Part shown: positions 1 through 64,000 of the stretch, piece by piece | How positions within the stretch are numbered: position 1 is the stretch's first letter | How the letters are laid out: each line of letters opens with the position of its first letter | From: Candidatus Kaiserbacteria bacterium CG10_big_fil_rev_8_21_14_0_10_59_10 | Lineage (GTDB): Bacteria > Patescibacteriota > Minisyncoccia > Phycocordibacterales > UBA2100 | Assembly: GCA_002773285.1 (NCBI GenBank) | Contig: PFBM01000021.1 | Coordinates: 14,312 to 78,311 of the forward strand | Direction of reading: 5' to 3' | Length of the DNA stretch: 64,000 nt | Notes under the pieces: model-generated | The model's database searches: none | Told to the model about the DNA's origin: nothing | The model's input: the letters and a program-made list of their open reading frames with translations, nothing else | Position numbers and translations under genes: made by a program

Positions 1-5
1 TATAT

Positions 6-1067
6 ATGAAATGTATCGTGCGGTATACTAACGCCATGGAGGACTACATGAAAAAAGCATACATGAGCGATTCGATTTTCTGGGTCGAGGTTGACCGCAT
101 AACGCCAAACCCGTTTCAGCCGCGCAAGACGTTCGACGAGGCCGCGCTGGATTCACTGGCGGAATCCATTAGGCAATACGGCGTCTTGAATCCGCTTACC
201 GTCACAAAGCGCGAAGTCGAGCGTCCGGGCGAGGGTATCTTTGTCGAGTATGAGCTCATCGCCGGCGAGCGGCGCTTGCGGGCGGCAAAAAAGGCGGGCG
301 TCCAGCAGGTGCCGGTCGTTATCCGACGCCCGGAAGATTCGGATCGGCTCAAACTGGAGCTCGCGATTATCGAGAATTTGCAGCGCGAGGACTTGAATCC
401 CATCGACCGCGCTAGGGCATTCAAGCAACTCGTCGACGCCTTCGGCATGAAGCATGTTGAAATAGGCAAGCGCATCGGCAAGAGCCGCGAGTATGTCTCC
501 AACTCCCTGAGGATACTCATGCTGCCGCAGGATATGCTCGATGCGCTCGCCGAGGGGAAGATAAACGAGGGACATACGCGGCCGCTTTTGATGCTAATCG
601 ACAAACCGGAAGAACAAAAGACGCTGTTTCAGGAAATACTTACGCGCAAACTCTCAGTACGGGACGCAGAGCAGCTCTCGAGGCGCGTTGCATTCGAGAA
701 GGCGAGAAAGCACACCTTGACGCCGGACCTTCTTGTCCTTGAGCGGCAGCTCACCGAGCAGCTCGGCACGCGCGTGCGCATTGAAAAGAAAGACGAGGGG
801 GGAAAAGTGCTTATAGACTTTTTTTCGCCCGAGGACCTTGCGCACCTGTGCATGGTCTTGGCGCATACGCGGGAGGGCTCATCGAATGCTTCATCGCGCC
901 CGCCGCAGCAGCAGGGAGATATGGAAGCGGGAAATGATCCCGCTCGCAGCGAGGCGCCGCGCCCGGGGGAGAGCGCGGCGCCCGAGCTAGCCGAGCGCGC
1001 CGCCGCGCCTGTAGAAGCTGATTCACCAGAGGAAGACCTGTATTCCGCCCGAAATTTCACCGTATAG
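6..1067 (+). CDS. parB: Chromosome partitioning protein ParB/Spo0J (low-complexity Pro/Ala/Glu-rich C-terminal tail). Start uncertain: possible ATGs at 6, 36 and 63; the upstream region is off-window.
   Basis: ORF track 353 aa. ParB-box region ITPNPFQPRK near the N-terminus; ELIAGERRLRAAKKAGVQQVPVVIR is a typical ParB HTH/arginine-finger segment. Confidence 0.85.
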   Translation: MKCIVRYTNAMEDYMKKAYMSDSIFWVEVDRITPNPFQPRKTFDEAALDSLAESIRQYGVLNPLTVTKREVERPGEGIFVEYELIAGERRLRAAKKAGVQQVPVVIRRPEDSDRLKLELAIIENLQREDLNPIDRARAFKQLVDAFGMKHVEIGKRIGKSREYVSNSLRILMLPQDMLDALAEGKINEGHTRPLLMLIDKPEEQKTLFQEILTRKLSVRDAEQLSRRVAFEKARKHTLTPDLLVLERQLTEQLGTRVRIEKKDEGGKVLIDFFSPEDLAHLCMVLAHTREGSSNASSRPPQQQGDMEAGNDPARSEAPRPGESAAPELAERAAAPVEADSPEEDLYSARNFTV

Positions 1068-2633
1068 TCAGAACTTTTTCTGCGTCTTGCGTACACCGGC
1101 ATCCTCCTGTTTCCGGGCGGAAAGGGCGGCGCGTATCATTTTTTTGGCAAGCGTTGTCTTTGCGACGTCGTGCCACTTGCGGGAGGGTTTTGCAGAAGCT
1201 TTCGTTATAATTTCTACCATGTCGCCGTTGTGAAGAGGCGTTTCCAATGACACCATTTTGCCGTTTACGCGCGCGCCCGCCATTTTATTGGCGATCTCTG
1301 TGTGGATTGCATATGCAAAATCGATAGGCGTCGCGGCGAGCGGCAAGTCGATGACGTCGCCTTTTGGCGTGAAGACGAACACGCGGTGGCTGAAAAAATC
1401 GGTGCGCAAGTTTTCCAGATACTCTTCAGATTCTTCCGTGTCGGTATCCGCGCTCGCCAGTTCTTTGACCCACTCCGGAACGGTGCGCGAGGCACGCGGC
1501 TTGACATGTGCCGATACTTCGCGCTGCGCGGAACCACCGCCGGGCAGGAATTGGCGGATCCAATCGAGTCCGCCACCGCGTTTCTTTCGCCCCTGTACTT
1601 CTTTGTAGGTGAGGTGCGAGGCGATGCCGTAGAGAGATTCGCGATGCATCGCTTCCGTGCGTATCTGTATTTCAAGGGCGCCGCCGTCACCCGTGTAGAC
1701 GGTCGTGTGTATGGATTGGTAGCCGTTGGGCTTCGGGAATGCGATGTAATCCTTTATTTTTCCGGGCACCGGCCGCCATTGCTTATGCACCAGCCCCAGC
1801 ACCGCATAGCAATCGGCGAGTGTAGGGACGATGATTCGAAGCGCCATGATGTCGTGAATGGCGGTAATGTCCCACTGCTTGCGCTGCAGTTTGCGAAAGG
1901 TGCTATAGGTGCCCTTGACGCGGGCCTCAGTTCTAAACTCACGCATCTGCGCCTCGGCAAGAACGCGCTTCAGGTCCTTCTCGGCTTTTTCAAGGCGCCT
2001 CTCATTCTCACGCTTGCGCTCCTTCAGAAGTTCCTTTGTGCGCTCGAACTCCTTTGGATAGGCGTAGGGAAATGACGCATCCTCGAGCGCCGTTTTGACA
2101 ACACTCATGCCGAGCCGATCCGCGATAGGTGCGTAAATCTCCAGCGTTTCGTGCGCGATTCTCGCGCGCTTATCCGCGGGCACGAACTCCAGCGTCTTCG
2201 CATTGTGCAGGCGATCAGTAAGTTTGATAATGAGTACGCGAATATCCTGAGCCGTTGCTGCGAAGAGGCGCCGGAGGGATTCCGTGTGCCGTTCAAGTCC
2301 GCGATAGCGCAGTGCGCCGAGTTTTGTCACGCCGCGCACGAGAGAGAGCACTTCACGGTCGAACTGCGCCTCTAGTATCGCCGAGGCGACGCCTGCATCC
2401 TCCAGGCAATCGTGCAGGAGCCCCGCGGCAATGGTGTGTGCATCCATTCCCATATGCGCGAGGCGGTAGCCGACCTCGGCAGGGTGCACGAAATAGGGAG
2501 CGCCGGAATAGCGCGTCTGTGTCGCATGCGCATTTTGTGCGAACTCGTATGCGCGCGATACGAGCTCACGCGAGGCGGCGTCTTTTGGATCCAATGCAGA
2601 GATAATTTCTTCACACGTGCGGATGTGCTCCAT
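1068..2633 (-). CDS. rel: Bifunctional (p)ppGpp synthetase/hydrolase, short RelA/SpoT homolog: HD hydrolase + synthetase + TGS, no ACT domain. Convergent with parB; the stop codons abut.
   Basis: N-terminal HD motif (FVHPAEVGYRLAHMGMDAHTIAAGLLHDCLED). RelA/SpoT synthetase core (DIMALRIIV...YQSIHTTV). C-terminal TGS (FTPKGDVIDLP...GDMVEIIT). Only 521 aa against about 700-750 typical. Confidence 0.8.
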   Translation of the reverse strand: MEHIRTCEEIISALDPKDAASRELVSRAYEFAQNAHATQTRYSGAPYFVHPAEVGYRLAHMGMDAHTIAAGLLHDCLEDAGVASAILEAQFDREVLSLVRGVTKLGALRYRGLERHTESLRRLFAATAQDIRVLIIKLTDRLHNAKTLEFVPADKRARIAHETLEIYAPIADRLGMSVVKTALEDASFPYAYPKEFERTKELLKERKRENERRLEKAEKDLKRVLAEAQMREFRTEARVKGTYSTFRKLQRKQWDITAIHDIMALRIIVPTLADCYAVLGLVHKQWRPVPGKIKDYIAFPKPNGYQSIHTTVYTGDGGALEIQIRTEAMHRESLYGIASHLTYKEVQGRKKRGGGLDWIRQFLPGGGSAQREVSAHVKPRASRTVPEWVKELASADTDTEESEEYLENLRTDFFSHRVFVFTPKGDVIDLPLAATPIDFAYAIHTEIANKMAGARVNGKMVSLETPLHNGDMVEIITKASAKPSRKWHDVAKTTLAKKMIRAALSARKQEDAGVRKTQKKF

Positions 2634-2720
2634 AGAATTGACGAGTCACTAAAAGTATATGATACTAAAAAAAGGACGGTACGCAATGTCGCGTGCTGAT
2701 CTAGAGGCCCGGGAGGAAAA

Positions 2721-2981
2721 ATGAAAAAGATGTTTTCAATGCTCACTCCGCCTGCGATAGCGCTGATGCCGCTGCGGTGGTTTGCATGCGCAAGCTGCTA
2801 CTATCGCAGCAAGCAATGCGTGCCGACGCGCTGCCCGAATTGCGGCAGGGCGGAGCTGTCGGCCGAGGATGAGTACGCGGTCCAGGAGGGAGGACAGTTG
2901 GCACGGCGCCGCGGCGCCGTGCCTATTTCTTATGCGGATTGTGATTCGCGCAGGACTTGTCGCTGCAGCGCTCGGGGATAG
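2721..2981 (+). CDS. Small CxxC...CPNC zinc-ribbon-like protein (hypothetical). Its 3' end overlaps the topA 3' end on the opposite strand.
   Basis: Strong SD (GGGAGG) about 7 nt upstream of the ATG at 2721. Cys pairs CASC...CPNCG. Overlap with topA and low-complexity C-terminus lower the confidence. Confidence 0.3.
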   Translation: MKKMFSMLTPPAIALMPLRWFACASCYYRSKQCVPTRCPNCGRAELSAEDEYAVQEGGQLARRRGAVPISYADCDSRRTCRCSARG

Positions 2982-5076
2982 TCTTGGTGCCCTCCATCAT
3001 GAGTTTGCCGCAGTCCTTGCATATATTGCCAGTCGGACGTGCTTTCATCGTGAATTTGCATTCAGGATAATTTGAGCAGGCGAAAAAAGGCCCGAAGCGC
3101 CCGCGCTTCTCCACAAGCTGCCCCTTGCCGCATGACAGGCATGCCACGCCTGTGGAGTTTTGCGAATTTTCGTCCCGGCGCACGTATTTGCACTTCGGGT
3201 AGTTGCTGCATGCCACAAAACGCCCGAAGCGCCCTTCCCGCTCGATGAGCTTTCCGTCCTTGCACTCGGGGCACGGCTCGCCGAGGTCTTTCGGCGGTTC
3301 GATGATGCTGCCGTCCTCCTTGCGAGCGCCAAGGCATGTTGGAAAATTGGAGCAGCTCATAAAGCGCCCCGAGCGCGAGAGTTTGTATACCATTGGCGCG
3401 CCGCAAAGCGGACAGGGAAATTCCTCAGGTGCGTCGCCCATGTTGGTCAATTTCTCGATCTTCTCCTTGCCCTTAACCGCCTTTGCAAACGGTGCGTAGA
3501 ACGCGTGCAGCGTCTTTTCGTATTCGCGCGTGCCGGAAGCGATGTCGTCCAGCTCATTCTCCATTTCGGCCGTAAAGGTATCGCTTATATAGTCCGCGAA
3601 GTGATCTTCTATGAATGAGCTGACGACATCTCCCGTGTGCGTTGGAATAAGCGTGCGCCCCTGCTTTTCGACATACCCGCGGTCTTCAAGCGTTTTAATA
3701 ATGGAAGCGTACGTGGACGGCCGGCCGATGCCGCGCTTCTCAAGCTCTTTCACCAGCCCCGCCTCGCTGTAGCGCGAGGGCGGCTGGGTCGCCTTCTCTT
3801 CCGAGCGCGCTTCGACGAGCGTGAGCTCCTCCTCTGGGTTCGCTTTTGGCAGCTCCACGTCCTCACCGCGCGCCGCCGGGTCGGCCTTTAGCCAGCCCTC
3901 GAAAACGACGCGCGAGCCGGTGGCTGAAAAGTCGGGGATCGGCGAGCCCTCAGTGTTTGCGACTATCTTCGTGCGCAGAATCTTCGCATCTGCCATCTGG
4001 CTAGCGAGCGAACGCGCGCGTATAAGCGCGTACAATTTCTTTTGCTCATCGGTTGAGCCGAGGGAGCGCTTTGACGCGTCGGTGGGGCGGACTGCCTCGT
4101 GCGCTTCCTGCACGCTTTTTGAGCGGGACTTGTACTGGCGCGTAGAGAGCATCTCCGCGCCATACTCGCTCGACACGACGCGCGCAAGCTGCGTGAGCGC
4201 CTCACGCGAGAGAGTGGGGGAGTCGGTGCGCATGTAGGTGATGTGCCCCGCTTCGTACAATTTTTGCGCGATGCGCATCGTGCGCGACGGAGAGTAGCCG
4301 AGTCGCGTCGAGGCGGTCTGCTGGAGCGTTGAAGTGGTGAACGGCGCGCGAGGACTGCGGGATTGCTCCGACTCGTCAACGGAAACGACGCGCCACTGCC
4401 CCGCGCGCGCCTCTGCGACGATGCGCTCAGCTTCTTCGGCGCTTTTAGGCTCCTCCACGCACGTGGCGACAAAGCGTTCCTTCCTTGATGTTTCCAGCTC
4501 CGCTTCAAGCACCCAAAACGCCTCGGGCACGAATGCGCGTATCTCGCGCTCGCGCTCCATGAGTATGCGAAGCGCGGGAGATTGGACGCGGCCTGCCGAG
4601 AGGCCGTAACGGACTTTCTTCCATATGAGGCCTGAGAGGTCGTAGCCGAACAGGCGATCCAGCACGCGCCGTGCCTCCTGCGCTTTTACGAGCTGCATGT
4701 CGACGGCGCGCGGGTGCTGCAACGCTTCCTGGACCGCGCGTTCGGTTATTTCGTTGAACACGATGCGCTTCGGCTTGTTCAGTCCGATAGTGTCGGAGAC
4801 GTGCCACGCGATTGCTTCGCCCTCACGATCGGGGTCGGTGGCGAGGATGACTTCATCCGCCTTTTTTGCGGCGCGCTCCAAATCATGAATAACCCGCTCT
4901 TTCTCGGGCACGACCCGATAGCGCGGCACGAAACCGCCTTCGATATCGACCGCATCCTTGTTAGATTTCGGCAGGTCGCGAATGTGGCCCACGGATGCGC
5001 GCACCTCGTATCCTTTGCCGAGGTACTTCTCAATCGTCTTGGCCTTGGCCGGCGACTCTACTATTACAAGCTTCAT
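2923..5076 (-). CDS. topA: DNA topoisomerase I with C-terminal zinc-ribbon repeats
   Basis: MKLVIVESPAKAKTIEKYLGKGYEVRASVGHIRDLP Toprim start (internal Met 16 of the ORF-track ORF 2923..5121). Multiple C-terminal CxxC...CxxC zinc fingers. Confidence 0.9.
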   Translation of the reverse strand: MKLVIVESPAKAKTIEKYLGKGYEVRASVGHIRDLPKSNKDAVDIEGGFVPRYRVVPEKERVIHDLERAAKKADEVILATDPDREGEAIAWHVSDTIGLNKPKRIVFNEITERAVQEALQHPRAVDMQLVKAQEARRVLDRLFGYDLSGLIWKKVRYGLSAGRVQSPALRILMEREREIRAFVPEAFWVLEAELETSRKERFVATCVEEPKSAEEAERIVAEARAGQWRVVSVDESEQSRSPRAPFTTSTLQQTASTRLGYSPSRTMRIAQKLYEAGHITYMRTDSPTLSREALTQLARVVSSEYGAEMLSTRQYKSRSKSVQEAHEAVRPTDASKRSLGSTDEQKKLYALIRARSLASQMADAKILRTKIVANTEGSPIPDFSATGSRVVFEGWLKADPAARGEDVELPKANPEEELTLVEARSEEKATQPPSRYSEAGLVKELEKRGIGRPSTYASIIKTLEDRGYVEKQGRTLIPTHTGDVVSSFIEDHFADYISDTFTAEMENELDDIASGTREYEKTLHAFYAPFAKAVKGKEKIEKLTNMGDAPEEFPCPLCGAPMVYKLSRSGRFMSCSNFPTCLGARKEDGSIIEPPKDLGEPCPECKDGKLIEREGRFGRFVACSNYPKCKYVRRDENSQNSTGVACLSCGKGQLVEKRGRFGPFFACSNYPECKFTMKARPTGNICKDCGKLMMEGTKTIPERCSDKSCANHNPHKK

Positions 5077-5170
5077 ATTGCGTGATGTGCGCGGCGCGCA
5101 GGCCGTAGGATTACCACACAACTATATATCATGCAAAGCGCGGCACATGTTCACCGCGGTGCGTTGCGCG

Positions 5171-6025
5171 TTACCGAACGCGGACAAGACCGAGCTCTTC
5201 GGTGATAATACCCTTGATTTCCATCGTGCTGAGGAGCACGTTTGCCTCCGAGATAGGCATCGCGAGCGCGGAAATAAGTTCATCCCGCGTGCGCGGCTCG
5301 GAGAGCGCGGCGAGGACTCGGCGCTCTTCATTGCTAAGATCGCTATCGTCCCGCGCAGCAGCCGTGCGTTCAATGCCGAGTGCGCGCAGCACGTCCTCCG
5401 GCTCGGTCACGGGTGTCGCGCCGAGCTTGAGGAATTGATGCGTGCCGCGGCTTTCTGCGCTAAAGATGGAGCCGGGTACTACGAGAAGGTCGCGGTTATA
5501 TTCCGTCGCGAGCCGCGCAGTTATCAAGGAGCCGGAGCGCTCTTTTGCCTCAATGACGAGGGTTGCCCGGCACATGCCAGCCATAATGCGGTTGCGCTGC
5601 GGGAACGTGTAGTCCGCCGCCCTTTGGCTCGGCTCGAATTCCGAGAGGAGCGCGCCGCCCGCTTTAAGTATGTCCCGCGCGAGCGGAACGTTCGCCTTCG
5701 GGTATAGGACATCCCAGTCGAGTCCGGAGCCGGGAACGGCGACCGTAGGCAACCCAGCCGCGATAGCGGCTTTGTGGGCACACGCGTCCACGCCGTAGGC
5801 GAGTCCGCTGACAATTACCACGGGGGCGCCGCGCATTCCCTCTATAAGATGAGCGCAGGCCTGCCTGCCGTATTGCGTCATGGTGCGAGAGCCGACGACC
5901 GCGAGCCACGCGTTCTCGAAGCCGGGCAAAGAGCCGCGTACATATAACTTCGCCGGCATGTCCGGTATCTCACGCAGCGGTGGCGGGAAGGCCGCTGGGG
6001 AGAGCTTTGTCAGCTCAGCGTTCAT
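5171..6025 (-). CDS. dprA: DNA processing protein DprA/Smf. Start at Met29 of the track ORF; the GTG at 6109 is an alternative.
   Basis: Rossmann-like DprA core VVIVSGLAYGVDACAHKAAIAAGLPTVAVPGSGLD and a C-terminal winged-helix-like tail. Confidence 0.8.
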   Translation of the reverse strand: MNAELTKLSPAAFPPPLREIPDMPAKLYVRGSLPGFENAWLAVVGSRTMTQYGRQACAHLIEGMRGAPVVIVSGLAYGVDACAHKAAIAAGLPTVAVPGSGLDWDVLYPKANVPLARDILKAGGALLSEFEPSQRAADYTFPQRNRIMAGMCRATLVIEAKERSGSLITARLATEYNRDLLVVPGSIFSAESRGTHQFLKLGATPVTEPEDVLRALGIERTAAARDDSDLSNEERRVLAALSEPRTRDELISALAMPISEANVLLSTMEIKGIITEELGLVRVR

Positions 6026-6126
6026 AATGGTATTATCATAGCAAGCCGGTGGCTTGTAGCCGGTAGCCGATTGCACTGAAGCGTATTCATGCACGGCTGC
6101 GAGCTGCACGCTGCACGCTGCACGCT

Positions 6127-7404
6127 ATGTTGGACATAAAGTTTATTCGAGAGAACAAGGACATCGTCGCGGCAGGCGCGCGAAAAAAGCATATCGCGGT
6201 CGACTTAAACAAGCTGCTTGAGCTGGACGACGAGCGCCGCGCTCTGCAGCAATCCGTCGACGCGAAACGGGCGGAGCAGAATGCGGCATCTGAGAAAATT
6301 GCCGCCGCGGGAGAGAGCGAGCGAGCCGATTTGATCGCCACGGTGCAGCAACTGAAGGACGCACTTAAAGCGGAGGAAGAGAAGCTGACAGCCGTGATGA
6401 AGGCCTGGCGCGAGCTGATGGTGCAGGTGCCGAACGTCCCGGATGTGTCGGTACCGGACGGTGACTCGGACGCGGACAACAAGGAGATCCGCACGTGGGG
6501 CGAGAAGACCTCATTTCCGTTCACGCCGAAGAGCCATTTTGAACTGATGCAGCTGCATGACATGGCGGATTTCGAGCGCGGCGCGAAAGTCGCCGGTTTC
6601 CGCGGGTACTTTCTAAAAAATGACGGCGCACGGCTCGCATGGGCGCTCGAGCGCTTCGTACAGGAGCGTTTTATGTCCCGCGAGGGCTTCACGCCCATGG
6701 TCGTTCCTTCTCTCGTGCGCAAGGAGCCCTTCATCGGGACCGGCTACTTGCCGCAAAGCGAGGACGACTTGTACAGGACGCAGGACGGTGAATATCTTGC
6801 CGGCACCGCGGAGGTCGCGGGTATGGGGTACTACATGGACGAGGTACTTGATAAGAAAGAGCTGCCCATCAAGTTTTTCGCATTCTCGCCCTGCTTTCGC
6901 CGCGAGGCGGGGAGCCACGGGAAAGACACCAAGGGCCTGTTCCGCATTCACGAGTTCGTGAAGTACGAACAGATTGTCCTGTGCGAGGCGAGCCATGAAG
7001 AATCGGTCAGGCATCATGAAGAGATCACTGCCAATTCCGAGGCCCTGCTGCAGGAGCTCGGCTTGCCGTATCGCGTCGTGCTTAATTGCGGCGGCGATAT
7101 CGGGCTGGGACAGGTCAAAAAGTACGACATCGAAGCATGGATGCCGAGCGAGGAGCGCTATCGCGAGACGCATTCATCATCCTACTTCCATGACTTCCAG
7201 ACGAGGCGCCTGAACATACGCTACCGCGATGAAGACGGTACGCTGCGGTTCGCGCATTCGCTGAACAACACCGCGCTTGCGATGCCGCGCATACTCTGCC
7301 ACATAGTAGAAAACGGACAGCGCGAGGACGGCAGCATTTCCGTTCCCGAGGCGCTGCGGGGGTACATGGGCCGCGATGTCATCCAGAATACTAAAACTCC
7401 GTAA
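6127..7404 (+). CDS. serS: Seryl-tRNA synthetase
   Basis: N-terminal coiled-coil (MLDIKFIRENKD...). Class II aaRS motifs (FRREAGSHGKDTKGLFRIHEF; tRNA-binding arm). Confidence 0.9.
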   Translation: MLDIKFIRENKDIVAAGARKKHIAVDLNKLLELDDERRALQQSVDAKRAEQNAASEKIAAAGESERADLIATVQQLKDALKAEEEKLTAVMKAWRELMVQVPNVPDVSVPDGDSDADNKEIRTWGEKTSFPFTPKSHFELMQLHDMADFERGAKVAGFRGYFLKNDGARLAWALERFVQERFMSREGFTPMVVPSLVRKEPFIGTGYLPQSEDDLYRTQDGEYLAGTAEVAGMGYYMDEVLDKKELPIKFFAFSPCFRREAGSHGKDTKGLFRIHEFVKYEQIVLCEASHEESVRHHEEITANSEALLQELGLPYRVVLNCGGDIGLGQVKKYDIEAWMPSEERYRETHSSSYFHDFQTRRLNIRYRDEDGTLRFAHSLNNTALAMPRILCHIVENGQREDGSISVPEALRGYMGRDVIQNTKTP

Positions 7405-8245
7405 ACCGGCCGTTCGAAGCAAGCATGATTCGAACCGAGGCGTTGCGCTGTCGCGGCGGCGTATGCCGCGCCTTGCGGCGAGGAGACGGGCGCGCAATGC
7501 GCTCACTGCCGCGCTCGCGGTTGTTTGTCTCCTCTTGCTCGGGGGCGGCGGTGCCGCGCTCACGCACATGGAGCGGCTGACGATCGCCGACATACAAGTA
7601 CGCGGCGCATCACAGCTTGCACACGCGGCACTCGCCTCGCGCGCTGACGCGGAACTTAACAAGGAGGGATTCCATCTTCTCTCGCGCAAAAACATTTTTT
7701 TGTATCCGCGAAGCGAGCTTGAGTCTTCTTTGCGCGCCACGTTCCCCAGGATACGGACAGTGTCGGTCGCACGCGACGGCCTCCTTTCCCGCACGCTTGT
7801 CGTCTCCGTCGAAGAACGCGAGCCGTTCGCGCTTTGGTGCGGCCGCGAGTGCTATGTGATGGATAGGGTGGGGTATGTGTTTGCTGAGGCGGACGGCGCC
7901 GGCACACGCATGGCCACGCTGGTATTTGAGGGCGGTATCGATGAAGATAACGGTCCGGTCGTAGGCAGCGTATTATTGCCTGGCGCGTTCGAGGACGTGC
8001 GTGCGATGGTCGCGGCGCTCGCTCCGTCGGGCTGCAAGGGAGAGAAAATCGTCGTGCTAGACGATATTGATTATATGGTCGAATGCGCGGAGGGGTTTGA
8101 TGTGAAGGTGTCCTTCGTATCCGACATAGAACAAACGGCGCGCAATCTTGCACTATCGCTCTCATCGGATGCGCTCGCTGCGAGCGTGGAGCGCTTGGAA
8201 TATATAGACCTCCGGTTCGGAAATAGGGTGTACTACAAAAGGTAG
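7376..8245 (+). CDS. ftsQ: Cell division protein FtsQ/DivIB (N-terminal TM + POTRA). Overlaps the serS 3' end by about 29 nt in another frame.
   Basis: Basic N-terminus, TM helix LTAALAVVCLLLLGGGGAAL, then a POTRA-like segment (IFLYPRSELESSLRATFPRIRTVSVARDGLLSRTLVVSVEEREPFALW). Confidence 0.7.
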   Translation: MSSRILKLRKPAVRSKHDSNRGVALSRRRMPRLAARRRARNALTAALAVVCLLLLGGGGAALTHMERLTIADIQVRGASQLAHAALASRADAELNKEGFHLLSRKNIFLYPRSELESSLRATFPRIRTVSVARDGLLSRTLVVSVEEREPFALWCGRECYVMDRVGYVFAEADGAGTRMATLVFEGGIDEDNGPVVGSVLLPGAFEDVRAMVAALAPSGCKGEKIVVLDDIDYMVECAEGFDVKVSFVSDIEQTARNLALSLSSDALAASVERLEYIDLRFGNRVYYKR

Positions 8246-8330
8246 CGGGAACCTTGTAGCGCTGATTTCCCAAAAAACAGGCCGCGACACGAATACCGCG
8301 GCCAGTTGTGAGCCGTATAAGGCGGGTTTG

Positions 8331-8762
8331 TTATTCGAGCGCGATGGCGAGACCCGGGAATGTCTTGCAAAGGAACGCCGCATCGGCAGCATTCCCCTTG
8401 CGGATGAGAAGCGTCGCGAGCCGCACTCTTGTTTCGCGCGACACCTTGCCCCCCACGGTGAATACAAGCATCAGCTTGATGTCCAGCCGCTGCTCCGCCT
8501 TCAGGAGCCGCGGTAGCTGCTTGGGGCCTCTTCCGCGCTCCAACGACCGCAGGCGCCGAAGGACCATGGCTTCTGTGTCGGCCCGGTCGCCGCTGTGCAC
8601 GAGCTGCGCAAGCAAATTCCGCGTAGTGTTCGCGTACTTGCCGTTGCCGAGCTTCTTGACCTGGCGGCGGAGCTCGTCCTGCGCCTGTTCTATGGGCGTA
8701 ATGGTCCCTGTCGGCCTAAAAGCAGTCGTGTTGCGGCGAGCGATGGCCTCCTCGTTTCGCAT
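8331..8762 (-). CDS. Hypothetical protein (143 aa), divergent from dus
   Basis: ORF-track ORF with a GGAGG-like SD upstream of the start. No family recognised by eye. Confidence 0.4.
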   Translation of the reverse strand: MRNEEAIARRNTTAFRPTGTITPIEQAQDELRRQVKKLGNGKYANTTRNLLAQLVHSGDRADTEAMVLRRLRSLERGRGPKQLPRLLKAEQRLDIKLMLVFTVGGKVSRETRVRLATLLIRKGNAADAAFLCKTFPGLAIALE

Positions 8763-8989
8763 TCTTCCCTCCGTCTTTAAATCACCATCACCATGATGGT
8801 GCTGTATGGTGTTCTACGCCTATTGTCTAGGGAAGTCAACACACAACACATGCGCCTACGCTATGTGCTAATTCGCGCGAATAAGCACATAGCGCTCGCA
8901 GCTCTGCGGGGCGTGCGGCCGGCAGCAGAAGGATGAGGAAGCGTGGCGAGAGTTCGCGGCGATGAGGGTACGTGTGATACTGTGCGGCT

Positions 8990-9973
8990 GTGCAAAGTTT
9001 TTGGGACAGTTTGCCCAGGCCCTTTTTCGCGCAGGCGCCTATGGAGGATGTGACCGATGCCGCTTTCCGGCGCCTCATCGCGCGCGTCGGCAAGCCGGAC
9101 GTGATGTACTGCGAGTTCACTTCTGCCGACGGGCTTGTGTTCGCGGATGAGGCGGGGCGGACGAAGCTGCTGAAAAAGCTGGAGTACGACGACTCGGAGC
9201 GGCCGGTCGTCGCGCAGCTCTTCAGCGCCTCCCCTGAGAGAATGGAAAAAGGGGCGGCTATCGCGGCAGCGCGTGGTTTTGACGGCATCGATATAAACAT
9301 GGGTTGCCCTGATAGGTCCGTGGAGAAAAGCGGATGCGGCTCTGCGCTCATCAAGAATCCTGCGCTCGCGCGCGAGCTCTTACGAGCCGCGAAGCGGGGC
9401 GCAGCCGGCGTGCCCGTCTCGGTCAAGACGCGTATCGGCTATGCCGATAATGAGTTGCGCACATGGCTGCCGGAGCTTTTGGCGGAGGAACCGGCTGCGG
9501 TCGCGCTGCACGCGCGCACGCGCAATGAGCTGTCGCTTGTTCCGGCTCGATGGGAACATGTCGCCGAGGCCGTCGAGATCCGTGATGCGCTCGGCTCAAG
9601 CGCGCTTATCATCGGAAACGGTGACGCGCAGAGCGTTGACGATGCCCGGGAGCGATGCGCAGGGGCCGGCTGCGACGGCGCAATGCTCGGGCGTGCCATC
9701 TACGGCAATCCGTGGCTCTACGCGCGCCGCACGAGTGCGCCCACGCCTCGTGAGCGCATGGAGGCGCTCGCCGAGCACGTGCGCTTATTCGAGGAGATCA
9801 TGGGACAAACCACGAATTACGCAGTCATGAAGAAGCATTTCAAGGCGTACGTACACGGTTGGCAAGCGGGGGATGGTTTGCAAAGCGCGAAGGACATTCG
9901 AATGCGGCTTATGGAAACCGCGGCGCCGAGCGAGGCACGCGCCATTCTCGCGGATGCTATACTGCCGGCATGA
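8990..9973 (+). CDS. dus: tRNA-dihydrouridine synthase (probable GTG start at 8990)
   Basis: FFAQAPMEDVTDAAFRRL (APM..VTD motif). GFDGIDINMGCPDRSVEKSGCGSALIKNP (catalytic Cys region). Confidence 0.85.
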   Translation: MQSFWDSLPRPFFAQAPMEDVTDAAFRRLIARVGKPDVMYCEFTSADGLVFADEAGRTKLLKKLEYDDSERPVVAQLFSASPERMEKGAAIAAARGFDGIDINMGCPDRSVEKSGCGSALIKNPALARELLRAAKRGAAGVPVSVKTRIGYADNELRTWLPELLAEEPAAVALHARTRNELSLVPARWEHVAEAVEIRDALGSSALIIGNGDAQSVDDARERCAGAGCDGAMLGRAIYGNPWLYARRTSAPTPRERMEALAEHVRLFEEIMGQTTNYAVMKKHFKAYVHGWQAGDGLQSAKDIRMRLMETAAPSEARAILADAILPA

Positions 9974-11034
9974 AGAGAGGCACGTCGTCAGTCGCGCCGG
10001 CTCACGCGACGCTCTATCGCACCTACCGGCCTTCGGCATTTGAAGACGTGCGCGGCCAGGAGCACGTGGTGAGCGTTCTGCAAGCGGCGATTGCGAGCAA
10101 AAAACTCGCGCACGCGTACCTGTTTGTCGGCGGGAGAGGAACGGGAAAAACAACCGTGGCGCGCATTTTTGCACGCGAGCTCGGCGTAAGCGACAAGGAC
10201 CTCTACGAGATGGATGCGGCCTCGCACACGAGCGTTGAGGACGTTCGCGAGCTGCGCGAGGGTGTGAACGCGATGCCGTTCGAGTCGCCCTACAAGTTCT
10301 ACATAATCGATGAGGCTCACATGCTCTCGAAACAGGCCTGGAATGCATTCCTGAAAACGCTCGAGGAACCGCCTCCCCATGTGCTGTTCGTGCTCGCAAC
10401 GACCGAGCGAGACAAAGTGCCGGATACGATACAATCGCGCTGCGATGTCTATAGTTTCAGACCGCCGACGCGGGAGATGCTTGCGGAAGCCGTAACGACG
10501 GTTGCAAAAAAAGAGGGATACGCGCTGGAGCGCTCCGCTGCGGAGCTCGTCGCGCTGTTGGCGGAAGGGTCGTATCGCGATGCGCTTTCGATACTGCAAA
10601 AGGTCCTTACCGTGTCGAAGGACAAAAAAATTGACGTTACAGAAGTCGAAGCGGTCACCGGCGCGCCGCGCGGGGAGCTGGTACGCCAATTGCTGCGTGC
10701 AATGGCGGAAGCGAACGCGTCCGATGCGCTTCGCGCAGTGCAAGAGGCGGTTGCCGCGAATCTGGACGCGCGAACCCTGACAAAGCTTCTCATTCACCGA
10801 TTGCGCGTTGTAATTTTGCTGCGATTCGCGCCGGAGCTTGCAAGCGCATTCTCTAAAGAGCTTGCGGAGCCGGATATGGAACTTGCAACAGCGCTTTCCA
10901 AGAGTGCCGAGGTCACGTCTGACGCGCTTCGCGTGCTTCTGGATGCGTACGAGAGAATGGCCTACGCTGCCGTTCCGCACGTCCCGCTTGAGCTTGCGAT
11001 AGTGGACATATGCGGCGCGGCGGCGCAAGAGTAG
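9970..11034 (+). CDS. dnaX: DNA polymerase III subunit gamma/tau, short form (about 354 aa). ATG overlaps the dus stop (ATGA).
   Basis: YRPSAFEDVRGQEHVVSVLQAAIASKKLAHAYLFVGGRGTGKTTVARIFARELG (AAA+ clamp-loader Walker A). Cys-rich zinc module absent; domain III-like helical C-terminus. Confidence 0.85.
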   Translation: MKRGTSSVAPAHATLYRTYRPSAFEDVRGQEHVVSVLQAAIASKKLAHAYLFVGGRGTGKTTVARIFARELGVSDKDLYEMDAASHTSVEDVRELREGVNAMPFESPYKFYIIDEAHMLSKQAWNAFLKTLEEPPPHVLFVLATTERDKVPDTIQSRCDVYSFRPPTREMLAEAVTTVAKKEGYALERSAAELVALLAEGSYRDALSILQKVLTVSKDKKIDVTEVEAVTGAPRGELVRQLLRAMAEANASDALRAVQEAVAANLDARTLTKLLIHRLRVVILLRFAPELASAFSKELAEPDMELATALSKSAEVTSDALRVLLDAYERMAYAAVPHVPLELAIVDICGAAAQE

Positions 11035-11083
11035 GGCGCCCTGTCGGGCGCCCTTGCGCAATGCCGCGCTCACGCCGGCTCGC

Positions 11084-11521
11084 TCAGTATTTTTCGAGCA
11101 GCTTCACCCGAACGTCAGGCCCGGGAAAGCGTTGGCGCAGCTCCTCCTTGAACTTCTTGAGTCCTATCCGGAGCCGGCCATCTTTTCTCATTATGCAGTA
11201 GGCCGTCTCAAGCCCATTTATCTTTCGAAGCAGCTCGGCCAGGTCGCACAGCTGCGCCTCCGTAAGCGCGTACTCGGTTTTGCGCGCCGGCGGCATGGGG
11301 TCTGCAAGAGGCATCCTCTGCTCCAACCGCCTCCGCAGCGTTTCGAGCAGGGCGTCCCTTTTCCCGAGCGCGTAGATCTGGTCCGACCGTGCGGGAATCC
11401 CCCGGCTATGAAGCTCCTGGACGATACGCGGGGCCGGCACGCAGAGGTCCTTGGAGAGCATTCGGAAGATGCACCGCATAGCTTTCTCGCTATACTGCAA
11501 CTTATTAAGATGGATCGTCAT
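11084..11521 (-). CDS. Hypothetical protein (145 aa), convergent with dnaX
   Basis: ORF-track ORF. Moderately basic; no recognisable motifs. Confidence 0.4.
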   Translation of the reverse strand: MTIHLNKLQYSEKAMRCIFRMLSKDLCVPAPRIVQELHSRGIPARSDQIYALGKRDALLETLRRRLEQRMPLADPMPPARKTEYALTEAQLCDLAELLRKINGLETAYCIMRKDGRLRIGLKKFKEELRQRFPGPDVRVKLLEKY

Positions 11522-11635
11522 GGATCCCTCCTCTTCTCAGCGGCTAACGCATACATATACAACATGCGCGGAATAAAGCAATGAGTGCGTGCGTGTTCTT
11601 GTCCATATCAGCTTCGTCGTGCATCATGCTCATAT

Positions 11636-11706
11636 TCCGGGGTCGTCTAATGGTAGGACATCGCCCTTTGGAGGCGAGTATCTTGGTTCGAATCCAAGCC
11701 CCGGAA
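11636..11706 (+). tRNA. tRNA-Gln (anticodon TTG), no encoded CCA
   Basis: Cloverleaf read by eye: acceptor TCCGGGG/CCCCGGA; D-arm GTCT-AATGGTA-GGAC; anticodon stem TCGCC/GGCGA with loop CTTTGGA; variable GTAT; T-arm CTTGG-TTCGAAT-CCAAG; discriminator A. Confidence 0.8.
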
Positions 11707-11761
11707 TTGCTGCTTCATGCGCCGAACTGCGCATGCTCCGTTGAATCCGTATACTGCCAGC

Positions 11762-12589
11762 ATGCCAAGGTTCGCCACAGTCGAGAAGCGGGTGGGGGAA
11801 ACGCCTCTTCAAGCGCTCGAAGCGTACCGCGCGTCCCGCGCGGAGCTCGGGGACACTCCGATGGCATACGCTGGCCGGCTGGACCCGATGGCGAGCGGCA
11901 CGCTCCTTTTGCTTATCGGCGAGGAGTGCAAACGGGCCGACGCATACTTGAACCTTGATAAAGAGTACGAATTTGAGGTGCTGCTCGGGTACGAGAGCGA
12001 TAGCGGCGACGTATTGGGCATGCCGCGCGAGTGTGCCATCGGGCCGGACGTGAATGATAAAGCCGCGCAGCAGGCAGGCAGGCGGCTCATTGGCACGCAC
12101 GAACTGCCGTATCCCGCGTATTCCTCGAAGGCGGTCGGCGGCAAGGCGCTTTTTCAGCATGCGCATGATGAGACATTGCGGGACATAGAGATACCGACAC
12201 GGCGTATGCGTGTGTATCGAGTCGACTATCTTGGCAGCCGCACGCTATCGTCGACTACGCTGGTGAAGGAAATAATCGCCGATATCGAGCAACTGCATGT
12301 CACGCCGCAGCCGAAGGTGAAAGGGACTGATTTTCGAAAGGGCGAGATACTGGCTGCATGGAAGAATAGACGCCTGCCAGGGCGCACGTGCGTGCTCCTA
12401 AGGTACCGGGCTATTGTGTGCTCGGGCACGTACATACGCTCGCTTGCGCCTCTCGTCGCCCGGCATCTGGGTACGTGCGGACTTGCCCGCTCTATACATC
12501 GTACCGCTCTCGGCCGGTACTACTCGCCGCTCGGCATCGGCTATTGGCGTCCTCATTTCCGACATGCTCAGCGTAGACCCGCGATGTGA
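11762..12589 (+). CDS. truB: tRNA pseudouridine(55) synthase TruB-like
   Basis: GRLDPMASGTLLLLIGEECKRADAYLNLDKEYEFEVLLG (TruB catalytic Asp motif). Start at internal Met MPRFATV. Confidence 0.75.
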   Translation: MPRFATVEKRVGETPLQALEAYRASRAELGDTPMAYAGRLDPMASGTLLLLIGEECKRADAYLNLDKEYEFEVLLGYESDSGDVLGMPRECAIGPDVNDKAAQQAGRRLIGTHELPYPAYSSKAVGGKALFQHAHDETLRDIEIPTRRMRVYRVDYLGSRTLSSTTLVKEIIADIEQLHVTPQPKVKGTDFRKGEILAAWKNRRLPGRTCVLLRYRAIVCSGTYIRSLAPLVARHLGTCGLARSIHRTALGRYYSPLGIGYWRPHFRHAQRRPAM

Positions 12590-12682
12590 GACCTCGCGTG
12601 TTGCGGTGTGCTCCTGCTGTGCTATCCCCAGGTAGCGGTAGCGCATGGCTTTGGCAGCCGTAAAAGGCGCTATAGTGCGCGC

Positions 12683-13159
12683 ATGCAAAATACGCAGCAG
12701 ATGCTCCTTTTCCTGCTACGCGTCTTGATGGGATGGTTCTTGTTCTATGCGGGTATAACGAAAGTGCTGAACCCGGAGTGGTCGGCGGCGGGATTTCTGA
12801 ACAATGCCAAGACGTTTCCGGAGTTCTTCCAATTTTTCGCCACGCCGGCGGTATTGCCGCTGACAAATTTCCTCAACGAGTGGGGGCTTACGCTTATCGG
12901 CCTCGCGCTCATGCTGGGAGTCTTCGTACGCTTGAGCGCGATACTCGGCGCCGCGCTGATGGTTTTGTACTATTTCCCGACGCTTGATTTTCCGTATCCG
13001 TCCGTACACACCTTTATCGTAGACGACCACGTGATATATGCGGTCCTGCTCCTGTACCTGGCATGGGTGCGCGCAGGCCGCGTTGTGGGGCTTGAGAAGT
13101 GGCTTTCATCGCACCCTAAAATTATCGCTAATGTTCCTACACTGCGGCGCTTGATCTAA
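12683..13159 (+). CDS. DoxX family membrane protein
   Basis: LLRVLMGWFLFYAGITKVLNPEW and four predicted TM segments typical of DoxX. Confidence 0.7.
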   Translation: MQNTQQMLLFLLRVLMGWFLFYAGITKVLNPEWSAAGFLNNAKTFPEFFQFFATPAVLPLTNFLNEWGLTLIGLALMLGVFVRLSAILGAALMVLYYFPTLDFPYPSVHTFIVDDHVIYAVLLLYLAWVRAGRVVGLEKWLSSHPKIIANVPTLRRLI

Positions 13160-13187
13160 AGCGCGCAGCTTGATGGCACGGGGGAAT

Positions 13188-13213
13188 ACGCGCCCGCGGC
13201 GGGCGCCTTTTTG
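13188..13213 (+). terminator. Rho-independent terminator after the DoxX gene
   Basis: GC hairpin CGCGCCCGCGGCGGGCGC immediately followed by CTTTTTG. Confidence 0.5.
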
Positions 13214-13299
13214 CGGCGGGTGCGCATGGTGCTTAATCGGCACTACAGAAAGCGGCACGTATAGTGTCACATATACTCACCCGAATGGTCGGCCCATGT

Positions 13300-13632
13300 A
13301 TGAAAATAGAAATTTATTTCAATGATAAGGAACTGGAGCAGCGGGCGTCCTACGACCCGGAGGCGAGGGAGGAGCTAAGGAAGGCCGTCGCGGCAATTGC
13401 CATCTTGCACGCGCGGGATCTCGCTGAGGCGCGCGCACTGGACGAAAAATACGTGCCGCAGCTCGCAACGGCGGGGATGGGCGTGTTCGACCAGGCGTAC
13501 AATGTATACATGAAATATGGAGGCGTATTTGAAGAAACGACCGCGTTCGCGCCGTACTTCGGGTGGTGGGCGCGGCAGGCGATGATCGAGTATATCGGTT
13601 CGATACGCGCGCCAATCACGCGCGTAGAGTAA
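13300..13632 (+). CDS. Sigma-70 family N-terminal fragment (regions 1.2-2.2 only; possible pseudogene or remnant). Alternative upstream starts at 13264 and 13285.
   Basis: VFDQAYNVYMKYGGVFEETTAFAPYFGWWARQAMIEYIGSIRAPITRVE parallels the sigma-70 region 2.1/2.2 consensus ([26 protein letters not shown]...IRIPVHMVE). The ORF stops where region 2.3 would begin. Confidence 0.5.
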   Translation: MKIEIYFNDKELEQRASYDPEAREELRKAVAAIAILHARDLAEARALDEKYVPQLATAGMGVFDQAYNVYMKYGGVFEETTAFAPYFGWWARQAMIEYIGSIRAPITRVE

Positions 13633-13648
13633 GCAAAGCGAGGCCGTG

Positions 13649-14419
13649 CTAGTGTGCGAGGGTAGCGTAGACCACCAAGCGATGGTCATAGGTGCCGAGG
13701 CTGCGAACGTACGACCCCGCGCAGGTTATTACGTGCAGGTGTTTTCCGCCGTCGTTCCTGTTGAAGAGCATATCGGACGTCAGATCCGACAGACGGTGTG
13801 TCTTGGTATGCGTCACTACATACCGAAGCCGGCTGCCGTCTTCAGCTGTCACATATATCTCGTCGCCGGCCTTGACGCGGTGCAGCTCGGAAAACGCGGC
13901 ATATACGTGCGCTGCGAGCACCGCACTGCCCGTGTTGCCGGGCAGGACCCCGTACTTATACCAACCGACGTTATCGGTGCGCCCATCGGGCACATCCATG
14001 TCTCCCTTGTCGTTAATGCCGACCTGCTGGATGGGTGAATTGAGGCCGATGGCCGGCATCTGGACACGTACGGGATATGTGGAAGAGGTAGCGGATAGGG
14101 GTGACGGGCTTGAAGGAACCGGTGTCGCACTCACACCCTCCTCTACTTTTCCTTCCGGAACTGCTGCTCGTGCGACAGATAACGCGACCTCGAGCGTGCC
14201 GTTGGGTGGCGACGAGGCCCCATCCAAAGGCGGCTCGTGTGACGGAATCTCAGCGATGAATGGGGGCAGGTCTAGGGCAATGCCGGAGCGAGCATCATTG
14301 GTAGGAAGCGTTGCGCTGCCGCTACCGGGGTCAAGCAGCGCTGCGTGCGCGCTTGCACCTAGAACGGCGACGCATCCGCATGCAGCTAACAATAGTACTG
14401 TACGCATGAACCGATGCAT
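13649..14419 (-). CDS. Sortase-family transpeptidase (class E/F-like), N-terminal signal/TM
   Basis: Catalytic His in LAAHVYAAF, TLxTC-type Cys motif HVITCAGSY, conserved Arg in RLVVYA. Confidence 0.8.
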   Translation of the reverse strand: MHRFMRTVLLLAACGCVAVLGASAHAALLDPGSGSATLPTNDARSGIALDLPPFIAEIPSHEPPLDGASSPPNGTLEVALSVARAAVPEGKVEEGVSATPVPSSPSPLSATSSTYPVRVQMPAIGLNSPIQQVGINDKGDMDVPDGRTDNVGWYKYGVLPGNTGSAVLAAHVYAAFSELHRVKAGDEIYVTAEDGSRLRYVVTHTKTHRLSDLTSDMLFNRNDGGKHLHVITCAGSYVRSLGTYDHRLVVYATLAH

Positions 14420-14593
14420 TCTATGGGCACGCCATGTTCATGTCTATATCATTCATGAATCTGAAGAGCTCATGAACCTATGCGGCTACAAAAGCAGCAA
14501 AAAGGGTTTGCACTACGCGTGCGAACTCATCGATTGTCCACACCGCCTCCGGACACCTGCAGCGCTGTCGCGCACGCCGAAGCGCGCTATACT

Positions 14594-14884
14594 ATGCTGG
14601 TGGAAGATTTCTTGAAAATGGATATCTTTTTCGTAGTGACGACACTCGTCGTTGCGGTCTTAGGGCTTTTTGCCGCGATCGCCCTTTACTACGTAGTGCG
14701 CATTCTTCGCAATGTCGAGCATATATCACACAATGTCGCCGAGGAGAGTGATAACCTCCGCGCCGATATTGCACAGCTGCGCGAGCGCGTGCGCGCCGAG
14801 GGTTTTCGATTGAAGCACGTCGCCGCATTCGTTCGCTCGCTGTTCGGACGAGCGGCGCGCGTGGCAAAAAAGAAGCGCAAGTAA
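14594..14884 (+). CDS. Small single-TM protein with a C-terminal coiled-coil and basic tail (hypothetical)
   Basis: MLVEDFLKMDIFFVVTTLVVAVLGLFAAIALYYVV TM then a charged helix. TATACT -10-like box just upstream. Confidence 0.45.
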   Translation: MLVEDFLKMDIFFVVTTLVVAVLGLFAAIALYYVVRILRNVEHISHNVAEESDNLRADIAQLRERVRAEGFRLKHVAAFVRSLFGRAARVAKKKRK

Positions 14885-14958
14885 TTAATGCGGCTTTCAT
14901 GAGTTGCGCGTAATGCTGTAGTATTCTGAGAGTTATTAGTAACAGTATTACATCACCT

Positions 14959-15378
14959 ATGGTTAAGAAGCGTACGCAAAAAGCGATGGGGATAGGAGCG
15001 GGTCTCGCAGCGGCAGGCGCCGCGGCCGCCGCAGGGTACTATTTTTACGTGAGCAAGGACGCGGCGAAGCATCGTCGCGTTGCCGCGAAGTGGGCGAGTG
15101 GGTTCAAGAAAGAAGTCGTCAAGCAGGCGAAGGCGGTTAAGAACGTGAATAAGACCGCCGTGCTTGCGGCGGTGGATAAGGCGACAGAAATGTATACCAG
15201 GGCACGCAAAACCGATAGAGCGGATATTATGCGCGCTGCCGAGGAGCTGAAGAAAAACTGGCAGCGCGTCGCGCAAGAAGTGCAGGCAGCTGCCGAGAAA
15301 GGGGCTCGTTCCGCTCGCAAAACGGCAAAGAAGACGGCAAAGCGAACTACACGCAAGAAAACCGCAAAGCGCCGGTAA
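14959..15378 (+). CDS. Lys/Ala-rich basic protein with N-terminal hydrophobic segment and KKTAK-type C-terminal repeats (histone H1/AlgP-like low complexity)
   Basis: GIGAGLAAAGAAAAAGYYFY hydrophobic stretch; C-terminus RKTAKKTAKRTTRKKTAKRR. Confidence 0.5.
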   Translation: MVKKRTQKAMGIGAGLAAAGAAAAAGYYFYVSKDAAKHRRVAAKWASGFKKEVVKQAKAVKNVNKTAVLAAVDKATEMYTRARKTDRADIMRAAEELKKNWQRVAQEVQAAAEKGARSARKTAKKTAKRTTRKKTAKRR

Positions 15379-15482
15379 TGCAGCGGCTTTATAGCTTGGC
15401 ACCTGCGTGCGTATGCTTTACACACGGGGGTGGCGCGGGGCTCTTCGGCCTGCGCCCTCCCGTGCATGCCGTGGCACATTGA

Positions 15483-15680
15483 TCAGTTGTCCGGCGTCGG
15501 CGAGACCGGTGGAACTGTTATGTTCGGTGCCTGCGTTTCCGGCAGGTTTACATCTATGTTCGTGCGCTCTTCCTGCTGCCCCCATAGTGGCCCTCGCAGG
15601 AACCACACGAGGGCTCCGACGACGATGATAATAAGCAACACTATGAGCACTGTGTTGACGCCTGAGTTGTCTCTGTCCAT
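15483..15680 (-). CDS. Small membrane protein (65 aa, single TM, Pro/Thr-rich tail)
   Basis: VLIVLLIIIVVGALVWFL TM helix; short ORF only. Confidence 0.35.
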   Translation of the reverse strand: MDRDNSGVNTVLIVLLIIIVVGALVWFLRGPLWGQQEERTNIDVNLPETQAPNITVPPVSPTPDN

Positions 15681-15902
15681 ATAAGAACCGCGTATCTATG
15701 ATAAATAAAAGCGGATCTGCCCCGTGCGGTGCGCGGAACCCCGCATAGTGATGGTTGCACTACAAACTGAAGACGCCATGAAGTGCGGGCGTGCGCCACA
15801 GCTGCATATATCCGCTCAATATACCTTGCACAACGCCTGCGCCTCGTTCATATTTTGCACATTAACGCGCACGCACAATGCGGTGCGTTATGCATACTTT
15901 CT

Positions 15903-16277
15903 ATGATAGAAAGCGAGCAGCGGGGTAGACGTACCATTGACCTGGATGAGATCCGGGCATGGGCGGAGGAGCGCGGGGGAGTCCCCGCGATAGCCGAGCG
16001 CGCCAAAGATGCAGAAGGCGGAGACCTGCTACGCATCGTCTTTGATGACACGGAGAAACACGTGCGGGAAGTTCCCTGGGAAGATTTCTTCGCCGTGTTC
16101 GAGGCAAATAAGCTTGTGTTTGTATACGACGCTCCCGTGGCAGGAGAGCCGTTGAGCTTGGAGCACGAATTTGCTGAGCGCACGACTGCCGACATTGAGA
16201 GTGCGGAACCACTGGAAGAGTACGGCGAAGACGATTGGCTTGATGAGGGAGAAGAAGAGCTCGAGGAGCTGCTTTGA
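15903..16277 (+). CDS. Acidic hypothetical protein (about 124 aa, Glu/Asp-rich C-terminus)
   Basis: Internal Met of ORF-track ORF 15783..16277; coding-like composition; no family assigned. Confidence 0.45.
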   Translation: MIESEQRGRRTIDLDEIRAWAEERGGVPAIAERAKDAEGGDLLRIVFDDTEKHVREVPWEDFFAVFEANKLVFVYDAPVAGEPLSLEHEFAERTTADIESAEPLEEYGEDDWLDEGEEELEELL

Positions 16278-16397
16278 GGGATTCACCCCTCTTTCACCGC
16301 GGGGCCGGCATACTTATCGTCAGGTCGATGTTACGAGCCAAACAAGATTTGAGCTAGTGACATGATTACAAACTCGTCACACGAACGTTAACCGCAG

Positions 16398-16655
16398 ATG
16401 ATCCGTATGACCATGCTCAAAAGAATTATAAGCGTGTCTGCTCCTCTTGCAGCCCTTGCAGCCGCGGGTATTGCGAATGCGCAAACAGCGACACAGACCG
16501 CGACCACAGCAACGCCTACACCCGGCATTCCGGAGACCGGCGTAGGCGGGGATATGGTGATGAATCTTGTCCTATTGGGCGCAGCAGCGCTCATAGCAGG
16601 CGCAGGCGCCATGTACCTGTATGTGACGCGCTCGCGCGGGGCAGACAGGGTGTAG
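16398..16655 (+). CDS. Mini sortase substrate: signal peptide + Thr/Ala/Pro-rich 15-aa stalk + IPETG sorting motif + TM + RSRG tail
   Basis: MIRMTMLKRIISVSAPLAALAAAGIANA signal; QTATQTATTATPTPG stalk; IPETG; GVGGDMVMNLVLLGAAALIAGAGAMYLYV hydrophobic; TRSRGADRV positive tail. Sits 32 nt upstream of a sortase gene. Confidence 0.6.
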   Translation: MIRMTMLKRIISVSAPLAALAAAGIANAQTATQTATTATPTPGIPETGVGGDMVMNLVLLGAAALIAGAGAMYLYVTRSRGADRV

Positions 16656-16686
16656 CCATGATCGTTAGCCCGGCGTCTGCGCGCGT

Positions 16687-17427
16687 ATGAGGATACGTAC
16701 GCACAGCAGAGAAGTGGCAGCGGCAGTTCTTGCCGCTGCCATTCTCGTAGGAGGCACGGCGGCGGTCCGCACGCTGCTGGTTCTGCCTGCCTCGGCGCTT
16801 CTCGTGCCGTACCCAACGGAAGCTCATGAGAAGAACGACGCGTTCGGGCTCATACGGTTTGTTACAGAGACAGCAACGCCGTTTAGCGGTGCGCAAGGCG
16901 CGTCGCGAGCGGAGAGACCGTTCCGGGCGCGGCCGGCTGCCTCAGAGAGGAATGGCGCATCGGAGGCGATGGGAACGGCGCAGCCCATGCGGCTCCAAAT
17001 ACCGCATATACGAGTCGACGCGCCGGTCGTGAGGGTCGGCATCAACGGGGTTGGCAATATGGCAACGCCATCGTCGTTCAGCGAGGTCGGCTGGTATCGG
17101 CATGGCCCGCGACCCGGCGAGCCGGGAAGCGCCGTCCTTGCCGGGCATGTAGACAATGCACTCGGGTTTCCCGGCGTCTTTAAGAGATTGGGTGAGTTGC
17201 GGGAAGGAGATGTGCTGTATATCACTGTGGCTGATGGCACTGCTCTGCGATTTGTTGTCGCCTCTGTGGAAACGCATCCATATAATGACGCACCTACGAA
17301 CGAGATTTTTTCGACGGGCGGCGCGCCGCGTGTCACGCTTATCACCTGTGCCGGCTCCTGGCTGCGCAGTGCCGGCACATACGATACGCGGCTCGTCGTC
17401 ACGGCATACTTGGCGGATGATAAGTAA
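16687..17427 (+). CDS. Sortase-family transpeptidase (paralog of 13649..14419)
   Basis: LAGHVDNA (His), TLITCAGSW (Cys), RLVVTA (Arg). N-terminal TM anchor. Confidence 0.8.
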   Translation: MRIRTHSREVAAAVLAAAILVGGTAAVRTLLVLPASALLVPYPTEAHEKNDAFGLIRFVTETATPFSGAQGASRAERPFRARPAASERNGASEAMGTAQPMRLQIPHIRVDAPVVRVGINGVGNMATPSSFSEVGWYRHGPRPGEPGSAVLAGHVDNALGFPGVFKRLGELREGDVLYITVADGTALRFVVASVETHPYNDAPTNEIFSTGGAPRVTLITCAGSWLRSAGTYDTRLVVTAYLADDK

Positions 17428-18092
17428 TGACGCATGCTGCATACATGACGATACGGTTTGTTGATAGAGCGGAGGCAGGGAAGGCACTGGCTGAAGCGCT
17501 TCTGGGTTATCGCAGCGATGCACCTGTCATCTACGCATTGCCCCGCGGCGGCGTAGCTGTTGGGTATGAGATCGCTCGGGCACTACGGGCGCCGCTTGAG
17601 ATCATTCTCACGCGGAAGATAGGGCACCCCCTCAACGCAGAATATGCAATATGCGCGATAGCGGAAGGTGGGGAGCCGCTCTGCAACGAATTGGAGCGCG
17701 CGGAGCTTGACGACGCGTGGCTTGCGGCGGCGTGCAAACGGGAGCGTGCGACACTCGCGCACAGAGCGGCACTGTACCGCGGCGATGGGGCGCGCATCTC
17801 AGCACGCGGTCGAGTCGCGATACTGGTGGACGACGGCATTGCGACGGGGCTTACGATGCGCTCGGCCATTGCGGTGTTGAGAGGTGAGGAACCCAAGAAG
17901 CTTATCGTTGCGGCGCCCGTGTGCCCCGCCGATGTCATTGCAGAGCTGCATGAGGCGGGAGCGGACGAAACAGTCATTTTGGAGAAAGGAAAGCCATATC
18001 TCGGTGCGGTCGGCGCATACTATCGGGAGTTCCCCCAGCTCACCGACAACGAGGTCATCGCCGCTCTCCAGGGGTCGAGGAAAACGGAATAA
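17427..18092 (+). CDS. Phosphoribosyltransferase-family protein (type I PRTase fold). ATG overlaps the sortase stop (ATGA).
   Basis: PRPP-binding loop ILVDDGIATGLTMRSAIAVL and N-terminal hood region. Confidence 0.7.
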   Translation: MTHAAYMTIRFVDRAEAGKALAEALLGYRSDAPVIYALPRGGVAVGYEIARALRAPLEIILTRKIGHPLNAEYAICAIAEGGEPLCNELERAELDDAWLAAACKRERATLAHRAALYRGDGARISARGRVAILVDDGIATGLTMRSAIAVLRGEEPKKLIVAAPVCPADVIAELHEAGADETVILEKGKPYLGAVGAYYREFPQLTDNEVIAALQGSRKTE

Positions 18093-18175
18093 GCGTTTGC
18101 GCTTGCGTCGAGTATGGACGTAGGCGCTCCTGACGAGACATTGCGCAACAGCCGACAGCGTGCACAATATCGCTC

Positions 18176-19453
18176 ATGAGTGAACGCATGTGGGATGACG
18201 CGCTCGCAGTGCTTCGCCGGGCTGCAGCATCCGTTTCCCTTGATCCCTTGCTGGAAGCGCATCTCATGCATGCTGACCGCGCAGTGCAGGTGTCGGTACC
18301 CGTCCTTCGCGATGACGGAAGCGTAAGCGTTTTCGACGGATATCGAGTGCAGCACGACAATACCCTTGGTCCATACAAAGGCGGCATTCGCTATCACCCG
18401 GCAGTAACGACCGACGAGGTGCGCACACTCGCGCTGTGGATGACCATCAAGTGCGCGGTGGTCGGCATTCCGTTCGGCGGCGCAAAAGGCGGGATAGCGG
18501 TTGACCCAAAATCGCTCACCGAGCGGGAATTGGAAGCGTTAACGCGCGAATTCGCACGAAAACTCTACCCGCTCGTCGGACCGGAGCGCGACATTCCGGC
18601 TCCGGACGTGCAGACGAACGCACGCATCATGGATTGGTTTGCAGACGAGTATGGCAAGGTGCGCGGCGAGAGGACGCCCGCGGTCGTAACGGGCAAATCA
18701 CTGAACGCTGGCGGTTCGGAGGGGCGCACAGAAGCGACCGGCTATGGAGGCGCAGAGGTGCTGCTGGAAGTGCTTCGCCGCATGCACGAGCCGTTGGAGG
18801 GGCTGACGGTTGCCGTGCAGGGCTTTGGCAACGTTGGCTTTCATTTTGCGCAAAAACTTGCCGGCACCGGGCTGCGCGTCGTCGCAGTGTCCGATTCGAA
18901 GGGCGGCATCTACGTCCCCGACGGCATCGCAGACATCACTGCGGTCGAAGAGTGCAAAAGGAGCCAAGGGACCGTTGCGGGCTGCTACTGCATCGGCTCT
19001 GTGTGCAATGAGGCGAATAAGGAACAGCTGCACGCGTCGGAGATCTCCGGCGAGGATATATTTTCGCAGGAAGTCGACATTCTCGTTCCTGCTGCACTGG
19101 AAAATGTACTCACGAAGGATACCGCGCCGCGCGTGCGTGCTCGGTACGTCCTCGAGCTTGCCAACGGCCCTACGACGGCCGAGGCGGACGCGGTGCTTCT
19201 TGAGCGTGGCGTAACAGTCATCCCCGATGTTCTGGCGAACGCAGGCGGGGTCGCCGTGTCCTACGCCGAGTGGAAGCAAAACATGGCGAACGAGAGCTGG
19301 AGCCGCGAGCGGGTACTGCGAGAGCTTGAGGATACAATGCGACGCGCAACATCGGAAGTGCTTGAGGAGGCACAGAGCGGAGACATCCCGCTGCGCGATG
19401 CCGCATATCGTACGGCGATCCGGCGCCTGCAAACGGGGGCGCCTTCATCCTGA
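18176..19453 (+). CDS. gdhA: Glutamate dehydrogenase (Glu/Leu/Phe/Val dehydrogenase family)
   Basis: KGGIRYHPAVTTDEVRTLALWMTIKCAVVGIPFGGAKGGI catalytic motif; NAD(P) Rossmann GFGNVG. Confidence 0.9.
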   Translation: MSERMWDDALAVLRRAAASVSLDPLLEAHLMHADRAVQVSVPVLRDDGSVSVFDGYRVQHDNTLGPYKGGIRYHPAVTTDEVRTLALWMTIKCAVVGIPFGGAKGGIAVDPKSLTERELEALTREFARKLYPLVGPERDIPAPDVQTNARIMDWFADEYGKVRGERTPAVVTGKSLNAGGSEGRTEATGYGGAEVLLEVLRRMHEPLEGLTVAVQGFGNVGFHFAQKLAGTGLRVVAVSDSKGGIYVPDGIADITAVEECKRSQGTVAGCYCIGSVCNEANKEQLHASEISGEDIFSQEVDILVPAALENVLTKDTAPRVRARYVLELANGPTTAEADAVLLERGVTVIPDVLANAGGVAVSYAEWKQNMANESWSRERVLRELEDTMRRATSEVLEEAQSGDIPLRDAAYRTAIRRLQTGAPSS

Positions 19454-19493
19454 GCGCGCGTAAGGACACGCTGAGCGCGTCGTCCTCGTATGC

Positions 19494-19934
19494 ATGGATT
19501 CACGAAGCGGCGTCTATGTGATAGCCGGCTTTGCGGCACTCGCGCTTCTCCTTGCGCTTGCCGCGTACCACGTATTCTTTCGGGACGGGGACGAAGCCGC
19601 GTTTAACGCGCTTTCTCTCGAGGAGCGCATGGCTATGTGCCGCTCTCTTCCGAACGGTTCTTCGCATGAAGTGCGCACTGCGGAGCGCTTGTTCATCAAC
19701 CTCCCCGAGGATATATATCCATACGCACATCGCTCTTTTGTATTCGAGGGGGCCAGGGCCGCGCTCGTGCCGAGCGGCGAAGCGCTCTATATAGACGAGT
19801 CGTTCAAGCGCGGCCACTGCGTCACGCACCTGTACGAATTTAGCGGCGAGGGCAGCGTGGAGCTTGTGGTATCGAGCGCACGCCATGCACTGCCCGAATA
19901 TCGGGTATATGTGAGTGTTGTCGCTAACGAGTAG
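19494..19934 (+). CDS. Membrane-anchored hypothetical protein (N-terminal TM + about 110-aa extracytoplasmic domain), immediately upstream of otsA
   Basis: VYVIAGFAALALLLALAAYHVFF TM. No family assigned. Confidence 0.45.
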   Translation: MDSRSGVYVIAGFAALALLLALAAYHVFFRDGDEAAFNALSLEERMAMCRSLPNGSSHEVRTAERLFINLPEDIYPYAHRSFVFEGARAALVPSGEALYIDESFKRGHCVTHLYEFSGEGSVELVVSSARHALPEYRVYVSVVANE

Positions 19935-20102
19935 TGTGTGCATCACGCACCCCTGCTGCACAATGCGCCGCTCCTCCACTCGCGCTCTAGCCCATCGAAG
20001 CTCATCCACAGAGAGAGCTGGCAGCCACTGCGCTGTATGATACAGTGCTGCGGTACGAGGCCCTGCCTCCTGCCGCCAAAGGGCTGGCAGCATACGCATG
20101 CC

Positions 20103-22331
20103 ATGCGACAAGTATTGATCATTGTGGCTGTTGCCGTTACAGCGGTGACCGGCGTGGTCCTACTCTTTACGCACGTGCAGGTGCGCACCGAAAGCGACGT
20201 ACTCGCACGAGACCTGGAGCAGCGCACCCGCATACTTGCGGAAAGTTTGCAGGAATCGGTCGAGCCCGCATACATCGTGCAGTCGCAGAGCGCGCTTCAG
20301 CGTATCGTCGAGCGCTTTGCCAACCGCCAACCTCTCGTCGGGGTAGCCGTGGTCGACCGCGCAGGCACGGTCGTTGCGGCGTCCGAACATGTCTCGGAGG
20401 CGGGGGTAGTCGGCGTCGTGCCGACCGTCTCAGCGCTGCAGGGTGAAAGCGGTGGGAGCTTCTTGCGTACTGCGGAAGCGACCATGTATGTGTATGCGGT
20501 GCCGCTTACGGATGAAACAGGCGAAGTGACCGCGGCGATGGTCGTCGTGCAGGACGCCTCCTACATAGACGAGCGCGCGTACAGCACATGGTGGAACAAT
20601 ATCGCCCGCCTTCTTGCGTACGTGCTGCTTTTTGGCGCTGCGGTGGCGCTTCTGGTGCGGTGGGTCGTACTGCGGCCGCTCATGGCCCTCGCTGCGACGG
20701 TCAAATCGGCGCGCACGGGACGCGGCGGCCTAAAGGCATTGGAGCCGCTGAAGCAGAACTTATTTTTCATGCCGCTTGCGCGCGAGATATCGGAGATGAC
20801 GAAGAGTCTCGGACAGGCGCGGCATGCGGCGAGCGAGGAGGCGCGCCTCCGGCTTCAAAAAATAGATACACCGTGGACGGCGGAGCGTTTGAAGGAATTT
20901 ATCCGGACGTATTTAAAAGGCCGTCCCATCTACGTAGTGTCGAATCGCGAGCCATACGCGCATACGCGACGCGGCAACGAGATACTGTGGTCCGTCCCTG
21001 CAAGCGGCATGGTGACGGCGCTTGAGCCCGTGATGGCCGCGGCGGGCGGGATGTGGATAGCGCACGGCGGCGGAGATGCGGACAGGGAGGTGACGGACGA
21101 GAGCGGCAAGGTCGCGGTACCGCCGGATGACCCGAAGTACACGCTTAAGCGCATATGGCTCGAGCCCGAAGAAATAAAAGGCCACTACGACGGCTTTTCC
21201 AACGAGGCGCTGTGGCCGCTATGCCACACCGCGCACACGCGCCCGATATTCCGCAATGAGGATTGGGCGATGTACAAGCGCGTCAATGGGAAATTTGCCG
21301 AACAGATACTCTCTGAGCTGAAAGACGTTCAGCGCCCCATCATCCTCATACAGGACTACCATTTCGCGCTCCTGCCGCAGATGCTGAAAGACGCGCGCCC
21401 CGATGCGCAGATAGGCATCTTTTGGCACATTCCCTGGCCGTCACCAGAGGCGTTCAGCATATGCCCGTGGCGCAAGGAGCTTTTGGAGGGCATGCTTGGC
21501 GCCGATATCGTGGGCTTCCATACGCAGCAGTACTGCAACAACTTTCTCGATACCGTAGGCAAGGAGATAGAATCACTCATCGATTTCGAACAGTTCGCCG
21601 TGACGCGCGACGACCACGTGTCGTACATCAAGCCATTTCCCATATCGATAGCATTCACGAACGGCGCCGAACGCGACGAGGCCGACAAGCCCGATAAAAA
21701 GGTGCTCTCCGTTCTCGGCATAAAGACCGAGCGATTCGGGCTAGGCGTCGACCGAATGGATTATACGAAAGGCATTCTTGAGCGCTTTAAGGCCATTGAA
21801 TTTTTGCTCGAGAAGCATACGAAGTACAGAGAGAAGTTCACGTTCCTGCAGATCGCGCCACCTTCGCGCGAGGGTGTCGAGAAATACCGAGAATACGGCG
21901 CTGCAGTGAAGCAGGAAGCCGATCGCATCAACAAGCGTTTCGGCAAGAACGGCTGGCGACCCATCGTTCTCGAGACGCGGCACTACACCCACAGCGAGCT
22001 CGAACCGCTCTACCGGCTCGCGGACGTGTGCGTCGTAACCTCGCTGCACGACGGCATGAACCTTGTCGCCAAGGAGTTCGTCGCCGCCCGCGACGACGAA
22101 TCAGGCGTGCTGGTGCTCTCGCAGTTCACGGGCGCCGCCCGTACGCTCAAAGGTGCGCTCCTTGTCAATCCATATAGCGCGGAGGAAACCGCAGAGGCGG
22201 TGCATAAGGCCCTCTCCATGTCGCCGACCGAGCAGTACCGGCGCATGCGCGCCATGCGCAATACGATCAAGGACTACAACGTATACCGCTGGTCCGCGGA
22301 GCTCATTAAAGCGGTCGCCAGCATCGCGTAA
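20103..22331 (+). CDS. otsA: Alpha,alpha-trehalose-phosphate synthase (GT20) fused to an N-terminal TM / periplasmic sensor-like domain / TM / HAMP-like linker
   Basis: GT20 core from IYVVSNREPYAH...GGLV.ALEPV...WIAHGGG...FSNEALWPLCH to the C-terminus. N-terminal 300 aa: TM1 LIIVAVAVTAVTGVVLLF, about 190-aa extracytoplasmic domain, TM2 LLAYVLLFGAAVALLVRWVVL, then HAMP-like RPLMALAATVKSARTGRGGLKALEPL...AREISEMTKSL. Confidence 0.85.
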   Translation: MRQVLIIVAVAVTAVTGVVLLFTHVQVRTESDVLARDLEQRTRILAESLQESVEPAYIVQSQSALQRIVERFANRQPLVGVAVVDRAGTVVAASEHVSEAGVVGVVPTVSALQGESGGSFLRTAEATMYVYAVPLTDETGEVTAAMVVVQDASYIDERAYSTWWNNIARLLAYVLLFGAAVALLVRWVVLRPLMALAATVKSARTGRGGLKALEPLKQNLFFMPLAREISEMTKSLGQARHAASEEARLRLQKIDTPWTAERLKEFIRTYLKGRPIYVVSNREPYAHTRRGNEILWSVPASGMVTALEPVMAAAGGMWIAHGGGDADREVTDESGKVAVPPDDPKYTLKRIWLEPEEIKGHYDGFSNEALWPLCHTAHTRPIFRNEDWAMYKRVNGKFAEQILSELKDVQRPIILIQDYHFALLPQMLKDARPDAQIGIFWHIPWPSPEAFSICPWRKELLEGMLGADIVGFHTQQYCNNFLDTVGKEIESLIDFEQFAVTRDDHVSYIKPFPISIAFTNGAERDEADKPDKKVLSVLGIKTERFGLGVDRMDYTKGILERFKAIEFLLEKHTKYREKFTFLQIAPPSREGVEKYREYGAAVKQEADRINKRFGKNGWRPIVLETRHYTHSELEPLYRLADVCVVTSLHDGMNLVAKEFVAARDDESGVLVLSQFTGAARTLKGALLVNPYSAEETAEAVHKALSMSPTEQYRRMRAMRNTIKDYNVYRWSAELIKAVASIA

Positions 22332-22333
22332 CC

Positions 22334-23107
22334 ATGTTGAGCGCCGCGCGGCACATCGATGAAATAGCGAGGCGCGTGAGGCGTGCGGGCGGCGCACTCT
22401 TGTTCCTTGATTTTGACGGCACGCTTGCGGAGATCGCTACGACGCCGGAGTCCGCGCGCATGAGCGCCCGAACGCGGCGCGCGCTCAAGGCGTGCGTTGC
22501 GCGATACCGCGTTGCAGTCATTAGCGGGCGGGCGCTCGCGGACGTCCGCAGAAAGGTGGGTATGCGCACGGTGGCCTACGTCGGCGGCCACGGAACGGAA
22601 TACAGCATTGGCCGTCTGCGGGGCGTGTCGGGACTGCCTGCCGCTCTTCGCGCGTCACTCCGTGACGCGGCACGGCGCTTTCTGCCATTGTGCAAGGAAT
22701 ACCCGGGATTGCGCATCGAGCGTAAACCTTCGTCCGTTTCGGTACACTACCGCCGGCTGGAGCCGCGCGCGCTCCGCTCATTCGCGCGAATAGCGCGGCG
22801 GCTATGCACGGATATAGCGGCCGAAGGGTCGTTACGTATTATGTTCGGGAAAAGGGTCCTTGAATTTATGCCCGCTATCGGATTTGGGAAAGGGCATGCA
22901 GTGGGCCTCTTGCGGCGCGAGTTGGACCCTCGCCGCACACTGCCGGTCATATATATCGGGGACGATACCACGGACGAGGAGGCATTTCGCGCACTTCCGC
23001 GCGAGATTACCGTACGCGTGGGCGTGCGCCGCAGCAGCGCCGCACGGTACGTTCTCCGCAGGCGCGCCGACGTCGACCTGCTTCTGGAGCGGCTTGCCAC
23101 CTTGTAG
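22334..23107 (+). CDS. otsB: Trehalose-6-phosphate phosphatase (HAD-IIB)
   Basis: LLFLDFDGTLAEIATTPESA (DxDGT motif I); GKGHAVGLL; IYIGDDTTDEEAF (motif IV). Confidence 0.8.
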   Translation: MLSAARHIDEIARRVRRAGGALLFLDFDGTLAEIATTPESARMSARTRRALKACVARYRVAVISGRALADVRRKVGMRTVAYVGGHGTEYSIGRLRGVSGLPAALRASLRDAARRFLPLCKEYPGLRIERKPSSVSVHYRRLEPRALRSFARIARRLCTDIAAEGSLRIMFGKRVLEFMPAIGFGKGHAVGLLRRELDPRRTLPVIYIGDDTTDEEAFRALPREITVRVGVRRSSAARYVLRRRADVDLLLERLATL

Positions 23108-23221
23108 AGGCGAGCGCACGCCCGTGCGCAGCTGTGCATAACTTGCACCGAACGGTCGACATGCGTGTAAAAATATAGACAAGGGTCGATGTTACCGTTA
23201 ATTCGTGCGCACATTGCACTT

Positions 23222-23464
23222 ATGAAATATTTACACATTGCGACATTTTCGCTCGTCATCATCGGCGGTGTTAATTGGATGCTTCTCGCGCTTACCGGTT
23301 GGGAGATAGGAGCGCTCTTTGGCGGAATGGACGCCCTGCTATCCAAAGCGATTTATGTGCTGGTGGGTCTTTCGGCAGTGTACCTCGCTGTCATGCACAA
23401 GCGTGCATGCCGCGAGTGTTCTGTTGAGGAGCAACATTCCGCACCCATGGGAGCGGCGATGTAG
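23222..23464 (+). CDS. DUF378-family small membrane protein
   Basis: MKYLHIATFSLVIIGGVNWMLLALTGWEIGALFGG...AIYVLVGLSAVY matches DUF378-like architecture. AT-rich promoter-like region upstream. Confidence 0.6.
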   Translation: MKYLHIATFSLVIIGGVNWMLLALTGWEIGALFGGMDALLSKAIYVLVGLSAVYLAVMHKRACRECSVEEQHSAPMGAAM

Positions 23465-23586
23465 GGATAGCGTTTTTTACAGGCAGCCGGCTCGCACGGA
23501 TGCGCGCCGGCTGTTTGCGCGCGGCGGTGCGCGATGCGAGGGTACCGGGATTCGACCCGGCGCGCGCCGAGGTGTAGGATACGAGC

Positions 23587-24825
23587 ATGGCATATGCACC
23601 GAGCGATACCGTCCTTAAGAAATACGCCGACGTGTTGGTCAATTTTGCATTGGGGGGCGGTAAGGGTATCCGAAAAGGCGACGTAGTGCGCCTTTCCGCA
23701 TACGAGGCGGCGAAGCCGCTTTTTATCGCCGTCCACAACGCGATAATCGACGCGGGAGGCCATGTTATCTCCAACTACGGCCCGGACGAGGAGCAAGGCG
23801 ACAAGCGGCGCAATATGAATTACACCCGATATTTTTTCGAGCACGCGAAGCCGCATCAGCTGGATTTCTTTCCAAGAAAATACCTGCGAGGGCTCATTGA
23901 CGAGATAGACCATTCCGTTTTCATCATATCCGAAGCCGATCCTCACGTGCTCAAGGGCGTTGACGCGAGAAAAATCATGCGCCGTGGCGTCGCGATGAAG
24001 CCCTTTATGGACTGGCGGCGCAAGAAGGAGAACAAAGGCAAGTTCACATGGACTGTTGGCCTCTATGGCACTCCGGCTATGGCACGCGAGGCCGGCCTGT
24101 CGGAGAGGGCCTACTGGGAGCAGATAATCAAGGCGTGCTTTCTCGACAAACGAGATCCGATCGCTGCGTGGAAGAGTGTCTACAAGCGGCTAGAACACTA
24201 TCGGACCAAGCTCAACAAACTTTCGCCGCGTATTGACCGCCTGCATGTGCGCGGGCGCGACGCCGACCTCTGGATACGCCTGGGCGAGAAGCGCGCATGG
24301 CTCGGCGGTTCCGGCCGCAATATTCCCAGTTTCGAACTTTTTACCTCGCCGGACTGGCGGGGCACTGAGGGTTGGATACGCTTTAATCAACCGCTGTACC
24401 GCTACGGCAGCAAAATAACGGGCATCGAGCTTGCGTTCAAGGGGGGACGGGTCGTTACAAGCAAAGCACGCACGAACGAGCGGCTGCTTAAGGAGATGAT
24501 AGCGACTCCGGGCGCCGACAAGGTCGGGGAGTTTTCGCTTACCGACAAGCGATTCTCGCGCATAACGAAATTCATGGCGGATACGCTTTTTGATGAGAAC
24601 GTTGGCGGGCCGGAGGGGAATACCCACATTGCCCTCGGTATGGCGTACGAAGATTGCTATGCGGGGGACGTAGCGAAGCTCACGAAGAAAATGTCCGCTG
24701 CGCTCGGCTATAACGACTCGTCGGTGCATACGGACATCGTCTCGACGACTCGGCGCACGGTAACGGCTCACCTGAAGGACGGTACGGAGAGAGTCATATA
24801 CGAGAACGGCGTCTTTACGCTGTAG
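23587..24825 (+). CDS. Aminopeptidase, M29 family (AmpS/PepS-like)
   Basis: N-terminal LKKYADVLVNFALGGGKGIRKGDVVRL and overall length/architecture typical of thermophilic M29 aminopeptidases. Confidence 0.75.
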   Translation: MAYAPSDTVLKKYADVLVNFALGGGKGIRKGDVVRLSAYEAAKPLFIAVHNAIIDAGGHVISNYGPDEEQGDKRRNMNYTRYFFEHAKPHQLDFFPRKYLRGLIDEIDHSVFIISEADPHVLKGVDARKIMRRGVAMKPFMDWRRKKENKGKFTWTVGLYGTPAMAREAGLSERAYWEQIIKACFLDKRDPIAAWKSVYKRLEHYRTKLNKLSPRIDRLHVRGRDADLWIRLGEKRAWLGGSGRNIPSFELFTSPDWRGTEGWIRFNQPLYRYGSKITGIELAFKGGRVVTSKARTNERLLKEMIATPGADKVGEFSLTDKRFSRITKFMADTLFDENVGGPEGNTHIALGMAYEDCYAGDVAKLTKKMSAALGYNDSSVHTDIVSTTRRTVTAHLKDGTERVIYENGVFTL

Positions 24826-24898
24826 TGTCAGATGGCCGCGGCAGCGCCAATACCAATCCTTGAAGTGTTGAGGCCCGCGGCGCCATCGCGCCGCGGGC

Positions 24899-25045
24899 CT
24901 ATGCCGCCTTCCTGTGCCGGCGTGTAATCCAACGCCACCCATAAAAGGCACGTGCCCAATGGGTATACCGGGCAAGACACACCTTGCTGCAAAAGTAGAG
25001 CGCGTCCCCGCACGGCAGCACGATGGTGTGCTTTGAGCCGTCCAT
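24899..25045 (-). CDS. YHS/TRASH-domain mini-protein (about 48 aa; metal-binding motif)
   Basis: LPCGDALYFCSKVCLARY fits the C-G-x...YFCS-x2-C-x3-F YHS/TRASH signature. Internal Met of ORF 24899..25099. Confidence 0.4.
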   Translation of the reverse strand: MDGSKHTIVLPCGDALYFCSKVCLARYTHWARAFYGWRWITRRHRKAA

Positions 25046-25283
25046 GGAGTGTGGCGACGTACATCTCAGATATCCGCATCGGTCCCGTCGTGACCTCATC
25101 GCATCCTCCAGTTCCCCGCTAACTCAACCGTAATCCCCTGCGGGGTATGAGTCAACGATATGTACACAGGAGCGCGATGCCTGCGAGTGTCCCGGACGCA
25201 CGTCATAGCGGCTTCATGCGGACGCACGACAATGGAGGCGGGATAAGGTCGTGTTAGCAGAAACTAAGCGCGAGTAACTTCAT

Positions 25284-25436
25284 ATGTTGTGGACGATCGC
25301 TGGTATCCTTGTCGTGCTCTGGCTTCTTGGAATGATAACTGCAACGACGTTCGAGGGGTTCTTGCACGTACTTCTCGTACTGGCAGCGGTGGCTATTCTC
25401 ATACGGCTCATTCAAGGCCGAAACCCAATTCAGTAG
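25284..25436 (+). CDS. lmo0937-family small membrane protein (50 aa)
   Basis: Translation read by eye: MLWTIAGILVVLWLLGMITATTFEGFLHVLLVLAAVAILIRLIQGRNPIQ. This closely matches the widespread ML(W)TI..ILIVLWLLG...LIHILLVIAI..LIRLIQGR mini-protein. Not in the ORF track (<60 aa). Confidence 0.5.
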   Translation: MLWTIAGILVVLWLLGMITATTFEGFLHVLLVLAAVAILIRLIQGRNPIQ

Positions 25437-26035
25437 TCAGATGCGCAACCGGGAGAAGCAGTTTTGCCGTTTTGTTGATTCTACGAAGTAGACTTTGCGA
25501 AAAATTGATATACCGCTGTGCTGTCCGGTCGGACATGACAGCGGTATACGGGGATGCGCCGCTTGTGAGCAGCAATTCCTTCACATGCGCATGGAAGAGC
25601 GTCGTGCGGGGGTACCATGCTCATCGGGCCCATCTTTACAGGACAGCCGCTCCTCCGTGCGCTCGCGGGACAGATACCGTTCACGCTTATGCACCTTGCG
25701 GGAACAATAGTGTTTGCGACGACTCTCGGCCCCGTACTCTACCGATGGGTCGTTCAGAATGAAGTACTTGAAACACACGTAGCGTGGCAACGCGTACTTG
25801 CGTACGCGCGGCGGATCTAGCGCCTCTCGCGAGGCGTAAAACGCGGCAGCTGCAAAACAAAGACCACCAAGGCGGTGCAGGGCGGGGGTGACCGCAACAC
25901 GCCTTGGTGGTCTAGCCGCGCTAACGGGGGGTCGCGCGGAATTTGCTGACGCTAGCATACTACAGGGTCGCGCTTTGTAAAGGGGCCGATGAATTGCCTG
26001 CCATGTCCGTCGGGATGCTATTATGAACGGCACAT

Positions 26036-27496
26036 ATGTCGTTGGAAGCGGAAATACGCGCGGAGAGGGAGAAAAAGCTCGCGCTGTTGCGCTCCGCGGG
26101 CATGGAGCCATACCCGGTATCGACCGAGCGCGACAGCACCATAGCGGAGCTGCTTGAGGAGTTTGACGCGTTGGAGCAGAGCGGCACGACCCGGACGATC
26201 GCGGGGCGCATCGCTTCCATACGCGGACAGGGCGGCATAACATTCGTCGACGTTATCGACGGCACGGCGCGAGTACAGCTCGTATTGAACAGGAAGGAGA
26301 TGGATGCCGCCCGTTTCGATCTGTTCCAAGAAGCAGTGGACCAGAGTGACTTCATTCAAGCCACGGGTGCCGCATTCAGGACCAAGCGCGGCGAGCGCTC
26401 GCTGAGTGTAATCAAGTGGAAGATGCTGGCCAAGTCGCTTCGTCCGGTGCCCGACGAGTGGTACGGCGTGAAGGACGAGGAGCTGCGGCTTCGCGAACGC
26501 TACCTCGACATACTGCTCAATGAGGACGTGCGAGCGATGTTCGAGCGCCGTGCGGCGTTTTGGCAGGTTATCCGCACGTTTTATCTTCAGCGCGGTTTTC
26601 TGGAGGTCGAGACGCCGGTCTTCGAGAATTCGCCGGGAGGCGCCGACGCGCGTCCCTTTATAACGCATCACAATGCACTCGACATGGATGTGTATTTGCG
26701 GATCTCTCTTGAGCTGTGGCACAAGCGGCTGCTTGTCGCCGGCTACCCCAAGGTGTTTGAAATAGGGCGCGTATTCCGAAACGAGGGTCAATCGCGCGAG
26801 CATCTGCAGGACTACACGATGCTCGAATCGTATGAAGCATACATGGACATGCAGCGCGGTATGCACATGGTGCAGGAGCTGTATCGAGCTATCGCCTCGG
26901 AAGTGTACGGTACGCACTCATTTTCGATGCGCGGGCATGCGGTCGACCTGGCCGGACAGTGGAATACCATTGATTATTCCAGTGCCATCCGCGACGCCTA
27001 CGGGATCGACCCGCTCGAGTGTACTGAGGCGGAGGCGATCTCGAGCGCACAGAGCGCCGGCGTCCTTGCGGAAAATACGGGCCGAAACAAGGCTCGAGCG
27101 ATAGACAACTTGTGGAAGCGGCTGCGCAAGGACATAGCCGGTCCCGCATTCCTCATCGGGACGCCGGTGTACCTCGAACCCTTGGCAAAGCGCAGTGCGA
27201 GCGATGAGCGGGTGGTCGAGCGCATGCAGGTTATCATCGCAGGGTCCGAGGTTGGAAAGGGGTTTAGCGAATTGAACGACCCGCTCGACCAGCGCGCGCG
27301 CTTCGAGGAGCAGCAAAAACTTCGAGAGGGAGGCGATGAGGAAGCGCAACGCCTGGACCTCGAGTACATACGCGCTATGGAATACGGAATGCCGCCGGCA
27401 TTCGGTTTCGGCGTCTCCGAGCGCCTGTTTGCTTTTTTTGAAGATACGCCTGCGCATGAATCCCAGCTCTTCCCGTTGCTTAAGCCGCGGCAGTAG
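26036..27496 (+). CDS. lysS: Lysyl-tRNA synthetase, class II
   Basis: N-terminal OB anticodon-binding domain (GRIASIRGQGGITFVDV..ARVQLV). Class II motifs (FRNEGQSREH; GGADARPF). Confidence 0.9.
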   Translation: MSLEAEIRAEREKKLALLRSAGMEPYPVSTERDSTIAELLEEFDALEQSGTTRTIAGRIASIRGQGGITFVDVIDGTARVQLVLNRKEMDAARFDLFQEAVDQSDFIQATGAAFRTKRGERSLSVIKWKMLAKSLRPVPDEWYGVKDEELRLRERYLDILLNEDVRAMFERRAAFWQVIRTFYLQRGFLEVETPVFENSPGGADARPFITHHNALDMDVYLRISLELWHKRLLVAGYPKVFEIGRVFRNEGQSREHLQDYTMLESYEAYMDMQRGMHMVQELYRAIASEVYGTHSFSMRGHAVDLAGQWNTIDYSSAIRDAYGIDPLECTEAEAISSAQSAGVLAENTGRNKARAIDNLWKRLRKDIAGPAFLIGTPVYLEPLAKRSASDERVVERMQVIIAGSEVGKGFSELNDPLDQRARFEEQQKLREGGDEEAQRLDLEYIRAMEYGMPPAFGFGVSERLFAFFEDTPAHESQLFPLLKPRQ

Positions 27497-27595
27497 TGCT
27501 ACGATGCGGCCACTCGCCTATGGGCGAGCGGTATCAACCGAGCCGAGCTTTTGCTCGGCCAAATAGAAAGGAGTGCCCCGGGTCTTTTTTTGGCA

Positions 27596-27630
27596 GGGCG
27601 CGCCGCTCCCGCGGCGCGCCCAATTCTTTT
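27596..27630 (+). terminator. Rho-independent terminator downstream of lysS (third of three hairpins in this spacer)
   Basis: GGGCGCGCCGC-TCCC-GCGGCGCGCCC followed by AATTCTTTT. An upstream hairpin GCCGAGC-TTTT-GCTCGGC and CCCCGGGTCTTTTTTT also lie in the spacer. Confidence 0.45.
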
Positions 27631-27647
27631 AGTAGTACACTACGTGT

Positions 27648-28094
27648 ATGGACATGCGCGAATTCGAGCGGCTTGTGGCTGAAGGGTACGAGCGGCTTCC
27701 CGAATGGGTGAGGGAGAACATACGCAATGTGGCGCTGCTAGTGGAGGATGAACCATCGGAGGAGGATAGGGAAGCGGAAGGCCTACAGCGCGAGGAGACG
27801 CTGCTCGGGCTCTACAAGGGGGTGCCGCTTTCCGAGCGTGGAAGCGACTACGGCGTCGGTGCGACGCTTCCCGACACCATCACGCTGTACCGACACCCTA
27901 TCCTCGAGCTGGCGCATGAATCCGTTGACGAGCGCGCATCCGAAGAGGATGTGAGGGAGAAGGTGAGAGAGATCGTCGCGGACACGGTATGGCACGAATT
28001 TGCCCACCATTTCGGCATGAATGAGCAAGAAGTGCGCCAGCGCGAGGGCGAGCGGGGTATCGGGGATTACCGTGCTCAAAATGGCCGAACATGA
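27648..28094 (+). CDS. Zincin-like metallopeptidase-family protein (HExxH)
   Basis: WHEFAHHFG HExxH-type motif near the C-terminus; acidic protein with the architecture of the small 'metallopeptidase family protein' common in bacteria. Confidence 0.55.
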   Translation: MDMREFERLVAEGYERLPEWVRENIRNVALLVEDEPSEEDREAEGLQREETLLGLYKGVPLSERGSDYGVGATLPDTITLYRHPILELAHESVDERASEEDVREKVREIVADTVWHEFAHHFGMNEQEVRQREGERGIGDYRAQNGRT

Positions 28095-28179
28095 CGCTCC
28101 GTTGCAGGGTGCAGCGCGGCGCTTCCTCACGTCGGCTGCAAGCCGCGCCCGGCCGTTTTTTTGGTGGTATAGTACGCGC

Positions 28180-29433
28180 ATGAAGCTGTCAGAGGTGCTG
28201 CGCGAGCGCGGGTATGTGTATCAACACTCCTCGGAAACTCTTGAGGAAATTACGGACGGCAAAAAGCGCACCGTGTACCTCGGCATAGACCCGTCCGCCG
28301 ATTCGCTCCACGTTGGGAACCTTGTGGTTCTTCTTGCACTCCGGCGTTTTCTGGAGGACGGGCATAGCGTTATTCTTCTCACCGGCGGCGGCACGGGCAT
28401 GATAGGCGATCCGGGCGGAAGAAGCGGCGAACGTGCGCTGCTTGACGAAGAAACGATAGCGCACAATAGCGCGCGTGTTCGTGCGCAAATGGAGAAAGTG
28501 TTCGGCACGGCCGATTTCAATAGCGTTAACAATGCGGATTGGCTGTATGACCTGAAGCTTCTGGACTTTCTGCGCGATGTGGGCAAGCATTTCACCGTCA
28601 ATGCGATGATTAAAAAGGAGATGGTACGCGAGCGGCTCGATGCCGAGTCGCCCATCTCGTTCACCGAGTTCTCGTACTCGCTGCTGCAGGGTTACGATTT
28701 CATGCATCTCAATGCGATGCATGGGTGCGATGTTCAGATAGGCGGCTCGGATCAGTGGGGCAATATTCTCGCCGGAGTGGAATACGTGCGCCGTGCAAGC
28801 GGCAGGACGGTATACGGTCTGACGGTTCCGCTTCTCATCAATAAGGCAACGGGAAGAAAGTTCGGCAAGAGTGAAGAGGGCGCGATATGGCTAGACTCCG
28901 CCAAGACGACGCCATTCATGCTGTACCAATTTTTTCTTAATACGGACGACGACGCCGTGGAAGAATACCTCTTGAAGCTTACGCTTCTTCCCAAAAGCGA
29001 GATAGATGAAATGATGCAAAAGCACGCTTCTGCGCCTGGTGAGAGACAGGCGCAGCGGCTCCTTGCGAACACCGTGACCGAGCTTGTCCATGGCGCGGAC
29101 GCTGCCCATTCGGCGGAAAAAATGTCGGAAACACTGTTCGGCAGATCTGATGCTGCCGCGCTCTCAAAGGATGAAGTTACGGCCTTGCTAGAGGGCGTTC
29201 CGTCGCTGCAAACACGGGTGGGGGAACCGCTCGCCGACGTGCTAGTCCAGGCGGCACTTGCCGCCTCCAAGCGCGAGGCGCGGCAGTTCATGGCCGACGG
29301 CGCCGTCGCGCTCAACGGTGCGAAGGTCACGGATCCGTCGCGGGTTCTTATGAAGGAGGACTTTCAAAATGCGCCCGTCGCCATCGTGCGGCGCGGGCGG
29401 CGGAATGCGGCCGTGCTCACGCTCGGTTCATAG
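28180..29433 (+). CDS. tyrS: Tyrosyl-tRNA synthetase, with S4-like C-terminal domain
   Basis: HIGH-class motifs: LGIDPSADSLHVGNLV; KFGKSEEG (KMSKS). Start at internal Met MKLSEVL. Confidence 0.9.
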   Translation: MKLSEVLRERGYVYQHSSETLEEITDGKKRTVYLGIDPSADSLHVGNLVVLLALRRFLEDGHSVILLTGGGTGMIGDPGGRSGERALLDEETIAHNSARVRAQMEKVFGTADFNSVNNADWLYDLKLLDFLRDVGKHFTVNAMIKKEMVRERLDAESPISFTEFSYSLLQGYDFMHLNAMHGCDVQIGGSDQWGNILAGVEYVRRASGRTVYGLTVPLLINKATGRKFGKSEEGAIWLDSAKTTPFMLYQFFLNTDDDAVEEYLLKLTLLPKSEIDEMMQKHASAPGERQAQRLLANTVTELVHGADAAHSAEKMSETLFGRSDAAALSKDEVTALLEGVPSLQTRVGEPLADVLVQAALAASKREARQFMADGAVALNGAKVTDPSRVLMKEDFQNAPVAIVRRGRRNAAVLTLGS

Positions 29434-29694
29434 ACCTTCTGCTATCTTGTAGTGCCATGAAATCAAAAGGAAGGGACCCGCGCGGCGAGTTCAGGACGGT
29501 GCATCCGCCGCGTGTCGCGCCGCGCATGGAAGGCGCGGTTAAGAATACGGGCATTAAGCCGAAGAAGAAAAGCAGGAAGGCGTAGGTAGGCCAGCTGGCC
29601 GGCAGCGTGTTACGGGCAACACTTCCGCATTTGCTGCGGTCGCGGGCCTCGGCGCGAGCTGCCAGTCGTAAGAAACCTGGTACAGTAGTGTGTT

Positions 29695-31710
29695 ATGCGC
29701 CAGAAATTCATGCTCCGGGCCCCATATGAGCCCGCGGGGGACCAGCCGCGCGCCATCGAGGCGCTTTTGAAGGGCCTTCACGCGGGAAAGCTGCATCAAA
29801 CGTTGCTCGGTGTCACAGGCAGCGGCAAGACGTTCACGGTAGCGAACACCATTGCGGCACATGGAAAGCCGACGCTCGTTATTGCGCACAACAAGACGCT
29901 TGCGGCGCAGCTCGCTGCGGAGTATCGAGAATTCTTTCCGGAGAATGCCGTACACTACTTCGTGTCGTACTATGATTTTTACCAGCCGGAGGCGTATGTT
30001 CCCGTCAGCGATACGTATATCGAGAAGGAAGCGCAGATCAACGAAGACATAGAGCGGCTGCGCCATGCAGCGACGCAAGCGCTCTTGACGCGACGAGACG
30101 TAATAGTCGTCGCATCCGTCTCGTGCATCTACGGGCTTGGAAGCCCTATTGAATACGAGAAAGTGAATCTTAAGCTGAGCGCAGGCGAGCCGATGACGCG
30201 CTCGGCGCTCGCAAAGCGATTGGTCGGTATGCACTTTGAGCGTACGACGGCGGATCTCTCGCCCGGCACGTTCCGCGCACTCGGTGCGACAGTTGAGATC
30301 ATGCCTGCCAATGAGCGCACTATCTATCGCGTGGATACGGCGGGAGGGGCCATCGCGCGGATCGAGGAACTGGACCCTGTTTCGCGCGTGATACGCGGCT
30401 CGCCAGAGGCCGTATTCGTCTTCCCTGCACGCCACTACGTCACACCTAAGGAAACTATCGATGCTGCGCTTGCGGACATCGAGGCGGAACTCGAGCTTCA
30501 GCTAAAACGTTTCGCGGACAGTGGGAAGATACTTGAGGCGGAGCGCCTGAAACGCCGTACGCGGCAAGACATCGCAATGATACGAGAATTCGGGTATTGC
30601 AACGGCATCGAGAATTACTCGCGGCACTTCGACAGGCGCAAGCCGGGCGAGCCGCCTCACACGCTGCTCACGTATTTCCCTCATGCGGATGACGGTACGC
30701 CGGAGTTCGTTACCGTTATTGACGAATCCCATGTGACCGTGCCGCAGATCGGGGCGATGTACGCGGGTGATCGCTCGCGGAAGGAGACGCTTATCGAGCA
30801 CGGTTTTCGCCTCCCCAGCGCGGTCGATAATCGCCCCCTTACGTTCGAGGAGTTTAACGAGCGGGTGGGGCAGGTCATATACACGTCCGCGACACCGGCG
30901 CCGTACGAGCTCGGCCTCTCGGGCACGCCCGTGCAGCAGATAATCCGTCCGACGGGGCTTGTCGACCCTGAAATAGACGTGCGGCCGATCATTGCGCGGG
31001 GCGCGTATGCGGGCCAGGTCAAGGATTTTATCGACGAGGCTGCGACGGTGACTGCGCGCGGCGCGCGCTCCCTCGTGACGGTGCTCACCAAGAAAATGGC
31101 CGAAGACCTCTCGCAGTTTCTCGTCGAGCGTGGCATACGCGCACGCTACATACACAGCGATATTAAGACCATTGAGCGTATAGAGATACTGACTGATTTT
31201 CGAAAGGGCGAATTCGACGTTCTGGTTGGCGTGAACCTGCTTCGTGAGGGGCTCGATCTGCCGGAAGTTGAATTGGTGGGGATACTGGATGCGGATAAAG
31301 AAGGATTCCTGCGCTCTGAGACATCGCTCATACAAACGATCGGTCGCGCAGCCCGCAATGTACGTGGGCGTGTCATTCTCTATGCTGAGAACGTGACTGG
31401 ATCCATGGAACGAGCTATTGGGGAAACGAACAGGCGCCGCGCGCTTCAAAGAGCGTACAATGAGAAGCATGGCATTACGCCAAAAACGGTCGAGAAGCGC
31501 ATACGGAACATCATGGGAGACATTACGCGCGTGCGCGAGCGAGCGATACGGCGGCTTGCCGAGGACGACGTTGCCGCCTTCGGCGGGGATGTGAAAAAGG
31601 CCGTGGCGGAGAAGCGGCGCCAGATGCACGAGGCCGCAGACCGGCTTGATTTCGAGACGGCGGCCCTGCTGCGCGATGAGATACGGCAGCTTGAGTCCGC
31701 CAAAAAGTAG
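29695..31710 (+). CDS. uvrB: Excinuclease ABC subunit B
   Basis: YEPAGDQPRAIEAL...LLGVTGSGKTF; helicase motifs; C-terminal UVR domain FETAALLRDEIRQLE. Confidence 0.9.
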   Translation: MRQKFMLRAPYEPAGDQPRAIEALLKGLHAGKLHQTLLGVTGSGKTFTVANTIAAHGKPTLVIAHNKTLAAQLAAEYREFFPENAVHYFVSYYDFYQPEAYVPVSDTYIEKEAQINEDIERLRHAATQALLTRRDVIVVASVSCIYGLGSPIEYEKVNLKLSAGEPMTRSALAKRLVGMHFERTTADLSPGTFRALGATVEIMPANERTIYRVDTAGGAIARIEELDPVSRVIRGSPEAVFVFPARHYVTPKETIDAALADIEAELELQLKRFADSGKILEAERLKRRTRQDIAMIREFGYCNGIENYSRHFDRRKPGEPPHTLLTYFPHADDGTPEFVTVIDESHVTVPQIGAMYAGDRSRKETLIEHGFRLPSAVDNRPLTFEEFNERVGQVIYTSATPAPYELGLSGTPVQQIIRPTGLVDPEIDVRPIIARGAYAGQVKDFIDEAATVTARGARSLVTVLTKKMAEDLSQFLVERGIRARYIHSDIKTIERIEILTDFRKGEFDVLVGVNLLREGLDLPEVELVGILDADKEGFLRSETSLIQTIGRAARNVRGRVILYAENVTGSMERAIGETNRRRALQRAYNEKHGITPKTVEKRIRNIMGDITRVRERAIRRLAEDDVAAFGGDVKKAVAEKRRQMHEAADRLDFETAALLRDEIRQLESAKK

Positions 31711-31711
31711 T

Positions 31712-32656
31712 ATGCTCGACGTTCGTGAACAGGTTCCGCTTGCTCCGCTGACAACGTTCGGCATCGGCGGCCCCGCACGGTATTTTGTCGACGTCACGTC
31801 TGAGAAAGAGATAATGCAGGCGCTGCACTGGGCAACGCGCAAAAATGTCCGCGCGGTGCTCTTGGCGGGCGGGAGTAATGTCTTGGTACCGGATGAAGGG
31901 CTTGAGGCGCTCGTGATACGCATCGCACAGAGTGCGTACGATATCAGCGGGGCAACGCTTATCGCGGACGCGGGATGCAACTTGTGCGAGCTCATTGGAA
32001 AGACCGCGGCGGCGGGACTCGGCGGGTGGGAGAGACTCGCCGGCATACCCGGTACTATCGGCGGCGCTGTACGCGGGAATGCCGGTGCCTTCGGCACCGA
32101 AATGAGAGATATCGTGGTGTGGGTACGGGCCGTAGATATGGAGAGCGGAGAGGTGCGCGAATACACGAATGAGGAGTGCCACTTTTCGTATCGTATGAGC
32201 TATTTCAAACGAAATCCTGCATTGTTCGTTACCAAAGTGTGCGTGGCGCTGGAAGAAGTGCCTCCTGTTGAGGCACAACGGATAATAGAAGAGACCGTCG
32301 CAGAGAGAGAGCGTCGGCACATACAAGATGTGCGCGCAGCCGGTTCGTACTTCATGAATCCTGTAGCGCCGAAAGCGATACAGTCTCGTTTTGAAAAAGA
32401 GAAGGGCGTTGCTGCTCGCGGAGGGCGCGTGCCCGCCGGCTGGCTCATAGAAAAGGCGGGCCTAAAAGGAGCGCGCGTTGGCGGAGCGCAGGCAAGCGAG
32501 CAGCATCCAAACTATCTTGTCAACACGGGTACTGCGACAGCCGCGGACGTACGCGCTTTGGCGGAGCGTATACGCGAGGCGGTGCAGGACGCCTTTGGCG
32601 TCGAGCTGCAAGAGGAAGCCGTCGTGCTCGGGAGGGATGGGCGCACCGTCCGCTAG
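31712..32656 (+). CDS. murB: UDP-N-acetylenolpyruvoylglucosamine reductase
   Basis: LAPLTTFGIGGPARYFVDV...LLAGGSNVLV FAD-binding start. ATG 2 nt after the uvrB stop. Confidence 0.85.
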   Translation: MLDVREQVPLAPLTTFGIGGPARYFVDVTSEKEIMQALHWATRKNVRAVLLAGGSNVLVPDEGLEALVIRIAQSAYDISGATLIADAGCNLCELIGKTAAAGLGGWERLAGIPGTIGGAVRGNAGAFGTEMRDIVVWVRAVDMESGEVREYTNEECHFSYRMSYFKRNPALFVTKVCVALEEVPPVEAQRIIEETVAERERRHIQDVRAAGSYFMNPVAPKAIQSRFEKEKGVAARGGRVPAGWLIEKAGLKGARVGGAQASEQHPNYLVNTGTATAADVRALAERIREAVQDAFGVELQEEAVVLGRDGRTVR

Positions 32657-32886
32657 CCGGGTTTTTTGGTGTCGAATACCCACACTAATACGAGTATCCA
32701 GCCCACGACCGTCCAACCGATCATAAAGTTAGTGAAAAATATCGCGCGGGGATTAACATGCCGCAGAATATAGGCGAGGAACGTCGGAAAGAAGTAGACG
32801 TACAGAAAGCCGAGTATAACTACGAATTCGGTCATGCGATGATGGCCGAGTATACCCGACTTCATCCACTGGACAAAATTACGCAC
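32653..32886 (-). CDS. Superinfection-immunity-like small membrane protein (Imm_superinfect family). Likely start at an internal Met near 32835. Its 3' end overlaps the murB stop.
   Basis: VVILGFLYVYFFPTFLAYILRHVNPRAIFFTNFMIGWTVVGWILVLVWVF matches the YFLPTIIA..R.......F.LN...GWT.IGW..ALIWA pattern. Confidence 0.55.
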   Translation of the reverse strand: MRNFVQWMKSGILGHHRMTEFVVILGFLYVYFFPTFLAYILRHVNPRAIFFTNFMIGWTVVGWILVLVWVFDTKKPG

Positions 32887-32906
32887 TCGCGGGGTCGGAG
32901 CCGTCT

Positions 32907-33131
32907 TTACACGCTCTTCTTTGCCGCCTCACCCGTCGAGTGTCCCCGTCCCTCGCCGCGCGGCGTGTCTAGCGCCCAGATGAGTGACAGGAACCAGCCG
33001 ACCACGCTCCACGCGAGCAGCAGGTTGACGAAGAATACGCCCCCGGGATTCGCGTGGCGAAGATAGACGGCAAGGATGGTCGGAAAAAAGTATACATAGA
33101 CGACCGCGATCGCAATAAGGAGTTCTCTCAT
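32907..33131 (-). CDS. Superinfection-immunity-like small membrane protein, tandem paralog
   Basis: IAIAVVYVYFFPTILAVYLRHANPGGVFFVNLLLAWSVVGWFLSLIWAL is the same motif as the neighbouring gene. Confidence 0.55.
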   Translation of the reverse strand: MRELLIAIAVVYVYFFPTILAVYLRHANPGGVFFVNLLLAWSVVGWFLSLIWALDTPRGEGRGHSTGEAAKKSV

Positions 33132-33279
33132 AGGGTTCAGCGGCAGTCTTTACCGCGCAATGTGCTATAGTGCCCGTGCCTTGCCCTAGGGACAGCCCTC
33201 GGGGCACACTGGATTGTTATGCCAGTGTGCTTGTGCATGCATGAATGGCTGGTGAAGGCGCGGGCGGGCAAACAGAGCT

Positions 33280-35874
33280 ATGCAGGACAAAATAACCATA
33301 AAAGGCGCGCGTACGCACAACCTCAAAAACATTACGGTTGAGATGCCGCGCAACAAGATGATCGTATTCACCGGTCTGTCGGGCTCGGGTAAGTCGTCGC
33401 TCGCATTCGATACGATATTCGCCGAGGGACAGCGCAAGTATGTGGAGTCGCTGTCGGCCTATGCGCGTCAATTCTTGCGCCAGATGCAGAAACCGGACGT
33501 CGATGAGATATCTGGTCTTTCACCGGCAATATCGATCGATCAAAAAAGCCGCTCGAATAATCCTCGCTCGACAGTGGCAACTATCACGGAAGTATATGAT
33601 TACCTGCGCGTACTCTACGCGAGGATCGGGCACCCGCACTGTCCCGTTTGCAGCAGGGAAGTGAAGAAGTTGACCAATGAGGAGATACTGGACGCGGTAC
33701 TGAAAAGCGTAACAGCATCGTCGCGCACAGCTCGCGCAGGGCGTGCCCTCACTGCAGGCGTGTCAACCGCGACCATACGCATCGCGGCGCCTGTCGTCGT
33801 CGGCAGAAAGGGCGAATACTATCAACTGCTGTACGATCTTTTGAACAAAGGGTATGAGCGCGCGGTGATCGATGGCGCAGAAAAAAGCCTGCGCCAGCGC
33901 ATAGTGCTCGAGAAAAACAAGAAGCACGACATCGATATCGTCGTGGACGATATATTCGTAAGCGAGTTCGCCGACGATAAAAAAGCGGCTCTTGAGCGGG
34001 CGTCGGAAGCTATCGAACGCGCGCTGCACGAGGCGGACGGTTTGGTACGCATCACGGAGCCGAACGGGGAAGCCCGCATTATATCCGCCAAGTTCATGTG
34101 TCCGTACGACGGGTTCTCATTTCCAGAGGTGGAACCGCGTCTATTTTCCTTTAACTCCCCGTACGGTGCGTGCCCTGAGTGCAACGGGCTAGGGACAAAG
34201 CATCTTTTTGGCAACGAGGAGTGCGAAGCGTGCAAAGGTGCGCGCCTGCGGCCGGAGGCGCTGCACGTCATGCTCGAGAGCGGCGGAAAGGGCGCCGCGC
34301 GAAGAAATATCGTCGAGATAGCCGGGATGTCTATCGCTGAGGCAGCAGATTTCTTCTCAGGGCTGAAGCTGTCAAAAAGCGAACAGGAGATATCGCGCAC
34401 CGTTATCAAAGAGATTTCGAGCCGGCTGCAGTTTATGATAAATGTCGGTATCGAGTACCTGACGCTGGATCGGCGCGCCAATACGCTCTCCGGAGGAGAA
34501 GCGCAGCGCATACGGCTGGCATCGCAGCTTGGCAGCGGACTTGTTGGTGCGCTCTATGTGCTGGACGAACCCACAATAGGCCTCCATCAGCGCGATAATG
34601 ACCGACTTATCCGCACGCTGCAACACTTGCGGGAGCTCGGAAATACCGTGCTTGTGGTCGAACATGATGAGGACACCATTTATGCGGCGGACTATATTAT
34701 CGACCTTGGACCGGGAGCCGGCGTGCACGGCGGGGAGATAGTGGCCGCAGGGTACGTGGAGGATTTGATAGGGGCGAAGTCAAACCCTTCCGGCTCCCGC
34801 ACGCTCGCATATCTGCGCGGGGAGGATGAGATTGAGATACCGTCAAAGCGCCGGGACGAGAATCGAGGCACGTTAAAGGTGCGCGGCGCAACAAAGTTCA
34901 ATGTAAAGAAGGTCAATGCGGACATTCCTCTTGGGAAGTTCGTCGTTATTTCGGGCGTTTCCGGAAGCGGCAAATCGACCTTCTTGTACGAGATACTGCA
35001 CAGGAACCTGCGTGCGCGCTTTGATCCGCGCTACCGAACCGCTACGAAGTATAATGTTGATGATTTTAGCGGCACAGAGTACGTGGGGCGCGCGATACTG
35101 ATAGACCAGAGCCCTATCGGAAGAACGCCGCGCTCCAATCCGGCTACCTATACTGGTGCATTCACGCACATCAGGGATCTTTTTGCCATGACGGAAGAGG
35201 CGCGGACGCGTGGCTGGGGGCCGGGGCGCTTTTCATTCAACGTCAAAGGTGGGCGCTGTGAAGCATGCCAGGGGAACGGCTTGATCGCAGTTGAAATGCA
35301 CTTTCTTCCTACTGTGTATGTCACGTGCGATATCTGCCGAGGCAAGCGGTACATGAAAGAAACACTCGAGGTGAAATATAAAAAGAAGAGCATACACGAT
35401 GTGCTCTCCATGACAGTCGAGGAAGCGTTACTCTTTTTCGAGGACATACCTGCCGTATCCGATCGCCTGCGTACGCTCATGGACGTGGGGCTTGGGTATC
35501 TGGAGCTCGGGCAGAGTGCGACGACGCTCTCAGGCGGCGAGGCGCAGCGCGTCAAGATAGCGTCAGAGCTGTACCGGCCACATCTTACGAAAACGGTGTA
35601 TCTCTTGGACGAGCCGACGGTCGGCCTGCATTTCGACGACGTTAAGAAGCTTATCGAAATACTGCAGCGTTTGGTTGACCGCGGCAACACCGTCGTTGTC
35701 ATCGAGCACAACTTGGATGTTCTTAAGTCCGCGGATTACATTCTCGACATGGGGCCTGAAGGCGGCGCGGGAGGCGGAAAGATCGTCGCTCGGGGCACTC
35801 CTGAACAAGTCGCCGCAAGCGAGGGTTCGCACACTGCGCCGTACTTGAGACGTGCCTTAAAGCGCAAGCGCTAG
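33280..35874 (+). CDS. uvrA: Excinuclease ABC subunit A (864 aa)
   Basis: [12 protein letters not shown]...[37 protein letters not shown]; two ABC ATPase modules and zinc-finger Cys clusters. Confidence 0.9.
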
Positions 35875-35883
35875 CGGCAGCAT

Positions 35884-37212
35884 ATGGAACGAAAAGCATT
35901 GCGCACGCTTTCTCTGCCCGATGCCCCCGGCGTCTACTTTTTTCGCGGTCCAAGGCGCTCGATACTCTATATCGGGAAAGCGGCTTCTCTATCCGACAGG
36001 GTACGGAGCTATTTCTCGGGCGATCTCGCGGCGTCTCGCTCACCCGCCATCGCGGGCATGGTCGCGCGCGCAAAAGACATCACATGGGAAGAGACGGATT
36101 CGGTGCTCGAGGCACTCATTCTGGAGGCGAACTACATTAAAAAGTATCAGCCCCCGTACAACGTTGAGCAGAAGGACAACAAGAGCTGGAATTACCTCTG
36201 CGTAACGCGCGAGAAGTTCCCGCAGGTGTTGGTGGTGCGCGGAAGAGAGCTGTTCGGGACGCAAGGAACGCGCAGGGATATGAAGGCGATATTCGGTCCA
36301 TACCCGCACGGCGGCTCACTGCGCGAAGCACTGAGAATAGTGCGCAAGATCTTTCCGTTCAGAGATGCATCGTGCACGCCATGCGACGAACAGATGTTGG
36401 CAATGCATACACGGCGCCCCAGCAAGCGCAAAACTCTTCCCACAAAGGTTAAACCTTTGGCAAAGGTTAAACCTTTGGGAGGGCGGGCGGATGAATGTAG
36501 ACCCTGCTTTAATAGACACATCGGGCTGTGCCCCGGCGTGTGCACGGGGGAAGTGACTGCGGCAGAATATGCCGGCACCATAAAGAATATTCGCGAGCTC
36601 TTTGCTGGCAAGAAGCGCTCGCTTGTGCGGCGCCTGCAACGGGAAATGCGTGCGGCGGCAAAGAGCGAGGACTACGAGCATGCGGCAACCTTGCGCACAC
36701 AAGTAGAGGCGCTGGAGCACATTCGCGACGTGTCGCTGATCAAAAACGACGCAGGCATTTCAACAGGAGGATCTTTCCGCGTGGAAGCGTACGATGTCGC
36801 TCACACGAGCGGCGCGGAGACCGTAGGTGTTATGACTGTCGTCTCCGGCGGCGAGGCCATGAAAAGCGCCTACAGAATGTTTAAGGTTCGCGGCGTCAAG
36901 AACGACGATGCGGCCGCACTGCGGGAAATATTATCAAGGCGGCTCGTCCACACGGAGTGGCAGCTTCCGCGCGTCGTTGTCGTAGACGGCGGCAAGGCGC
37001 AGCTACGCTCTGCCGAGCGGCTCTTTCGCGAGGTCGGCGTATCAATTCCCGTTGTAGCGGTCGTAAAGGATGAGCGCCACAGGCAATCGCGCATTATTGG
37101 TGATGAGGGTGCGATACGCGCCTCGGAGCGTGATATTCTGCTGGCAAACCGGGAGGCGCATCGCTTCGCGCTTTCGTACCATCGAAAAAGGCGCGCGCAC
37201 CAAGGTAGATGA
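35884..37212 (+). CDS. uvrC: Excinuclease ABC subunit C, short form (442 aa; GIY-YIG + UVR + RNase H-like nuclease domain; no C-terminal (HhH)2)
   Basis: GVYFFRGPRRSILYIGKAASLSDRVRSYF (GIY-YIG). UVR domain TLRTQVEALEHIRD. VEAYDVAHTSG catalytic segment. Ends about 150 aa short of typical UvrC. Confidence 0.85.
   Translation: MERKALRTLSLPDAPGVYFFRGPRRSILYIGKAASLSDRVRSYFSGDLAASRSPAIAGMVARAKDITWEETDSVLEALILEANYIKKYQPPYNVEQKDNKSWNYLCVTREKFPQVLVVRGRELFGTQGTRRDMKAIFGPYPHGGSLREALRIVRKIFPFRDASCTPCDEQMLAMHTRRPSKRKTLPTKVKPLAKVKPLGGRADECRPCFNRHIGLCPGVCTGEVTAAEYAGTIKNIRELFAGKKRSLVRRLQREMRAAAKSEDYEHAATLRTQVEALEHIRDVSLIKNDAGISTGGSFRVEAYDVAHTSGAETVGVMTVVSGGEAMKSAYRMFKVRGVKNDDAAALREILSRRLVHTEWQLPRVVVVDGGKAQLRSAERLFREVGVSIPVVAVVKDERHRQSRIIGDEGAIRASERDILLANREAHRFALSYHRKRRAHQGR
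36443..36478. repeat. Tandem direct repeat (2 x 18 nt) of an AT-rich perfect palindrome, in frame inside uvrC
   Basis: CAAAGGTTAAACCTTTGG twice in tandem; each unit contains the palindrome AAAGGTT-A-AACCTTT. Encodes KVKPLAKVKPL. Local GC is far below the genome average. Confidence 0.7.
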
Positions 37213-37264
37213 TTTTGCAGGCACGTATTGTATCCATCGGCCGTGGGGTTGCTATACTGTATCT

Positions 37265-37720
37265 ATGCCTGAAGGTCCGGAGAAGGGCAATATCATCAAA
37301 TTTCCTCGGAAGCGCAAGGAGAACGCCACACCTGCGTCGGAGGGTGACGCGTTGGGTACCGTGGGCGAGGATGCGCCTCGCCTCTCTAGAGACGAGGCGC
37401 GTGACATGGCAAGGAGCATAGCAAAACAACTCAGCAGTGATAAGACGGCACTTTTGGATGCGGAAAAGGAATGGCGTGAGAGGAATTGGGGACAGATTGA
37501 CGCCACGGAAGAAACTCAGGCACAGTGGTTGGAGAAATGGAGAAAGGAGTCACGGGCAGCTTCCGAACCGATATTCCTGGAGTTGTTCGAACGATATACG
37601 AAGGACGCCTCTTACTATCCACCACTGAAAATTCTGGCATACGCGTCGGAGTACCTCCGTCGCTTTGGTGAACGGTCTGATCTGGCGCTTTCAGAAGATG
37701 AGGACGACTGGGGGTTGTAG
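37265..37720 (+). CDS. Hypothetical protein (about 151 aa, charged, Trp-containing)
   Basis: Internal Met (MPEGPEKGNIIKFPRKRKE) of ORF-track ORF 37070..37720; coding-like composition. Confidence 0.45.
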   Translation: MPEGPEKGNIIKFPRKRKENATPASEGDALGTVGEDAPRLSRDEARDMARSIAKQLSSDKTALLDAEKEWRERNWGQIDATEETQAQWLEKWRKESRAASEPIFLELFERYTKDASYYPPLKILAYASEYLRRFGERSDLALSEDEDDWGL

Positions 37721-37848
37721 GTATCGCGTTCTTACGCATCCCAACGCACTAGAACTAACGCCGCGCTCGCGAGCGCAGTATGAGGGGCACTGCGTGCGGA
37801 TGTGCACATCACGGCGCTCGGTGAGATTTGTGCTGCTATACTTTGCGC

Positions 37849-38823
37849 ATGGCTCGCTTGGTGGTCGCAGTGCTGCGAGGAGGCACCTCCGATGAATATA
37901 CTTTGTCACTACGGACGGGTGCACAACTGCTGAGAGCGTTGCCTGAAGAGGAATACGACGTTCGCGACATTTTGATTGATGCGCAGGGCGTATGGCATTC
38001 CCGTGGACTGCCGCTTCCTCCTGCCCGCGCACTCACCGGCGTCGATGCCGTCCTTAACGGCCTGCACGGGGGCATCGGCGAGGACGGCACTCTCGCGCGG
38101 CTTTTGCGCCAATTGTCGGTTGCACACGCGACAGCAAGCGCGCACGCCTCCGCGCTTTCCCTGCACAAAGCGCGCGCCTCAGCTGTCATGCGAGAGGCGG
38201 GCATACACGTTCCTCGTGGCGTATTGTTCAGCGTTTCCAATGAGGTCCCGAGCACCACTATGGCACGAGCGGTTTTCGAGCAGTTCGGCCCGCCGTATAT
38301 CGTAAAGCCGACATCAACCGGCGCGTCCCATGGCGTCGTGTATGTGGCATCGTATCCGGAACTACCTGAGGCAATTGCCCGCGTACTGGAGACATATGGC
38401 GCCGCGCTCGTGGAAGAGTACATTATCGGCGAGGAGACGACGGCCGCCGTGATGGACGATTTCCGCGGCGAAGAGCTCTACGCATTTCCGCCGGCGCGCG
38501 TCGTCCGGCCCGAGCGCGCGCGACATCTTGCGCACACGCATCACCTTGATGGAGCTATTCGATACAATACGCCATCCGATTTCTCGCACGCTGAAAAAGA
38601 AGCAATTGTCGAGGCGGCGCGCAAGGCCCACCGCGCGCTCGGGCTCTCTTTTGTTTCGCGCGCGGATATCATCCTCTCGCGGCGCGGCCCGTACGTACTC
38701 GAGGTGAATGCCGTGCCCGGGTTGTATGAAGGGGCGGCGCTCCCACCCATGCTTGAATCCGTCGGCTCATCAGTGGGAGAGTACGCCCGCCATCAGCTCC
38801 AACTCGCGCGTGAGCGCAATTAA
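37849..38823 (+). CDS. ddl: D-alanine--D-alanine ligase
   Basis: MARLVVAVLRGGTSDEYTLSLRTG start and an ATP-grasp body (IVKPTSTGASHGVVYV...EEYIIGEE...LEVNAVPGL). Confidence 0.85.
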   Translation: MARLVVAVLRGGTSDEYTLSLRTGAQLLRALPEEEYDVRDILIDAQGVWHSRGLPLPPARALTGVDAVLNGLHGGIGEDGTLARLLRQLSVAHATASAHASALSLHKARASAVMREAGIHVPRGVLFSVSNEVPSTTMARAVFEQFGPPYIVKPTSTGASHGVVYVASYPELPEAIARVLETYGAALVEEYIIGEETTAAVMDDFRGEELYAFPPARVVRPERARHLAHTHHLDGAIRYNTPSDFSHAEKEAIVEAARKAHRALGLSFVSRADIILSRRGPYVLEVNAVPGLYEGAALPPMLESVGSSVGEYARHQLQLARERN

Positions 38824-38842
38824 TTGTATTCTTGCTGCGTTA

Positions 38843-38914
38843 GGGCCAGTAGTTCAGTGGTAGAATGCCTCATTTGCAATGAGGAGGTCCGGGGTTCGAT
38901 CCCCCGCTGGTCCA
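38843..38914 (+). tRNA. tRNA-Ala (anticodon TGC), G3:U70 identity pair present, no encoded CCA
   Basis: Acceptor GGGCCAG/CTGGTCC with a G3-T70 wobble; anticodon stem CCTCA/TGAGG, loop TTTGCAA; T-arm CGGGG-TTCGATC-CCCCG; discriminator A. Confidence 0.85.
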
Positions 38915-38935
38915 CAGGGGTAAAAGACATGTGCC

Positions 38936-40741
38936 TTAGTGCACGAGGATGGATACTGCGCGTTCAGCAATGAGGGCGCCTGAAAGATTGCGGGCAACGA
39001 AGTTGACAACGTAAGGTCCGGCGCCGCGCCAATTCCAACCCGACACGTCTACCCATGCGCGCTTATGGAACCATCCTTCGTCGCTATCGTGCATCTCGTT
39101 CAGCCGGTCGCCGTCCACCTGCCAGAACATTCGGTACTCCGGCAGCGCGGCATCCTGCAGGAGCGCCTTAAACGGCTGGGTTCCCGATATTCCAGCGCCA
39201 TCGGTCGGCCACCAAATATCGATATCTCCATTCTCCGGACCGGGCGCGGGCGGCGGCGTGTCATCGCCGTTCTCTGGGGGCGGCGGTGGAGGCGGCTCGC
39301 CGCCGCCGTTGCCGCCAACAGCTATCGTTGCCGCCTCGTTATTCCAATGAACGACGTTGGACCAGCCCGCGGTGAATACGCCTATCGCAACACGATAGAG
39401 TCCGGCCGCCGCCGCGTTCCACGTCGGCATGTACTGCTTTGTTTCTCCTGAGCCGAATGATTGATTCTCAAAAAAATGCTGAAACACCTGCTGGCCGGAC
39501 TCGTTGTAAATCTCGACATCAACTATGCCGCCAATGAATTCATCGCCGATGTTTTGCACCGATACGTGCACTGTCGTATTGTGTCCCGTCTCAGGTGATG
39601 CGGGCGATGGGTCCGCATCGCTTGTAAACGTCGGCGGATTCTGGGGCTGGCTCACGGGAGGCGCCGCGTTGGTGAACCAGCGTGTTACTACCTCCTCAGC
39701 GGGCTTGTTCTGCGGCGTGTAGTTATTGTCGCCGGAGCCGCCTGCGTGCGGATTTGTCTCCCATTTCCACCAGTAGACACCGTGCACGTAGTCGTAATCA
39801 TTCCAGTATGAGAGCAGGGCCTCGTACGCATGTGCCTGCTCATGTAGGTCTACCGCGCCGCCGCGGCTCCAGTTCCACGGGTCGTGACGGGCGCCCTCGA
39901 GCGAGCGATAGCCGATCTCGAGAAAGAGGAGGGGCTTGCCGACGCTCTGGCTGAACGCTCGGATGTCGTTGTTGTTCCAGAAATGCCACGCACTCTTTAT
40001 ATCGTCGACGGCATTCGTGGGCGAGTTCAGGTTGTAGTATACGGAAAGCCCGGCATAATCGAGCTGCGGCCAAAATTCAATAAACTTCTTTTCGTTCACG
40101 AACGGGTCGTCAGTGTTGTTTGTTGAATTCGCGCCATAGACGAGAGAGCCCGAATATACGCCGCGCACATCGGCGATCAGGGACTGCCAGTTTGCTGTGT
40201 TCGACGGATGCATCACTCCGGCCGCCACCGACACGAGTTCCGTTCCTATATTCAGCATCGCCGCGCCGTGGGATTCTGCTATTGCCGCAAGATGCAGAAG
40301 GCGCTCGCGATAGCGCGAGAACCACGCATCCCTGTCGTCAGGGTTAATGTGCGCGCGCCATGAGCCATCATACGACTCGAGATGGAGCTTAAGCGTTACC
40401 TGCAGGCCGAGCGAGCGGGCATACTCTATAGCTGCGATGAGCGCCTCATCGGTGGGCGTGTTCCAACCAGGCGCAATGTCTGAGCTGCGCGTGTTGGATT
40501 GGTAGTAGGGAACGACGATGCCGACATGCGACGCGCCCGTCGCAGCAAGGTCGCGCAGAGATTCCCGCGCACTCTCGCTGCCGAGGTCCGTGCTGCTCTG
40601 CGGTACGAGCGTCGCTCCTTGTTGCCAGTTGGCGACCGCTGCCTCGCTTTTTTCCGGCCACCATGCCATAAGCGCGCCCAGAGAAACAATCCCGAGCGCG
40701 ATACTTGTCGCCAATGCCCTACTCATCGTTGCGTGCTCCAC
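38936..40741 (-). CDS. Secreted glycoside hydrolase (TIM-barrel mannanase-like, GH26/GH113-type) with a poly-Pro linker and a C-terminal beta-rich domain
   Basis: Signal/TM LATSIALGIVSLGALMAWW; catalytic-domain-like ...VTLKLHLESYDGSWRAHINP...NIGTELVSVA...FLEIGYRS...; PPPPPPPENGDDTPPPAPGPENG linker. Family assignment by eye only. Confidence 0.55.
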   Translation of the reverse strand: MEHATMSRALATSIALGIVSLGALMAWWPEKSEAAVANWQQGATLVPQSSTDLGSESARESLRDLAATGASHVGIVVPYYQSNTRSSDIAPGWNTPTDEALIAAIEYARSLGLQVTLKLHLESYDGSWRAHINPDDRDAWFSRYRERLLHLAAIAESHGAAMLNIGTELVSVAAGVMHPSNTANWQSLIADVRGVYSGSLVYGANSTNNTDDPFVNEKKFIEFWPQLDYAGLSVYYNLNSPTNAVDDIKSAWHFWNNNDIRAFSQSVGKPLLFLEIGYRSLEGARHDPWNWSRGGAVDLHEQAHAYEALLSYWNDYDYVHGVYWWKWETNPHAGGSGDNNYTPQNKPAEEVVTRWFTNAAPPVSQPQNPPTFTSDADPSPASPETGHNTTVHVSVQNIGDEFIGGIVDVEIYNESGQQVFQHFFENQSFGSGETKQYMPTWNAAAAGLYRVAIGVFTAGWSNVVHWNNEAATIAVGGNGGGEPPPPPPPENGDDTPPPAPGPENGDIDIWWPTDGAGISGTQPFKALLQDAALPEYRMFWQVDGDRLNEMHDSDEGWFHKRAWVDVSGWNWRGAGPYVVNFVARNLSGALIAERAVSILVH

Positions 40742-40850
40742 TTAGACAGTATCAACTGGTCGGTTGAACGGGGCATGAAGGTGCAGATGCTATCCAAGCC
40801 GACGCAGCAATACCATGCAAGGACTTGCGTAAGGGGATTCTTGTGTTACA

Positions 40851-41390
40851 ATGGCAGTGTTGGCTCAGCAAGAGGAGGATGAAATGCTCTCGAGCGGAAT
40901 CAACGAAGAAGGTGTCCTTATAGATTGGGGGCACGCGGATTTCTCTAAGTTTCCTAGCGCTAGTGCCGAGGAAATTAAGAGAAACTCGCAAAAGTTCTTC
41001 CGTGCGGCCTTCGGGGATAGAGTCCCCAGGGGTACGGCTGCACGGATCCAAGTGACCAGCTGCGCGCTCGAGGAGCGCCGTTCCTGCGGAAGGCGCCTTC
41101 GAGTGCTGCAGGTCGCCTCCGAACGGAGCGGTGGTATCTGGGAGTTCTTCCGCAGTATCTTCGGAGAGCGCGTTGCCTCACCGGCTCTGACGATATACGT
41201 TCGTCCGAGCGCGAGGGACGAAAACGGCGCGTACAAGGGGGCGAAAATATCTTTCCGCATCCCCGACGAGCTCGCGAAATGGCTCACTCCGGAGCGGATG
41301 CGCAGGGCGGCGCGCGAACTTGAACCGAAACGACCTCCCCGCACTACTATCAGGCAGCGGAAGGCCATCGAGGCATTTGCTTGGTCCTAG
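40851..41390 (+). CDS. Hypothetical protein (179 aa)
   Basis: ORF-track ORF with coding-like composition; no family recognised. Confidence 0.4.
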   Translation: MAVLAQQEEDEMLSSGINEEGVLIDWGHADFSKFPSASAEEIKRNSQKFFRAAFGDRVPRGTAARIQVTSCALEERRSCGRRLRVLQVASERSGGIWEFFRSIFGERVASPALTIYVRPSARDENGAYKGAKISFRIPDELAKWLTPERMRRAARELEPKRPPRTTIRQRKAIEAFAWS

Positions 41391-41605
41391 GTCACCCATG
41401 TTCTTTTGAAGCGCTCGCAACGTAAGCGGGCGCTCTTTTTTATCCCCAAACTGCGCCACCATCTTGACAACCTCCGAAAGTGACCCATACTAGTCGGGAA
41501 TGTAAGTTTTCCATGTGTTGTGTTCCGGCAGCCGCAGGGCTGCGCCGACAAGACAGTGGAAAAGGTTGGTTTACATGAATTAAAGGAACACAATTCGACA
41601 CGACA

Positions 41606-41929
41606 ATGGCAAAGAAGTTGTACGTCGGCGGGCTGCCCTACAGCACGACCGACGCCGAGTTGAAGGACGCGTTTTCGCAGGCAGGGACCGTCGAGTCGGC
41701 CACCGTCATCATGGATAAGATGAGCGGCCGCTCGAAAGGTTTCGGCTTTGTGGAGATGTCGACGGATGAGGAAGCGCAAGCGGCTATCGACCAATTCAAT
41801 GGGAAGGATTTCGGCGGACGCTCGATCACCGTTAACGAGGCGCGTCCTATGGAGGAGCGCCCGCGCCGCGACTTTCGTGGCGGAGGCGGCGGAGGCGGCT
41901 ACGGCCGCTCCAACGACCGACGCTGGTAG
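41606..41929 (+). CDS. RRM-domain RNA-binding protein with RGG/Gly-rich C-terminal tail
   Basis: LYVGGLPYSTTDAELKDAF (RNP2-like) and KGFGFVEM (RNP1). C-terminal RRDFRGGGGGGGYGRSNDRRW. Confidence 0.8.
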   Translation: MAKKLYVGGLPYSTTDAELKDAFSQAGTVESATVIMDKMSGRSKGFGFVEMSTDEEAQAAIDQFNGKDFGGRSITVNEARPMEERPRRDFRGGGGGGGYGRSNDRRW

Positions 41930-41955
41930 CTCAAGGAGCGCAGCGAGGGTTATCT

Positions 41956-41988
41956 ACACCCCTCACCAAAGAACTCGGTGAGGGGTGT
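41956..41988 (+). terminator. 12-bp perfect hairpin (ACACCCCTCACC / GGTGAGGGGTGT) directly after the RRM gene; putative terminator/attenuator without a clear U-run
   Basis: Read directly: acacccctcacc aaagaactc ggtgaggggtgt. Confidence 0.35.
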
Positions 41989-41999
41989 ATGATTGCTGC

Positions 42000-42377
42000 A
42001 TGAGATATGGCGCGATGTTCGGCTGGGGCGTGGTCATATACGCGGTGGTCTTTTTGGTGTGGTCGGGTTTTCTAACGTACGGATTTATCGAGGGCATGTT
42101 GCCGCGTATCCTCGGATTTGCCGCGCTCGTAGCGGCGACCTCTACCGCCGCGTTGTCCTTGCGGCTTTCAACATGGTACGACGTCCTGCCGTACTCGCTT
42201 TCGTGGATGGTCGTCGTTATGCTCCTCGATGGTATTTTCTCATTCCCATTTGTGGGGTTCGCGATATACGCGGACCCCAACGTGTGGGTGGGATATGCGC
42301 TTGTCGCCATCGTCCCGCTTGCCGCGATCCGCATCGCGAGCTTTTACCGCAGGCCGCACTCTGTTGAGAGCCAGTAG
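42000..42377 (+). CDS. Small polytopic membrane protein (hypothetical, about 125 aa). Alternative start 42015; GTG at 41985 lies inside the hairpin.
   Basis: Three or four hydrophobic helices (GWGVVIYAVVFLVWSGFL...; LGFAALVAATSTAAL; VVVMLLDGIFSFPFVGFAIY). Confidence 0.5.
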   Translation: MRYGAMFGWGVVIYAVVFLVWSGFLTYGFIEGMLPRILGFAALVAATSTAALSLRLSTWYDVLPYSLSWMVVVMLLDGIFSFPFVGFAIYADPNVWVGYALVAIVPLAAIRIASFYRRPHSVESQ

Positions 42378-42379
42378 AT

Positions 42380-43555
42380 ATGCATTCATCGCTGTACACG
42401 CATCGCACACTCGTGCGCGCCGCCTTCGCGCTTGCGCACGTGTTCGTGTGGGTGCTGTCCTTCGAATTACTTTCTGCCGCGCTCGCATCGGTTGGAGCCG
42501 CGCTCGCGGCAACGGCGCTCTTGCACGCAACCTCACAAACCGTTTCGCTCTACACAACGCCCTTCGCGGCGCGGTTTCTCCACCGCGCGGGGGCGCGGCG
42601 CAGCATGTCACTTGCGGCGCTCGCTGCGGTGGCGGCGTTCGCCATGTTTGCGCATATTTTCAGCGAGCGAGAGGGAGCGCTTCCGCTTGCCGCTTTATGC
42701 AGTGCGGTGGTGCTCCTTGGACTGTACCGCGCGCTCTACTGGGTGCCGTATCGCGTCATGGACGACCGTACAGCGGAGCAGGCATACCGCTCACACTACC
42801 TGCGAGAGCTCGGCATCGCGTCGCTGCCGCTCGCCGGTGCGCTCATACTGATATACAGCCCACTGGGTGCCGCCGCTCTTTTCTTGTGCGCCGGCCTGCT
42901 GCTTCTCGGTTCTATGATTTTTCTCGCTCGCGCACCTACCGCGTACGAACGATATGATTGGACGTTCGCCGAGAGCATGCGGCGGCTCTTTTCTGCGTCT
43001 GAGCGCCCGCTGCTTTCATCTTCTTTTCTGCAGGGCGTGCAAGGCGCGGCACTCCTGTTCGCGTGGCCGCTTGCGGTATTTACCGTCGTCGACGGCTCGT
43101 TTCTCGTGCTCGGCGCTGTCATGTCGCTCTCTCTCGGTGCGACCATTCTGCTGCGCGCACATATCAGTCGCGCCGTGCGTGATACGCCTCTTGGCGATTC
43201 CATACACGTATCCGCCGCACTCGGTGCCTCGGGCTGGCTATTGCGGCTCACGGCCGCATCGCCCATCGCGCTTATCATCGTCGACACGTATTCCAATGCG
43301 GGCAATCCGCTTAGGCGTATCGGCGTTGACTGCGCAGCATTTGAGCAAGCGGCGGACCTCGGCCACTTTGTCGACGAATTTTCCGCACTGAAGGACATGG
43401 GGCAGATGCTCGGGCGTATCACTCTGGCACTTATTCTTGCCTTAGCTGCGGTCTATCTTGGCGCGTTCATCTCACTCGCGCTTGCGATACTTATTGCGGC
43501 GTGCGCTGCAGGCGTGTCGCTCTACGCTTTCCAACCCGGGCGAATTCACGCATAG
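42380..43555 (+). CDS. Polytopic integral membrane protein (391 aa, about 10 TM; transporter-like), hypothetical
   Basis: Continuous hydrophobic helices separated by short Arg-containing loops. Preferred over the Arg-rich alternative frame 42229..42957. Confidence 0.55.
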   Translation: MHSSLYTHRTLVRAAFALAHVFVWVLSFELLSAALASVGAALAATALLHATSQTVSLYTTPFAARFLHRAGARRSMSLAALAAVAAFAMFAHIFSEREGALPLAALCSAVVLLGLYRALYWVPYRVMDDRTAEQAYRSHYLRELGIASLPLAGALILIYSPLGAAALFLCAGLLLLGSMIFLARAPTAYERYDWTFAESMRRLFSASERPLLSSSFLQGVQGAALLFAWPLAVFTVVDGSFLVLGAVMSLSLGATILLRAHISRAVRDTPLGDSIHVSAALGASGWLLRLTAASPIALIIVDTYSNAGNPLRRIGVDCAAFEQAADLGHFVDEFSALKDMGQMLGRITLALILALAAVYLGAFISLALAILIAACAAGVSLYAFQPGRIHA

Positions 43556-43562
43556 TGCCCGC

Positions 43563-44177
43563 ATGAGGCGCACTCTGCCCACCTCTTTTTTTCGAAAAAA
43601 AGCGACGGACATAGCACCTGCACTATTGGGTAAATGCCTCGTTCGCTCAATGCGCCGCGCTACTGTCTCAGCGATGATAACTGAAGTCGAGGCGTATGAC
43701 GGACTCGACGACCTGGCGAGCCATGCGTCGCGCGGACGCACGCCACGGAGCGCAGTCATGTTCGGGCCGCCGGGCCACTGGTACGTCTATCTCGTCTACG
43801 GCATACACGAAATGCTCAATATTGTATGCGGTCCGGAAGGGTATCCAGCCGCTGTCCTTATACGCGGCGTCCACATTTCTCCACGTACATCTCTACCGCC
43901 TCGCCCCCAAAATTACCAAGGACCGTCCTTGGTAAGGGGAGGGGGTAGGGTGCGCGCGGGCGAAATCGCGGGCGAAATACTGGGGCCGGGAAGGGTAACA
44001 AAGGAACTTGCCGTCACGAGAGCGCTGAATGGGCAGCCGGCGACCGCAGCGAGCGGGCTCTGGATTGAAGACAGAGGAGTGCGGGTGCGCCGCAGCGAAA
44101 TTATTCGTACATCAAGGATAGGCGTGGCATACGCCGGGGAGTGGGCGCATAAGCCGTGGCGGTTCACTCTGCAGTAA
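43563..44177 (+). CDS. mpg: DNA-3-methyladenine glycosylase (MPG/AAG family) with an in-frame palindrome-encoded insert
   Basis: ALLGKCLVR...ITEVEAYDGLDDLASHASRGRTPRSAVMFGPPGHWYVYLVYGIHEMLNIVCGPEGYPAAVLIRGV matches MPG throughout. Extra segment ISPRTSLPPRPQNYQGPSLVRGGG before the C-terminal region. Confidence 0.75.
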   Translation: MRRTLPTSFFRKKATDIAPALLGKCLVRSMRRATVSAMITEVEAYDGLDDLASHASRGRTPRSAVMFGPPGHWYVYLVYGIHEMLNIVCGPEGYPAAVLIRGVHISPRTSLPPRPQNYQGPSLVRGGGRVRAGEIAGEILGPGRVTKELAVTRALNGQPATAASGLWIEDRGVRVRRSEIIRTSRIGVAYAGEWAHKPWRFTLQ

Positions 44178-44211
44178 AAAAAAGAAGCGGCATCCAGTGC
44201 GGACCCGCTTC
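44176..44211 (-). terminator. Rho-independent terminator for the minus-strand gene 44235..44561 (possibly bidirectional)
   Basis: GAAGCGG-(14-nt loop)-CCGCTTC hairpin flanked by AAAAAAAA on the plus strand (U-run on the minus strand). Confidence 0.45.
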
Positions 44212-44234
44212 AATCAATTCATCATATGCGCGTC

Positions 44235-44561
44235 TCATGCATCAAACAGATCTTTTTGCTCTGATTGCCGCGCCATTCTCGCACGCCTCTTGCGGGCCAA
44301 CCCCCGCTTTTGTCGCATGGCGCCAAATGCGAGTTTCTTCGCGGCTATCCAGTGTTCGCGCTTCACGCCGTAGCGCCGCGGGTCGAACCGGGAGCTTAAC
44401 AGCTCCTTCGAACCACGCAGGCTCTTCCATGTGAGCGCAGTTTCGAGCGGGCACGTGAATACGATCGCCACATCGCTGTAGACGATTACCTTCACCTCCT
44501 GCTCATCGGCGTATAGGATGCTGGCCACCTCATCCTCCTCGCGTTGCCCGGATGTACGCAA
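44235..44561 (-). CDS. Hypothetical protein (108 aa, basic C-terminus)
   Basis: ORF-track ORF with a downstream terminator. Confidence 0.4.
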   Translation of the reverse strand: MRTSGQREEDEVASILYADEQEVKVIVYSDVAIVFTCPLETALTWKSLRGSKELLSSRFDPRRYGVKREHWIAAKKLAFGAMRQKRGLARKRRARMARQSEQKDLFDA

Positions 44562-44601
44562 CGCACCTCTATGCCACTTTTTTAATTATACCATGGATAC
44601 T

Positions 44602-45057
44602 CTATTGGGACAAGATTCTCTGCACTGCCTCTTTCACCTCATTACCGTCGGCATTGCCGCCCAACTCTTTCATCCCCGCGCCGGTCAGTTTGCCCGCCCC
44701 TGATGCATCGGCGATACGTAGCTCGTCTTTCTTGGCGCGTGCCACTCGCTCTATCTCATCCCTGCTCGCCATCTGCGGCAAGTACTCCTCGACAATCGCC
44801 AGTTCGGCGCGCTCTTTATCGGCAAGCTCGGCACGGCCCCCTTTCTCATAGCTTTCCGCCGATTCTTTACGCTGCTTCGCGAGGCGCTTCAGCACCGTCA
44901 CCGCCTCCGCATCCGATAGTTCTTCTGTCGGCTTGCGTCCCTTTGCGACCAGCTCGTTCGTAAACGCTGCAAGGGCTCCCCGCAGCGTATCGACACGGAG
45001 CGCATCTTTCGATCTCATGGCGGCTACCATAGCCGCACGGATATCCGCTGTTATCAT
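44602..45057 (-). CDS. GatB/YqeY-domain protein
   Basis: MITADIRAAMVAAMRSKDALRVDTLRGALAAFTNE...EYLPQ...ELGGNADGNEVKEAVQRIL matches the YqeY family. The ORF-track ORF 44602..45519 has a spurious N-terminal extension. Confidence 0.75.
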   Translation of the reverse strand: MITADIRAAMVAAMRSKDALRVDTLRGALAAFTNELVAKGRKPTEELSDAEAVTVLKRLAKQRKESAESYEKGGRAELADKERAELAIVEEYLPQMASRDEIERVARAKKDELRIADASGAGKLTGAGMKELGGNADGNEVKEAVQRILSQ

Positions 45058-45087
45058 TCCGGAAGTGTAGCATGGTAGAATGACGCA

Positions 45088-46170
45088 ATGGAAGCGGCGA
45101 TAGTCGTTATACTGCTCGCCAACATAACGCTTTTGGCATACCTCATCTGGCGCGTGAGAAAGGGCGGCGGCGACGCATCGAGCCTCATGCTGCTCCAAAA
45201 TCAGCTGCAGGACCTGTCTCGTACAGTGGAGCAAAAGCTCGAGGGCGGCACGAACCGCATGTTCGAATCGATGAAGGCGCAGTTCGGCGAGTCGCAGCGC
45301 TTGGCATCGGATATCCGCGACTTGGTCGCAAAGCAGCTGACGGAAGTCGCGCGTGAGCAGACCAAAACCAACGAGGCCACCGCGCGCTTTATGACCATCG
45401 CGGAGCAGCTCGCGAATCTCGAAAAGGTATTGAAGCATCAGAAGCAGCGGGGGAACCTCGGCGAGGCCTCGCTTGAACTCATTTTGACGAATATCCTCGG
45501 CGGCTCGGGGACATTTCAAATGCAGTACCAGTTTCCCGGCGGAGAAACGGTCGACGCCGCCATATTCACTAAAGAAGGCATTATTCCCGTCGACGCTAAA
45601 TTTTCACTGGATAACTACAATCGGCTTCTGAGCGCGGTCGACGACGCGCAGCGCCTTGAGCTGGAGAAGGACTTCAAGAACGACCTCAAGCTTCGCATAG
45701 ATGAGTGCGCAAAATACGTGCGCGTGAAGGACGGCACGCTGCCGTTCGCGTTCATGTACATCCCGGCCGAAGCCATTTATTACGACCTTCTCATAAACGA
45801 GATAGGGTCGGTCAAGGTCAACACGCGGAATCTCATCGACTATGCGTACAACGAAAAGAAGGTGATCATCGTCTCGCCGACCACCTTTGCCGCGTATTTG
45901 CAATCGGTGCTCTACGGCTTTAAAGCATTCAAGATCGAGGAAACGGCAAAAGACATCGCGAAGAACGTCGAGAACTTGTCGCGGCACCTAAAGGCGTATG
46001 AGGATTATTACAAAAAACTCGGCTCCTCTCTCTCGACGACGGTAAACCACTACAACGCCGGCTCGAAGGAGCTCGGAAAGATCGACAAGGACGTACTGCG
46101 CATTACCGGTGAATCCGCAGCGCTTGACGCGCCTCTTTTAGAGAAGCCCGCGCTTGCCGACGAGAGATAA
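45088..46170 (+). CDS. rmuC: DNA recombination protein RmuC
   Basis: N-terminal TM + long coiled-coil, then C-terminal PD-(D/E)XK-like region (IPVDAKFSLDNY...FAFMYIPAEAIYY). Confidence 0.8.
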   Translation: MEAAIVVILLANITLLAYLIWRVRKGGGDASSLMLLQNQLQDLSRTVEQKLEGGTNRMFESMKAQFGESQRLASDIRDLVAKQLTEVAREQTKTNEATARFMTIAEQLANLEKVLKHQKQRGNLGEASLELILTNILGGSGTFQMQYQFPGGETVDAAIFTKEGIIPVDAKFSLDNYNRLLSAVDDAQRLELEKDFKNDLKLRIDECAKYVRVKDGTLPFAFMYIPAEAIYYDLLINEIGSVKVNTRNLIDYAYNEKKVIIVSPTTFAAYLQSVLYGFKAFKIEETAKDIAKNVENLSRHLKAYEDYYKKLGSSLSTTVNHYNAGSKELGKIDKDVLRITGESAALDAPLLEKPALADER

Positions 46171-46191
46171 ACCAAGTATAGTGCCGCCACT

Positions 46192-46509
46192 ATGGCAAAA
46201 ATAGCCGTTATAGAAACGGGCGGGAAGCAGTACGTCGTGATGACCGATAGTATCGTGACGATAGAGAAGCTGGCGGAAGGGGAGCCGGGGACAAAGGTAA
46301 CCTTCGATAAGGTCCTTCTTACCGACGATGGTGCGAAGACCGCGGTCGGGGCCCCGTATATAGCCGGCGCGGTCGTTACGGGTGAGTTGGTCGCGGAGAA
46401 CAAGGCGAAGAAAGTAACGGTCATCCGATACAGGCAGAAAAGCCGTTCATTTAAGAAGAAGGGGCACCGTCAGACGCAGGCGAAGGTACGCATAACCAAG
46501 CTGCCCTAG
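46192..46509 (+). CDS. rplU: 50S ribosomal protein L21
   Basis: MAKIAVIETGGKQYVV...VIRYRQKSRSFKKKGHRQTQAKVRI, near-canonical L21. Confidence 0.9.
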   Translation: MAKIAVIETGGKQYVVMTDSIVTIEKLAEGEPGTKVTFDKVLLTDDGAKTAVGAPYIAGAVVTGELVAENKAKKVTVIRYRQKSRSFKKKGHRQTQAKVRITKLP

Positions 46510-46529
46510 GCGCCCGAGCGGGCGGCGCG

Positions 46530-47141
46530 TCAGCGCCTGTTCTCGAGCGCGCTTTTGAGTGTCTCGGCATCCGCATACTCCAACTCGCTGCCCGTCGAAA
46601 GGCCCCGCCCGAGCATCGTTATCTTCCATCCGTGCCGCGCCGCAAGCGCGGCAAGCGCGTCGCGGACATGAATGGCCGTGTAGTCGCCTTCTGGATTCGC
46701 CGGCAGGGCTAGAATGACCTCACGCAGGCCTGCCGATGCGCGCTCCTGTGCACGCGAGAGGAGTTCGCGCTCGCGCAGCGCCTTGGCCTTCTCGCTCGCA
46801 AGGGAGATGGTCCCTCCGAGCACGAAGTAATGGCCGCGATACGTGCCACTTCGCTCCAGGGCGGCGAGGTCCGCGTCGCTGGAGACCACGGCAAGCATCG
46901 ACGCGTCGCGTGCGGGATCGGCGCATAGCGCGCAGAGCCCCTTCGCGCCGGCGTGGTAGCGCATGCACGCATCGCACTGGTTGACGGTTGCGCCGAGTGC
47001 GCGTATCGAGTCGGCCAATTCGCGCCGCATAGAAGGCGAAGAGCGCAGCAAGAATTGCACGAACCGGTGCGCCTGGCGGGGTCCGATGCCGGGAAAGCGC
47101 GCAAACAACGTCGCTAACTTATCGAGCGCATCCATGTGCAT
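46530..47141 (-). CDS. recR: Recombination protein RecR
   Basis: LATLFARFPGIGPRQAHRFVQFLL (HhH); CDACMRY...C zinc finger; Toprim. Confidence 0.85.
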   Translation of the reverse strand: MHMDALDKLATLFARFPGIGPRQAHRFVQFLLRSSPSMRRELADSIRALGATVNQCDACMRYHAGAKGLCALCADPARDASMLAVVSSDADLAALERSGTYRGHYFVLGGTISLASEKAKALRERELLSRAQERASAGLREVILALPANPEGDYTAIHVRDALAALAARHGWKITMLGRGLSTGSELEYADAETLKSALENRR

Positions 47142-48517
47142 TAAAAGGGCTGCTCCACCTCCGCCTCTGGAGTAAAGTCGCCGAAATCGCTTTTCTCGAG
47201 TGAAATGAACGTGGTTTTCTCCTCATCAAAGCGAAGGTCAATTTTGCCAACCGGGCCGTTGCGATGCTTCTCGACGAGTATTTCCGCAATGCCCGTGCGT
47301 TCGCCTCCGTCCTGCATCTTATCCTCGCGATGAATGAACATGACGACATCGGCATCCTGCTCTATTGAGCCCGAGTCGCGCAGGTCGGAGAGGCGCGGCT
47401 TTCCGCGCCGCTGCTCGACGGCGCGCGACAGCTGCGAAAGTGCAAGGACCGGCACGTCCAGCTCGCGCGCCATCGCCTTAAGTGAACGGGAGATTTCCGT
47501 CACCTGCTGTACGAGCGAATCGGACGAGCGGGTGGTTGAAGGCGTAATGAGCTGCAAGTAATCCACGATGACGAGGCCGAGGCCCTTTTCCATTTTGAGC
47601 CGTCGTGCGACAGAGCGCATCGTGAGTACCGTTGAGGACGGCTTATCATCGATAAATATTGGCGCGTCGGAAAGCGTCGCAATGGCGTGCTGCAGACGCT
47701 CGTACTCATCATCTTTAGATATCTTGCCCGTGCGCAGCCGCCATGAATTGACGCGGGCCTCTGCGGCGAGCATGCGGTCAACCAGCTGCTGGGAACTCAT
47801 CTCGAGCGAGAAAATGCCCACCGCCGTGTTGTGTTTGGTCGCGCTCTGACGCGCGATGTCGAGCGCGAGGGCGGTTTTACCCATGGAAGGGCGGGCAGCG
47901 AGTATGACAAGGTCCGAGCGCTGCAGTCCTGCGAGCAAGTTGTCGAGCTGTGGGAAGCCCGTCGGTACGCCGCGTATCGAACCGTCATGCTGCTGCAGCT
48001 GCTCCAAACGCTCCCACGCGTCGCTGAGTGACTCCTTGATGGTAGAGAATGTCCGCAGGCTCGGCGCGTTCGCGACGGCGAACACCGCTTGCTGCGCCTC
48101 ATCAAGTATCTGTTCTATCTCTCTATCCTCGGCAAACCCGAGTTCGGCGATGCGCCCAGCGACGTCAATAAGAGAGCGCAGTACGTACTTCGACTGCACG
48201 TTCTCCGCATAGTGGCGCGCGCTACCCGGAGAAGCCGCGGTAGACACCAATTCAGACAGGTATGCGCCGCCGCCGATACCCGCAAGCTGCTTTCGTTCCT
48301 TCAGTTTGCCCGAAAGCGTCACGAGGTCGATCGGCTCGCCCTTGCCGTGGAGCGCGAGCATCGCGTCGAAGATAGTGCGGTGCTTGCCTGCATAGAATGA
48401 ATCAACGCCGACGACGTCCGCGACCTCGAACATCGCATTCGGGTTAAGCATGAGGGCGCCGAGGAGCGCGCGCTCCATATCAACATCCTGCGGTGGGACT
48501 CGAGCGCTTTGTGCCAT
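47141..48517 (-). CDS. dnaB: Replicative DNA helicase DnaB
   Basis: PQDVDMERALLGALMLNPNAMFEV N-domain; RecA-like core (ILAARPSMGKTALAL; Walker B VIVDYLQLI). Confidence 0.9.
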   Translation of the reverse strand: MAQSARVPPQDVDMERALLGALMLNPNAMFEVADVVGVDSFYAGKHRTIFDAMLALHGKGEPIDLVTLSGKLKERKQLAGIGGGAYLSELVSTAASPGSARHYAENVQSKYVLRSLIDVAGRIAELGFAEDREIEQILDEAQQAVFAVANAPSLRTFSTIKESLSDAWERLEQLQQHDGSIRGVPTGFPQLDNLLAGLQRSDLVILAARPSMGKTALALDIARQSATKHNTAVGIFSLEMSSQQLVDRMLAAEARVNSWRLRTGKISKDDEYERLQHAIATLSDAPIFIDDKPSSTVLTMRSVARRLKMEKGLGLVIVDYLQLITPSTTRSSDSLVQQVTEISRSLKAMARELDVPVLALSQLSRAVEQRRGKPRLSDLRDSGSIEQDADVVMFIHREDKMQDGGERTGIAEILVEKHRNGPVGKIDLRFDEEKTTFISLEKSDFGDFTPEAEVEQPF

Positions 48518-48614
48518 AGCACGATTCTATCACCAAGCGCCCCCACGCACATGCGCGGCACGCGCCGCCATGTGGGACTTACGTGTGGACAATGCGGCAC
48601 TCAGCCGTATAGAT

Positions 48615-48643
48615 TTGACAAGGGCGAAGGCGCCTGCTAAAAC
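48615..48643 (+). promoter_or_regulatory. Sigma-70-like promoter candidate (TTGACA-N17-TAAAAC) upstream of 48696 in the dnaB/48696 divergent region
   Basis: Read directly: ttgacaagggcgaaggcgcctgctaaaac; about 50 nt upstream of the ATG. Confidence 0.3.
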
Positions 48644-48695
48644 TACGTCACGCATAAAGACATTTGTCATAAAAACAGTCAAATCCACCATCGCT

Positions 48696-49718
48696 ATGCT
48701 TCAATTCACTACGCGCAGCGTCACGAAAGAGCTCCTTTCCTCTCTGCCTGAACGCTCACGGCGAGTCGTTGCAGAGCGTTTTGGCCTCGGCACGAGCGCG
48801 CGGCGGCGCACGCTGGAGGCAATTGGCAAGGAGTATGGGGTGACACGGGAGCGCATACGCCAGATAGAGAACCACTCCCTCGCAATGGTCCGAGAATCGG
48901 AGGCATACGGCCGCAACATGCACGCGATCGATGACCTCAAGCGCGCCGTGCATGAGCTCGGCAGCATCGTATCCGAGACGGCTGCTCTGGCCGCTCTCGC
49001 TACGTCGGAGGCCGAACGCAACCATGTGCTCTTTCTTCTCACGGTAGGGCACCACTTCGAGCACAGGCCGGATAATCCCGACTTTCACGCACGCTGGCAC
49101 GTGGACCCGGCGCTTGCCGAGGCGGTAGAGCGCTCGCTTTCGCGCTTGCATGAGGAGCTGAGCGCCGAGCGGCTCGTTCCAGAGAGTGATTTTGTGCAGC
49201 AGTTCGTACGCATTCTGAAAGAGGAGGGTGTGCGTGCACGTTCCGAAGAGGCGCCGTCTCGCTGGCTTGCCATTGCCAAGCGTATTGCGCGCAACCCGCT
49301 TGGTGAGTGGGGTAGGAGCGATTCGCCGCACGTGCGCATCAAGAACACGCGTGACTTTGCGTACCTCACACTGAAGCGTCACGGCTCACCCATGCACTTT
49401 ACCGAAGTGGCGAAGGGCATTCGCGAGCTGTTCGATAGGAACGCGCACCCCGCAACAACGCACAATGAACTTATTAAGGACAGCCGATTTGTGTTGGTCG
49501 GGCGCGGCCTGTACGCCCTTAAGGAATGGGGGTACGCGCCCGGCGTCGTGCGCGAGGTCATCAAGAACATCATCGCGGAAGAGGGTCCGCTGTTGCGCGA
49601 AGACATAATCGAGCGTGTGAAGCGCGAGCGCTACGTCAAAGACGCAACTATTGCCGTGAATCTCCAGAGCGACGCCTTCACGCGCGGCGCGGACGGCCGC
49701 TACAGCATCGCCTCATAG
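48696..49718 (+). CDS. Protein with an N-terminal sigma-70 region-4-like HTH domain fused to an uncharacterised C-terminal domain of about 270 aa
   Basis: LSSLPERSRRVVAERFGLGTSARRRTLEAIGKEYGVTRERIRQIENHSLAMVR is a close match to sigma-70 region 4.2. The rest is unassigned. Confidence 0.6.
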   Translation: MLQFTTRSVTKELLSSLPERSRRVVAERFGLGTSARRRTLEAIGKEYGVTRERIRQIENHSLAMVRESEAYGRNMHAIDDLKRAVHELGSIVSETAALAALATSEAERNHVLFLLTVGHHFEHRPDNPDFHARWHVDPALAEAVERSLSRLHEELSAERLVPESDFVQQFVRILKEEGVRARSEEAPSRWLAIAKRIARNPLGEWGRSDSPHVRIKNTRDFAYLTLKRHGSPMHFTEVAKGIRELFDRNAHPATTHNELIKDSRFVLVGRGLYALKEWGYAPGVVREVIKNIIAEEGPLLREDIIERVKRERYVKDATIAVNLQSDAFTRGADGRYSIAS

Positions 49719-49784
49719 CCGCGTTGTCCGCAGACAAGCCCGCTTCCATGCGGAAAGTGCGCACAGGACTGGTATGATAGTGCG

Positions 49785-51215
49785 ATGGCGGAAGAGGAAA
49801 AGCAATCCGTGCTGGACAGGATGATACAGTCGTTTACCGGCTGGGTGGGCAGGCGCATCGATGCCCTAGCGAAACCGGGCAAGCCGCACGGATATTTCGA
49901 CGCATGGGTCGAGTGGATAGGTGACTGGGGGGTCTCGCGCGGACTCGCGCTCATAGTCATCTATGTACTCCTTTTTTCGGCGGCGTCTTCACTGGTACCG
50001 GCTCTTCCCGTACTGGTGTGGAGCTGGATATTCGCAACGGCGCCGATATGGATACCCGTTGCCTCTATCATCGCCCTCACGCGCATTTGGATGTGGTACG
50101 TGAATACGCAGTACCTTGCAACGCGAAAACCAGTGCTGCTCGATATCCGCATGCCGCGCGAGGTCACAAAGTCGCCGCGGGCGATGGAAACAGCCCTTTC
50201 GCAGTTTTACACTACGTCGAATGAGACGACCTTTATCATGCGATGGTGGGAGGGGAAAATGCGGCCCTGGTTCTCCTTCGAGCTCGCGTCGTTCGGTGGC
50301 GACGTGCATTTCTACCTCTGGTGCTGGCGAGAATACAAGAACGTGCTCGAAACGCAATTGTATGCGCAGTATCCGGAGATCGAGATACACGAGGCCGAAG
50401 ATTACGCATCACGTTTTGTCTACGATCCATCCGTGTACGAAGTGTGGGGAAACCAGTATGCGTACGATAAGCGCTCCGATGGGCGCGACCCGGCGCCATA
50501 TCCGATCCGCTCGTACATAGACCTAGAACTCGACAAGGACCCGAAGGAAGAGTTCAAAGTAGACCCTCTTGCACAGGTTATCGAGGTCTTTAGCAGTTTG
50601 AAAGGAAGCGAGATGGCGTGGATGCAAATTCTCATACGCGCCAACAAGGAGAGCGAGACGGGTTTCCAGAAGCTGGTAAAAGCGGAGGTTGAGCACATAC
50701 GCAAGGAGGCATCCATACAGCCGACCGGGGAGCATCTGGAGCCGGGCGAAGAGGCGCGGCGCGGCTTTCCGCACCCGACGTGGCGGCAGACAGAGCAGAT
50801 ACGGGCTCTCGAGCGGCACGCAAGCAAGAAAACATTCACTGTCGGCATACGCACGCTCTATGCGGCAAAACACGAAGAGTTTAGCGGCACAACGCGCTCC
50901 GCCATACGGTGGGTATTTCTGCCATTCAATAGCGACCACCTAAACGGCCTACGCCCGGGAAAGTGGCACAACGACTTCGATTATCCGTGGCAGGATTTCC
51001 GCAATATCCGCTGGAGAAGGCAGGCGCGCCGCTTTTTCGATGCGTACCGCCGGCGTTCCTATTTCTACACGCCGTGGATAACACCCTTTTTTATTATGAG
51101 CACCGAGGCGCTCGCGACGATCTACCATCCGCCGAGCCGCACGATAGCCGCGCCCGGTTTGCAGCGCATTCCGTCCACAAAGGCCGAGCCGCCGCCGAAT
51201 TTGCCGCTTCGGTGA
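49785..51215 (+). CDS. Large membrane protein (two N-terminal TM helices + about 370-aa Trp/Tyr-rich cytoplasmic domain), hypothetical
   Basis: TM1 LALIVIYVLLFSAASSLV, TM2 PVLVWSWIFATAPIWIPVASIIAL, then a soluble domain with no recognised motifs. Confidence 0.5.
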   Translation: MAEEEKQSVLDRMIQSFTGWVGRRIDALAKPGKPHGYFDAWVEWIGDWGVSRGLALIVIYVLLFSAASSLVPALPVLVWSWIFATAPIWIPVASIIALTRIWMWYVNTQYLATRKPVLLDIRMPREVTKSPRAMETALSQFYTTSNETTFIMRWWEGKMRPWFSFELASFGGDVHFYLWCWREYKNVLETQLYAQYPEIEIHEAEDYASRFVYDPSVYEVWGNQYAYDKRSDGRDPAPYPIRSYIDLELDKDPKEEFKVDPLAQVIEVFSSLKGSEMAWMQILIRANKESETGFQKLVKAEVEHIRKEASIQPTGEHLEPGEEARRGFPHPTWRQTEQIRALERHASKKTFTVGIRTLYAAKHEEFSGTTRSAIRWVFLPFNSDHLNGLRPGKWHNDFDYPWQDFRNIRWRRQARRFFDAYRRRSYFYTPWITPFFIMSTEALATIYHPPSRTIAAPGLQRIPSTKAEPPPNLPLR

Positions 51216-51258
51216 TGTGCCGTATGCAACCCATGCGTATAAGCGCCCGCAGCTCTCT

Positions 51259-52302
51259 ATGAGTGAAGATAAGAAACTGGAAGAGGCATTCGAGGAGTAC
51301 ATGGACGGCACTCTTTCGCGCTGGTCGCGCGCGGAGGAGTATCTCAGCCGCAATGCGAACAGACGCACTGCCGCCATCCTTCTCGCCGTCTTCGTGTTCG
51401 CGCTTGCGCTGTACACATCCGTATTCTCGCCACCGCACGATTTTCCTACCGAGGCGATCGTCGATGTGCCGCAGGGCGCATCGGTGCGCGACATCGCAGA
51501 GACGCTCGAGCGCGAGAGGATCGTACGCTCCGCGCTGTGGTTCCGGCTACTCGTGCGCTTCACGGGCAACGAGCGGAGCTTGCACGCGGGAGAGTATTTG
51601 TTCGAGGAACCGACGGGCCTATGGGGCGTAGCGCAGGCGCTCTCCCACGGCCGCTACGGTATGGAACCGCGGCGCGTACGAATACCGGAGGGCGCGATGG
51701 TGCGCGATATAGCCGAGCTCTTGGACGAGGAGTTGTTGCGATTCGATAAAGAGCTCTTTACGGCGAAAGCGCTCCCGTACGAGGGCCGCCTCTTTCCGGA
51801 CACGTACTTTTTCCTGCCAAGCGCGAACGAAGATACTGTGCTTGAGGCACTGCGGCAAAACTTCGATGCACAGCTTGCTCAGCTTGAGGAAGAAATTGCG
51901 GCGTTCGGACGCCCGCTCGAGGAGGTGCTCATCATGGCATCGATACTGGAGCGCGAAGCGCGCGACCACGAGGACAGAAGGCGGATAGCCGGCGTCTTGT
52001 GGCGACGGCTTGACGAAGACATGCTGCTGCAGGTCGATGCCGTTTTTCTCTACTCGATCGGGCGCTCGACGTTCCAGCTCACATTGGAAGACCTGCGCTC
52101 CGATTCGCCCTACAACACGTATCGCTACAAAGGCCTCCCGCCCACGCCCATCGGCAGTCCGAGCCTCAGCTCCATACGTGCCGCCATCACCCCGATAGAC
52201 GGCGGATACTACTACTATCTTGCGGACAATACCGGCGTTACGCACTACAGCAGGACGTACGAAGAGCATCTGCGGAAAAAGAGATTGTATCTTGGAACAT
52301 AG
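51259..52302 (+). CDS. mltG: Endolytic murein transglycosylase MltG (YceG-like)
   Basis: N-terminal TM, LysM-like (PQGASVRDIAETL), YceG core (FPDTYFF...; ILEREAR; YNTYRYKGLPPTPIGSPS). Confidence 0.8.
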   Translation: MSEDKKLEEAFEEYMDGTLSRWSRAEEYLSRNANRRTAAILLAVFVFALALYTSVFSPPHDFPTEAIVDVPQGASVRDIAETLERERIVRSALWFRLLVRFTGNERSLHAGEYLFEEPTGLWGVAQALSHGRYGMEPRRVRIPEGAMVRDIAELLDEELLRFDKELFTAKALPYEGRLFPDTYFFLPSANEDTVLEALRQNFDAQLAQLEEEIAAFGRPLEEVLIMASILEREARDHEDRRRIAGVLWRRLDEDMLLQVDAVFLYSIGRSTFQLTLEDLRSDSPYNTYRYKGLPPTPIGSPSLSSIRAAITPIDGGYYYYLADNTGVTHYSRTYEEHLRKKRLYLGT

Positions 52303-52371
52303 CTACGAAGCGGGGTCTATGACCGATGCAGTGCTTGCATTCGAGGTCGGGGGACTACAAGCTACGGGTCT

Positions 52372-53418
52372 ATGCGCGTGTATGTAGGACTCTCCGGCGG
52401 CGTCGATTCGGCTGTGGCCGCCGCGCTCTTGAAAAAAGCGGGGCACACAGTAGTGGGTTGCTTTATCAAGATATGGCAGCCCGAGTTTATCGAGTGCGCA
52501 TGGCGAAAGGACCGCGTTGATGCCATGCGCGTGTGCGTCGCTCTCGGTATCCCGATGCGGGAACTCGATCTGTCGGAGGAGTACAAACGCGACATTGTCG
52601 GATACATGCGTGAGGCCTACGCGATGGGCTGTACGCCGAACCCCGATGCGTTGTGTAACCGCTCCATCAAATTTGGCGCGTTCGCAGCGTGGGCTCGGCG
52701 CGAGGGAGCGGAGTGCATTGCGACAGGCCACTATGCGCGAATACTGCAAGAAGGCGGACGGCATGCGCTCTACAGGGGAAAAGATTTGCAAAAAGACCAG
52801 TCGTATTTCTTATGGATGCTGCGCGAGAGAGACCTTGCGTTTGCGCAATTTCCGCTCGGCGGCATGCGAAAGAGCGATGTGCGTGCACTCGCGAAACGCT
52901 ATGCGCTACCAGTCGCCGATAAGCCCGACAGTCAGGGACTGTGCTTCGTGGGAGAGGTATCGATGCGCGATTTTTTGTCACGCTTCATCCGAGTAGAAAA
53001 GGGATCCGTGCTTGACGAATCCGGCCGTTCGATAGGGGCACATGACGGCGCGGCACTCTATACCATCGGGCAGCGCCACGGATTCCGCCTCTTCAGTAGA
53101 GAGGCGGCTTCTGTGCCCGCGTACGTCTCGAGTACGAGCGTATCCGACAATACGATAACGGTGACTAGGGACAGGGAACGGTGCATGACTACATGCGTGA
53201 CCATTCGCTCCATGCACTGGCTCGCAGGCGAGCCGCCTCGCTTCCTGCATGCGCATGCGCAGCTTCGCTACCGAGAGGCGCCGGTAGGAGTCGCGTGTAC
53301 CCGTGTGAATGATTCTGCGTTTCAGCTGCAGCTGGAGAAGCCGCGCATCGCCGCGCGTGGCCAATCGCTCGTCCTGTATGAGGGCGAGAGAATCCTAGGT
53401 GGAGGCATCATTGCATAG
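52372..53418 (+). CDS. mnmA: tRNA-specific 2-thiouridylase MnmA
   Basis: VYVGLSGGVDSAVAAALL (PP-loop SGGxDS); CNRSIKFGAF; catalytic Cys. Confidence 0.9.
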   Translation: MRVYVGLSGGVDSAVAAALLKKAGHTVVGCFIKIWQPEFIECAWRKDRVDAMRVCVALGIPMRELDLSEEYKRDIVGYMREAYAMGCTPNPDALCNRSIKFGAFAAWARREGAECIATGHYARILQEGGRHALYRGKDLQKDQSYFLWMLRERDLAFAQFPLGGMRKSDVRALAKRYALPVADKPDSQGLCFVGEVSMRDFLSRFIRVEKGSVLDESGRSIGAHDGAALYTIGQRHGFRLFSREAASVPAYVSSTSVSDNTITVTRDRERCMTTCVTIRSMHWLAGEPPRFLHAHAQLRYREAPVGVACTRVNDSAFQLQLEKPRIAARGQSLVLYEGERILGGGIIA

Positions 53419-53469
53419 CATCGCGAGACCTGTGGAAAGTACGCACCATATACATAGAGTGCGCGTATA

Positions 53470-53895
53470 ATGCGCGTAATGTCTGAAGTGTTTCTACGCG
53501 TCATGTGGCTCGCGCTTATCGCGGGTGCACTCGCATATGCCGCATATCTTTTTCTCGGAAGTACGATCCTTGCGCAAGCTGAAGATTCCTTGGCGCACGT
53601 CATCGTGCGCGACACCATCGAGGACGGCGTACACCGCCTTTCCGGCATGGTGATGGTGCCGTCGGACTGCCACGGCATCAGCGTGCGCGTCCACCAGAGT
53701 GACGCAAGCGAATACGCGCTTTCGATATCGACATGGATCGACCCGACGCGTGTATGCGAGCCGGAGCCGACGGCGCGCGCGTTCCGCGTCGTTACATTCG
53801 CGCCGCCCGTCGGCACCGCGTTCACCGCCACGCTCGACGGCAGTCCCATACCGCTTACCGTGTTGACGCACCACATTCGCTCCCATGACCGCTAA
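53470..53895 (+). CDS. Membrane-anchored hypothetical protein (N-terminal TM + about 110-aa external domain with a Cys pair)
   Basis: VMWLALIAGALAYAAYLFL TM. No family assigned. Confidence 0.4.
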   Translation: MRVMSEVFLRVMWLALIAGALAYAAYLFLGSTILAQAEDSLAHVIVRDTIEDGVHRLSGMVMVPSDCHGISVRVHQSDASEYALSISTWIDPTRVCEPEPTARAFRVVTFAPPVGTAFTATLDGSPIPLTVLTHHIRSHDR

Positions 53896-54715
53896 CGCCA
53901 ACATACTGAAGGCCGACGGAGAGAGGGAGCCATTCGACCCCCGCAAGCTGGATGCCTCGCTCGCGCGCGCAGGCGCCGCCAAAGACGCGCGCGAAAGGAT
54001 AATCGCCCGCATCGAGAGCGAACTCTACGAGGGCATGACGACCGAAGAGATATACCGCCACGCGTTCGAGTACCTGCGCCGCGACGAGGCGCCGCCTGTT
54101 GCCGCTCGCTACTCCATCAAACGTGCCGTATTCGCGCTCGGTCCGTCAGGGTTTCCGTTCGAGCAGTTTCTCGGCGAGGTGCTGCGGGCGCACGGCTGGG
54201 CTGTACGCACCGGCGCCGAACTGTACGGCCGATGCGCGCCGCACGAAGTGGACGTGCTCGCCGAGCGCGCGGGCAAGCGCGTCGGTATTGAGGCCAAGTT
54301 CCACAACGCGGCTTCCGGCAAGACCGACATCAAGGATGCGCTGTACGTCCGTGCGCGGTATGAGGATTTGGCGCGCGCGGCGGAGCAATCTTCGCGCGTG
54401 GATGACGGGTGGCTCGTCACCAACACGCGCTTTACCAAAAATGCCATCCGGTACGCGCAGTGCGCGAACCTTACGCTCATCGCATGGGAGTATCCAAAGG
54501 GGCGCGGGCTGCGCTCCCTCATCGAAGAAGGCGGCGTCCACCCGCTCACATGCCTCACGACGCTCACGGAGGGTGAGAAGCAGCGGCTCATGGATGCGAA
54601 GATAGTTCTTTGCAAGAATGTGCAGAGCGGCCATTTGCTGGAGGAATATGGCGTTAAGCCGGCGAGAATACCCTGCGTGCTCGACGAAGCGAAGCACTTA
54701 TGCACGGTCGGATAG
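53885..54715 (+). CDS. ATP-cone domain fused to an Mrr/restriction-endonuclease-like (PD-(D/E)XK) domain
   Basis: N-terminal ILKADGEREPFDPRKLDASLARAG...EEIYRHAFEYL (ATP-cone pattern). C-terminal EVDVLAERAGKRVGIEAKFHNAAS...GWLVTNTRFTKNAIRYAQ (Mrr_cat-like E..K and TN..FT motifs). Confidence 0.6.
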   Translation: MTANANILKADGEREPFDPRKLDASLARAGAAKDARERIIARIESELYEGMTTEEIYRHAFEYLRRDEAPPVAARYSIKRAVFALGPSGFPFEQFLGEVLRAHGWAVRTGAELYGRCAPHEVDVLAERAGKRVGIEAKFHNAASGKTDIKDALYVRARYEDLARAAEQSSRVDDGWLVTNTRFTKNAIRYAQCANLTLIAWEYPKGRGLRSLIEEGGVHPLTCLTTLTEGEKQRLMDAKIVLCKNVQSGHLLEEYGVKPARIPCVLDEAKHLCTVG

Positions 54716-54755
54716 TGCACGTTGACACCTCGATGGGCGCCGCTACAATAGGGGC

Positions 54756-55280
54756 ATGACGAACGATGTTCAATGGCAGCACGTATTATTAGGAGTGGCC
54801 GCCGGCATTCTTATCGGATCGCTTGCGACATGGCTCGCCCTCTCGGATAGGGCTGGCATTCCGCAGGCCTCCGGCGACATCCCGGATACATCCGAGGAAC
54901 AGGATCTCGACGGCGAGCAACAGGGTACATCAGGCGGCGCGCAACATTCGGGCTACAGCATAGCGGTGTCAGACCAACTCGCTGGCCGCTCCGTCACCGT
55001 ACAGAGTGTCACGCTCACCGAAACGGGCTGGATCGCGGTGCGCGAGCGCGCCGTGGAAGGACGGCCGGGCAACGTTCTCGGGGCGGCGCGGCGCGATGCC
55101 GGCGTGTACGAGGAGGTGAGCGTCACCTTACTGCGGGCGACCGAAGCGGGCGGCAGTTATGAGGTAGTCGTATACCGCGATGACGGCGACCGCGTATTTG
55201 ACATGAAGAAGGACACGCCGCTTGAAGACACCGCCAAGGTTTTCCGTGCGCTTTCGCCATTCAGCACGAACGAGGGCTGA
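54756..55280 (+). CDS. Secreted/membrane-anchored hypothetical protein (N-terminal TM, acidic linker, beta-rich domain)
   Basis: VLLGVAAGILIGSLATWLAL anchor. No family assigned. Confidence 0.45.
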   Translation: MTNDVQWQHVLLGVAAGILIGSLATWLALSDRAGIPQASGDIPDTSEEQDLDGEQQGTSGGAQHSGYSIAVSDQLAGRSVTVQSVTLTETGWIAVRERAVEGRPGNVLGAARRDAGVYEEVSVTLLRATEAGGSYEVVVYRDDGDRVFDMKKDTPLEDTAKVFRALSPFSTNEG

Positions 55281-55305
55281 CACCGCCGCGTACCAACGAT
55301 GCACC

Positions 55306-55818
55306 ATGCCCGAGCTGTTCGATACGGAGGCAGTAATTCTCGGGAAGCTTCTCCTAGCGACGGTCCTTGGTCTTCTCATCGGGACTGAGCGCGCGCTGAT
55401 GGCGCGCCAGGCCGCCGGCTCGCGCACCTTTGCGCTTGTGTCTCTCGGGTCATGCCTTTTTATCGTAGCCGGGTTGCACATTGACGTGCGGTATCTGGGT
55501 ATCGTGAACTTCGACCCCGCGCGCGTGCTCGCGGCCGTCGTGCAGGGAATCGGATTCATTGGCGCGGGCCTCATCATTTTTCGAGGCCATGCGCTGCATG
55601 GTGTCACTACCGCCGCGGGCCTCTGGGTGGCAGCGGCAGTAGGGGCTATGGTCGGTTTCGGCATGTACGCGATCGCCATATTCGCTGTTCTGCTTGCTCT
55701 CACCGTGCTCTTTGGGATGTGGTACGTGGAGAATAGGTTCAAGCGCATCCTGCTTGATAATCATCCTGAACAACCGGAAGAGCCGTACGAGCATCCGCTC
55801 GGCGGAATGAGGGAGTAA
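55306..55818 (+). CDS. MgtC/SapB-family membrane protein
   Basis: LLLATVLGLLIGTERALMARQAAGSRTFALVSLGSCLF (MgtC signature GxERE...K.AGxRT..LV..GS) plus further TMs. Confidence 0.7.
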   Translation: MPELFDTEAVILGKLLLATVLGLLIGTERALMARQAAGSRTFALVSLGSCLFIVAGLHIDVRYLGIVNFDPARVLAAVVQGIGFIGAGLIIFRGHALHGVTTAAGLWVAAAVGAMVGFGMYAIAIFAVLLALTVLFGMWYVENRFKRILLDNHPEQPEEPYEHPLGGMRE

Positions 55819-55868
55819 GTGCCGCTATGTGCACGGTGCGTAATGCGCGCTCATGATATAGTGGGCCT

Positions 55869-56684
55869 GTGGCGCAATATACAAAACGGTACAATCCGGC
55901 GCGTGGGGCTGACTGGAACTATGGCGGCAGGAATTGGCGCCTGTCGCGTTCCAAAATTGACCTTTTCTTGGAATGCCCGCGTTGCTTTTACCTGGACAAC
56001 AAACTCGGCACCGGCCGGCCGCGCGGCCCCGCCTTCACGCTGAACGTCGCGGTCGATGCCTTGTTTAAAAAAGAGTTCGACGTACACCGTATCGATGGGA
56101 CGGCGCACCCGCTTATGAAGGCCTACGGCGTGGACGCCGTGCCGTTCCGTCATCCGAAGATCGATATATGGCGGGAGAACTTCAAGGGCATTACCTGGCA
56201 AGATGCGGCGACCGGTTTTACGATCTCGGGGGCGGTCGACGACGTGTGGGTGACCCCTGAAGGAAAACTTATAGTTGTCGACTACAAAGCGACATCAAAG
56301 AACGGTACTATCGAATCCCTTGCCGATTCGTCATGGGAGGAGCAGTACAGGCGCCAGATGGGCGTGTACCAGTGGCTCCTGCAGAAAAACGGATTCAACG
56401 TGCATCCGACCGGCTACTTCGTCTACGCCAATGCCAGCTCGGATAAAGCGGCGTTCGACGGGCGGCTTGAATTTGAGATCACGCTTGTGCCGTGCGAAGG
56501 CGATACGTCGTGGATAGATAAAACGCTGCCGCTCATCAAGGCATGCCTCGACAGCGAGGAGATACCGCCTGTCGGAGAGAACTGCGAATTCTGCCCGTAC
56601 CGCGAGGCGGCGGGGAAGCACTTGCAGACACTCGCCACAAAAAACAGACCCGCGAGGAGGGACGCGCGTAGCACGGGCGTATGA
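55869..56684 (+). CDS. PD-(D/E)XK nuclease-family protein with Cys clusters (Cas4/AddB-like Fe-S nuclease fold)
   Basis: N-terminal ECPRCFYL, core GAVDDVWVTPEGKLIVVDYKATSK (D...DYK), QMGVYQWLL (QxxxY), C-terminal CEFCPY. Confidence 0.65.
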   Translation: MAQYTKRYNPARGADWNYGGRNWRLSRSKIDLFLECPRCFYLDNKLGTGRPRGPAFTLNVAVDALFKKEFDVHRIDGTAHPLMKAYGVDAVPFRHPKIDIWRENFKGITWQDAATGFTISGAVDDVWVTPEGKLIVVDYKATSKNGTIESLADSSWEEQYRRQMGVYQWLLQKNGFNVHPTGYFVYANASSDKAAFDGRLEFEITLVPCEGDTSWIDKTLPLIKACLDSEEIPPVGENCEFCPYREAAGKHLQTLATKNRPARRDARSTGV

Positions 56685-56962
56685 TGTCGCGCCCCTTTCG
56701 CGAGCGCGTACTTTCAGTCGTGCGCGGCATACGGCCGGGAAGGACGATGACGTATGGGGCGGTTGCCCGCGCCGCTGGCGCGCCGCATGCCGCGCGGGCC
56801 GTCGGCGCAATATTGAAAAACAATTATAATCCGGCAATTCCATGCCATCGCGTTATACGCGCGGACGGTTCCCTTGGCGGATACAACAGGGGCGCTGTGC
56901 GCAAGCGCGCGCTTCTTGCCGCAGAGGCGGCAGTGCCGCCGACACCGGATGCACACAGGTAG
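56681..56962 (+). CDS. ogt: Methylated-DNA--protein-cysteine methyltransferase, DNA-binding domain only (MGMT/Ogt-like)
   Basis: TMTYGAVARAAGAPHAARAVGAILKNNYNPAIPCHRVIRADGSLGGY (PCHRV active site). ATG overlaps the upstream stop. Confidence 0.8.
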   Translation: MMSRPFRERVLSVVRGIRPGRTMTYGAVARAAGAPHAARAVGAILKNNYNPAIPCHRVIRADGSLGGYNRGAVRKRALLAAEAAVPPTPDAHR

Positions 56963-57052
56963 CGGTTTCGGGCATTGAATTTTAGCGCAGTTTGCGTATA
57001 GTGTGCGCAGCTCTGTTCGAGCATCGCTCACCCTTAACTGGAGGACACTGCG

Positions 57053-57514
57053 TTGATGACGGTAGAACGTCCATATCGACGGACGACGACTATCACGCTC
57101 CGCGAGTGCGCCGAGCTGGGGGCGATTTTCTCGCCCATGGGGGAGGGCGATGCTTCTCGCCTGACCCAAGCAATAGCAACGCTGCTTCTTTCCGCGGGGT
57201 TTTGCATTACGCAAGACCCTGTAACACATGGGTATGACGTCACAATGCGACCATTCGGCACTGGCTTCGGATACACGTTCGTTGCCATTTTGTCTGAATC
57301 GCACTGCGCGATCCACACATACCCGGAGGAGCAGTATGGCGTCACGGTGGAGGTAGAATTCAACCTTTGCTACCTCAACTGCGACCACTCTGAGAAGATC
57401 GAAGAGGCACGCCTGCGCCTCATTGATCTATTCAGGCCGCGGTGCGTGGAGGAAGTAGAGCACTCTCGCAAAAGATACTTTACGCCGATCGCAGCATCAG
57501 TTGTAGCGGCGTAG
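57053..57514 (+). CDS. speH: S-adenosylmethionine decarboxylase proenzyme, small pyruvoyl-dependent type (SpeH-like)
   Basis: FVAILSESHCAIHTYPEEQYGVTVEVEFNLC matches the ESH(I/L)(S/T)IHTWPE self-cleavage/pyruvoyl motif. Confidence 0.65.
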   Translation: MMTVERPYRRTTTITLRECAELGAIFSPMGEGDASRLTQAIATLLLSAGFCITQDPVTHGYDVTMRPFGTGFGYTFVAILSESHCAIHTYPEEQYGVTVEVEFNLCYLNCDHSEKIEEARLRLIDLFRPRCVEEVEHSRKRYFTPIAASVVAA

Positions 57515-57519
57515 AGATA

Positions 57520-57550
57520 GGGCGGCACCTATCAGTGCCGCCCTTTGCTA
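57520..57550 (+). terminator. Rho-independent terminator candidate between speH-like and ung
   Basis: GGGCGGCAC-CTATCA-GTGCCGCCC hairpin followed by TTTGCTA. A TATACT box follows. Confidence 0.4.
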
Positions 57551-57562
57551 TATACTGCCGGC

Positions 57563-58234
57563 ATGCATGTAAAGCTGGAGCACTCGTGGAAGAGACAGCT
57601 TGAAGGCGAGTTCAAAAAGGACTATTTCAAGTCACTCGCGCAATTCGTACGCGAGGAATATACCCATGCCGTCGTGTATCCGCCGCCGAAGCACGTGTTC
57701 CGCTGCTTCGAACTCTGCCCGTTCGACGCGGTGAAGGTCGTCATCCTCGGGCAGGATCCCTACCATGGGGCTGGCCAGGCTAACGGCCTGTGCTTTGCCG
57801 TGGGCGAGGGTGTCGCACTGCCGCCTTCGCTGCAAAACATTTTCAAAGAAATGGAAAGCGACCTTGGGGCGAGTATGAAAAACAGAAGCGGGGACTTGGA
57901 GCGTTGGGCGCGACAGGGGGTTCTTCTCTTGAACGCCACGCTTACCGTTCGCAGCCGCATTGCCGGCTCCCATCAAGGCAGGGGATGGGAGCAGTTTACG
58001 GATTCCGCCATTCGCATCCTCTCCGAAAAGCGTGAGCACCTAGTTTTCATCCTGTGGGGAAACTACGCGAAAGCGAAAGGCATCCACATCGACCGTACGA
58101 AACATCTCGTCATAGAGTCCGCACACCCGTCGCCATTCTCGGCTGCGGGAGGATTCTTCGGCTCAAAGCCCTTCAGCCGAACCAATGCCTACCTCCTGGA
58201 ACACGGCAAAAAGCCGATCGACTGGCTCGCCTAG
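57563..58234 (+). CDS. ung: Uracil-DNA glycosylase (family 1)
   Basis: VKVVILGQDPYHGAGQANGLCFAV and HPSPFSA (family-1 UNG motifs). Start at internal Met MHVKLEH. Confidence 0.85.
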   Translation: MHVKLEHSWKRQLEGEFKKDYFKSLAQFVREEYTHAVVYPPPKHVFRCFELCPFDAVKVVILGQDPYHGAGQANGLCFAVGEGVALPPSLQNIFKEMESDLGASMKNRSGDLERWARQGVLLLNATLTVRSRIAGSHQGRGWEQFTDSAIRILSEKREHLVFILWGNYAKAKGIHIDRTKHLVIESAHPSPFSAAGGFFGSKPFSRTNAYLLEHGKKPIDWLA

Positions 58235-59503
58235 CTATAGGCGAAGCAGTCCCTTCAGTGCCACGGCCGAGGTGCCCGTATGCGGGCCTATCACTGCGAG
58301 GTTGAGCGCCCCGGTGTGGAACACATCCTTCGCAACACGGCGCACATCAGAGACGGTAACCGCATCGATACCCGCAAGTATCTCGGAAAGCGGCCGAACG
58401 CGACCGAAATGTATAAGAGAGGTCGCGGCATGCTCCGCAACCGCGTCTGTCGTCTCCAGAGACAGCGTGAGGGTGCCGCGCATATGCGCCTTGACCTTCT
58501 TCAACTCGGAATGCGGCACGTCAGTGCGCTTGATCTTGCGGAGCTCGCCGAGGATCGTTTGTACGGCTTTCTCAAGTTTCGCGTGCTCCACACCCGCCTG
58601 GACGACAAAATACCCGACGTCGGGATACTTATCCGTCCAGCCACGCACAAAGTACGCCAGTCCGCGCCGCTCACGCACTTCGAGGAACAGGCGGCTCGAC
58701 ATGCCGCTTCCGAGAATAGCGGAGAGCACCTCGAGCGCATACTCATCCGTATGGCCGTACGGATATGCAGGAACCCCAAGCATCAGCTGCGTTTGGTCGG
58801 TATGCTTTTCCTTGATGCGCACTCGAGGGCCCGCAGGTGGGGTTGGGTCCGAGGCCGCATGCAGGTGAGGTTCGCGCTTCTTCAGCCGCCCAAAATTGCG
58901 CGCGATATTCCTCAATACGCGCGCTTCATCGAAGGAGCCCGCGACGCAGACGACCGTATTCTGTGGTGTGTAGTGGCCGCGCATGTACGATTCGAATTGC
59001 GCACGCGTGAAGCGAAGTACATTCTCGCGCGTACCAATGATCGGACGACCGAGCGGATGGTCGCTTCCGAAGAAGAGCTCGTCGAACACATCATTGATCT
59101 TGCGCATGGGCATGTCCTCATACATGCCTATTTCCTGCACTATGGCGCCGCGTTCTTTTGTTATTTCGCGCGAAGGAAGCGTCGAATTGAGGAAGATATC
59201 ACTGATGACATCGAGCGCAGTATCGAAATATTGGCTCGACACTTTCGCATAGTACGCGGTCCTCTCTTTTGCGGTAAACGCATTGTAGCTCGCGCCTACG
59301 GAATCGAGCTCTTCGCTTATCGCTCGCGCACTCGGCCGCTTCGCCGTCCCTTTGAAAAACATGTGCTCAAGAAAGTGCGCAAGGCCGTTTTCTTTCTCTG
59401 TCTCATAGCGCGAACCGGTACCCGCCATCACCATCACCGTCGCCGTTTTGGTGCCCGCGAGCGGTATAAGGACGGCACGCAAGCCGTTCTTGAGCGTGTG
59501 CAT
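58235..59503 (-). CDS. M16-family zinc peptidase (insulinase-like)
   Basis: GLAHFLEHMFFKGT (HxxEH inverted zinc motif); two M16 halves. Start at internal Met MHTLKNG; the ORF-track start 59689 is an extension. Confidence 0.8.
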   Translation of the reverse strand: MHTLKNGLRAVLIPLAGTKTATVMVMAGTGSRYETEKENGLAHFLEHMFFKGTAKRPSARAISEELDSVGASYNAFTAKERTAYYAKVSSQYFDTALDVISDIFLNSTLPSREITKERGAIVQEIGMYEDMPMRKINDVFDELFFGSDHPLGRPIIGTRENVLRFTRAQFESYMRGHYTPQNTVVCVAGSFDEARVLRNIARNFGRLKKREPHLHAASDPTPPAGPRVRIKEKHTDQTQLMLGVPAYPYGHTDEYALEVLSAILGSGMSSRLFLEVRERRGLAYFVRGWTDKYPDVGYFVVQAGVEHAKLEKAVQTILGELRKIKRTDVPHSELKKVKAHMRGTLTLSLETTDAVAEHAATSLIHFGRVRPLSEILAGIDAVTVSDVRRVAKDVFHTGALNLAVIGPHTGTSAVALKGLLRL

Positions 59504-59599
59504 TCGGTACCTCACAGTGCCGCGCATGGTAGCGCGGGTACCGACTGAAGGCAATGAACGCGTTGAATTAGTGCGCATATGCGGATACAATTCGCCTTT

Positions 59600-61501
59600 A
59601 TGACGTACGACGAGTTGCGGAGGGCGTATATCGAATTTTTTAGGGCTCGGTGGCACGCGGAAATTCCATCGGCGTCTCTCGTGCCGCAAAATGATCCTAC
59701 GACGCTTTTCACCGGTAGCGGCATGCAGCCATTGGTGCCGTACCTTCTAGGAAAGAGCCACCCCGCCGGTACGCGGCTTGTGAATTCGCAAAAGTGCTTT
59801 CGCGCGGAGGATATCGACGAGGTGGGGGACAACCGTCACACGACTTTTTTTGAGATGCTCGGAAACTGGTCCCTAGGGGATTATTTCAAGAAGGAGCAGT
59901 TGCCATGGTTTTTTGAATTCTTAACGGATGTAGTAGGACTCGACCCGAGGAAGTTGTACGTCACGGCTTTCATCGGCAACGAGCAGAGAGGCGTTCCGCG
60001 CGACATTGAATCGGCGGAGATTTGGCGGGAACTGTTCGCAGCTAAGGGTATTGACGCGGATGTGGTTGAGATAGGGAGCGAGTCGGACGGGTATCGGCTT
60101 GGCATGCGCGGAGGCAGAATTTTCTACTACAACGCAAGAAAGAACTGGTGGAGTCGCGCGGGCGCACCCGAGAATATGCCTGCCGGGGAGCCGGGCGGCC
60201 CTGATTCGGAGGTGTTTTATGATTTCGGGACGTCTCACGATGCGAAGTATGGCGCTCAGTGCCACCCAAACTGCGATTGCGGCCGCTTCCTGGAAATAGG
60301 GAACTCCGTGTTCATGCAGTACATCAAAAAGGAGGATGGTTCGTTCGCGCTCTTGCCGAAACAGAACGTTGACTTCGGCGGCGGACTTGAACGTATCGCC
60401 GCTGCGGAGCAAGAGAATCCCGACGTGTTCGCGACGGAGCCGTTGCAGGACATTGTTGCGCTTCTCGCGAAGTTCGCGCGCAAGTCCTATGACGACGGCC
60501 GCTATACGCGCTCCTTCCGCATCATCGCCGACCACGTCCGAGCCGCGACGTTTATGATAGCGGACGGCGTTACGCCGTCTAACACCGAACAGGGGTACGT
60601 TCTGCGGCGGCTCCTACGCCGCGCCGCGCTTCACGCTAGTTCTCTCGGGCTTGGAGATAAGGATGCGGATGACAGCGCGCTTGTCCGCTCCGCCATTATC
60701 ACCATTGAGCAATATAAAGGAGCATATCCCGAGCTGTCCGGCGAGGAAGCGTACCAACGCATACGCGGCGAGATATGGCAGGAAGAGGTGCAGTTCGCCA
60801 AGACGCTGCAGAAGGGCATGCGCGAGTTTGAGAAGATAGCTGGCGAAGGGAGCATTTCCGGCGAAGCCGCGTTCACGCTCTTTTCCACCTACGGCTTTCC
60901 ATTTGAGATGACGAAGGAGCTTGCGCGCGAGCGCGGCCTGGACGTCGACGAAGAGGCGTTCAGGGAGAACATGCGGGCGCACAGCGAGCGTTCGCGAGCT
61001 GGAAGCGAACAGAAGTTCAAGGGCGGACTGGCTGACCGCTCCGACGATACGATCCGGCTTCACACCGCCCACCACCTTCTCTTAAAGGCGCTCCAGATCG
61101 TGCTCGGGACGCACGTCAAACAGCGAGGTTCGAACATAACGGGTGAGCGCTTGCGCATAGACTTCTCACACGGCGAGAAAATGACCGATGAGCAGAAGCG
61201 CGAGGTCGAGCATATCGTCAACGAAAAAATACTCGAAGGACTGCCTGTCGTACGCACCGAAATGCCGAAGAGCGAGGCCGAGCGGCTCGGCGCCGAGAGC
61301 GAATTCGGCGCCAAGTATCCGGAACGCGTGTCGGTATACTCCATCGGCCCGCTTGAGAGTGCGTTTTCGATCGAATTTTGCGGCGGCCCGCACGTGCAGA
61401 ATACGCGCGAATTGGGAAAGAGCGGCGTATTCAGAATACAGAAAGAAGAGGCGGTATCCGCCGGCGTACGCCGCATCAAGGCATCGCTCGTACGCGCGTA
61501 G
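59600..61501 (+). CDS. alaS: Alanyl-tRNA synthetase, short form (catalytic + tRNA-recognition + editing domains; no C-Ala domain)
   Basis: SLVPQNDPTTLFTGSGMQ...TTFFEMLGNWSLGDYFK (class II AlaS core). Editing HxxxH/CxxxH (HTAHHLL...CGGPHV). Ends about 240 aa short of typical AlaS. Confidence 0.85.
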   Translation: MTYDELRRAYIEFFRARWHAEIPSASLVPQNDPTTLFTGSGMQPLVPYLLGKSHPAGTRLVNSQKCFRAEDIDEVGDNRHTTFFEMLGNWSLGDYFKKEQLPWFFEFLTDVVGLDPRKLYVTAFIGNEQRGVPRDIESAEIWRELFAAKGIDADVVEIGSESDGYRLGMRGGRIFYYNARKNWWSRAGAPENMPAGEPGGPDSEVFYDFGTSHDAKYGAQCHPNCDCGRFLEIGNSVFMQYIKKEDGSFALLPKQNVDFGGGLERIAAAEQENPDVFATEPLQDIVALLAKFARKSYDDGRYTRSFRIIADHVRAATFMIADGVTPSNTEQGYVLRRLLRRAALHASSLGLGDKDADDSALVRSAIITIEQYKGAYPELSGEEAYQRIRGEIWQEEVQFAKTLQKGMREFEKIAGEGSISGEAAFTLFSTYGFPFEMTKELARERGLDVDEEAFRENMRAHSERSRAGSEQKFKGGLADRSDDTIRLHTAHHLLLKALQIVLGTHVKQRGSNITGERLRIDFSHGEKMTDEQKREVEHIVNEKILEGLPVVRTEMPKSEAERLGAESEFGAKYPERVSVYSIGPLESAFSIEFCGGPHVQNTRELGKSGVFRIQKEEAVSAGVRRIKASLVRA

Positions 61502-61556
61502 GACACCTGTGCATAGCGGCGCGTTGCGCGGCGCGATGCGCTGTATACTTACACAA

Positions 61557-62735
61557 ATGAGGTGGCCTTTTTTAGTGCCCGGGCGCCTGCGTGCGAATAG
61601 CGTGTGCGCTATCGCCGATGTGGAGAGCGGTGGTGTGGGATTTGCCATTGCCGAGCTTTCACATACGCGTCAAGAGCCCGTGCGCATTCTTGCATATGAG
61701 CGAGCAGTGTTGCCGCATGGGGAACGCGGAGCGAGACACACTGCTTCGGCGTCGCTCGGTCTTCTCTCTCGCGTGGGCGCTCGGGTGCTGCATTCCTTTG
61801 CCGTATCTCAAGCGGCACAGAAGCATGGCCATGTTGCGAGTGCGCATGTGATCCTACGTGCCCCCTGGTACTCCTCCGAGACGCATCGAAACGATTCCGT
61901 ATATCCGAAAGCGCAAGCTATTCGGCAGCGCACCATTACGGAACTTGCCGAGCAAGCCATACGAGAGTCCGCCGGCTCATCACTGCCATTCGAATCTGCT
62001 GTACTGCGCGTGCTTCTCAATGGATACCCTACGGGAAAGCCCATTGGCAAAAGCGCGGTTGAGCTCTCTGTTATCACGCTCTCGAGCCACAGCAGTGCAA
62101 AAATGAATGCCCGAGCACATACGGCGGTATCCTCGCTTCTTCCCGGCCGGGACGTGCGCGTCCACTCCGGTATGCGAGCGTCGCTCGCCGCGCTGCACGA
62201 GATCCTCACACGCACGAATACGTTCACCATAATGATCGTCGGGGCAGATATGACGGAATGCATCGTCGTACGCAAAGACGAGGTCAGTCAACACGTCCGG
62301 ATTCCATTCGGCACATCGGCTGTGATCCGCGAGCTCTCTGGCGCGAACGGGCTTCCGGATGAGACAGAACACCTCTTTAAAGCCGCCTTTATCGACGGGG
62401 AGGACTCAAAAGCGACCTCTGCACTGCGCGAGAAGCTTGCGCGCGCTGAGATAGAATACGCCTCGAGGTTTGGGGCTGCGCTCGGCTCGCTTGCGGAGCG
62501 GCGCCGCCTCCCGAACGAATGCGTACTCATCACACACCCGTTTTTTGCGCCATGGCTGGAGACATTCGTTACGCGCATTGATTTTTCCCCGTTCACGGTC
62601 ACGACACACCCGTTCAACGTCGAGGTGCTCCAGAATGCGCACGTAGCGCATGCCGTCGCGTGGAGCGAAGATACTCCCCCGGATGTCGCCATCTCGCTTG
62701 CAGCGCTGTTCGTGCGCGCGTACGTAGGGAAGTAG
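61557..62735 (+). CDS. Actin-like (ASKHA-fold) ATPase-family protein, tentatively PilM/FtsA/Ppx-like. In-frame alternative starts at 61536 and GTG 61575.
   Basis: N-terminal VCAIADVESGGVGFAIAE resembles the phosphate-1 (xIDIGS) loop of actin-fold ATPases; size fits. Low-complexity stretches and call by eye reduce confidence. Confidence 0.4.
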   Translation: MRWPFLVPGRLRANSVCAIADVESGGVGFAIAELSHTRQEPVRILAYERAVLPHGERGARHTASASLGLLSRVGARVLHSFAVSQAAQKHGHVASAHVILRAPWYSSETHRNDSVYPKAQAIRQRTITELAEQAIRESAGSSLPFESAVLRVLLNGYPTGKPIGKSAVELSVITLSSHSSAKMNARAHTAVSSLLPGRDVRVHSGMRASLAALHEILTRTNTFTIMIVGADMTECIVVRKDEVSQHVRIPFGTSAVIRELSGANGLPDETEHLFKAAFIDGEDSKATSALREKLARAEIEYASRFGAALGSLAERRRLPNECVLITHPFFAPWLETFVTRIDFSPFTVTTHPFNVEVLQNAHVAHAVAWSEDTPPDVAISLAALFVRAYVGK

Positions 62736-62809
62736 TATGCGAACTATCAACATAACCGTGTTTCCCATCCAGCTGAAGACGATATAATGGGTTGTGAGTG
62801 TGGAATTTT

Positions 62810-64000
62810 ATGGTACGAGATTACATGCAAGACATTGTTCCTCCGAATGACGACGCGGACGCGGCTCGTGCGCGCCGTGAACATGCTAATGAAGAGGAGG
62901 CGGAGGTAGTCGCCGAGGGCGCGCCGCCGGAGCGCAGTATCCGCAACGTGCACGTCCCCGCGCGCGCGGGCCGGCACTCGCGTCCTGCGCCGCATCAAGC
63001 GATTGGCCCGGAGGCAATTCAAGGCGGCAGGCGGAGAAGTAGCCGTTGGATATGGACGGCGGCATCGCTTGCGCTACTGCTTCTCATTGTCTCAGCTGCG
63101 CTTCTCCTGCTTCGCGGAACGACCGTAACCGTTACGCCGCGTTCCCAAACGGTGGTCTTCGATCCGATAATGCGATTCGTCGCGCACCCCGCTGACGCAG
63201 CTGCCTCTGAGTCGCAGCTTATCTACACCGTGCATACGGAAGTACTGGAGGACTCTGCGATAGTCGCCGCAGAAGGCGTTGAGCATGTTGAGGAGCGCGC
63301 ATCCGGCGTCATTACCGTATTCAACGAATATTCGGCAGATCCTGTGCGACTGATTAAGAACACCCGGTTCCAGACGCAGGACGGGCTTATTTATCGCACG
63401 CCTGAGTCCATCGTAGTACCGGGCCGCAGCGGCTCCACCGCTGGCCGCATAGACGTCGAGGTATTTGCCGACCAGCCAGGGAGCCAATACAACAGCGGCC
63501 CTGTGACGCGCCTCAGCGTTCCGGGTCTCGCGGATACGCCGGATATGTTCGCTGGGATCTACGCACGCTCCGATGGAGGATTTAGCGGTGGTTTCTCGGG
63601 CTCGCGTCCCGCTATTCCGCAGGCAACACTCGCGGCCGCTCGTGCCGAGGTACGCGACAGGCTCGAATCCAATGCGCGCAGCATAGCCCTCGCGGGCGAT
63701 GGAGAGTTCCGTTTTGCCGACCTGGCGCGCATCACGTTCGAATCACTGCCACCAACTACCGAGCAAGGAGGCACTGTCCGTATCCACGAGCGCGCCACTA
63801 TTCACATTCCGGCCGTTGACGAGAGAGCGTTCGCACAGGCAGTAGCTTCATTCGTGAGCGCAGACGCTTCGGAGGCGGATGTTGTACTCTATCCGCGTGA
63901 AGGCATGGCGGCCACTCTTGTGCAAGAAAGTCCGGCGCTCGGTTCCGAGCCAATAGAGTTCACGCTTACCGGCACGGCCCTTTTGGTGTGGCAGGTTGAT
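62810..64000 (+). CDS. Partial CDS (continues beyond the window): bitopic protein with about 90-aa cytoplasmic N-terminus, one TM and an extracytoplasmic domain
   Basis: Stop-free frame translated by eye from ATG 62810 to the window end (MVRDYMQDIVPPNDD...WIWTAASLALLLLIVSAALLLL...TVTVTPRSQTVVFDP...). Not in the ORF track, presumably because it has no stop. Confidence 0.4.
   Translation, partial: MVRDYMQDIVPPNDDADAARARREHANEEEAEVVAEGAPPERSIRNVHVPARAGRHSRPAPHQAIGPEAIQGGRRRSSRWIWTAASLALLLLIVSAALLLLRGTTVTVTPRSQTVVFDPIMRFVAHPADAAASESQLIYTVHTEVLEDSAIVAAEGVEHVEERASGVITVFNEYSADPVRLIKNTRFQTQDGLIYRTPESIVVPGRSGSTAGRIDVEVFADQPGSQYNSGPVTRLSVPGLADTPDMFAGIYARSDGGFSGGFSGSRPAIPQATLAAARAEVRDRLESNARSIALAGDGEFRFADLARITFESLPPTTEQGGTVRIHERATIHIPAVDERAFAQAVASFVSADASEADVVLYPREGMAATLVQESPALGSEPIEFTLTGTALLVWQVD

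Follow-up and report, generated by a model that had tools for sequence, protein, structure and literature searches.

The gene described here lies on the forward strand of a 64-kb stretch of DNA from a Candidatus Kaiserbacteria genome (hereafter, the window; G+C 58.8%). The mechanical open reading frame (ORF) covers 13264..13632 (+) and ends in ...FAPYFGWWARQAMIEYIGSIRAPITRVE*, just as the sequence-only reading of this DNA had it. The probable coding range of the encoded sigma2 protein, P0001, is shorter, at 13300..13632 (+) with the stop codon included (110 aa); we refer to the gene and its relatives as mini-sigma2. ATG 13300 is the likely translation start. It is favoured over GTG 13264 because the same 110-aa gene call is recorded in both the JGI and the ENA data, because the N-termini of the homologues start at the equivalent position, and because the GTG falls inside a putative -10 hexamer; ATG 13285 is possibly an alternative start. 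The hexamer, TATAGT, overlaps the GTG, the first codon of the mechanical ORF, and belongs to a promoter-like site at 13237..13265 (+) (TCGGCA-17 nt-TATAGT; 9/12 consensus matches), 34 nt 5′ of ATG 13300. By consensus match only, one such site was found, with 0.4 expected. Further upstream, a terminator-like hairpin at 13190..13215 (+), formed by 7 G-C pairs (13190-13206) and followed by a T run, ends the DoxX gene and is predicted to insulate mini-sigma2 from its transcription. With this hairpin and the promoter-like site upstream, mini-sigma2 looks like its own transcription unit.

Downstream, the mini-sigma2 stop codon is separated by 17 bases from a convergent sortase gene (13649..14419, -; Pfam Sortase, E=7e-21), which bears out the opposite-strand sortase of the earlier reading. 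Through the whole gene, stop codon included, the JGI contig is identical to an ENA contig of 800 bases that spans mini-sigma2. Within the 64-kb window, no base-composition anomaly was seen at mini-sigma2 and no recombinase was found. A tRNA-Gln(ttg) gene is located at 11635..11707 (+), just 5′ of truB, and between it and mini-sigma2 we saw neither an integrase nor a repeat hinting at an island.

Other genes of the window deserve a brief description. Where the neighbouring genes have named homologues, these point to Paceibacterota (Parcubacteria), close to Kaiserbacteria. The sortase gene at 13649..14419 (-) and a second sortase-domain gene at 16687..17427 (+) bracket a run of small ORFs (14480-14884, 14959-15378, 15483-15680, 15783-16277 and 16398-16655) with no significant family match; the last of them starts with a signal-peptide-like segment. 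The two sortases and the small ORFs may form a sortase-substrate cluster. This small-genome bacterium has adjacent genes for a trehalose-6-phosphate synthase (Glyco_transf_20) and a trehalose phosphatase at ~20103..23107 (+), according to the Pfam tags of the identical JGI contig (L005).

Homology to sigma domain 2 and conserved residues

As a single sequence, P0001 had no match in Pfam, a marginal one in NCBIfam (sigma70-ECF, E=0.34), and no sigma factor came up for it in the PDB with phmmer. At a threshold of E<=1e-3, an exhaustive HMMER search covering 1.84 billion representatives defined the mini-sigma2 family as 51 cluster representatives, nearly all 100-124 aa long. A 48-sequence family alignment (A2) was used for the profile searches, the conservation counts and the fold model. 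The 48-member profile gave 178 matches to the PDB at E<=1 (best E=1.3e-5); 59 of 60 among the matches listed were sigma factors, and in all listed sigma matches profile positions 76-103 aligned with E. coli sigma70 419-446. In hhalign, the family matched E. coli RpoS (residues 50-170) with 94.6% probability (E=7e-8, 80 columns) and E. coli RpoD (360-465) with 94.6% probability (E=1e-8, 95 columns). Individual members touched the NCBIfam models sigma70-ECF (28/48) and RpoD_Cterm (23/48, best E=6.5e-6), Pfam Sigma70_r2 (15/48) and the phage sigma family phrog_351 (11/48). All of these matches fell below the curated cut-offs, and no Pfam, NCBIfam or PHROG model captures the family above threshold. 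The distant member P0051 aligned over 83% of its length with a full-length cyanobacterial (Leptolyngbya) SigD. The AlphaFold model computed from 48 sequences reached pLDDT 90.1 and pTM 0.81, whereas that from two sequences only was poor (pLDDT 58.8); in Foldseek, all 50 PDB matches listed were sigma-factor chains or sigma-derived models. On these comparisons, we regard the homology of the family to sigma-70 region 2 as real, and the protein is confidently predicted to adopt the sigma2 fold.

The family is rare and patchy, and is distributed among Paceibacterota/Parcubacteria-type bacteria and mobile elements. A word-indexed homologue search with the family alignment retrieved 7 proteins only, and a genome scan with 8 close sequences found two genomes only. 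Where members are named, they are annotated as "hypothetical protein", and the literature searched for stand-alone or split sigma2 proteins contained no description of the family. One candidate, P0025 (1205 aa), was excluded as spurious. It is a long repetitive protein, in which six copies of a FDKAWNHWIKHGKDEGR-like repeat matched a two-sequence profile, and the repeated FDKAWNHWIK motif was the sole basis of the match.

The AlphaFold model and the hhalign alignments place the equivalent of region 2.1 (sigma70 ~374-396) in a long helix of residues 20-44 (13357..13431, +) and that of region 2.2 (sigma70 D403-E420) in a helix of residues 49-72 (13444..13515, +). In sigma factors, the region 2.2 helix is the element that binds the β′ clamp helices. 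Its counterpart in the family carries the motif E-L-x-x-x-G-M-x-x-F-D-x-A-F-x-x-Y, which aligned against DLIQEGNIGLMKAVDKF of sigma70. Compared with sigma70 421-426, the following loop (residues 73-82; 13516..13545, +) contains ~5 additional residues specific to the family; its sequence varies, and it was modelled with lower pLDDT. The helix of residues 83-103 (13546..13608, +) is equivalent to regions 2.3 and 2.4 (sigma70 F427-A447), with F83, Y86, W89, W90, R92 and Q93 corresponding to sigma70 F427, Y430, W433, W434, R436 and Q437; the two tryptophans of "WWIRQ" in E. coli RpoD are W433 and W434. Region 2.3 is defined by the F427-W434 aromatics, and the adjacent region 2.4 includes Q437 and is responsible for recognising -12 (PMC4496690). 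In tblastn, sigma70 427-458 aligned with 13546-13629, that is, up to and including the tail IRAPITRVE (residues 102-110; 13603..13629, +), which resembles sigma70 I450-E458 (IRIPVHMIE) at the end of sigma2. The tail was modelled with low confidence and has a counterpart in some family members only (PLRxIP tails in P0041, P0042, P0044 and P0053); most members end sooner. Region 1.2 is absent. Judged from these alignments, P0001 is a complete sigma domain 2 (regions 2.1-2.4, ~105 aa). It ends after region 2.3/2.4, and therefore at the sigma2/sigma3 boundary, since the tail aligns with sigma70 450-458. The sequence-only reading had labelled the protein as regions 1.2-2.2, terminating before 2.3/2.4. 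That label was mistaken, as FxxYxxWWxRQA aligns to F427-Q437, i.e. region 2.3 and the start of 2.4, and the regions thought to be missing hold the best-conserved residues.

Equivalents of F427 and Y430 are present in all 48 aligned members, followed by W433 (46/48), W434 (45/48), R436 (43/48) and Q437 (38/48). The melting and recognition residues of regions 2.3/2.4 are thus kept in 38-48 of the 48 sequences, except for the -12 readers T440 and R441, which are not conserved. In sigma70, Y430 and W433 serve to flip -11A and to hold the upstream fork; the residue that reads -12 is Q437 (PMC4496690). The position of F419 is occupied by Tyr or Phe in 48/48, and L404 and G408 are each kept in 42/48. 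Neither the basic residues K414/K418 nor the pocket residues E420/R423 are conserved. Positions specific to the family are M60 (36/48), F63 (45/48) and D64 (36/48). Acidic residues of the region-2.2-like helix comprise E54 (31/48) and Asp or Glu at position 64 (42/48), and from helical periodicity E54 and D64 should share one helix face. The polar clamp-helix contacts of sigma70 are only partly kept, with Q406 variable, E407 replaced by a hydrophobic residue and N409 by Met; these residues are less conserved in the family than the DNA face.

An ORF that ends within sigma-like sequence gives the superficial impression of a decaying pseudogene, or of a frameshifted or mis-assembled piece of a full-length sigma factor, and the lack of a Pfam match for the single sequence points the same way. 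The length is, however, kept family-wide, with the end about 10-28 residues past the WW pair (median 16.5, minimum 10), and the C-terminus of the closest homologue, P0002 (53% identity), comes even earlier than that of P0001. The agreement of the JGI and the 800-base ENA contigs over the gene and its stop codon speaks against the frameshift or sequencing error for which the sequence-only reading had allowed. Searching with RpoD and RpoS by tblastn, we detected no sigma3/4 remnant downstream of the gene in any frame, where the sortase occupies the other strand, and the sole other sigma-like segment in the window was a region 4 at 48714-48893. Given the family-wide length, the lack of sigma3/4 remnants and the strong constraint on functional residues, we reject a decaying pseudogene and consider this whole explanation extremely improbable. 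The other proposal of that reading, a stand-alone mini-sigma, survives as an entity, in view of the same-length family and the sigma2 fold, but without its premise of a protein devoid of regions 2.3/2.4.

Genomic loci and candidate partners

The genomic context was compared at 11 distinct loci, 5 chromosomal and 6 on integrative or conjugative mobile elements. The chromosomal copies lie amid housekeeping genes, in the window, L001/L008 (Adlerbacteria), L007 (Paceibacterota), L009 (Parcubacteria, "hypothetical protein") and L023. The mobile-element copies are those of L012, L013/14, L018-20, L021, L024 and L025. On 5/6 of the latter, a large serine recombinase is encoded within a few kb of mini-sigma2, the regions that hold both genes spanning 8001-10449 in L012, 8001-9890 in L013, 7001-11118 in L021, 7001-10729 in L024 and 258-7303 in L018. 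The mobile-element loci also carry ArdC, TrwB-type coupling proteins, Rep or relaxase genes, and Xre regulators. In L012, L013 and L024 the recombinase gene is convergent with mini-sigma2 and is the next or next-but-one gene, and in L021 it is located behind a UvrD gene. After the recombinase comes a syntenic block of a small ORF, an unknown protein of 418-459 aa and a RuvC-like protein (156-182 aa). The L018 recombinase is found at the opposite end of a ~7-kb island from mini-sigma2, meaning that the two genes would adjoin in the excised circle. The L018 element is integrated in a Paceibacterota genome. ParB and RelA from L018 share 60-63% identity with their counterparts in the window.

All-against-all BLAST of the neighbours found no conserved partner gene; only mobile-element genes (serine recombinase, ArdC, RuvC-like) and a zeta-toxin-like gene were common. 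No neighbour was common among the chromosomal loci except this zeta-toxin-like gene, which lies near two of them. It encodes a zeta-toxin/AAA_33-type kinase (L001 3222-3935 and L007 2989-3705; 45% identical), 1-3 kb from mini-sigma2, and the two chromosomal contexts, both in candidate-phyla-radiation bacteria, are otherwise unrelated. None of the 11 distinct loci has an adjacent sigma4-bearing gene, and a Pfam scan of the unannotated neighbours found none either. Neither did we find family members in viral contigs (IMG/VR), phage genomes or known plasmids.

The upstream regions of 9 loci showed no common promoter motif on reading. At L013 (7980-8003), L021 (6975-7003) and L012 (7975-8003), a -10-like hexamer was observed ~7-15 nt 5′ of the mini-sigma2 ATG; the example from L013, TGCTAGAAT, ends 7 nt 5′ of the ATG. 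No Shine-Dalgarno sequence was evident at these three mobile-element loci. The arrangement suggests that several mobile-element mini-sigma2 transcripts are leaderless or have a very short leader.

The region 4 found elsewhere in the window belongs to a gene at 48696..49718 (+), whose product combines Sigma70_r4 (E=1.7e-12, residues 13-66) with a following HARE-HTH domain and a weak DUF3320 match. A region-4 HTH fused to another domain had already been noticed at this place, and the domain search confirmed it. The delta subunits of RNA polymerase have the HARE-HTH fold in their N-terminal domain. The sigma4+HARE-HTH protein is represented by at least 7970 database clusters; among the matches listed, identity is 64-70% over proteins of ~340 aa from Paceibacterota/Kaiserbacteria, and some homologues are named "sigma factor-like helix-turn-helix DNA-binding protein". 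By these counts it is a lineage-wide conserved protein and exceeds the mini-sigma2 family in frequency by orders of magnitude. It appears to be an RNA polymerase-associated factor that awaits characterisation. It is not a dedicated partner of mini-sigma2, although an opportunistic partnership is possible. The idea that sigma-factor domains have been redistributed in this genome is unsupported, with at least 7970 clusters on one side, 51 representatives on the other, and 35 kb between the two genes. Divergent from the sigma4+HARE-HTH gene is an ORF at 47141..48517 that, by translation only, encodes a DnaB-like helicase.

Known sigma2-only proteins and the proposed function

In B. subtilis, rsoA and sigO are adjacent genes. 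SigO obtains sigma2 in trans from RsoA (PMC7826278, PMC10028694), and both proteins are required at PoxdC (PMC10028694). Like RsoA, mini-sigma2 is a small, free-standing protein with similarity to sigma region 2 and no sigma4. It differs in that the neighbouring cognate sigma4 subunit of the SigO-RsoA type is missing at all 11 distinct loci, and in its hosts, which are Paceibacterota and mobile elements rather than Firmicutes. No RsoA-named model was present among the NCBIfam matches, and it is by gene context and hosts that the family is set apart from RsoA.

In T4 gp55, a late-promoter specificity factor, the sigmaR2 domain alone binds the clamp helices, for which it uses acidic residues of H3, and reads an element similar to -10 (PMC7892883). 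Besides this domain, gp55 has a helix-loop-helix (HLH; H4/H5 extension) critical for transcription and, at its C-terminus, a motif that binds the sliding clamp; gp33 and gp45 act together with it (PMC7892883). Mini-sigma2 shares the four-helix domain of sigmaR2 homology, at a sequence identity of 8% with gp55. Unlike gp55, it has neither an HLH nor a sliding-clamp-binding motif, since in the family a median of 16.5 residues follow WW and the C-termini are short and unconserved; the model ends at helix 83-103 and a short tail. Moreover, gp55 is phage-encoded along with gp33/gp45, whereas relatives of mini-sigma2 are absent from the IMG/VR contigs and phage genomes searched, and the PHROG matches of the family are to the generic sigma family phrog_351 only. 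A further difference, judged by the models matched (RpoD_Cterm in 23/48), is that mini-sigma2 keeps a group-1/2-like region 2.3 motif. The family thus fails defining features of both RsoA (adjacent sigma4) and gp55 (HLH, clamp-binding motif, phage context).

With the group 1/2 sigma factors (RpoD/SigA, RpoS, SigD), mini-sigma2 shares the fold and the helix order, and (Y)KFSTYxxWWxRQxI occurs nearly verbatim in some members. In contrast to them, it has no region 1.1/1.2, no non-conserved insertion, no sigma3 and no sigma4, and it contains the 5-residue loop insertion between regions 2.2 and 2.3. As compared with canonical sigma-70 factors (Sigma70_r2 plus Sigma70_r4, TIGR02937), sigma2 homology is present, but P0001 ends at the equivalent of sigma70 458 and the region 4 HTH, responsible for -35 recognition and β-flap binding, is not on the same polypeptide. 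Nor does the family reach the curated threshold of Pfam Sigma70_r2 or that of any NCBIfam sigma model it matched.

Contact with the β′ clamp helices and recognition of the -10 element are the tasks of region 2 in all sigma factors (PMC7892883). For mini-sigma2 we favour, with moderate confidence, a trans-acting module that would bind RNA polymerase and engage the -10 element, as suggested by the conserved melting residues, the acidic region-2.2-like helix and the precedents of gp55 and RsoA. The region-2.2-like helix, through its acidic face (E54, D64), would dock on the β′ clamp helices of the core enzyme, and the surface formed by Y86, W89, W90, R92 and Q93 would capture a -10-like element as single-stranded non-template DNA. 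Mini-sigma2 would then be a minimal subunit that reads and melts the -10 element in trans. Efficient autonomous initiation is doubtful, as the protein has no sigma3.2, HLH or sigma-finger element and no sigma4; for the same reason, help from a partner or activator encoded elsewhere would probably be needed, or the protein would serve special promoters only. Its net effect could alternatively be displacement of the housekeeping sigma. Several observations weigh against a trans-acting module, namely the partial retention of the clamp-helix polar residues (Q406, E407, N409), the lack of conservation at T440/R441, K414/K418 and E420/R423, the absence of an HLH or sigma-finger element, on which gp55 function depends (PMC7892883), the lack of an adjacent sigma4 partner at the 11 distinct loci and of a shared upstream motif at 9 loci, and the rare and patchy distribution of the family.

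Doubtful autonomous initiation and the lack of an adjacent partner gene would also suit a sigma mimic that occupies the sigma2 site on the β′ clamp helices without initiating, leaving fewer holoenzymes with the housekeeping sigma. Such a competitor could provide host shut-down or copy control for the mobile elements and a global brake in the case of the chromosomal copies. The sigma2 fold with its conserved region-2.2-like helix, and the frequent occurrence on mobile elements, a common source of host-takeover factors, are compatible with this role. Nevertheless, a decoy needs the core-binding face alone, yet the residues most conserved are the DNA-melting aromatics and R436/Q437, and the clamp-helix polar residues are less conserved than the DNA face. 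To our knowledge, ECF sigma factors do not keep the region 2.3 aromatics and R436/Q437; the fold does not require the aromatics, and their invariance argues against a pure decoy. The presence and superior conservation of regions 2.3/2.4 likewise weaken a pure core-binding decoy and favour contact with promoter DNA, and we hold the competitor, including its proposed roles, to be the less probable reading. The sigma2 fold might also have been re-used outside transcription, for instance in a single-stranded-DNA-binding protein or a recombinase accessory such as a recombination directionality factor serving the serine-recombinase elements, with the chromosomal copies as remnants. A large serine recombinase is encoded within a few kb at 5/11 distinct loci, adjoining or next-but-one and convergent in three of them (L012, L013, L024), and the directionality factors of serine integrases are small proteins that are evolutionarily unrelated to one another. 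Still, a nearby recombinase is lacking in the window and at four other loci, conservation falls precisely on the residues with which sigma meets the -10 element and the polymerase, and no sigma-fold directionality factor is known to us. We therefore regard re-use as unlikely.

A more specific form of the trans-acting module can be put forward only tentatively. The free-standing sigma2 class may be a true trans-acting subunit for -10 recognition and melting, carried on serine-recombinase elements and domesticated in some Paceibacterota, which would work either as a split sigma with an unlinked partner, possibly the sigma4+HARE-HTH protein, or by -10-only initiation.

Sigma factors are normally defined by sigma2 and sigma4 on one chain, and the only two well-studied exceptions that we know of are RsoA and T4 gp55. 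Proteins with sigma2 only are thus a known, though rare, kind, whereas the mini-sigma2 family itself is unnamed and unannotated. It would be a third, independent sigma2-only family, with group-1-type DNA-melting residues intact, and some 50 clusters of "hypothetical protein" would gain an annotation. Its hosts include ultra-small Parcubacteria-type bacteria and mobile elements. If active on RNA polymerase, mini-sigma2 would offer a natural minimal system in which to learn how much of a sigma factor suffices for promoter opening, and a route by which mobile elements could redirect or throttle host transcription. Should the split-sigma or the -10-only reading prove true, it would represent a minimal sigma in genome-reduced bacteria.

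Follow-up and report, generated by a model that had tools for sequence, protein, structure and literature searches.

A 3.8-kb stretch of the genome of Candidatus Kaiserbacteria bacterium CG10_big_fil_rev_8_21_14_0_10_59_10, a member of the CPR/Parcubacteria, contains two sortase genes with five small genes between them, which raises the question of whether this islet is a single cell-surface system or a set of genes that happen to be neighbors. The window analyzed here is the whole stretch of 64,000 nucleotides in which the islet lies, and an earlier note, made from its sequence, had suggested that the islet is a cell-surface module whose genes evolve together. All seven ORFs described in that note lie at the coordinates it gave, and an independent gene caller, applied to the same contig as deposited in ENA (L001), returned the same set in the order sortase of 256 aa (minus strand), 96, 139, 65 (minus strand), 124 and 85 aa, and sortase of 246 aa, followed by a phosphoribosyltransferase-family gene (PRTase) of 221 aa. 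The features, with the evidence for each, are as follows:

13649..14419, minus strand: sortase 1, a divergent class-F-like paralog (PF04203, class F profile)
14594..14884, plus strand: p96, a single-TM helical protein, DUF948-like (adjacency to p139, UniRef name)
14959..15378, plus strand: p139, a basic, helical, YtxH-like protein, hydrophobic at its N-terminus (homolog family)
15483..15680, minus strand: p65, an orphan single-TM ORF (gene caller on L001, codon-position GC)
15903..16277, plus strand: p124, an acidic cytoplasmic protein of 124 aa (family search)
16398..16655, plus strand: mini sortase substrate of 85 aa (signal peptide, IPETG, hydrophobic segment, basic tail)
16687..17427, plus strand: sortase 2, class-F-like, the cognate sortase of the cassette described below (PF04203, class F profile, fold)
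17427..18092, plus strand: PRTase (Pfam PF00156, E 2.3e-12)

All ORFs of the islet, p65 included, match the codon-position GC pattern of the large ORFs of the window, and the alternative ORFs on the opposite strand within the islet do not match the coding pattern. Computed TM segments, charge, and pI agreed with the earlier descriptions of p96, p139, p65, and p124. The genes lie on alternating strands and therefore comprise at least five transcription units; those around the islet are housekeeping genes. A genomic island or mobile element was considered and rejected: only short, chance-level repeats were found at the flanks, no integrase or recombinase was among the called genes, a tRNA-Gln lies 2 kb off and is not adjacent to the islet, and GC content ranges from 0.52 to 0.64 along the region without a sharp boundary or marked compositional break.

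The two flanking genes are indeed divergent paralogous sortases, as had been proposed. Both match PF04203 (gathering cutoff 26.6 bits), sortase 1 with an e-value of 7e-21 (74.7 bits) and sortase 2 with an e-value of 1.6e-22 (80.0 bits), and they share 41% identity over 172 aa of the catalytic domain (BLASTP E 2e-38). Among the NCBIfam class profiles, class F (NF033748) scored highest for both proteins by a margin of more than 75 bits each, the next class reaching 29.7 bits for sortase 2, but the whole-protein scores (sortase 2, 141.3 bits; sortase 1, 110.6 bits) fall under the curated cutoff of 166 bits, so that neither qualifies for class F by score; the NCBI record for sortase 2 nevertheless reads class F sortase. 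Sortase 2 consists of a TM helix (residues 7–31), a disordered linker (approximately residues 40–99), and a catalytic beta-barrel (residues 100–242) with H154, C221 (in the motif TLITC), and R235. In its AF2 model, the TM helix and a confident beta-barrel are recovered (catalytic domain pLDDT ~97), and the top 50 matches of a Foldseek search of this model against the PDB are all sortases (E 3e-10 to 1e-8), structures of classes C, E, A, and D matching about equally well. In an alignment of 44 relatives, the catalytic His and Cys are invariant, whereas the catalytic Arg is found in 15, both window sortases included, and is replaced by Asn in the other 29. Judging from sequence and model, sortase 2 appears intact, with all catalytic residues kept, and it may have further substrates elsewhere in the genome.

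Sortase 1 has an N-terminal hydrophobic anchor, a Pro/Ser-rich linker, and a catalytic domain at approximately residues 112–256, with H171, C233 (in the motif VITC), and R247. It carries a 6-residue deletion after the catalytic His compared with 13 other aligned sortases (alignment A1), and its best relatives outside the window are only 36–45% identical. It looks like an old, diverged paralog, catalytically competent in appearance. No sorting-signal ORF was found upstream on its strand, and its substrate would be either the same IPETG peptide that precedes sortase 2 or the product of a gene in another part of the genome.

The 85-aa protein encoded upstream of sortase 2, labeled LPxTG domain-containing protein in UniRef, possesses the signal peptide, LPXTG-type pentapeptide, hydrophobic segment, and positively charged tail of a sortase substrate. 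The signal peptide covers residues 1–28 (nt 16398–16481) and is predicted to be cut after ANA (MIRMTMLKRIISVSAPLAALAAAGIANA|Q), which would leave the 19-aa mature peptide QTATQTATTATPTPGIPET (nt 16482–16538), so that after both cleavages approximately 19 residues, Thr, Ala, Gln, and Pro, are predicted to remain. The IPETG pentapeptide (nt 16527–16541) is embedded in the extended signal TPG-IPETG-VGG-D and is followed by 28 mostly hydrophobic residues and the R-rich tail TRSRGADRV (nt 16542–16652). This signal agrees at every constrained position with the consensus P-G-[LIVAF]-P-x-T-G-[AV]-G-G-[NDE], derived from 15 CPR substrates. The curated NCBIfam sorting-signal models (TIGR01167 LPXTG_anchor or variants) produced no match to the protein at E ≤ 1, and its relatives score 14.6–15.9 bits against a model cutoff of 15.9. 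[quoted passage not shown]

The pairing of the IPETG protein, as substrate, with the plus-strand sortase is kept in relatives. A substrate gene lies directly upstream of the related sortase, on the same strand, in every one of the 14 other distinct CPR loci for which upstream sequence is available (L002/L006, L003/L008, L005, L007, L009–L015, L024, L041, and L046/L047), L055 being the exception, and in 11 of 11 Bacillaceae loci; these counts cover the CPR and Bacillaceae loci and leave out 17 actinobacterial ones. With a strict filter, 24 loci gave a match, each with exactly one sorting-signal ORF per ~7–17 kb, and the substrates of L024 and L046/L047 were found by inspection, outside these matches. 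At its C-terminal end, the upstream gene product has the motif PG-xPxTG-xGG followed by a TM segment and a basic tail. The spacer to the sortase gene, 31 nt in the window, ranges from an 11-nt overlap to 75 nt in relatives in which the limits of the two ORFs are defined. Of the 9 cassette substrates detected by a heuristic, 7 are predicted to start with Gln in their mature form, and the same was seen by eye for L012 and L013. Substrates at this position in relatives are 152 to at least 560 aa long and include such domains as repeats with Cys and regions resembling DUF4397 or Ig folds; comparable mini-substrates are found ahead of two other sortases of Parcubacteria, in L005 (77 aa, 48% identical to the window protein) and L013 (94 aa or less), and the L005 sortase is the closest relative of sortase 2 (56% identity). 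On these sequence comparisons, the substrate gene and sortase 2 (16398–17427) are a conserved two-gene cassette.

The remaining genes do not accompany it. A tblastn search with p96, p139, p65, p124, and the PRTase against 51 other related-sortase loci found none of them, and the synteny comparison that the earlier note had proposed showed the islet genes to be unrelated and scattered in relatives, the very outcome it had named as speaking against its reading. The proposal that the islet evolves as one cell-surface module is accordingly not sustained.

p96 (one TM segment, helical tail, pI 10.4) and p139 (hydrophobic N-terminus, KKTAK-type tail, pI 11.0, 38 K+R) belong together. In four related loci (L049–L052), a p96 homolog of 87–91 aa (32–51% identity, E 2e-10 to 3e-25) lies 23–33 nt upstream of a p139 homolog, so that the adjacency is kept in 4 of 4 related genomes inspected, with differing neighbors and with no sortase within 6 kb of the pair in any. 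Pfam scans of p96, DUF948 (PF06103) included, gave no significant match, and an identical sequence is named DUF948 domain-containing protein in UniRef. For p139, 137 homologs were found at E ≤ 0.01; among the 120 matches listed, identities are 36–57% and all taxon-named ones come from the Kaiserbacteria, Paceibacterota, Minisyncoccota, or Patescibacteria group. The Pfam YtxH model (PF12732) matches 16 of 33 members of the p139 family (best E 2.9e-6) and gives p139 itself a score of only 8.3 bits (E 4.2), and DUF948 matches 2 of 33 relatives. In Bacillus subtilis, ytxG and ytxH of the general stress operon encode membrane-anchored helical proteins of the DUF948 (PF06103) and YtxH (PF12732) types. 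p96 and p139 resemble these in being adjacent and small and in combining a hydrophobic segment at the N-terminus with a long charged helix, but neither is significant against the Pfam models and the p139 family is Parcubacteria-specific among the matches listed. By sequence, the two are a membrane-anchored DUF948/YtxH-like pair outside the sortase system.

The acidic protein p124 (pI 4.1, 38 D+E, no signal peptide) is composed of an N-terminal domain of ~80 aa, which belongs to a large uncharacterized family (903 cluster representatives at E ≤ 1e-3), and a disordered acidic tail. The conserved core of the family reads T.DHD.IR.WAE.RGG.PA...LRIDF...ISW.EFF..F...LAFLYQ; among 34 members scanned, no Pfam family occurred in more than two and no NCBIfam model matched any, and a fold search with the AF2 model of p124 (core pLDDT ~90) found no match in the PDB. 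The acidic and basic proteins of the islet had been put forward as a candidate interacting pair, but p139 is paired with p96 where no sortase is present and p124 comes from a large family and is cytoplasmic, so that on genomic grounds they are not such a pair. p65 is probably a real gene encoding an orphan membrane peptide: its codon-position GC (0.61/0.39/0.68) follows the coding pattern, unlike that of the opposite-strand ORF at 15430–15684. It had no tblastn match across the fetched loci, and its sole family match, Flp1_like, was sub-threshold (18.2 bits against a cutoff of 33.5).

Downstream, sortase 2 and the PRTase do overlap, as had been noted, although by one shared base (TAATG, position 17427) rather than by the four bases of ATGA. 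The start of the PRTase is uncertain, with 221 aa from 17427 compared with 215 aa (JGI) and 213 aa (NCBI), and translation from the in-frame ATG at 17445 would account for the 215-aa version. Co-transcription of the two genes, suggested previously, is plausible given a 1-nt overlap or a short gap. The PRTase was not found near any of the related sortases screened, and the adjacency is not conserved; the PRTase is a neighbor of the cassette and not a member of it.

Taken together, the region quite probably consists of four or more independent genetic units that lie side by side on a Kaiserbacteria chromosome by chance, of which the cassette is the sole surface module and none of p96, p139, p124, and p65 is part of the sortase system. 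Because the cassette alone is conserved as a unit and the other genes are unrelated neighbors, the region is mostly ordinary, its one unusual feature being the small size of the sortase substrate. From established sortase chemistry, we infer how this substrate would be exported, cleaved, and attached, and what the anchored peptide might do: the 85-aa precursor would be exported by Sec, cut by signal peptidase after ANA, and retained in the membrane by its C-terminal hydrophobic segment and basic tail. Sortase 2 (Cys221, His154, Arg235) would then cleave at IPET|G, hold the remaining 19 residues, rich in Thr, Ala, Gln, and Pro, as a thioester intermediate, and pass them to an amine nucleophile, most likely the peptidoglycan precursor. 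Instead of a folded surface protein, the wall would bear a short peptide that is probably disordered and may be glycosylated.

That the two sortases and all five small proteins are one co-evolving surface module, with the charged proteins as accessory or interacting partners, is extremely improbable. The genes are clustered, p96, p139, and p65 have membrane segments, and L002/L006 also has two sortases around a substrate; however, in that locus nothing but the substrate lies between the sortases, p96, p139, p65, and p124 are absent near all related sortases screened, the p96–p139 pair stands apart from sortases in all four relatives, p124 is cytoplasmic and from a very large family, and the strands alternate. 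L002/L006 also makes it possible that a two-sortase system acts on one substrate, and in the pili of Gram-positive bacteria a class C sortase and a housekeeping sortase work in sequence. The corresponding scheme for the window, with one sortase polymerizing the IPETG peptide and the other attaching the polymer to the wall, could draw on the two paralogs within 3 kb of a single substrate, on the two adjacent sortases of the related locus L055, on the class C pilin sortases among the best PDB fold and profile matches, and on the predicted N-terminal Gln, which could in principle provide an amine. We nonetheless consider it very unlikely: the mature peptide lacks both Lys and a pilin motif and could not accommodate a domain in its length, structures of other sortase classes fit about as well, none of the other loci examined has a second sortase, sortase 1 and the extra sortase of L002 (38–39% identity, below that between sortases 1 and 2) are not orthologous, and between sortase 1 and the substrate lie four unrelated genes, not all on one strand. 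A sortase-assembled pilus cluster was likewise rejected, as neither the pilin-motif Lys nor folded Ig-like pilin domains are present.

The mini-substrate could also be what is left, without function, of a larger surface protein after loss of the passenger domain, with sortase 2 serving other substrates or itself being lost. CPR genomes are reductive, same-position substrates in relatives are larger and carry real domains, the mature part in the window is a mere Thr/Pro-rich linker of the type that precedes sorting signals, and a 19-residue cargo has no obvious function, so that the gene could be decaying. Yet the signal peptide, AxA site, full extended sorting signal, TM segment, and basic tail are all intact, as is sortase 2, and three or more lineages, with sortases that share no more than 48–56% identity, have retained mini-versions, which argues for selection; decay is thus unlikely, and a small functional substrate with its own sortase is the reading we prefer.

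Dedicated sortase-substrate pairs include srtB-isdC of Staphylococcus aureus, the class D sortase of Bacillus anthracis with BasH/BasI, and the class GN "marine" sortase with its vWA target (TIGR03784). The window cassette resembles these in that a specialized sortase lies beside one or few substrates whose signal variant is unlike the housekeeping one, but it differs in sortase class and motif and in a substrate that can be as small as ~20 mature residues with no folded domain. The class F prototype is SrtF of Cutibacterium/Propionibacterium acnes (Di Girolamo et al. 2019, as cited in PMC8225981 and PMC13251363), and the physiological role of class F enzymes is described as still unknown (PMC13251363). 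The window sortases share with this class the N-terminal anchor, the linker, and the C-terminal barrel with His and the TLxTC Cys, and the neighboring substrate bears an LPXTG-type motif; in contrast, they score below the class cutoff (141 and 111 bits against 166), belong to a CPR bacterium, keep the canonical Arg that is Asn in most relatives, and include in their cassette a dedicated upstream substrate with the extended PG-xPxTG-xGG signal. A domain-less, disordered sortase substrate is also known in SspA of Actinoplanes missouriensis, a spore-wall protein of 191 aa that is intrinsically disordered and attached by a sortase, and whose anchoring has a phenotype (PMC13293333). Its disordered mature part exceeds 100 residues and its class E sortase is encoded elsewhere in the genome (PMC13293333), whereas the window peptide, at ~19 residues, has a class-F-like sortase as its partner. 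SspA provides a precedent that a substrate lacking a folded passenger can be functional.

The islet is composite, and the cassette formed by the mini-substrate gene and the sortase that follows it is its sole functional surface module. Its genes, with the phosphoribosyltransferase-type (PRTase) gene that adjoins them, are as follows.

Genes of the islet and the adjoining PRTase gene (window positions)
13649-14419, minus strand: sortase 1
14594-14884, plus strand: p96
14959-15378, plus strand: p139
15483-15680, minus strand: p65
15903-16277, plus strand: p124
16398-16655, plus strand: mini-substrate, 85 aa, with IPETG
16687-17427, plus strand: sortase 2
17427-18092, plus strand: PRTase

All the islet ORFs were present in an ORF listing of the window where the earlier note had placed them, and gene calling on the same DNA in an ENA contig (L001; 100% identical, 0 mismatches) gave the same set: a sortase of 256 aa (minus strand), proteins of 96, 139, 65 (minus strand), 124 and 85 aa, a sortase of 246 aa and a PRTase of 221 aa. 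GC content at the three codon positions was about 0.6–0.7 (GC1), 0.4–0.5 (GC2) and 0.6–0.7 (GC3) in the large ORFs of the window and in every islet ORF, including p65, and this pattern of the large ORFs was absent from long ORFs on the opposite strand.

More than half of CPR genomes encode sortases (PMC6744442). Both window proteins matched the Pfam Sortase model (sortase 1, 74.7 bits; sortase 2, 80.0 bits; cutoff 26.6), and class F was the best NCBIfam class for both (110.6 and 141.3 bits, respectively; next class at most 33 bits), with neither reaching the curated class F cutoff of 166 bits. Sortase 2 matches, at 100% identity, a protein that NCBI names “class F sortase,” from the CPR/Parcubacteria genome of Candidatus Kaiserbacteria bacterium CG10_big_fil_rev_8_21_14_0_10_59_10. 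In an alignment of class-F-like sortases (A7), the catalytic His and the Cys of the TLxTC motif are invariant in 44 relatives, and the canonical Arg position, which follows the Cys by 14 residues, holds Asn in 29 of the 44 and Arg in 15; both window proteins carry Arg (R235 in sortase 2, R247 in sortase 1). Among the source-named sequences of this alignment, the Asn forms are mostly actinobacterial and the Arg forms include CPR, Planococcus and Thermomicrobium. The Arg/Asn split may explain why the CPR enzymes score below the NCBIfam cutoff. In the AlphaFold model of sortase 2, a disordered linker separates a transmembrane helix (residues 7–31) from a beta-barrel (pLDDT about 97), and the top matches in a fold search of the PDB were all sortases, of class C, E, A or D (E about 3e-10, 18–27% identity). 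Sequence searches found no close solved relative, and single-sequence PDB searches with both sortases came back empty.

The assignment of the IPETG protein to the plus-strand sortase, proposed in the earlier note, is borne out by the surroundings of related sortases, which were drawn from assemblies, 40 species-representative genomes (searched with a 3-sequence alignment) and metagenomes. In each of the 14 other distinct CPR loci that have upstream sequence (L055, a locus with two adjacent sortases, excepted), including those from Saccharibacteria, Nomurabacteria, Paceibacterota and Adlerbacteria, the sortase is immediately preceded on its own strand by an ORF ending in xPxTG, a transmembrane segment and a basic tail, and a gene of the same kind occupies this position in 11 of 11 Bacillaceae loci. 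Under a strict filter, each of the 24 loci with a match contained exactly one substrate ORF in its approximately 7–17 kb; the substrates of L024 and L046/L047 were found by inspection, outside this filter. The spacing between substrate and sortase ranges from an 11-nt overlap to 75 nt, and is 31 nt in the window. The sorting signals of the CPR substrates follow an extended consensus, P-G-[LIVAF]-P-x-T-G-[AV]-G-G-[NDE], which the window sequence TPG-IPETG-VGG-D fits at all constrained positions. No xPxTG signal was found in 17 actinobacterial sortase loci, where the GC content makes the simple ORF picker used here unreliable. Dedicated pairs of a sortase and its substrate are in themselves known. 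We found nothing in the searchable literature on CPR sortase substrates or on an upstream-substrate rule for class-F-like enzymes, for which the substrate-then-sortase order, together with the PG-xPxTG-xGG signal, provides a simple rule to name the cognate substrate of each enzyme.

The passengers of these cassettes are mutually unrelated, comprising Cys-containing repeats, DUF4397-like domains and Ig-like repeats, and range from 152 to at least 560 aa, alongside three minimal substrates, in the window (85 aa), L005 (77 aa) and L013 (at most 94 aa). The very small size of the substrate is the sole unusual feature of the window locus. Five CPR substrates (L007, L008, L009, L010, L014) consist of a repeat some 25 aa long, G-C-x-S-x-x-G-[YF]-S-x-x-T-G-x-x-C-x-G, present in 3–7 copies, and a similar Cys pair repeat is found in a neighbouring secreted protein of L047 (6671-7990). 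In Bacillaceae (L016-L020, L023, L028, L029, L036), the upstream substrate is DUF4397-like and bears an MPxTG-MGG signal, scoring 28.9 bits against the NCBIfam model NF058571, “GVDTG sorting domain” (cutoff 29). In L053, which has a high GC content, the gene ahead of the sortase encodes a DUF4397 protein whose C-terminus is of the VPSGEG type. The searchable literature yielded no paper that links a sortase with DUF4397.

Cassette substrates can also be compared at their predicted mature N-termini.

Cassette substrate genes bearing on the predicted N-terminal Gln (positions in the window or in the respective locus)
Window 16398-16655, plus strand: mini-substrate gene
L002 7517-7975: substrate gene
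L005 7692-7925: substrate gene
L007 5032-5694: substrate gene
L008 4443-4940: substrate gene
L009 1770-2264: substrate gene
L010 5131-5862: substrate gene
L012 4799-5929: substrate gene
L013 206-490: substrate gene

Gln is the predicted first residue of the mature protein in 7 of 9 substrates detected by the heuristic, and by eye in those of L012 and L013; among the other ORFs of the same loci that are predicted to bear a signal or to be membrane-anchored, it is so in 3 of 17. These counts are small, come from sites assigned by a crude AxA rule and include several substrates homologous to each other and thus phylogenetically non-independent. Pyroglutamate capping, or some role for the N-terminus, might account for this Gln.

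The mini-substrate itself, already labelled as LPxTG-bearing by UniRef, consists of a Sec signal peptide ending in AGIANA and followed by Gln, the segment QTATQTATTATPTPG, IPETG (nt 16527-16541), VGGD, a hydrophobic stretch and the tail TRSRGADRV. As the earlier note had stated, it is alone in having an LPXTG-type C-terminus in the 64-kb window, in any frame and with a loose motif included. By the established sortase mechanism, the precursor would be exported, cut by signal peptidase after ANA and kept in the membrane by its C-terminal anchor until it is cleaved by sortase 2 at the Thr-Gly bond; the resulting peptide, predicted to comprise 19 residues (1.9 kDa), rich in Thr, Ala, Gln and Pro and without Lys, would then be passed to an amine, most likely on a peptidoglycan precursor. 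Such a short product might be a tolerated remnant rather than a functional wall decoration. The closest relative of sortase 2 is the L005 sortase (56% identity), and the mini-substrates of the two loci are 48% identical over their full length; therefore, the mini form was inherited with the sortase and did not arise by recent decay. Retention of the mini-substrate with its sortase across 50–56% protein identity favours a function of the peptide over the remnant. SspA, a disordered sortase substrate, would be a precedent for a functional decoration (PMC13293333). A pilus cluster was rejected, since both a Lys and a pilin domain are lacking.

As of 2026, the physiological function of class F sortases was described as unknown (PMC13251363). 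We regard as improbable a wider reading in which the class-F-like sortases of CPR, and perhaps of Bacillaceae, would be one-substrate enzymes with a cargo reducible to some 20 residues rich in Thr, the product being either a peptide decoration of the wall, possibly O-glycosylated, or a head-to-tail polymer joined via the N-terminal Gln that these substrates conserve, the second sortase possibly being a partner. If true, either product would be an envelope modification undescribed for any bacterium and the first physiological role for class F sortases. The mini-substrates offer a minimal test peptide that can be synthesised.

Sortase 1 stands apart from this arrangement. No sorting-signal ORF lies upstream of it on the same strand, and a stretch of six residues that directly follows the catalytic His in 13 other aligned sortases is missing from it. 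Sortase 1 is 41% identical to sortase 2 over 172 residues (E 2e-38), and the two genes have no repeat in common at the DNA level; from both observations, the duplication is old. Its best outside relatives, at 36–45% identity, each have their own upstream substrate, and a metagenome scan yielded no ortholog, only three distant loci (36% identity). Among the loci examined, a second sortase beside a cassette was found in one Saccharibacteria-like lineage only, in the order sortase-substrate-sortase (L002/L006) or as two adjacent sortases (L055), and the extra sortase of this lineage is not orthologous to sortase 1.

The remaining islet genes do not accompany related sortases. The earlier note had proposed that the islet evolves as one surface module, and the synteny comparison speaks against this: tblastn queries with p96, p139, p65, p124, the PRTase and two left-flank genes gave 0 matches in 51 other loci with a related sortase, and p96 and p139 form a pair that recurs elsewhere.

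p96-p139 pairs (positions in the window or in the respective relative)
Window 14594-15378, plus strand: p96-p139 pair
L049 5693-6399: p96-p139 pair
L050 5695-6399: p96-p139 pair
L051 5714-6489: p96-p139 pair
L052 5692-6417: p96-p139 pair

In 4 of 4 relatives with long contigs inspected (two of them Kaiserbacteria, the rest other Patescibacteria), a p96 homolog of 87–91 aa, 32–51% identical to the window p96, lies 23–33 nt ahead of the p139 homolog. The neighbours of the pair vary among these genomes and are unlike the window's, and within 6 kb of it the four relatives have neither a sortase or substrate nor p65 or p124; p96 and p139 are thus a separate unit. p139 has 137 homologs (E ≤ 0.01), of which the 120 listed are at 36–57% identity; those among the 120 for which a source taxon is named all come from Kaiserbacteria, Paceibacterota, Minisyncoccota or the Patescibacteria group. 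Pfam YtxH was matched by 16 of 33 members of the p139 family, with no significant match for the window p139, and UniRef names p96 a DUF948 protein; the window p96 and p139 escape both Pfam models.

For p124, a word-indexed search returned one homolog only, and an exhaustive HMMER search returned 903 representatives of 50%-identity clusters (E ≤ 1e-3). They share a conserved core of about 75 aa, T.DHD.IR.WAE.RGG.PA...LRIDF...ISW.EFF..F...LAFLYQ, sometimes tandem-duplicated within proteins of 250–480 aa. When 34 members were scanned, no Pfam family scored in more than 2 of them, NCBIfam gave 0 matches, and the confident AF2 core had no fold match in the PDB. The family has neither a signal peptide nor a transmembrane segment, and p124 is predicted to be a cytoplasmic protein, not a surface component. 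No relatives of p65 were detectable in anything searchable. Its sub-threshold match to Flp1_like was the only one, and a Flp-type pilin was rejected, given 18 bits (cutoff 33.5) and no G/xxxxEY processing site. As a caution for annotation, a group of small ORFs, charged or membrane-type, that two paralogs enclose resembled a module, and comparison with relatives resolved them into unrelated units.

At the downstream edge, the junction that the earlier note read as an ATGA overlap is TAATG, the stop TAA of sortase 2 (17425-17427) overlapping the ATG at 17427 by one base. The start of the PRTase varies by source, with 221 aa from 17427, 215 aa in JGI, as would result from an in-frame ATG at 17445, and 213 aa in NCBI. 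The co-transcription of the two genes suggested earlier is plausible with either start, and their adjacency is not conserved in the related-sortase loci by tblastn. Scans for promoters and terminators were uninformative (3 promoter-like sites versus 2.5 expected by chance; 3 terminator-like sites versus 4.3 expected), and Rfam identified two tRNAs and nothing else. No repeats, recombinase or sharp compositional break were found around the islet, and a mobile island was rejected on these grounds. The islet is surrounded by housekeeping genes, including those for TruB, DoxX, GDH, OtsA/OtsB, tRNA synthetases, UvrABC and DnaB. Among these, OtsA/OtsB (trehalose-6-phosphate synthase/phosphatase) adjoin glutamate dehydrogenase in this reduced CPR genome (19938-23107 and 18176-19453).

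What the first reader, a model, noticed from the sequence alone, without database searches (positions are those of the whole stretch)
16398..17427. Minimal sortase substrate (IPETG) encoded 32 nt upstream of a sortase
ORF 16398..16655 (85 aa) has all the parts of a sortase substrate and almost nothing else. It has a signal peptide ending ANA, a 15-residue Thr/Ala/Pro-rich stalk (QTATQTATTATPTPG), an IPETG pentapeptide, a hydrophobic helix and an RSRG positive tail. After signal-peptide and sortase processing, the wall-linked product would be a glycosylation-prone peptide of about 19 residues. It lies immediately upstream of a sortase (TLITCAGSW). A second sortase paralog lies 2 kb away in divergent orientation. 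A surface-displayed mini-peptide, rather than an adhesin or pilin, as the dedicated product of a sortase locus is unusual. It could be a cap, a primer or nucleator for pilus-like polymerisation, or a decoy.
Basis: seen in the sequence. Interest (0 to 1): 0.75.

Follow-up and report, generated by a model that had tools for sequence, protein, structure and literature searches.

The report
Passenger-less sortase substrate in CPR bacteria
This is a real 85-residue gene in a Candidatus Kaiserbacteria genome that has a secretion signal and a sortase cell-wall anchoring signal but only about 19 threonine-rich residues between them, and it belongs to a large, unnamed family that almost always sits beside a class F sortase in these ultra-small bacteria.

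Summary
ORF 16398..16655 encodes a signal peptide (…ANA|Q), a 19-residue Thr/Ala/Pro spacer, IPETG, a TM helix and an RSRG tail. A class F-type sortase starts 31 nt downstream. A second sortase paralog lies 2 kb upstream on the other strand.

It is not chance: none of 200 simulated 64-kb sequences gave such an ORF.

It is not a one-off. An exhaustive profile search finds 643 cluster representatives (226 at E≤1e-10), and the best 150 are 60-138 aa. They share an invariant A|Q start, a Lys-free spacer of 10-123 residues (35% Thr), xPNTG-AGG(D/N), a TM helix and a basic tail.

The link to sortase holds in both directions. About 39 of 48 CPR sortase loci carry a substrate directly upstream, 17 of them minimal. 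All 8 mini-proteins looked up have an adjacent sortase, among otherwise unrelated genes. Three natural substrate-TM-sortase fusions exist.

Most likely the sortase cleaves at T|G and attaches a short, unstructured peptide to peptidoglycan as a wall decoration. That peptide is possibly pyroGlu-capped and O-glycosylated. A pilus primer or nucleator role is disfavoured, because there is no Lys and no fold.

The family is undescribed and unnamed. I rate it a new variant of a known kind, of moderate interest.

The parts
16398..16655 (+). Mini sortase-substrate gene (85 aa including signal peptide; stop at 16653-16655)
   Evidence: ORF and translation. The only ORF of its kind in the window, and 0 of 200 simulations gave one. 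Member of a family of 643 representatives.
16398..16481 (+). Signal peptide, residues 1-28, predicted cleavage ANA|Q
   Evidence: Basic n-region (K8, R9), hydrophobic h-region and an AxA site. A|Q is invariant in alignments A3 and A4 and present in 218 of 227 family members. AF2 helix at residues 3-22. SignalP was not available.
16482..16538 (+). Predicted mature, wall-linked peptide QTATQTATTATPTPGIPET (19 residues, no Lys/Arg/Cys/aromatic residues)
   Evidence: Sequence. Coil with block-mean pLDDT 54-62 in the AF2 model. Family spacer composition is T 35%, G 14%, S 11%, P 8%, K 0.1%.
16527..16541 (+). Sortase pentapeptide IPETG. The family consensus is xPNTG followed by AGG(D/N); here it is followed by VGGD.
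   Evidence: P, T (nearly) and G are invariant. The X position is N in 192 of 218 members and E in 2 of 218.
16554..16625 (+). Hydrophobic membrane-spanning segment of the sorting signal (residues 53-76)
   Evidence: Hydropathy scan. AF2 helix 53-84 with block-mean pLDDT 92-94 over residues 61-80.
16626..16652 (+). Positively charged cytoplasmic tail TRSRGADRV
   Evidence: A K/R tail is conserved across the family.
16687..17427 (+). Class F-type sortase (246 aa): N-terminal TM anchor, linker and catalytic domain with H154, C221 (TLITC) and R235
   Evidence: Pfam Sortase 80 bits. NCBIfam class_F_sortase is the best hit at 141 bits, below the 166 cutoff. NCBI names it 'class F sortase'. H154 and C221 are invariant in A1 and A2; R235 is invariant in A2 and A5 but not in A1.
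13649..14419 (-). Second class F-type sortase paralog (256 aa), divergent, 2 kb upstream. H, C and R are retained. It has an 11-residue deletion just after the catalytic His.
   Evidence: Pfam Sortase 74.7 bits, class_F 110.6 bits. The same deletion occurs in the second sortase of L084, which has the same two-sortase layout. A second sortase also flanks the mini-gene in L086.

Best explanation
The 85-aa protein is a bona fide, dedicated substrate of the class F-type sortase encoded 31 nt downstream. Its functional product is the short peptide itself, not a displayed domain.

Proposed steps:
1. Sec export, with signal peptidase I cleaving after ANA and exposing an N-terminal Gln. This is inferred from the sequence and from family invariance.
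2. The C-terminal TM helix and RSRG tail hold the precursor in the membrane. This is inferred from the canonical sorting-signal anatomy.
3. The sortase Cys221 attacks the Thr-Gly bond of IPETG. The acyl-enzyme is then resolved by the free amine of a peptidoglycan precursor stem peptide. This is inferred from established sortase chemistry. The genome encodes MurB, Ddl and MltG, so it makes a wall.
4. The result is a 19-residue, Lys-free, Thr/Ala/Pro peptide (QTATQTATTATPTPGIPET) covalently bound to the wall. It is intrinsically unstructured. Its N-terminal Gln probably cyclises to pyroglutamate, and its Thr residues may be O-glycosylated. Both modifications are speculative.

Functionally it would act as a ribosomally encoded wall decoration or hydrophilic 'brush'. 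It would change surface chemistry and occupy stem-peptide amines that would otherwise be available for cross-linking.

The gene pair is an evolutionarily mobile two-gene module. The passenger length is labile, and the minimal form is a stable, recurrent state.
For: - Anatomy is complete and beyond chance.
- The adjacent enzyme is a sortase with an intact His/Cys/Arg triad.
- From the sortase side, about 39 of 48 CPR loci have an SP+xPxTG+TM+tail ORF directly upstream on the same strand. 17 of these are minimal, with passengers of about 55 residues or fewer.
- From the mini-protein side, 8 of 8 look-ups have an adjacent sortase, while all other neighbours differ.
- Three in-frame substrate-TM-sortase fusions exist: L018, P0099 and P0115.
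- The family is large and its best-matching members are uniformly short: 98 clusters, then 643 representatives with 226 at E≤1e-10, and the top 150 are 60-138 aa.
- Features are strictly conserved: A|Q, xPNTG-AGG(D/N), and a Lys-free, 35% Thr spacer.
- There is no folded passenger.
- Peptidoglycan genes lie in the same window.
- In a rough tree, sortases linked to mini substrates are interspersed with those linked to large substrates. This means repeated passenger gain or loss with retention of the anchor module.
- Precedents: a domain-less disordered sortase substrate with a phenotype (SspA, PMC13293333); N-terminal Gln to pyroGlu stabilising exported proteins (PMC5837995, PMC10653852); and O-glycosylation of extracytoplasmic Ser/Thr-rich disordered regions in streptococci (PMC12041528).
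Against: - There is no biochemical evidence of any kind. Cleavage, the acceptor nucleophile, pyroGlu formation and glycosylation are all inferred.
- The mini-protein gets no hit from the Pfam or NCBIfam LPXTG-anchor models.
- The sortase scores below NCBIfam's class F cutoff.
- IPETG is an atypical variant within the family (2 of 218).
- No glycosyltransferase is consistently linked.
- I could not count other xPxTG proteins in the rest of the genome, so 'dedicated' versus 'housekeeping sortase with one adjacent substrate' is unresolved.
- A 19-residue peptide may not reach beyond the wall, so its benefit is unclear.
- The role of the second sortase paralog is unexplained.
Confidence: 0.6

Rival explanations
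1. The peptide is joined by the sortase(s) to an acceptor other than peptidoglycan. One option is head-to-tail joining through the conserved N-terminal Gln amine, giving a sortase-made poly-(Thr-rich) polymer. Another is attachment to a different protein or envelope molecule. One paralog would polymerise and the other would anchor, as in class C plus housekeeping pilus systems.
For: Two sortase paralogs lie near one substrate in the window, L084 and L086. The paralog has a distinct loop deletion next to the catalytic His. The invariant N-terminal Gln-Thr is unexplained by signal peptidase needs alone. Some family members carry internal tandem TPG-xPNTG modules.
Against: Most loci have only one sortase. 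There is no Lys, pilin motif or Ig-like fold. N-terminal Gln tends to cyclise, which removes the amine. No known sortase uses an N-terminal Gln nucleophile (my own knowledge, not tested).
Confidence: 0.12
2. The functional product is the membrane fragment left after cleavage (GVGGD…TM…RSRGADRV), or the uncleaved micro-protein. It would act as a small membrane regulator or chaperone of the sortase, or of envelope-stress signalling. The Thr-rich peptide would be a disposable by-product.
For: The most conserved and most confidently modelled part is the post-cleavage segment AGG(D/N)xxxN plus the TM helix. In the fusions this TM helix serves as the sortase's own anchor. One locus (L083) is flanked by a histidine kinase and a response regulator.
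Against: Conservation after TG is equally expected for sortase recognition. Kinase/regulator adjacency was seen in 1 of 8 loci only. The signal peptide, A|Q and a Thr-rich spacer are also strictly maintained, which would not be needed for a membrane-only role.
Confidence: 0.1
3. It is a decayed remnant of a larger surface protein that lost its passenger domain. It is tolerated but functionless: still processed, with no selected role.
For: The same locus position holds substrates with real domains in relatives, such as ice-binding-like, Cys-repeat and Tyr/Gly-rich passengers. Mini and large forms are interspersed on the sortase tree.
Against: Hundreds of divergent clusters keep an intact start, signal peptide, A|Q, motif, TM and tail. 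Minimal forms persist across sortase divergence of 40-55% identity. CPR genomes are streamlined, which argues against keeping dead genes. Composition is constrained (Lys-free, 35% Thr), not random.
Confidence: 0.1
4. It is a chance ORF or shadow frame in GC-rich DNA, not a gene.
For: Many overlapping spurious ORFs exist in this 59% GC window, including a 142-aa antisense ORF at 16388..16816.
Against: 0 of 200 simulations produced such an ORF. There is a conserved protein family with conserved synteny.
Confidence: 0.01

Closest known systems
Canonical LPXTG cell-wall sorting signal proteins and sortase transpeptidation (Gram-positive surface proteins)
   Same: N-terminal Sec signal peptide. Tripartite C-terminal signal: xPxTG pentapeptide, hydrophobic helix and basic tail. 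A membrane-anchored Cys transpeptidase with a His/Cys/Arg triad is encoded alongside.
   Different: There is no passenger domain at all, only 19 residues (10-50 in most relatives). Position 1 is I/V/L/T/A rather than L. There is an extended conserved signature, TPG-xPNTG-AGG(D/N). It is not detected by the Pfam PF00746 or NCBIfam anchor models. The host is a CPR/Patescibacteria organism, not Bacillota or Actinomycetota.
Class F sortases (NCBIfam NF033748; Cutibacterium acnes SrtF is the only characterised member; physiological roles otherwise unknown, PMC13251363, PMC8225981)
   Same: Best family match for both window sortases, and so named by NCBI. In Bacillota and Chloroflexi relatives the enzyme is likewise encoded right after one substrate, a DUF4397 protein with MPxTG-MGG.
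   Different: Scores are below the curated cutoff (141 and 111 versus 166). The CPR enzymes form their own clade. The cognate substrate is a mini-peptide rather than a domain protein. No class F structure is close enough to be found by sequence.
SspA of Actinoplanes missouriensis (191-aa sortase-anchored, fully disordered spore-surface protein; PMC13293333)
   Same: A domain-less, intrinsically disordered sortase substrate. Its loss gives a phenotype and is suggested to influence peptidoglycan cross-bridge frequency. This is a precedent for the idea that the peptide itself is the function.
   Different: SspA's mature part is about 115 residues and is anchored by a class E sortase. There is no tight gene pairing with its sortase, and the composition and lineage differ.
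Sortase-assembled pilins (class C sortase substrates)
   Same: Small secreted proteins with an LPXTG-type signal, encoded beside dedicated sortases, sometimes with two sortases per locus.
   Different: Pilins need a Lys nucleophile (pilin motif) and Ig-like CnaA/CnaB folds. The mini-peptide has no Lys and no fold.
Bacteroidetes 'Q-rule' (N-terminal Gln after signal peptidase I cleavage, converted to pyroglutamate; PMC5837995, PMC10653852)
   Same: Gln follows the predicted signal-peptide cleavage site in 218 of 227 family members by the A|Q-plus-motif filter, and several of the other nine also show it.
   Different: Here the rule is seen for one protein family, not proteome-wide. The other secreted proteins in the window do not follow it (sequence inspection). 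No glutaminyl cyclase was looked for.

Membership tests
Sortase substrate (cell-wall sorting signal protein) | N-terminal Sec signal peptide | tested here: met
   Basic n-region, hydrophobic h-region and an ANA|Q site. A|Q is invariant in the family. AF2 helix at residues 3-22. Heuristic only, because SignalP was not available.
Sortase substrate (cell-wall sorting signal protein) | Pentapeptide of LPXTG type, 20-45 residues from the C-terminus | tested here: met
   IPETG at residues 44-48, 37 residues from the end. P, T and G are conserved in the family.
Sortase substrate (cell-wall sorting signal protein) | Hydrophobic helix followed by a positively charged tail | tested here: met
   Residues 53-76 are hydrophobic (best 15-residue window has mean Kyte-Doolittle hydropathy 2.35). 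The tail is TRSRGADRV.
Sortase substrate (cell-wall sorting signal protein) | Match to curated anchor models (Pfam PF00746 Gram_pos_anchor / NCBIfam LPXTG anchor) | tested here: not met
   No hit at E≤0.01. Only 2 of the 98 relatives carry a precomputed PF00746 hit.
Sortase substrate (cell-wall sorting signal protein) | Cleavage between T and G, and amide linkage to peptidoglycan | not testable with these tools
   Requires enzymology and mass spectrometry.
Class F sortase (NF033748) | Score at or above the curated family cutoff | tested here: inconclusive
   Best-scoring family by a wide margin (141.3 bits; the next, class E, is 29.7) but below the 166 cutoff. The paralog scores 110.6. NCBI annotation nevertheless names it class F.
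Class F sortase (NF033748) | Sortase fold with a catalytic His-Cys-Arg triad and an N-terminal membrane anchor | tested here: met
   Pfam Sortase 80 bits, above the 26.6 cutoff. H154, C221 and R235 are present. The profile matches solved sortases of classes A-E. The N-terminal hydrophobic segment is visible.
Sortase-dependent pilin | Lys nucleophile in a pilin motif, and Ig-like (CnaA/CnaB) domains | tested here: not met
   No Lys in the mature peptide. Only 5 of 218 family passengers contain any Lys. No fold is predicted.
PEP-CTERM / exosortase substrate | PEP motif + TM + Arg-rich tail, with an exosortase gene in the genome | tested here: not met
   The motif is xP(N/E)TG, not PEP. The adjacent enzyme is a sortase, not an exosortase.
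Q-rule proteins (N-terminal pyroGlu) | Gln at +1 of the signal peptidase I site, plus glutaminyl cyclase activity | tested here: inconclusive
   Gln at +1 is met. The presence of a cyclase and actual cyclisation were not tested.

The most novel reading that the evidence does not exclude
CPR bacteria use a sortase to install a ribosomally encoded, passenger-less Thr-rich peptide on peptidoglycan as a wall polymer in its own right. It would be a genetically templated scaffold, probably glycosylated, that plays the role of secondary wall polymers such as teichoic acids and tunes cross-linking and surface chemistry. In genomes with two class F paralogs, the peptide might be joined head-to-tail into longer chains.
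Probability: 0.15. Interest if true: 0.8.

Novelty: new variant of a known kind. Interest (0 to 1): 0.52.

Why it matters
Three reasons.

1. Class F sortases are widespread, yet the literature I could search says their physiological roles remain unknown (PMC13251363). A conserved enzyme-substrate gene pair with a clear extended motif, TPG-xPNTG-AGG(D/N), gives a directly testable substrate and specificity hypothesis.

2. The CPR/Patescibacteria cell envelope is poorly understood. More than half of CPR genomes carry a sortase family (PMC6744442), but no substrates have been characterised. This family may be one of the most common things these sortases attach.

3. A sortase substrate whose entire product is a 10-50-residue Lys-free peptide challenges the usual view of sortases as displayers of folded adhesins, enzymes or pilins. 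It suggests that wall modification by peptides is a function in itself.

Practically, the motif and the natural substrate-sortase fusions could also be useful for sortase-ligation engineering.

Tried and rejected
- A single-sequence homology search with the 85-aa protein returned only itself. The word-index method fails on a short, low-complexity query. I solved this by harvesting neighbours of sortase homologues and searching with alignments.
- Pfam and NCBIfam gave no hits for the mini-protein or for neighbours 14480..14884, 14959..15378, 15783..16277 and 13264..13632.
- The search for related loci with the 30-sequence sortase alignment failed because no conserved stretch was found. It worked with 6 close sequences.
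- phmmer of the sortase against PDB sequences gave no hit at 1e-3. The profile hits only distant class A-E sortases.
- The promoter/terminator scan of 15600..17600 found no sigma-70-like promoter and no terminator between the mini-gene and the sortase. This is compatible with co-transcription but is not evidence for it.
- I looked for a linked glycosyltransferase or GT-C/PMT-like membrane protein near the locus. There is none: the only 9-TM protein, 42380..43555, has no Pfam hit and lies 26 kb away.
- Literature searches (class F sortase; sortase + Patescibacteria / candidate phyla radiation / Saccharibacteria + LPXTG; DUF4397 + sortase) found no description of these mini-substrates. The Di Girolamo 2019 SrtF paper is not held. 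The new CPR Pam pilus paper is unrelated: donor-strand exchange, not sortase.
- Rejected readings: a PEP-CTERM/exosortase signal (wrong motif, wrong enzyme), a pilin (no Lys, no fold), and a chance ORF.
Full report
**1. What is in the sequence**

The window comes from Candidatus Kaiserbacteria bacterium CG10_big_fil_rev_8_21_14_0_10_59_10, a member of the Candidate Phyla Radiation (CPR, Patescibacteria). The source names for the identical proteins say so. GC content is about 59%.

ORF 16398..16655 (+) encodes 85 residues: MIRMTMLKRIISVSAPLAALAAAGIANA|QTATQTATTATPTPG-IPETG-VGGDMVMNLVLLGAAALIAGAGAMYLYV-TRSRGADRV. It has:
- a basic n-region, a hydrophobic h-region and an A-N-A signal-peptidase site;
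- a 15-residue Thr/Ala/Pro spacer;
- IPETG, encoded at 16527..16541;
- a 24-residue hydrophobic segment and a basic tail.

Thirty-one nucleotides downstream, 16687..17427 encodes a 246-aa membrane-anchored sortase containing TLITCAGSW. A second sortase (13649..14419, minus strand) lies 1978 nt upstream in divergent orientation. The only correction is the gap: 31 nt, not 32.

**2. Is it more than chance?**

A six-frame scan of the whole window finds exactly one ORF with a start codon, a signal-peptide-like N-terminus, xPxTG, a hydrophobic stretch and a K/R tail. None of 200 first-order Markov simulations of 64 kb produced one. The C-terminal sorting signal alone arose 0.065 times per simulated window. 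AlphaFold2, run with a 40-sequence family alignment, models two helices (residues 3-22 and 53-84) joined by coil with block-mean pLDDT 54-62. There is no folded passenger.

**3. The enzymes**

- The downstream protein matches Pfam Sortase (80 bits, cutoff 26.6). Its best NCBIfam match is class_F_sortase at 141 bits. The next family scores 30 bits, but the curated cutoff is 166. NCBI annotates it as a class F sortase.
- The catalytic His154 and Cys221 are invariant in both sortase alignments. Arg235 is conserved among the close relatives (alignments A2 and A5) but varies in the broader alignment (see section 10).
- No solved structure is close. A single-sequence search of the PDB finds nothing at 1e-3. 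A profile finds only class A-E sortases at E≥4e-11.
- The upstream paralog also keeps the His/Cys/Arg triad. It has an 11-residue deletion immediately after the catalytic His, and the second sortase of locus L084 shares that deletion.
- The window also encodes MurB, D-Ala-D-Ala ligase and MltG. The organism therefore makes the peptidoglycan a sortase needs as an acceptor.

**4.

*From the sortase side.* A degenerate-pattern scan of one genome per species returned 80 loci encoding relatives of the sortase: about 48 CPR, the rest Bacillota and Chloroflexota-type. I scanned each locus for ORFs carrying a sorting signal.
- In about 39 of the 48 CPR loci, an ORF with signal peptide + xPxTG + TM + basic tail ends directly upstream of the sortase gene on the same strand.
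- In 17 of these the predicted mature passenger is about 55 residues or fewer. Examples are L023 (10), L006 (15) and L022 (about 15-18).
- The others carry passengers of 78 to about 360 residues: Cys-repeat or Tyr/Gly-rich segments with no Pfam match, and one ice-binding-like domain.
- In Bacillota and Chloroflexota the equivalent upstream gene is a DUF4397 protein, or a roughly 450-aa protein, with MPxTG-MGG.

*From the mini-protein side.* I looked up the genomic places of eight family members found by protein search. All eight have an adjacent sortase. Seven have it immediately downstream on the same strand, and one has it convergent and abutting. The remaining neighbours are unrelated from locus to locus: FtsZ, ABC transporters, ribonucleotide reductase, ClpP and others. 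The pair therefore travels as a two-gene module.

*Fusions.* Three independent in-frame fusions exist: signal peptide, spacer, xPNTG, then a single TM helix running straight into a sortase catalytic domain (L018; P0099 and P0115). These are 'Rosetta-stone' support for a direct enzyme-substrate relationship.

**5. The family**

A 17-sequence alignment of mini-proteins from the loci retrieved 98 clusters at E≤1e-3 from 5.8 billion proteins. Nearly all are 59-137 aa (ten are 138-188 aa). Nearly all are unnamed or called 'hypothetical'; two carry other automatic labels. Only six have any precomputed Pfam domain.

An exhaustive HMMER search of 1.84 billion 50%-identity representatives, using a 40-sequence profile, found 643 proteins at E≤1e-3 and 226 at E≤1e-10. 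The best 150 are all 60-138 aa and most match the profile over nearly its full length.

Statistics on the 227 retrieved sequences:
- 218 fit the strict pattern. Most of the remaining nine look conforming by eye but fail the filter, for example through over-long or truncated called starts.
- Total length has a median of 92 aa.
- The mature passenger is 10-123 residues, median 31. It is 25 or fewer in 66 members and 50 or fewer in 172.
- Passenger composition is T 35%, G 14%, S 11%, P 8%, N 6%, K 0.1%, with no Cys or Trp. Only 5 of 218 passengers contain any Lys.
- The residue after the predicted cleavage site is Gln (usually Gln-Thr) in all 218.
- The motif is xPNTG in 192 of 218, with x = V, L, T, A or I. 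It is usually preceded by TPG and followed by AGG(D/N).

The window's IPETG is thus a rare variant: E occupies that position in 2 of 218. The closest relative found, P0169 (59% identity), has VPNTG.

A rough neighbour-joining tree of the catalytic domains puts the CPR enzymes in one clade. Sortases linked to mini substrates are interspersed with those linked to larger substrates. Passenger content has therefore changed repeatedly while the signal peptide, A|Q, Thr-rich linker and anchor were kept.

**6. Most likely mechanism**

*Shown:* the gene is real, conserved and tightly coupled to a sortase gene, and its product has no folded passenger.

*Inferred from established sortase biochemistry:*
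- Sec export and signal peptidase cleavage after ANA.
- Membrane retention by the TM helix and basic tail.
- Attack of Cys221 on the Thr-Gly bond of IPETG.
- Resolution of the thioester by the amine of a peptidoglycan precursor.
- A wall-linked 19-residue peptide, QTATQTATTATPTPGIPET, as the outcome.

*Speculative:* the invariant N-terminal Gln cyclises to pyroglutamate and the Thr residues are O-glycosylated.
- For pyroGlu, the precedent is the Bacteroidetes Q-rule, where it stabilises exported proteins (PMC5837995, PMC10653852).
- For glycosylation, the precedent is Ser/Thr-rich extracytoplasmic disordered regions in streptococci (PMC12041528). In my own recollection, untested here, Thr-rich linkers next to archaeal PGF-CTERM anchors are another.

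I found no linked glycosyltransferase in the window. Only one of eight looked-up loci has a GT2 gene adjacent.

A peptide with no Lys, and possibly no free N-terminal amine, cannot act as a sortase nucleophile.

The function I consider most likely is a peptide decoration of the wall that alters surface chemistry and consumes stem-peptide amines. The nearest experimental precedent is SspA of Actinoplanes missouriensis. SspA is a 191-aa, wholly disordered sortase substrate. Its loss weakens sporangia, and the authors suggest it influences cross-bridge frequency (PMC13293333).

**7. Rivals**

- (a) Attachment to another acceptor, or head-to-tail polymerisation involving the second paralog. The two-sortase layout in three loci and the unexplained Gln invariance keep this alive. 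Most loci have one sortase, and no precedent exists for a Gln nucleophile.
- (b) The membrane fragment is the functional part. It is the best-conserved segment, and it serves as the sortase's anchor in the fusions. That conservation is equally explained by sortase recognition.
- (c) A functionless remnant. This is hard to reconcile with hundreds of intact, compositionally constrained members in streamlined genomes.
- (d) A chance ORF. This is excluded.

**8. Comparison with what is known**

The protein works like a classical LPXTG substrate. It meets the anatomical criteria, but the curated anchor models do not recognise it. The enzyme is class F-like, below the family cutoff.

In the literature I could search:
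- Class F sortases are described as having unknown physiological roles. A quadruple class F deletion in A. missouriensis had no phenotype (PMC13251363). Only the C. acnes enzyme has been characterised (PMC8225981).
- A sortase family is noted to occur in more than half of CPR genomes, without substrates being discussed (PMC6744442).
- No paper describes these mini-substrates or the class F-substrate gene pairing.

That absence is limited to the held open-access library.

**9. Verdict**

I classify the finding as a new variant of a known kind: a large, unnamed CPR family of passenger-less, Thr-rich, Lys-free sortase substrates, genetically coupled to class F-type sortases.

Interest is moderate (0.52). 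The chemistry is expected. However, the idea that the peptide itself is the product, the size of the family, and the handle it gives on two open questions (class F sortase function and the CPR envelope) make it worth a targeted experiment.

**10. Other things seen**

- Substrate ORFs in L062, L076 and L079 end a few residues after xPNTG with no TM helix.
- Some family members contain internal tandem TPG-xPNTG modules.
- Two small membrane-protein genes (14480..14884 and 14959..15378) and an acidic cytoplasmic protein (about 15903..16277) are conserved upstream of the pair in several related loci.
- Many actinobacterial class F sequences have Asn where the CPR and Bacillota enzymes have the presumed catalytic Arg.

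Noticed in passing
L018:3524-4447 (+); also proteins P0099 (413 aa) and P0115 (348 aa): Natural in-frame fusions. A signal peptide (or passenger), a Thr-rich spacer and xPNTG-(A/E)GG are followed by one TM helix that runs directly into a class F sortase catalytic domain. The substrate's TM helix doubles as the enzyme's membrane anchor.
   Followed up: partly
L062:3080-3781, L076:3101-3778, L079:3502-3831: Substrate ORFs directly upstream of CPR sortases end 4-9 residues after the motif (LPNTGGGASAQ*, LPNTGGGYGM*, FPNTGRAHKH*). There is no TM helix or basic tail, and no room for one before the sortase ORF. This may be a membrane-anchor-less sorting signal, or assembly frameshifts.
   Followed up: no
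window 13649..14419 (-); L084:1388-2011 (-); L086:3140-3811 (+): A second class F-type sortase lies within 3 kb of the mini-substrate in three loci. The window and L084 copies share an 11-residue deletion right after the catalytic His, so they look like an orthologous sub-type. The window copy's N-terminus (LLLAACGC) resembles a lipoprotein lipobox. No substrate gene is adjacent to it.
   Followed up: partly
window 14480..14884 (+), 14959..15378 (+), ~15903..16277 (+): Two small membrane or coiled-coil proteins and an acidic cytoplasmic protein, none with a Pfam or NCBIfam hit, are conserved upstream of the mini-substrate/sortase pair. The first two occur in 6-7 related CPR loci (L001, L006, L009, L023, L061, L081). 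The third occurs in L081, L082 and L084. It is unclear whether this is functional linkage or just phylogenetic synteny.
   Followed up: partly
L026, L037, L043, L044, L049, L050, L052, L053, L055, L063, L065, L066, L068-L071, L073-L075, L077 (substrate ORFs end ~40-570 nt before the sortase match): In Bacillota and Chloroflexota, class F sortase genes are preceded by a single substrate gene. It is either a ~270-aa DUF4397 protein or a ~450-aa protein without a Pfam domain. The motif is MPxTG, followed by MGG in Bacillota or SDP in Chloroflexota. I found no paper on this pairing.
   Followed up: partly
proteins P0143, P0161, P0170, P0188, P0189, P0190, P0215: Some family members carry one or two extra internal copies of the TPG-xPNTG module inside the Thr-rich passenger, not followed by a TM helix. 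These could be duplication relics or additional sortase sites.
   Followed up: no
L088:252-1016 (GT2 glycosyltransferase); L083:4014-4910 and 5964-6635 (histidine kinase, response regulator): Single instances of a family-2 glycosyltransferase immediately upstream of a mini-substrate/sortase pair, and of a two-component system flanking another pair. Each was seen in 1 of 8 looked-up loci.
   Followed up: no
alignment A1, column of window sortase R235: The presumed catalytic Arg (YDxRLVV) is kept in the CPR, Bacillota and Thermomicrobium-type sequences of the alignment. It is Asn (YxDNLVV) in most of the other, mainly actinobacterial or unnamed, class F sequences.
   Followed up: no
L038:1847-3109: In one Parcubacteria locus, the substrate upstream of the class F-type sortase carries an ice-binding-like domain (PF11999, 202 bits), then a Gly/Ser-rich linker and APNTG.
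   Followed up: no
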